Part shown: positions 1-15,681 of the stretch, one piece after another
Layout: every line of letters starts with the position of its first letter
How positions within the stretch are numbered: position 1 is the stretch's first letter
DNA from: Vitrella brassicaformis CCMP3155
Taxonomy: Eukaryota; Protista; Chromerida
Length of the DNA stretch: 15,681 nt
Assembly: GCA_001179505.1 (NCBI GenBank)
Contig: CDMY01000845.1
Span: 1-15,681 of the forward strand
Direction: 5' to 3'
The notes under the pieces: model-generated
The model's input: only the letters and a program-made list of their open reading frames with translations
Told to the model about the DNA's origin: nothing
Databases searched by the model: none
Translations under genes and position numbers: made by a program

Positions 1-3000
1 GGCGAGCGCATCGAGCTCGACGGTGGGGCGTCGGCCTCGAGTGCGAGCGCCAGCTCGGCCAGCGAGGCGGGCGCCGCCGGACCAGGCAAGTACCTCTTCA
101 GGGCCAGGATCGAGCTCAAGGAGCTGCAGCAACAGTCACCCGAGCGGTCCCTCTCACTGGCCTCGGGTGAGGCCCTCCCGCCGCCCGACGAGAAGCAGCC
201 GACCACGCCCTACGCCTCACGCCAGGGGCGCGGTGAGGTGGGGAATGTGTGCATGTCGTCGTCCCTGCCGGCGTCGTCAGTGCTGAGCCGAACCTCCACC
301 CCACGTGCAGCCGGGGGGGCTGGGGACGCTGCGGCCTGGTACCTGTCGGAGAGACGGACATCCAAATGGGTCTTCGAGTAAGAGAAGCACATCTGGCTCA
401 GGGCTTTGGACAGACAGACCAATTAATGACGCATGTCGTCTGTCTGTTGTCGTGCTTGTGGCTGCAGGGAGCTGGCCCGCCGCTTCCCGAGTGAGTTTGT
501 GGTGCGCATTATCAAGGCTGGGGAACTTGAGCTCGAGACGGGAGTCATTGAGATCGACGATCTGCTGCCTGAGTAAGGACGGAAGGATGAATGCACTGCA
601 CGGCGTCAAGACGTGCATGATGCGAACGAATCTCTCTGTCTGGCTGTCTGTGTGTTGTGTTGGGTCGGTGTGTGTGTGTGTGCAGGGAGGGAGTTGTGGA
701 CGACTTGCCGGAGCACCAGAGGGAGAAGAAGAAGCACCAGGCGCTCGTGTCGCTTATCGTCGGCATCGCCTGCCAGAGGAAGCGCCTCGGCACCCCCGCA
801 CAGAAGCGCAAGATCAGCAACGTCCCATCCAAGGCCGCTCGGGACCTCTCGCGCTTCTCGTCCCCCATCCGCCCCATCCACCACGCAATCACCGACGGCC
901 CACCCTCCCTCGCCGCCGGATCGGCCCCCGCACACGCGGGCCTCGAGGCCCACTCACTCGTGTCGTCGCCAGACACCGGTCTGCAGGACAACGGCTTCCC
1001 CCCGCTGCACGCGGGCAGCCAGCCCAAACCTGTCATCTCGGAGGGCGCCGCGAGGACCATCGGACAGCCGCCATCGAGCTACGCTGACAACACTGGTGGC
1101 TCCGAGGGCGGACCGCTGCTGTCGCCCATGACAGAGGGTGGCCCGAGGGGCGACGACCAGTTCTACTCGCCGATGGGAGGGTCGTCGGTGGAGGTGTCGC
1201 CTCTCAGACAGAGGGGCGGCGACGGCCTCCCGCCCTTCCCATCCACACTGGGCGCTGGAGGGCCCCCAGAGCCGCCATCGGCTGACGCCACGAGCAGCGG
1301 CATGCTGGCCGGACCCCCCCCCTACCTCAGCGCCATCTCCGGTGCTGGCGGTGCGGGGGACAGTGTGATGGGTTCGCCCTTCCCCATCTCAGCCGAGGGC
1401 TTCGGAGGCGGCGTCTATGCACCCATCGGCATGCCCCGCAAAGGCTCGGCTCCCCGGCTCCCGCCGCACTTCCAGAGCCCCGACCCCCTGCAGCAACAGA
1501 GGCTCAGACGCGCTTCCCAGCCGGACATCCCCGTGGTGCCATCCGCCTTTGGCGGGTCGTCTGACGTGTCGTTCGAGTCGCCCATGAGACCGCCGGGGCT
1601 CGAGCCCGCCGACCAGAGCGGCAGTACTGTGAGGATGACAGCGGGCGAGGGCCTGCCGTGCATGCAACACGGGCTGGGGTTCAGCCTCGGGATGGAGAGG
1701 GAGCTGCCCTTCGTCACCGTCCCGCGGCCGCCGATCGACTCGCACAAGCGGTTCTTCCCCATGGCGTGGCATCGCGACCAGGGCCACCTCACCGCCACAC
1801 CACCGGGTCCCCAACACATGGGCCATCCTATGGGGGCGACGACGGGCTACGGCGGGTTCGGAGCACCTGGTGGTGGGATTGGGTCGACTTACGCGGACCC
1901 TACCGCCATGAGGGGCATCTCCCCCGGCCCCTACAACATGGCCAGTGTGGCGGGCGCCCTGCAGGCCACCCCTGAGCACCCCCCACCTCCGTCTTTCGGC
2001 CACGACGCCCTCAGCAAGGGCGCTGGGCTGCCTCTCTCGATGCCCTCCCCCATCATGGGCACGCCCATGCCCAAGATGGCGGGTGGGGCTGCCGTCGGCT
2101 CGTCGTCTTCATCGGTCGCGTCGCCACCCCACCAGGACAAGCCGACCCCATTGGCCGAGGGAGAGGGAGAGGAGGGAGAAGGTGGTCTTGACATGGATGA
2201 GGGCAAGGAGGCCATCCCGCGGCCGACACGAGAGCAGCTGTTGGCGTGCAACCCGCAGCTGATCCCGCACCTGCGGCCGCGTGAGTTGGAGTTTGAGGGC
2301 GGTCCGCGGTTCACGCGAGAGGGGCGTGTGCTGATGATGAAGAACGTGCGGGGTGACGTGACTTTGGACGAGATCCAGAGGGAGGTCAAGCGGGGCGGCG
2401 AGCCGGTCCGCATTCTCATCGACATCCAGAACGAGGACCAAGCCGTGCGGCGGTTCCTGGATGGCAGCGACCTCCAGATGCCCGGACAGCCTAACCTAGA
2501 GATCTACACCGAATACCCAGTGGTCAGTCAGTCAGTCGCCCAACAGACAGCCATGAACAGAACCAGAACACCCATGTAGTGTCCGCCTCTGCTCATTTGT
2601 TCCTTCAGAATACGCTGGCCGTGCGCAACTTCATGATCATGTCTCCCCTTCTGATCGACCCCAACTCCATCTCGGAAAACGAGGCCACGGCCATGATTGG
2701 CCGGTGGAAGGAGGCCGACCCCGCCCACCCCGCCACCAAAGAGCAAGCCGTCACCGATCACAAGAAGAAGACCCCTAGTATCACCACCAAGAACCCTGCC
2801 GGTGCCCTCAAACACATCAACACGTCGGCGGTCCACGGCGTGCCGCTCAGCAAGAGGGTGGGGCCGGCCCTTGAGGCTGCGGCCAGGGAGGCTGGCATCG
2901 TCGCCGTCAAGGCTGCCTGCAAGGCCAACGACCCCAATCCGGCTTACCCCCACCCCTACGCCCCCGCACCGGCACAGGCAAACACAAGCAGCAGCTTCCG

Positions 3001-4123
3001 TGCGCAGCAGCACGCCGTGAGTCCCAGCCCCAGCCGCCCCGGTCAGGAAGACATCTCCGGGCATGTGGGTGGGTCGATGGGCGACCTGCGGGCGTCGGTC
3101 GGCCCACGGGAAGTGGACGACGACGGCACCATGTCCGAGACCAACGCACAGACCTCTCAGTCGCAAGCGCCTCCCCCACCTGCAGGGCCGCCACCCTCCT
3201 CCTCCCCACCACCAGCAGCAGGAGCAGCAGCAGCGGGAGGAGGAGGTACCACCGGCGGCAACACGAGCCAGAGGATGCGTTTGTCGTTCTTTGGTGGCGA
3301 CGCTGTGGCAGCTCATGCGGCGTCTTCGAGGGCGCCGGCATCCCCGCCCCCGCCGGCCAATGCGGTTGCGAGAGGGTCCACCGCCAGCCCAGGCAGCAGC
3401 AACGCTGAGGTGCAGCAGGGGCATCAGGGTGGAATGCTCAGCAAAGTCCTAAGTAAGCAGTAACGGAGGACGAAATCCACACGCACACGATTGATGGGAC
3501 ATATACTGATTCCATCGTGTGGCTTTGTCTGTTGATCAGATCCCTTGTCCAGTCTGTTCGGTCTTCGCGGCACTCCCCCGCCATCGCACCAGGCCGCGGC
3601 GTCCGAGGCGTCCTCCACCACCAGCCAGTCGGGCACCCAGTGGGGCTGGCACACCAAGCCATCGCCAGGCCAGCAGCCCTCCGACTCACCCTCCTACCGA
3701 CCCCTCCTACCCACACAGTCATCCAACCCCAACCTGACCACCAGCTCCCTCAGCTCTGTCGGCGGCTCGCCCGTCCCCAGCACAGGGCGCGAGAACGAGC
3801 CCCCAGCGCTCCCCCTCCCACCGGCACTGGGCGAGAGTGCCAAGGCGAGTGCCCCTGGCCTGCTGCCGCATCCGAGCGAGAGGCGGGGCAGCATCACCAC
3901 CGCCAAGGGCGCCAAGAAGACCGGCTTGCCACAGGGGGCCACTGGTGGGGGCGGCGCCGGCATTCTTGGAGCGGCCCCTGCGGCGTCTGGTGGTGGTGGT
4001 CGTGGTGGGGGCAGCACACAGCCGCCCCCTCCGCCCGCTTCATCAGCGACTAACGGGGGGTTGCTTCCTACACCCGGACGGACCAGCAGCCGCAATGGCG
4101 ATGGCGACAAGGCCGCCAAGTGA
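1..4123 (+). CDS. Large (>1200 aa) low-complexity Pro/Gly/Ser-rich hypothetical protein, 5'-truncated. Exons <1-377, 468-572, 686-2522, 2609-3452, 3540-4123.
   Basis: Four GT-AG introns (378-467, 573-685, 2523-2608, 3453-3539) join frame 1 and ORFs 657-2579, 2579-3463 and 3545-4123 into one reading frame. The spliced length is 3747 nt (divisible by 3), ending at TGA 4121-4123. Ordered-looking segments include SKWVFEELARRFPSEFVVRIIKAGELELETGVIEIDDLLPEEGVVDDLPEHQREKKKHQALVSLIVGIAC. An extra in-frame intron (233-280 or 233-310) is possible. No family recognised. Confidence 0.85.
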
Positions 4124-4331
4124 TTGCACCGTGACTGACTGACATGATTACTAGTAGCGATGGACGGGTAGCCAGGACAGCAAGCCCAGTCAGACGGACC
4201 GTTTTGTAGAGCGAGCAGTCGCATTAGGGGGATCAGGAGGGAGGGAGGGATCCATGGAGGGAGGGAGGAAGGGCGCAGACAGACAGACAGGAAGTAGGAG
4301 TGAATTGGTTGTCTAATTTTTCGGAACAAAG

Positions 4332-4355
4332 CTGTCTGTCTGTCTGTCTGTCTGT
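4332..4355 (+). repeat. (TGTC)n microsatellite
   Basis: Five TGTC units read directly. Confidence 0.9.
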
Positions 4356-4812
4356 GTGTGCTCGGGACCTCCTTCTCTGTCTACCCATTGATTGAAGTGC
4401 GCGTGTGCGTGTGCGTGTGTGACTTGGCTGAGGGCCGGGGATCTCTCACAATACTGCATGGCCGTCATGTGTGAGAGAGACCCCCGGCCACCTGCCAGCG
4501 TGGCTGCTGGTGTTATCCAGTTGTCCTCTCTCTCTCTCTTTCTACAGTGTTGGTTCCCATGTCCCATGGTATACCGATCAATCGATGAATGGCCATTTTC
4601 TCCGGCCAGCCAGCCCGCCGGGCGGGCATAAAGGAAGGAGGAGCAATGCTCCGGGCTGCGTGCAGTGTACGTGTTTTGTGCTGTGTTGTACTGTGTTGCG
4701 ATGAATGGCGGGTGTCGGACTGATGCGGGAGGGGCTGAGGCTGACCGGGCTGACGCATCACAAAGGCGGGTTGGCCTACCCGCCTCTGTGGTGTCTGTCC
4801 GTTGGCCGACTA

Positions 4813-4836
4813 GCTGGCTGGCTGGCTGGCTGGCTG
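4813..4836 (+). repeat. (GCTG)6 microsatellite
   Basis: Read directly. Confidence 0.9.
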
Positions 4837-4974
4837 CGTGTAGAGTAAGGTCCTCCCTGGCTGCCTATCTCTCCCCCTCACTGCCTGCCTCTTGCTTAAC
4901 CGACCCATTCCATGCATCCATTCCATCCATCATGCCGTGTGTACTCTCGGGAAGAGAGATTCATTGTGCTGTAA

Positions 4975-4998
4975 CTGCCTGCCTGCCTGCCTGCCTGC
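4975..4998 (+). repeat. (CTGC)6 microsatellite
   Basis: Read directly. Confidence 0.9.
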
Positions 4999-6260
4999 AT
5001 ACACGCCTCTCATCCATGCCATCGATCGATGCCCTTGATGGGCCGGCCCCTCTCCCCTGATTTTGCCCCTCACTCTCTCTCTCTCTCTGTCTCTCCCTCT
5101 TGAGTGTGACTTGACCCTCCCACCCATTTGTTTATTTGCCCACCGGCCTCCTGTCTGCTCGAAAGGGCAGCGGGCAGACGAGTGAGTATCGGTGGGCGGA
5201 TGGATGGGTGAACTCCCTCCCCTGCGTAGTTGCGGACCGTGTTCGGAAGTGAGTGAGTGGGTGGGCCAATGGAGGGATTGATGGGGGCCGGCGCTTTTTT
5301 GAATTGATTACGACCGAGGGTGGGGGATGCCTGCTGCCTACATGTCCGGCTGTCTGTCTGTCCGTCTGTCTGGTGGGTGGTACGCTACACGGGTGGCCTC
5401 CTTCTTCATGCTTTGAAGGCTCTCCTTGCCCTGACTCGCCTTGCCTTGCCTTGCTTTCTTACCTTGCTGCCTCTCTCTCCCTCTCCCTCTCCCTTGGTTT
5501 CCTCTCCCTGGCCTAATCTGTCTCGTGTCGCCCTCTCTCCTTGCGTGTGTGGTGGTGGTGGTGGTGATGGTGGTGTGTTTCTCATTCATTCATCGGGTGG
5601 TGATTGATTGGACTACGGGGCAAGGGTGGGCGGGCGGGGGGAGGGGAAAGGGTATCTGTCGGTCGGTGGATCAGCTCACAGCGCTTGGGGGGCGAAACCA
5701 GCCCAAAAAAGACCTGACCTTTCCTTCCTTGTCTCAAATTCTTTCTTTCTTTCTCGTGTGTGCGTGTGGCTCACACCAGTTACGAAACTTGAAACTCGCA
5801 CCATGCACACCACACCACCCCCACCCACCCCCACCCACCCACACGCACAGGGTCCACATCCATCCATCAATCGGCCCGGTTTCAATCCATTCGCCTCAAA
5901 TCGATGGGCAAATGGACGGGAGGTGGTCGAACAACGACACACGCATGGCGGGCTGACGAGACACCACAAACAAATGCCGATGTCTCACTGCCCGGCATGC
6001 GCACACACACATACGACTTATCACACCTGCCTGCCACCCCACCCGCTGTCAAATCGAGACTCGTCGGCTCACATGAGCTTGATATGTTCGGTGCAAAGGC
6101 ACTTGATTGACTGACGGCGATGCATGCCGTGGTTCGACTGGTGCATGCATTGATCGATTCATCTAAAGTGGGTTGTCCCAGGAGACCACGACAGAGGCCA
6201 GAAAGTCTCCCACACACCAAGCCACGCCAACACAACGTACGTTTGCTAAGCGAGTGTGTC

Positions 6261-6290
6261 CTGTCTGTCTGTCTGTCTGTCTGTCTGTCT
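6261..6290 (+). repeat. (CTGT)7 microsatellite
   Basis: Read directly. Confidence 0.95.
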
Positions 6291-6565
6291 GGACCCGACA
6301 ACACACTGACTGAATCATAACAACACGCACGCCATCTGTCTGTCTGTACAGATGAGATCTCCGTTGTGCCAAACTTACTCGTGTGTATTCCGAATTCTCC
6401 CCCTTCCTGTCATCTGTCCGGCCGTCATGTTGTTCCACACCAACCAGCAAGAACTCTCTCTTTGACACTATCAATCTCCCGAAGGCGCCGGTCGACGATT
6501 ACGAGCCTCGCGTCCCTGCCCCCCACACAGCACAGCAGTGGCCGGCCCTCTCACACGGCCGGGTC

Positions 6566-7135
6566 TTAGTCAAATGGCTGTTCCTTCGATAGCATGCGAT
6601 CCAACTTCTTCCAGTGATGTGCGCGCTCTGCAGCCAGTTGCTTCTCGAGCATCGAGTCATGCTCGTCGCGCTCCTTCTTGAACTGCTCTCTCTCCTGCCG
6701 CATTTCTTTCATCTCCTGCCGCACCTGCTGCATCTGCTCGTCACGGTCCTGCAGCAGCTCATTGATGGCGCCCAGCAGTTCGTTTGCCTTGTCGGGGCCA
6801 AGCAGGAGGAGGATTCGGTTCACCAGCTTCAGCTTCATCGCCGCTGATCGACAACACACACAAATGGGAGCGTGGGAGTGAGATGCCGGCGGCTGTTTCC
6901 CGTCATTGTACCGTCTTCGTAAGTTGCGTCAGCCGATGGGATGGCTCCGCCGCTTGAGGTCTCCGCAAAGAGGCGGCCCAATGGCCCTGACGAGAGGGAG
7001 AGAGGAAAGCGGTGGATCAGTGGCAAACCAACAAGCGACACACGCCCATCTGTCTCGTGTGTGCCCACCGGCGGTGAATGGGAGGGCGTCACGGACAGCC
7101 ACCAGTGAGGCGCGGCGTCTGAAAAGAGTGGCCAT
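6566..7135 (-). CDS. Small coiled-coil protein (139 aa), probably mitochondrion-targeted. Exons 7135-7069, 6986-6912, 6843-6566.
   Basis: Introns 7068-6987 and 6911-6844 are GT-AG and phase-compatible. Product: MATLFRRRASLVAVRDALPFTAGPLGRLFAETSSGGAIPSADATYEDAAMKLKLVNRILLLLGPDKANELLGAINELLQDRDEQMQQVRQEMKEMRQEREQFKKERDEHDSMLEKQLAAERAHHWKKLDRMLSKEQPFD. The N-terminus is Arg-rich and nearly free of acidic residues; the C-half is an E/K/Q/R-rich heptad. Both the start and the C-terminal exon are uncertain (see findings). Confidence 0.7.
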
Positions 7136-7981
7136 GACGGGTGGAAAGTTGACACTGATGTGTTGAGCCGTGTACCTGGTCCGAGGACAGACGAGCCACG
7201 GAGCTGGGCACTCCGAAAGGCGCTTCGTGAATAGACCGACGCGCACAGAGAGATGGCACCAGCAACATCACCACGATCACCACATTGCTCATTGTCATCC
7301 TGCGACAAAGTCGTTGTGCCCTGGCGCTGACTGCTTCTCGAACGCCCGTGCGCAGCAGCAGGAGAGAGCTTGTACCAAAGCGAAGCAAGGGATGGACGAA
7401 TTAAGACTAGAGCAGGTCTGATCTGCTTACTTGTACAACACGAGAGCTGATCTTACTCTCTGCGAGCTCGCAGTTTCAAGCTCGCATTTCCTCAAATGAA
7501 GCTTCCAGGCCTTTGTTTCGATTGTTTCTTTGCCTGACTGTACGTGAAGCCTCAATGCGGAGCGATTCATGCAGAAAAATCGCAAAACGAATTTGCCAGG
7601 CTCGAGAAACCCGGCAATTCGATCCTCACTCGATCCAACTCGGGAGCAAACAGGAGTTTGGGACACTTTGGCGCCCCGCTGAGCTCATCACAAGCTTCGA
7701 TGGCCGTGAGCGGCGCGGGACACGACCCCGTCAACTTAGTAAGGCAAAATCATGCGAGCTTTTGCGACACACGTTTCCAAGAAGAATTCTTTCAAACACA
7801 GATTCGTGTGTCTCGTCTCCTACGTTTCTTGTGATCCCACCACGACTGTTAGAAGCCGTGTGTCGAATAACTCAGAAGGAAGCGAATTTGAGCCAAGCGT
7901 TTCCTCCGTGCCGGCGTGGATGCACGACACTGGTAGAAGCATACAAATGGCATCGTCGTCGCTCTCGTCCAGTTTGTGTAG
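7136..7981. promoter_or_regulatory. Shared upstream region (putative bidirectional promoter and 5' UTRs) of divergent genes 2 and 3
   Basis: The genes are head-to-head. The region is visibly less GC-rich and free of microsatellites. A strong minus-strand donor (gtaagc) at 7430 suggests a spliced 5' leader. Confidence 0.5.
7460..7473. promoter_or_regulatory. Perfect 14-bp palindrome CTGCGAGCTCGCAG, candidate transcription-factor site
   Basis: Self-complementary and located in the divergent upstream region. The 13-mer TCTGCGAGCTCGC (7459-7471) recurs at 12927-12939. Confidence 0.4.
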
Positions 7982-8089
7982 GGCTTCTTTCCCTTCAAAC
8001 CGTTGCTGTGGGTAAGTAAAGTGTGAGCATCGACAGAAGCGCTCTATCCGCTGACGATGTAGCAGGAAGATCCGCAGCGTTGGCGACAT

Positions 8090-10595
8090 ATGAAGAAGAT
8101 CGGGATGGTGACGGCGCCCGACATGGGCTTTGTGGCCGCCAAAACCGGGTTTCGGCTCTTCATGGCGGCCGAGCGACCAAAGCACGCCGACAAGACCATC
8201 ACGGAGGCCACGCAGCTGGTGCGCCGACAGTGGGAACAAATGTCCGAGGATGAAGAACAAGGTAGGTAGGTATGCAGACACACCACACGCACGCACACGG
8301 ATGGATGGATGGATGATCTGCAATGACAACTTCTCTTTGGCAGCATGGGAGTCACGCGCCGCCCAGAACCATGCCGCTGCAGCCCCATCTCCGCAGGACG
8401 TCCCGCCGGCTGCCCATGTGGAGGAGACCGCCATGCCGCCAGCGGCTGAGGAGCCCCCGCGGCCCGCAGACGAGGAGGGAGGAGATCTCGAATATGGGGA
8501 TGATGGCCCTGAGGTGGATGACGAACTCATGGACGAACTCATGGGCGACCACGCCGCGGACGTCGATATGGATGTGGAAATGGAGGGGGGGGCGATAGGA
8601 GAGGATGACCATGGTGGCGAGGGTGTGGTTGAGGGGGACGGTGAGAGGGATGACCAGGTAGCAGCAGAAGGGGGCGGCGAGGAGGGGGGCATCGACGCAG
8701 ACGGGCCTGACGGTGTGGATGTGGGTGGTGGGGGTGGTGACGGCTCGGATGGCACCGACAACACAGCGGCCAAGCCTGCCCCCGGCCCCAAGCCGAAGCG
8801 CAACCAGTCGGCCTACATGCTGTTCCTCCAGGCCCAGCGTATCAAGCGGGCAGACCAGGAGAAGAGCAGAAAAGAACAACAGCAGCAGCAGGAGGAGGGG
8901 AATGGCACTGAGGGCAACGCTATTGTAGTCGAGGATGCCGCCGACGGGCAGCAGGGCAAGAAGAAAAAGGCAAATGTAAGTACTCACACGCGGGGAGGGA
9001 GAGGGAGAAGCCTTGATTAAGTGAGGGACCCATCTCTTTGTCCGTCTGTCTTGTCCGTGTGGCTGTCTGTGGACGCATTGCAGGCTACGGAGCAGACGAA
9101 GGAGTTCTCTGCCATATGGCGCAACCTCACGGCCGAGCAGAAGAAGGTCAGCCAGTCAGCCAATCCTAAATGCCATCCATCCATTTCTTCGTCCCATCCT
9201 GGTGTGTATCAGGTGTGGGAGAGGGCTGCTGCCGAGGACAAGGAGCGCTACACACGGGAGCTGCAGCAGTGGGTACGTCAGGCACACAAACATGCACACA
9301 CACGCAATTCACTTAGCCGTCTTTTCGTTGTCGTGTCTGCAGAAGGATGCGGGCGGCGTAGAGGACGACAAGACGTCTGGGTCAGTCGGGGGGCGGGCGG
9401 GCGGGCAGGCAGGCAGCCAGCCAAGCCGTGACACACAATTGCATCCCCCTGCACGACATTGTTCAGTGATGGTGCCGGATCGGTGTTCACCGCCCTGCCC
9501 CTCTCCCGCGTAGTCAAGTGCATCAAATTTGAAGACGACGTCAAACAGGTACCACTCATTGCAGACAGACAGACAGACAGACAGAGACGCGCAGAGAGAG
9601 GAGCTTGTGTGGATGGCCAACCCTTCACTCACGTGTGCATGCAGGTGACCAAGGCCGCCCAGAAGCTCATAGGTGGCGCCACGGTAAGTGAATAAATCGC
9701 AGAGCTCTCCTCTTCACTCGTGTGTCTATCTCACGGTACGTCTCACTGTGTCCCTGTAGGTGTTGTTTCTGCGTGCCCTGGCCGAGAGCGCCAGCCGCAA
9801 TCGGGGCACCAGACAGACCATCTTCCTCGCAGACGTCGGTGAGTGGAGTGAGTCGGCAAACCCTCACTCACCTCAGCACCTACCCACCCATCCGATCCAT
9901 CCATCCATCATGGTCTCTGTCTTTCTTTCTCTTTTTAGACACGGCGTCGTCGCGTTCGATGCGTTTTCATTTCCTGAAGGACAGCCTGGTGGAGTTGGCC
10001 AATGCACAGGCCACCAGCAAGGCCGCCAAGGCGGCAAAGGCCGGCGGCGGCGGCGAGGGGCGAGATGGGAGTGGGGGTGGCGGTGGGAATGGGGCCAAGC
10101 AGCGCGCTAAGGGCAAGGGCAAGGCGCCGCAGCTCAAGGGTGAGTGGGTGGGATAATACACAGCTTATGCACACGCGCCTTTCTTATGTCTCTTATTGTG
10201 CGTGGGTGCCTTCAGTGACGGATCTGGCGATCAACCCCTTCACGCTTGCGGCCAAGAACAAGAAGAAGCCTCCCCAAGAGCACCACCACCACCAGCCAGC
10301 CGACCAGGACAACCCCATTGACGCAGACGACGACCACCAGCAGCCGAGTCCCTCAAACGGGGAGACTGGTAATGCCGCTGCTGCTGGGGCTGGTGGTGCT
10401 GCTCATCGTGGCGGCCGGGCTGCGGGTGGTGCGTCCAGCAGCGGTGGGGCTGTCAGTGGAAAGAAGCGCAAGGCTGCCGGTGGTGGTGGTGTCAAAAAGG
10501 GAGGCAACAAGAAGGCCAAGGCCGACAGACAGGCGGCCAAGGAGGGGCTGCCCCAAGGCGTCCAGCCCATCACGGCCTTCTTCACCAGACACTGA
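8090..10595 (+). CDS. HMG-box (x2) plus histone-fold (CBFD_NFYB_HMF-like; NF-YC/CHRAC1/DPB3 type) fusion protein, ~581 aa. Exons 8090-8261, 8344-8975, 9084-9146, 9213-9272, 9343-9380, 9467-9548, 9645-9683, 9760-9838, 9939-10139, 10216-10595.
   Basis: Nine GT-AG introns give a 1746-nt frame ending at TGA 10593-10595. HMG1: KTGFRLFMAAERPKHADKTITEATQLVRRQWEQMSEDEEQAWESRA. HMG2: PKPKRNQSAYMLFLQAQR...ATEQTKEFSAIWRNLTAEQKKVWERAAAEDKERYTRELQQW. Histone fold: LPLSRVVKCIKFEDDVKQVTKAAQKLIGGATVLFLRALAESASRNRGTRQTIFLADVDTASSRSMRFHFLKDSL. The start may lie further upstream: an in-frame 30-nt exon at 7982-8011 (GFFPFKPLLW) splices to an acceptor at 8065. Confidence 0.88.
8138..8375 (+). other. HMG-box 1 (degenerate), split by intron 8262-8343
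   Basis: GFRLF (helix 1 aromatics), TITEATQLVRRQWEQMSEDEEQAW (helix 2, W-x-x-M-S, helix 3 start). The usual KERY end of helix 3 is absent. Confidence 0.7.
8787..9272 (+). other. HMG-box 2 with a long loop insertion, spread over three exons
   Basis: The canonical PKR-x-x-SAYMLF start, W-R-N-L-T-x-E-Q-K-K-x-W and DKERY-x-x-E motifs are all present after splicing. Confidence 0.9.
9495..9988 (+). other. Histone-fold domain of the H2A-like NF-YC/DRAP1/CHRAC1/POLE4 type, spread over four exons
   Basis: LPLSRVVKCIK matches the LP-x-x-R-I/V-K-x-I-x-K start. ATVLFLRALAE matches A-x-E-L-F-I-x-x-L-A. RQTIFLADV matches R-K-T-I-x-x-x-D-I/V, and RFHFLKDSL matches the F-x-F-L-x-D end. Recognised by eye. 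Confidence 0.82.
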
Positions 10596-10855
10596 CTGAC
10601 AGACGGACGGACCTACTAGTGCTAGAAGGAGGGTGGGAGGGTGGGGACGGCAGGGCCTTCTGAGGTCCATGTCTGTCTGTCGGGTTGTTCGATTTGCTTG
10701 TCGACTAGAGACTCCATGGACGGTGCGTGTAGTGGGCTTGGTCGGATGCCCTTCATGGCTTCGATGATTGCATCCACATCCAAGAGATTGAGTGGACCCA
10801 TGCGACCGAGCGAAGTGCACTCGAATTCTAGGTATGTTCCCTTCGACAAGACACC

Positions 10856-10880
10856 CAGACAGACAGACAGACAGACAGAC
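10856..10880 (+). repeat. (CAGA)6 microsatellite
   Basis: Read directly. Confidence 0.95.
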
Positions 10881-11167
10881 ACGCAAAAGTCCAAACCTCT
10901 CTACGATCCTCAGCTTTGGCAGCTCACACGGTGTCCGCCCTCCCGCCCTTGACGAGTGTCTACACACTAGCTTGCTGGCGAAAAATAAAGACAATGATGG
11001 CTGGTATGTACCTACCGACCTGCCTACCTACGAGCACTCATAATCATGCATCGGTCATGAACGCATGTCTGTCTGTCTGTCTCTGTGCGGCACCCTCAAC
11101 AAAAAGGCACTCAAAAATACACACACCACCCGGTGCGCACTTGTCCGCGCACACATGGACCAAACAG

Positions 11168-12747
11168 TCATGCATAGCCTACCGAGCCACACACACACAC
11201 AGGGCACACCAGTGGGCTTTGCTTTGATTGAGTAGTACACCGGTGTGTACTTCGTCGCGTCAGTCAAAGTGCGTACGTACCAGCTCTGTGTGCGAGTAGT
11301 TTGAGCTGCTCCAGCCACAGAAACATGAAGATCGAGTGGCCCCCACCACGGCCGAAGTACGGCCAGAAGCCCTTCCACAGGGACAGAGGGCCCTCCAACG
11401 AGCCGATGCGCCACATCGTCTGGGAGGGACCAACCAACATAGCACACGCAGACAGACACATGAGATGCTCTGGTGCATGCGTCTGGTGTGAGCTTGACTG
11501 ATGTTCGAGCCGGCACCTGGAAGATGTTTCTGTACTGAGGTATCTCGCCCGCCGGGGTCTTCTGGTTCTGCATCCTGGTCTTGGCGATGTCGAAGGGCAG
11601 CGACGCCGCGGAATAGGTGAAGCCGCTGATCAGAGAGGCCGAGAAATGGAGACCAACCTGACACACAGACATACACAAACACAGAGAGAGGAGAGAGAGA
11701 GAGAGAGAGAGAGAGGTTCTTTAATGCACACAGAAGCCTTCAAGCTTGACCGATTTACTGACCCCCTTGAGTGGCGTCATGGCCATGAGGACCTCCTTAG
11801 CCTGGTCATAGCTGCCGAACTGCACCATGTTGACGACCATTGCCCGTGCGACAGTCGGTGTGGACCCCCTCCAGCACGTTAGAATGCCCTCCTCTTTGGC
11901 TATCCTGTACAAGGCGTTGAAGACGTTAGTGTAGCCCCGCCGCTCGGCCACCGGCAACCGGCCGTCTGCCTGCATCCGCACCAACGATACCTCCACAGGA
12001 CAGCAGACGACAGACGCAATGGCGCCCGATGTGAGGCCGCAGCCGAGCTTGACGGCCACTGTCGGGTTGGCACCCGGCACCGTGTAGCGGTCCCTCAGGC
12101 TGACAAGACACGGTGAGCGGCACTTCCTGTGTGAGCCTGTGCGTCTGTCTGTCTTTGTGGCCCACGTACATTTGATAGAGTCCGCCTCTCAGTGTGGTGT
12201 AAGTTGCCTGCCGCGTGATGCCCGCACTCAAACCGCTGACACACAGACAGACAGACAAGAGCAATCGTCCAGACAGCAGCATTGTGTCGTCGGCGTGGTT
12301 CACGTGTGATTCGTTCACCTGTACAGTCCCCAAAGGCCCTCCGTCTTAAATATCTTGGCCACCGCATCCACACTGTTCTGCACAGAAACATACATGCAAC
12401 CGAGCATGGCGGCGGAGGAGAGGACCGTGCTGCGCTGACTGACCACCGAGCTGACACGCACAGCGATTCTGTCTGTCTGTCTGTCTGTCGGTCTCTGCAC
12501 GAGTACCTTGTAGAGCTTCGTCCCGCCGCCCTCAGCGTTGAGCTGCATCCGAATCTTCAACACTGAATCAATCAACACAACAAACCATTCACACACAGAG
12601 AGAGAGAATAACATTCTCGGAGTGTGTGTGCACCGCACCATCGAAGGGGTGAACTGGCAGCCAGCCAAGAATCCCGGCGCTGCCCGAGAGCAGCAGCGTC
12701 ATGCCTGGGGAGGGCTTGAATGTCGGAGGACTTGCAGATCCACTCAT
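11168..12747 (-). CDS. Mitochondrial carrier family (SLC25) protein, 2-oxoglutarate/malate-dicarboxylate carrier group, ~305 aa. Exons 12747-12639, 12562-12507, 12377-12319, 12235-12170, 12099-11763, 11657-11517, 11419-11281, 11178-11168.
   Basis: Three carrier signatures: PFDVLKIRMQL, PVEVSLVRMQADGRLP and PFDIAKTRMQNQ. OGC-type segments: GLSAGITRQATYTTLR, PTVARAMVVNMVQFGSYDQAKE, LWKGFWPYFGR..H....LEQL. All introns are GT-AG and phase-compatible. If the last donor (11280) is unused, the protein ends ...HRAGTYAL at TGA 11266-11264. The exact orthologue is uncertain, so no gene symbol is given. Confidence 0.95.
11691..11715 (+). repeat. (GA)12 microsatellite inside a carrier-gene intron (polypyrimidine tract on the minus strand)
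   Basis: Read directly, within intron 11762-11658. Confidence 0.9.
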
Positions 12748-13152
12748 GAGATGATGGATTGGATGGATGGATGGATCTCCACCCGCAGATCTTTCTCACC
12801 AGCTCACCACCCACTCAATAAACGAGCATCAACAGAAACAGAAAGTGTGCGACTCGTAGATCTGCCCCCGAATGCTCCCGATGCGCTGTCGAAGAGGGGT
12901 CAATCTTCACGGGGGGGAGGTTGGCATCTGCGAGCTCGCCCTCGAGGCTGCAGGCTTTGTAGTGCCGGGGTCTGCGTTTGCGGCAAAGTCATCGCGGGTC
13001 TTTTCGCGCTGCGCCTGTTCCGCGCTGCTGCCTTGGGATCCCTCCGCACACGATCCAAGAGGACACGATCTCCTGACGCGGCCTCCTGACATCCCGCTCC
13101 CTTTCCCCTCCTCCCCTTCACTCAGCCTTCCCTCGATAGATCTGGCGCAATT
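12748..13152. promoter_or_regulatory. 405-bp shared upstream region (putative bidirectional promoter) of the carrier gene and gene 5
   Basis: The start codons diverge at 12747 (-) and 13153 (+). Confidence 0.55.
12927..12939. promoter_or_regulatory. TCTGCGAGCTCGC with palindromic core GCGAGCTCGC, candidate transcription-factor site
   Basis: Exact match to 7459-7471, near the middle of the second divergent upstream region. Confidence 0.4.
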
Positions 13153-14459
13153 ATGGCACTTGAGGACCTCCACTTCAACCTCGCCACCACCATGGTCCCT
13201 GAGGAAGGCGCCCTCCCCACCATCCGCACCATGCCACCGACACGCAGCGGCGCTCTACCAACCTCGCGTAACCCGGCTGCTGCTGTTGTGCTGTCTCAGC
13301 ACTTGTCTCAGCTGGGTGATGCACAGCTTCAGCACATCTATCATCTGGCGCGTTGCCGCACCATCGAGCTGTGGATTGTGGTGGTTGGCGCCTTCACATG
13401 CTGCATTCCTGTTGCCTGCGTCGGTGGCGGGCTGTTCGTCGGTGCCACTCTGTCGGCCGTCGTTGCCTCCTGGGATGCTGTCCTGCTCAGCAAGAGCCAG
13501 GAGATGATGATCGAGTCCAGGAAGGTGCTGGGACATCGAGGCGTCACCAAACTGGACAGCTGGAGCACTGAGGGCGTGTGCAAGAAGGACGTCGACTGGG
13601 CTATTGTCAAAGGCGTCGGCAAGCTGATCCTCAAGATTACTCTTGCTGTCCTTCCGTGGGAAATGATGTTCGCGGCAGTTGGTCAGGCCATAGCAGAGGC
13701 GAGCATGGAGGCAGTCATGGAGCGGATGGATGTGATGATGGAGAAGCTGGTGGGTCAGGTGGGTCAGATGGTGCATCTGGATGCCATCTTGACCCAGTTG
13801 GAGGGCAGAATGCCCTGGATGCTGAAGGCAGCAGCATGGGTCGGGAAAGGGCTGGGCCTGGGAGACAAGATCAAGGAGATCCTCGAGCTTGTTGGCAAAG
13901 GTGAGAATGCCAACACGCGCAGACTAGTCAATTGGCCCCTCTGTTGCTCTGTTGCTTTACGACCTCTTTAATGCGTGCAGGCATGGCTCGTGCGGTCAAG
14001 AATGCTTTTGACGAGTCCCGAGAGGAGTGGCACATCATCTTGAAGGACTTCTTCAACGAAGCGGCGCAGAGTACAGAAGATCTGACGGAAGATATGAGGG
14101 ACGACCTGCGACAGAAGCTTCGCCAAGTCTTCGATGACAACCTGAAGAAGAGCCTCGACAAGGAAGTGGACTTCGGGGCTCTCGGTGAGGGAGCTGCCGA
14201 AGAGGCGGCAGAGCGCATCAGCGACTTTACCGATGACAGCATTGACGACTACGCAGACCAGGCATTCAACGCTGCTGCCGAGGGCGTGAAGTTCCGTCTC
14301 CAGGCGCAAGCCGTGGGACAAGCGACCGGCTACATCGTGCAGCTGGCCAACAAGCTGCGCAAATTGTCGAGCAAGCAGCTCGGCCGCGAGAAGTACTACA
14401 AGTGCTTTCAGGAGTATCTAGCTCAGAAGACGGCCAACGCACTCACTGCTAGCGCATAA
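13153..14459 (+). CDS. Hypothetical 408-aa protein with an N-terminal hydrophobic hairpin and a long helical C-terminus. Exons 13153-13900, 13981-14459.
   Basis: ORFs 13153-13971 and 13932-14459 are joined by a phase-1 GT-AG intron 13901-13980 (gtgaga...gcgtgcag), ending at TAA 14457-14459. Hydrophobic segment: LWIVVVGAFTCCIPVACVGGGLFVGATLSAVVASW. No family recognised. Confidence 0.82.
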
Positions 14460-15340
14460 GGTGAGAGGAGACGGCACAACAGCCTGGAGTCGAGACCGCA
14501 TCCGTGTGTTGTCTTCAATCAGCTTCATGGCGTCTGCCTGGTCATGCATATCCGTCTGTCTGTGCGTTTGTGGTGTCGGATAGGGTGAGTGCGCCGAGGG
14601 GGTCATGCGTGTATGTGGGATTGGTGGCATGCCGCCTTTTTCAATCGATCCCCACATGCATACATACATACATACGCACCAGTGTACAGTGTTTTACCGA
14701 CAACCTGCATAAATTGCATGATGACAGAGCGCACATGTGTGCGTGTCTGCATGCATCGCGTTTGTGTGTGCGGCTTTTTGTGGATGTGCCTGTACGTGTC
14801 GTGTGGTGCTACGTGGTTGCCGAGTCGTCCGGTGGATGCTGCGGTTGTGATGTCTGTTTTTCCGCTTTATTGTGTGTTGTGTGGTGGTTGGGGATCAGTT
14901 TTGACCGCTTTTTGCGCCTCCCTCCACGCACGCCCAAAGGGTGCTGTCTATCGACACACAATGCATGCAGGATGACTGAGGGATGTGTGTGCGTGCGTGT
15001 GGTGGTTTAGTAAAAGAGGATGTGTCCCACTCACTCGTTCTGTCTCCCCATATCCCCGTATGCCTGCGTCCCTTCCTTCCTCCCTGTGTGTGTTGCTGCG
15101 GTGTGGCTTTTCTCGCACGTACGTATGTCTGGGCGAAGCGTATCGAGAGCGGGGGAGAAGGGAGGGGACACAGAACGGCCGGCGGTGTGTTTGTGAGTGT
15201 ATGCGATTGCGTGCTCTGTGTCCATACGTACGTACGTGCCACCTATGTGTATATATATATGAGGCGGACTGCGGAGGACTGTCAAGTCCGCAGCAGGAAG
15301 TTTCGCCCGGCGACCGAGCAGCGTCGTCGTTGAGTCGTGT

Positions 15341-15389
15341 AACGTATCTGCACTGATTGATCGGAAACGTATCTGCGCTGATTGATCGG
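15341..15389 (+). repeat. Tandem duplication of a 24-bp unit AACGTATCTGC[A/G]CTGATTGATCGG, period 25
   Basis: Copies at 15341-15364 and 15366-15389 differ by one base. Confidence 0.9.
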
Positions 15390-15582
15390 TGCGAGGACAC
15401 AGACAGAGTCGTCTGGTGTCCGTCCTTTCTTTCGCGTGATGGCTGATCCCCTTGTCAGGTTTGCCAGTTTGGCAAGACGAACCACTGCGAGCTTGTGAGC
15501 TAGGGTAGAGTGCTGTGTAACGGAGAGAGAGAGGTGAAGACAAGGAAAGACAAGGAAAGCATTCTGAGGAGACACGATCTTA

Positions 15583-15681
15583 TCAGCCATCACCGAAGTG
15601 AGATCTGTGTTGACCACCCTTCATGATGTCATACATGGACAGAAACAACTTTAACTGACTGGCCAGTCCATCGGTCTTATT
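15583..15681 (-). CDS. Possible 3' end of a gene entering from the right edge (NKTDGLASQLKLFLSMYDIMKGGQHRSHFGDG*)
   Basis: 33 codons open from the window edge to TGA 15585-15583 with protein-like composition. Too short to be sure, and it contains a possible gtcagt donor. Confidence 0.2.
   Translation of the reverse strand, partial: NKTDGLASQLKLFLSMYDIMKGGQHRSHFGDG

What the first reader, a model, noticed from the sequence alone, without database searches (positions are those of the whole stretch)
8090..10595. Single polypeptide fusing two HMG boxes, an acidic tract, an NF-YC/CHRAC/DPB3-type histone fold and a PIP-like tail
Seen: after splicing ten exons the order is HMG1, D/E/G-rich tract (~8469-8760), HMG2, histone fold, K/G-rich basic tail, VQPITAFF. 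The six-frame track hides this because the fold is cut into 39-82-nt exons. Established: in yeast, animals and plants the H2A-like folds (NF-YC, DRAP1, CHRAC1, POLE4/Dpb3) are normally small stand-alone proteins that dimerise with an H2B-like partner. HMGB1 and the CHRAC histone-fold pair both assist ACF/ISWI nucleosome sliding, Dpb3-Dpb4 chaperones parental H3-H4 at the fork, and SSRP1 couples an acidic domain to an HMG box. Inference: this could be a fused DNA-bending, histone-chaperone or nucleosome-sliding module tied to replication. I cannot establish from here whether the architecture is already catalogued in protists.
Basis: partly seen in the sequence, partly recalled or inferred. Interest (0 to 1): 0.75.

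Follow-up and report, generated by a model that had tools for sequence, protein, structure and literature searches.

The report
HMG-box, histone-fold, PCNA-motif fusion protein
In the alga Vitrella brassicaformis, a free-living relative of malaria parasites, one spliced gene makes a single 581-residue protein that joins DNA-bending HMG boxes, a very acidic tract, a histone-like dimerisation fold and a tail that looks able to grip the replication clamp PCNA, parts that normally sit on separate proteins.

Summary
The gene model holds. Ten GT..AG coding exons (8090-10595, + strand) give 581 codons. Spliced RNA contigs from two studies carry eight of the nine coding introns as joints. One 1304-nt contig runs from the acidic tract to the 3' UTR with introns 2-9 removed to the base.

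- **HMG box 2** is solid.
- **The acidic tract** is real: 97 aa, net charge -37.
- **The histone fold** tiles an NF-YC-type (H2A-like) core collinearly across exons 6-9. Every exon beats shuffled controls, but no Pfam profile hit exists at exon level.
- **"HMG1"** is at best a degenerate half-box.
- **The C-terminal VQPITAFF** docks into the PIP pocket of Vitrella PCNA in a controlled model (0.77 against 0.02).

The genome has its own canonical NF-YB and NF-YC, plus a Dpb4/POLE3-like H2B-type protein that is the likeliest partner. The function is inferred: a PCNA-tethered DNA-bending and histone-handling module. The fold's subfamily (Dpb3/POLE4, CHRAC, NC2-alpha) is unresolved.

No relatives or papers describing this architecture were found, but the searches could not reach long fusion proteins. 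The joined protein was never searched. I rate it a new variant of known kinds, of moderate interest.

The parts
7491..8089 (+). 5' leader: non-coding exon (at least 7491-7738), 5' UTR intron 7739-7852 (GT..AG), then UTR 7853-8089 with an in-frame stop at 8060-8062 and short upstream ORFs
   Evidence: Spliced RNA contigs X5 record 17 and X6 record 20; translation of the spliced leader
8090..8261 (+). Coding exon 1 (ATG 8090; ends in phase 1): HMG-like half-box ('HMG1')
   Evidence: Intron 1 joint 8261/8344 in X5 and X6. Residues 35-57 match the helix-2 region of the genome's own HMG exons (1/1000 shuffles); residues 1-34 are not significant. No Pfam, PDB or Foldseek hit.
8344..8975 (+). Coding exon 2: end of the HMG-like box, an A/P-rich linker, the acidic tract and the start of HMG2
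   Evidence: Open frame; RNA contigs
8469..8759 (+). Acidic D/E/G-rich tract, 97 aa, net charge -37
   Evidence: Composition
8793..8858 (+). HMG box 2, N-terminal strand and helix 1 (PKRNQSAYMLF...). A roughly 39-aa Q/E/K-rich insertion follows, up to 8975.
   Evidence: Pfam HMG_box positions 1-22, E 0.0085; own-genome scan; 0/500 shuffles
9084..9146 (+). Coding exon 3: HMG box 2, helix 2
   Evidence: Pfam HMG_box_2 positions 33-51; 0/500 shuffles; joints 8975/9084 and 9146/9213
9213..9272 (+). Coding exon 4: HMG box 2, helix 3
   Evidence: Pfam HMG_box_5 positions 51-68, E 0.0048; 0/500 shuffles; joint 9272/9343
9343..9380 (+). Coding exon 5: short acidic linker (38 nt)
   Evidence: Frame logic; length arithmetic of X5 record 18
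9467..9548 (+). Coding exon 6: histone fold alpha1 and L1 (ALPLSRVVKCIKFEDDVKQ)
   Evidence: The only PDB hit is S. pombe Dpb3, 5y26_B. It is the best of 508 six-frame pieces of the window against a local NF-YC HMM, E 0.047. 0/300 shuffles reach its score. BLASTP gives 55% identity over 20 aa, E 1e-6.
9645..9683 (+). Coding exon 7: start of histone fold alpha2
   Evidence: Position-fixed test at core 25-37, p about 0.02
9760..9838 (+). Coding exon 8: rest of alpha2, L2 and start of alpha3
   Evidence: Global test on core 38-65, 0/400 shuffles; the last 11 aa have their best register exactly at the predicted core position 55; joints 9683/9760 and 9838/9939
9939..10139 (+). Coding exon 9: alpha3 and alphaC with the F.FL.D motif (to about 10010), then a K/G/A-rich basic stretch (10004-10139)
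   Evidence: 3/300 shuffles, core 67-80; BLASTP 64% identity over 14 aa, E 3e-4; composition
10216..10595 (+). Coding exon 10: low-complexity tail with basic NLS-like clusters (10461-10520) and the stop TGA at 10593-10595
   Evidence: Joint 10139/10216; translation
10560..10583 (+). C-terminal PIP-like motif VQPITAFF
   Evidence: Sequence. Complex model with Vitrella PCNA P0144: score 0.77, best control 0.02, with I118, F121 and F122 central.

Best explanation
**Shown**
A spliced, expressed Vitrella gene encodes one 581-aa protein. In order it has: a degenerate HMG-like half-box, a 97-aa acidic tract, a genuine HMG box carrying a loop insertion, an H2A-like histone fold of the NF-YC/Dpb3/DRAP1 class, a basic K/G-rich tail, and a C-terminal PIP-like motif.

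**Inferred**
- The fold cannot stand alone. It most likely heterodimerises with the genome's Dpb4/POLE3/CHRAC-14-like H2B-type protein (contig C394).
- That would make this protein the Dpb3/POLE4-like or Dls1/CHRAC-15-like partner of that pair.
- The HMG box and the basic tail bind and bend DNA.
- The acidic tract either binds histones or folds back on the basic parts, as in HMGB1 and SSRP1.
- The C-terminal motif tethers the whole module to PCNA, so it acts on chromatin at or behind replication forks, handling histones or loosening nucleosomes.
For: - **Splicing and continuity:**
- **HMG2:**
- **Acidic tract:**
- **Histone fold:**
  - Exon 6 gives S. pombe Dpb3 as its only PDB hit.
  - Exon 6 is the top piece of the whole window against a local NF-YC HMM.
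  - Exons 6 and 9 anchor at core positions 4-23 and 67-80. The spliced product puts 41 residues between the anchors where the fold has 43.
  - Exons 7 and 8 pass tests at the positions those anchors predict.
- **It is not the NF-YC of this genome:** canonical NF-YB sits on C337 and NF-YC on C534.
- **A partner exists:** the C394 exon's best PDB matches are S. pombe Dpb4 (E 2.4e-6) and Drosophila CHRAC-14.
- **PCNA:**
  - The model scores 0.77 against a best control of 0.02. That mark was reached by 51 of 78 solved complexes and 2 of 108 mismatched pairs.
  - The runs agree in at least 70% of contacts, and the partner's pLDDT is at least 56.
  - Contacts fall on PCNA residues 40, 43-47, 124-129, 232-233 and 252-257, which is the classical PIP site.
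Against: - No Pfam hit for the fold on any single exon.
- Exons 7-9 gave nothing against a local NF-YC HMM or PDB sequences.
- The subfamily rests on one marginal hit (E 1.2).
- The motif is Q-x-I-x-x-F-F, one residue short of the canonical Q-x-x-[ILM]-x-x-[FY][FY].
- PIP-PCNA complexes are abundant among solved structures, so the model's pass may reflect likeness rather than binding. The test is also uncalibrated for peptides and disordered chains.
- The partner inference comes from a genome scan that scored only nine candidates and is blind to intron-split genes.
- No orthologue was found, so conservation of the fusion is unknown.
Confidence: 0.4

Rival explanations
1. It is a lineage-specific architectural chromatin protein. 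The histone fold pairs with an unidentified partner or another copy, and the C-terminal FF motif is not a working PCNA tether. There would then be no special link to replication.
For: HMG-box fusions seem common in this genome (earlier notes s1-218506 and s1-235919). No orthologue or literature precedent was found. The motif is non-canonical. The complex model can pass from likeness alone.
Against: The tail docks in the exact PIP site with a large margin over controls. A motif at the extreme C-terminus with basic clusters just upstream is the usual layout of PCNA-binding tails (established knowledge).
Confidence: 0.25
2. It is the CHRAC-15/16 or Dls1 equivalent. It would pair with the Dpb4-like protein inside an ISWI-type remodeller, with the HMG boxes built in to do what free HMGB1 does for ACF/CHRAC sliding.
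For: The Dpb4-like exon also matches Drosophila CHRAC-14. The LPLSR start of alpha1 is, from memory, shared with CHRAC-15-type proteins (a lead, not a test). Dpb4 serves both Pol epsilon and ISW2 in yeast (PMC8346560).
Against: Nothing here separates Dls1/CHRAC-15 from Dpb3/POLE4. A PCNA tether is not a known feature of CHRAC subunits.
Confidence: 0.15
3. It is a transcription regulator of the NC2-alpha/DRAP1 type, or an alternative NF-YC-like subunit, pairing with NC2-beta or NF-YB.
For: The F.FLKD motif after alpha3 and the alpha1 motif are common to the whole H2A-like class. All local tests used NF-YC cores as the yardstick.
Against: The residues nearly invariant in NF-YC alpha2 (W, H, NKRRTLQ) are absent from exon 8. 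The genome has a canonical NF-YC. No NC2-beta-like exon was among the nine candidates scored.
Confidence: 0.12
4. The 'histone fold' is a chance resemblance in a helical linker, and the protein is simply an HMG-box protein with long disordered regions.
For: No profile hit at exon level. Two of the four exon tests are only at p of 0.01-0.02.
Against: Four separate exons fit collinear, pre-specified positions. The spacing between the two anchors is within two residues of the fold's length. The alpha1 motif is 55% identical to NF-YC over 20 aa.
Confidence: 0.07

Closest known systems
Dpb3/POLE4 with Dpb4/POLE3 (DNA polymerase epsilon accessory histone-fold pair)
   Same: It has an H2A-like fold with an LPLSRV-type alpha1; S. 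pombe Dpb3 is the only PDB sequence hit of exon 6. A Dpb4-like partner is present in the genome. The pair is a known H3-H4 chaperone at the fork (PMC6179962).
   Different: Known Dpb3/POLE4 proteins are small and stand alone, without HMG boxes or a PCNA motif of their own. Membership was not established here.
CHRAC-15/17 (Drosophila CHRAC-14/16; yeast Dls1-Dpb4) of ISWI remodellers
   Same: The same H2A-like/H2B-like pairing logic, and the same shared Dpb4-type partner (PMC8346560).
   Different: There the DNA-bending help comes from separate HMGB1 (from memory). Here an HMG box sits on the same chain.
NF-YC and NC2-alpha/DRAP1
   Same: The alpha1 motif, the overall length of the fold and the F.FL.D motif after alpha3.
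   Different: It lacks the near-invariant NF-YC alpha2 residues. The genome has a separate canonical NF-YC and NF-YB.
HMGB1/2 and SSRP1 (HMG boxes combined with acidic tracts)
   Same: An HMG box on one chain with a long acidic tract. In HMGB1 the acidic tract modulates DNA binding, and in SSRP1/FACT it contacts histones (established knowledge).
   Different: Here the acidic tract lies between a degenerate half-box and a full box. HMG2 carries an insertion of about 39 aa between helices 1 and 2. No known HMGB or SSRP1 carries a histone fold.
C-terminal PIP boxes (for example the MQTLESFF-type tail of DNA polymerase eta, recalled from memory)
   Same: A hydrophobic-Q-x-[IL]-x-x-F-F layout at the extreme C-terminus, modelled in the PCNA pocket.
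   Different: The Q is one residue nearer the aliphatic residue than in the canonical consensus. Binding is untested.
Plasmodium oocyst rupture proteins ORP1/ORP2
   Same: They are a precedent, among relatives of Vitrella, for NF-Y-type histone folds embedded in larger proteins. ORP1 (9rif_A) appeared among PDB hits of the genome's NF-YB and Dpb4-like exons.
   Different: They have no HMG boxes and, from memory, a non-nuclear role. No similarity to this protein was tested.

Membership tests
HMG box (Pfam PF00505 and clan), box 2 | N-terminal PKRP.SAY.LF strand and helix 1, helix 2 with conserved W, and helix 3, in collinear order | tested here: met
   Exon 2 maps to HMG_box positions 1-22 (E 0.0085), exon 3 to HMG_box_2 positions 33-51, and exon 4 to HMG_box_5 positions 51-68. 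Each exon beats 500/500 shuffles against the genome's own HMG exons.
HMG box (Pfam PF00505), box 2 | Whole-domain score above Pfam's gathering cut-off | not tested
Each exon alone scores 14.5-17.3 bits, below the 22-25 bit cut-offs.
HMG box, 'box 1' (exon 1) | Three-helix L-shaped box recognisable by profile or fold | tested here: inconclusive
   No Pfam hit, and the PDB hits are chance matches. The AF2 model has two helices at pLDDT 71.5, with no Foldseek match. Only residues 35-57 resemble the helix-2 region (1/1000 shuffles); residues 1-34 are not significant.
CBFD_NFYB_HMF histone fold (PF00808), H2A-like branch | alpha1 motif LP[LI][AS]R[IV]..[IV].K followed by an acidic L1 | tested here: met
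CBFD_NFYB_HMF histone fold (PF00808), H2A-like branch | alpha2-L2-alpha3 of the right length and collinear, then the F.FL.D motif | tested here: met
   41 residues against 43 between the anchors. Exon 7 p 0.02, exon 8 0/400, exon 9 3/300.
CBFD_NFYB_HMF histone fold (PF00808) | Profile hit above the gathering cut-off | tested here: inconclusive
   No hit on single exons or on the intron read-through pieces. The own-genome family scan did not pick the window. The joined fold was not searched.
NF-YC proper | Near-invariant alpha2 and L2 residues (for example W, IH, NKRRTLQ) | tested here: not met
   The invariant columns of 21 NF-YC sequences are not present in exon 8. A local NF-YC HMM gives no signal for exons 7-9. 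A canonical NF-YC lies elsewhere in the genome.
Dpb3/POLE4 | Closer to Dpb3/POLE4 than to other H2A-like folds | tested here: inconclusive
   The only evidence is the exon 6 hit to 5y26_B at E 1.2. No Dpb3/POLE4 sequences could be fetched for a tree.
Dpb3/POLE4 or Dls1/CHRAC-15 | A Dpb4/POLE3-type H2B-like partner exists in the same genome | tested here: met
   The G000 C394 exon matches S. pombe Dpb4 at E 2.4e-6 and CHRAC-14 at E 4.8e-4.
Dpb3/POLE4 or Dls1/CHRAC-15 | Physical heterodimer with the Dpb4-type protein | not testable with these tools
   Both genes are split by introns, so no reference exists for either whole fold.
PIP box | Canonical Q-x-x-[ILM]-x-x-[FY]-[FY] | tested here: not met
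   The sequence is V-Q-P-I-T-A-F-F. The I-x-x-F-F core is present, but the Q is one residue too close.
PIP box | Docks under the interdomain connecting loop of PCNA | tested here: met
   This holds in a model only: score 0.77 against a best control of 0.02, with contacts at PCNA 40, 43-47, 124-129, 232-233 and 252-257. It is not a measurement of binding.

The most novel reading that the evidence does not exclude
This is the chromerid (perhaps myzozoan-wide) Dpb3/POLE4 subunit of DNA polymerase epsilon. It would have acquired HMG boxes, a histone-binding acidic tract and its own PCNA tether. The leading-strand module that hands on parental histones would then be a single DNA-bending, clamp-bound chain. 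That would be a natural 'Rosetta stone' fusion, arguing that HMGB-type bending, the Dpb3-Dpb4 pair and PCNA work together at the fork in other eukaryotes too.
Probability: 0.2. Interest if true: 0.75.

Novelty: new variant of a known kind. Interest (0 to 1): 0.55.

Why it matters
Natural fusions often reveal which separate proteins work together. In animals and yeast the following are all separate players in moving or re-depositing nucleosomes:
- HMGB proteins
- the Dpb3-Dpb4 and CHRAC histone-fold pairs
- acidic histone-binding tails
- PCNA

A single chain carrying all four features would give a directly testable model of how they cooperate. It sits in a free-living, culturable relative of apicomplexan parasites, whose replication-coupled chromatin machinery is poorly known. 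If the fusion turns out to be confined to Vitrella, it is a curiosity of domain shuffling in a genome that seems rich in HMG-box fusions.

Tried and rejected
- **Pfam on every exon and on stop-free read-through pieces.** There was no histone-fold hit and no hit for exon 1.
- **PDB sequence search.** Exon 8 and the start of exon 9 gave nothing. Exon 6 plus its read-through gave a chance LysR hit. Exon 1 gave chance adenovirus hexon hits.
- **Exhaustive HMMER search of 1.84 billion representatives with exon 2.** It returned 0 hits, not even the protein itself. A self-hit would have scored E 1e-125. The protein is therefore absent or withheld from that collection, although Vitrella PCNA is present. 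This is unexplained.
- **The three word searches.**
  - Two went on fetching NF-YC yardstick sequences.
  - One went on PCNA.
  - None could reach a 581-aa fusion, because of the length window.
  - No Dpb3, POLE4, CHRAC-15 or DRAP1 sequences could be obtained, so no subfamily tree was built.
- **Other searches that found nothing useful.**
  - ESM Atlas feature search of the exon 6-7 piece gave no usable hit.
  - A metagenome scan with the same piece matched 600 patterns but found no relative.
  - Own-genome searches for further H2A-like exons, with exon 6 and with a chytrid NF-YC, found only the query's own exon and the canonical NF-YC.
- **AF2 of exon 1 plus Foldseek.** No match.
- **Literature.** Five searches and two papers were checked, with no description of an HMG plus histone-fold fusion.
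- **Rejected readings.**
  - The antisense ORF 7820-8803 is a low-complexity S/P artefact opposite the acidic tract, and the intron signals are all on the + strand.
  - The coding region does not extend upstream, because of the in-frame stop at 8060.
Full report
**Source.** The window is contig C845 of a 72.7-Mb assembly in 1064 contigs. An exon of the assembly's PCNA gene is 100% identical to a protein that NCBI and UniRef label Vitrella brassicaformis CCMP3155 (P0144). Earlier notes of this scan name the same organism. Vitrella is an alveolate in Colpodellida.

**Gene model.**
- Reading the three forward frames and checking splice signals and phases gives ten coding exons: 8090-8261, 8344-8975, 9084-9146, 9213-9272, 9343-9380, 9467-9548, 9645-9683, 9760-9838, 9939-10139 and 10216-10595.
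- All introns are GT..AG. The total is 1746 nt, or 581 aa plus the stop codon.
- The ATG is at 8090, not 8091 (my own slip). An in-frame stop lies ten codons upstream.

**RNA evidence.**
- None of the runs is on record as RNA, but X5 and X6 (two studies) hold spliced contigs.
- Joints are listed for the 5' UTR intron (7739-7852) and for introns 1, 2, 3, 4, 7, 8 and 9.
- Introns 5 and 6 lie next to masked repeats and are not listed. They are still shown by arithmetic: X5 record 18 is 1304 nt and spans 8647-10628 (1982 nt). The missing 678 nt equal exactly the summed lengths of introns 2-9 (108+66+70+86+96+76+100+76).
- The acidic tract, HMG2, all fold exons and the tail are therefore on one contig.
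- X5 record 17 (7491-7738, 7853-8259, 8342-8668) links the leader, exon 1 and exon 2.
- Records 17 and 18 overlap by only 22 nt, inside the uninterrupted 632-nt exon 2. A single mRNA is the simplest reading but is not strictly proven.
- Contigs cannot give strand or level. The strand follows from the intron signals.

**Operators' rule.** The spliced protein has no reference. It was never sent to any search, fold or complex tool, and all tests below were made exon by exon. The joined step (Pfam, a big search or a fold of the 581-aa protein) was left out and is listed under decisive next steps.

**HMG box 2.**
- Pfam places exon 2 residues 150-171 on HMG_box positions 1-22 (E 0.0085), exon 3 on HMG_box_2 positions 33-51, and exon 4 on HMG_box_5 positions 51-68 (E 0.0048). 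The hits are collinear, but each is under the gathering score on its own.
- I compared the exons with 20 HMG-box exons of the same genome. The three exons score 45, 43 and 63, where shuffles give about 26 +/- 4. None of 500 shuffles reaches any of the three scores.
- A Q/E/K-rich insertion of about 39 aa separates helix 1 from helix 2.

**'HMG1'.**
- Exon 1 has no Pfam hit, and its PDB hits are chance matches.
- Residues 35-57 (KTITEATQLVRRQWEQMSEDEE) align with the helix-2 region of an HMG exon (1/1000 shuffles). Residues 1-34 do not (576/1000). Control stretches of the same protein do not.
- An AF2 model shows two helices at pLDDT 71.5, with no Foldseek match.
- I call it a degenerate half-box.

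**Acidic tract.** The stretch 8469-8759 is 97 aa, 39% D+E, 28% G, with net charge -37.

**Histone fold.**
- *No direct hits.* No single exon gives a Pfam hit, and the genome-wide PF00808 scan did not pick the window.
- *Exon 6.* Its only PDB sequence hit is S. pombe Dpb3 (5y26_B, TVLPLSRVKRIIKQDEDV, E 1.2).
- *Local yardstick.* I fetched 122 NF-YC proteins and built a local HMM from them.
  - Of all 508 six-frame pieces of the window, the best match is the exon 6 piece on the alpha1 positions (8.5 bits, E 0.047).
  - Exons 7-9 give nothing against this narrow HMM.
- *Anchors.* In pairwise tests against about 90 distinct 88-aa NF-YC cores:
  - Exon 6 scores 56 against a null of 24.9 +/- 3.9 (0/300) at core positions 4-23.
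  - The start of exon 9 scores 39 against 25.5 +/- 3.9 (3/300) at core positions 67-80, on the TA.SRS..F.FL.D stretch.
  - BLASTP confirms both: 55% identity over 20 aa at E 1e-6, and 64% over 14 aa at E 3e-4, each for a single comparison.
- *Spacing.* The two anchors predict 43 core residues between them. The spliced product supplies 41.
- *Exons 7 and 8.* With positions fixed in advance by the anchors:
  - Exon 7 at core 25-37 reaches +5.2 against -7.7 +/- 5.9 (23/1000).
  - Exon 8 on core 38-65 reaches +10.7 against -17.1 +/- 6.9 (0/400).
  - The last 11 residues of exon 8 have their best register exactly at the predicted position 55.
- *Reading.* Four exons that fit only after the RNA-confirmed splicing is a coherent signal of an H2A-like, NF-YC/Dpb3/DRAP1-class fold.
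- *Caution.* The shuffles keep composition only, and the yardstick is one subfamily.

**Which subfamily, and which partner?**
- The protein is not this genome's NF-YC. A canonical, highly conserved NF-YC lies on C534 and an NF-YB on C337 (E 1.7e-17 to plant NF-YB).
- Exon 8 lacks the residues that are invariant in NF-YC.
- A third H2B-like exon, on C394, is closest to S. pombe Dpb4 (E 2.4e-6) and Drosophila CHRAC-14.
- Dpb4-type proteins need an H2A-like partner: Dpb3/POLE4 in Pol epsilon, or Dls1/CHRAC-15 in ISWI complexes (PMC8346560, PMC6179962).
- By parity, and from the Dpb3 hit of exon 6, the window's protein is the best candidate found.
- The genome scan scored only nine candidates and misses intron-split genes. 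I could not obtain Dpb3, POLE4, CHRAC-15 or DRAP1 sequences for a tree.
- From memory, alpha2 and alpha3 look closer to POLE4 and CHRAC-15 than to NF-YC. This is a lead only.

**The tail.**
- After the fold come a K/G/A-rich basic stretch (net +8 over 45 aa), a low-complexity exon 10 with basic clusters (GKKRK...KKGGNKKAK), and VQPITAFF three residues before the end.
- The motif has the I-x-x-F-F core, but its Q is one residue nearer than in the canonical PIP consensus.
- A controlled complex prediction paired Vitrella PCNA (P0144) with residues 81-125 of exon 10.
  - The score was 0.77 in each of three runs (0.76-0.77), against a best of three controls of 0.02.
  - That mark was reached by 51 of 78 solved complexes and 2 of 108 mismatched pairs.
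  - The runs agree in at least 70% of contacts, and the partner's pLDDT is at least 56.
- I118, F121 and F122 contact PCNA residues 40, 43-47, 124-129, 232-233 and 252-257, the classical PIP site.
- The test is not calibrated for peptides, and PIP complexes are common among solved structures. This shows likeness, not binding.

**Relatives and literature.**
- The exhaustive search with exon 2 found nothing, not even the protein itself.
- The word searches cannot see proteins longer than 1.75 times a query, and no stop-free reference longer than 296 aa covers this gene.
- A metagenome scan found nothing.
- Five literature searches found no description of an HMG plus histone-fold protein.
- Absence of the architecture elsewhere is therefore not shown.
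- Earlier notes of this scan report other HMG-box fusions in the same genome.

**Verdict.** Its first HMG box is overstated, and its histone fold is supported only exon by exon. The replication-linked reading is plausible and gained support from the PCNA model and the Dpb4-like partner, but it remains inference. I class it as a new variant of known kinds, interest 0.55.

Noticed in passing
window 7491-8089: The transcript has a long 5' leader of at least 485 nt, with its own GT..AG intron (7739-7852) and several short upstream ORFs (for example the ATG at 7947 and an ATG-TAG at 8057-8062). This might regulate translation.
   Followed up: partly
window 8298-8316, 9553-9593, 10855-10880, 11066-11082: (GGAT)n and (CAGA)n microsatellites lie in introns and flanks. 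Read depth jumps to hundreds or thousands there, and false long 'joints' (8315 to 11066) arise, so these are high-copy simple repeats of this genome.
   Followed up: no
window 11055-11678 (- strand), RNA contig at 10890-11179: The downstream neighbour on the minus strand has a Mito_carr (mitochondrial carrier) exon (E 6.4e-6) and is covered by a much deeper RNA contig than the fusion gene.
   Followed up: no
window 657-2579 (+ strand): A 640-codon open frame reads like real coding sequence (a non-repetitive C-terminal part) but has no Pfam hit. It is probably the last large exon of an upstream gene.
   Followed up: no
window 13153-14459 (+ strand): Two overlapping open frames with helical, charged, protein-like sequence and no Pfam hit. 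They are probably one spliced gene.
   Followed up: no
window 9548/9645 and L003 (G000 C534) about 1686/1623 (- strand): Intron 6 of this gene and the first intron in the fold of the genome's canonical NF-YC are both phase 0 and sit one codon apart, just after alpha1/L1 (DDVKQ| against DEDVK|). This could be shared ancestry with intron sliding, or coincidence.
   Followed up: partly
G000 C385, C546, C553 (L012-L014); proteins P0144, P0148, P0221: Vitrella has three PCNA-like genes, of 263, 233 and 396 aa. Only the first was used in the complex model. Which of them the tail would prefer is open.
   Followed up: no
window 8346-8975: Exon 2 finds no protein at all among 1.84 billion representatives, although a self-hit would score E 1e-125 and other Vitrella proteins are in the collection.
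   Followed up: partly
G000 C347:290348-290634 (L033, L027): The HMG box closest to helix 3 of HMG2 (YERLKAEDRQRYNRELALW against WERAAAEDKERYTRELQQW) lies in another gene. It may be the paralogue from which the box was recruited.
   Followed up: no
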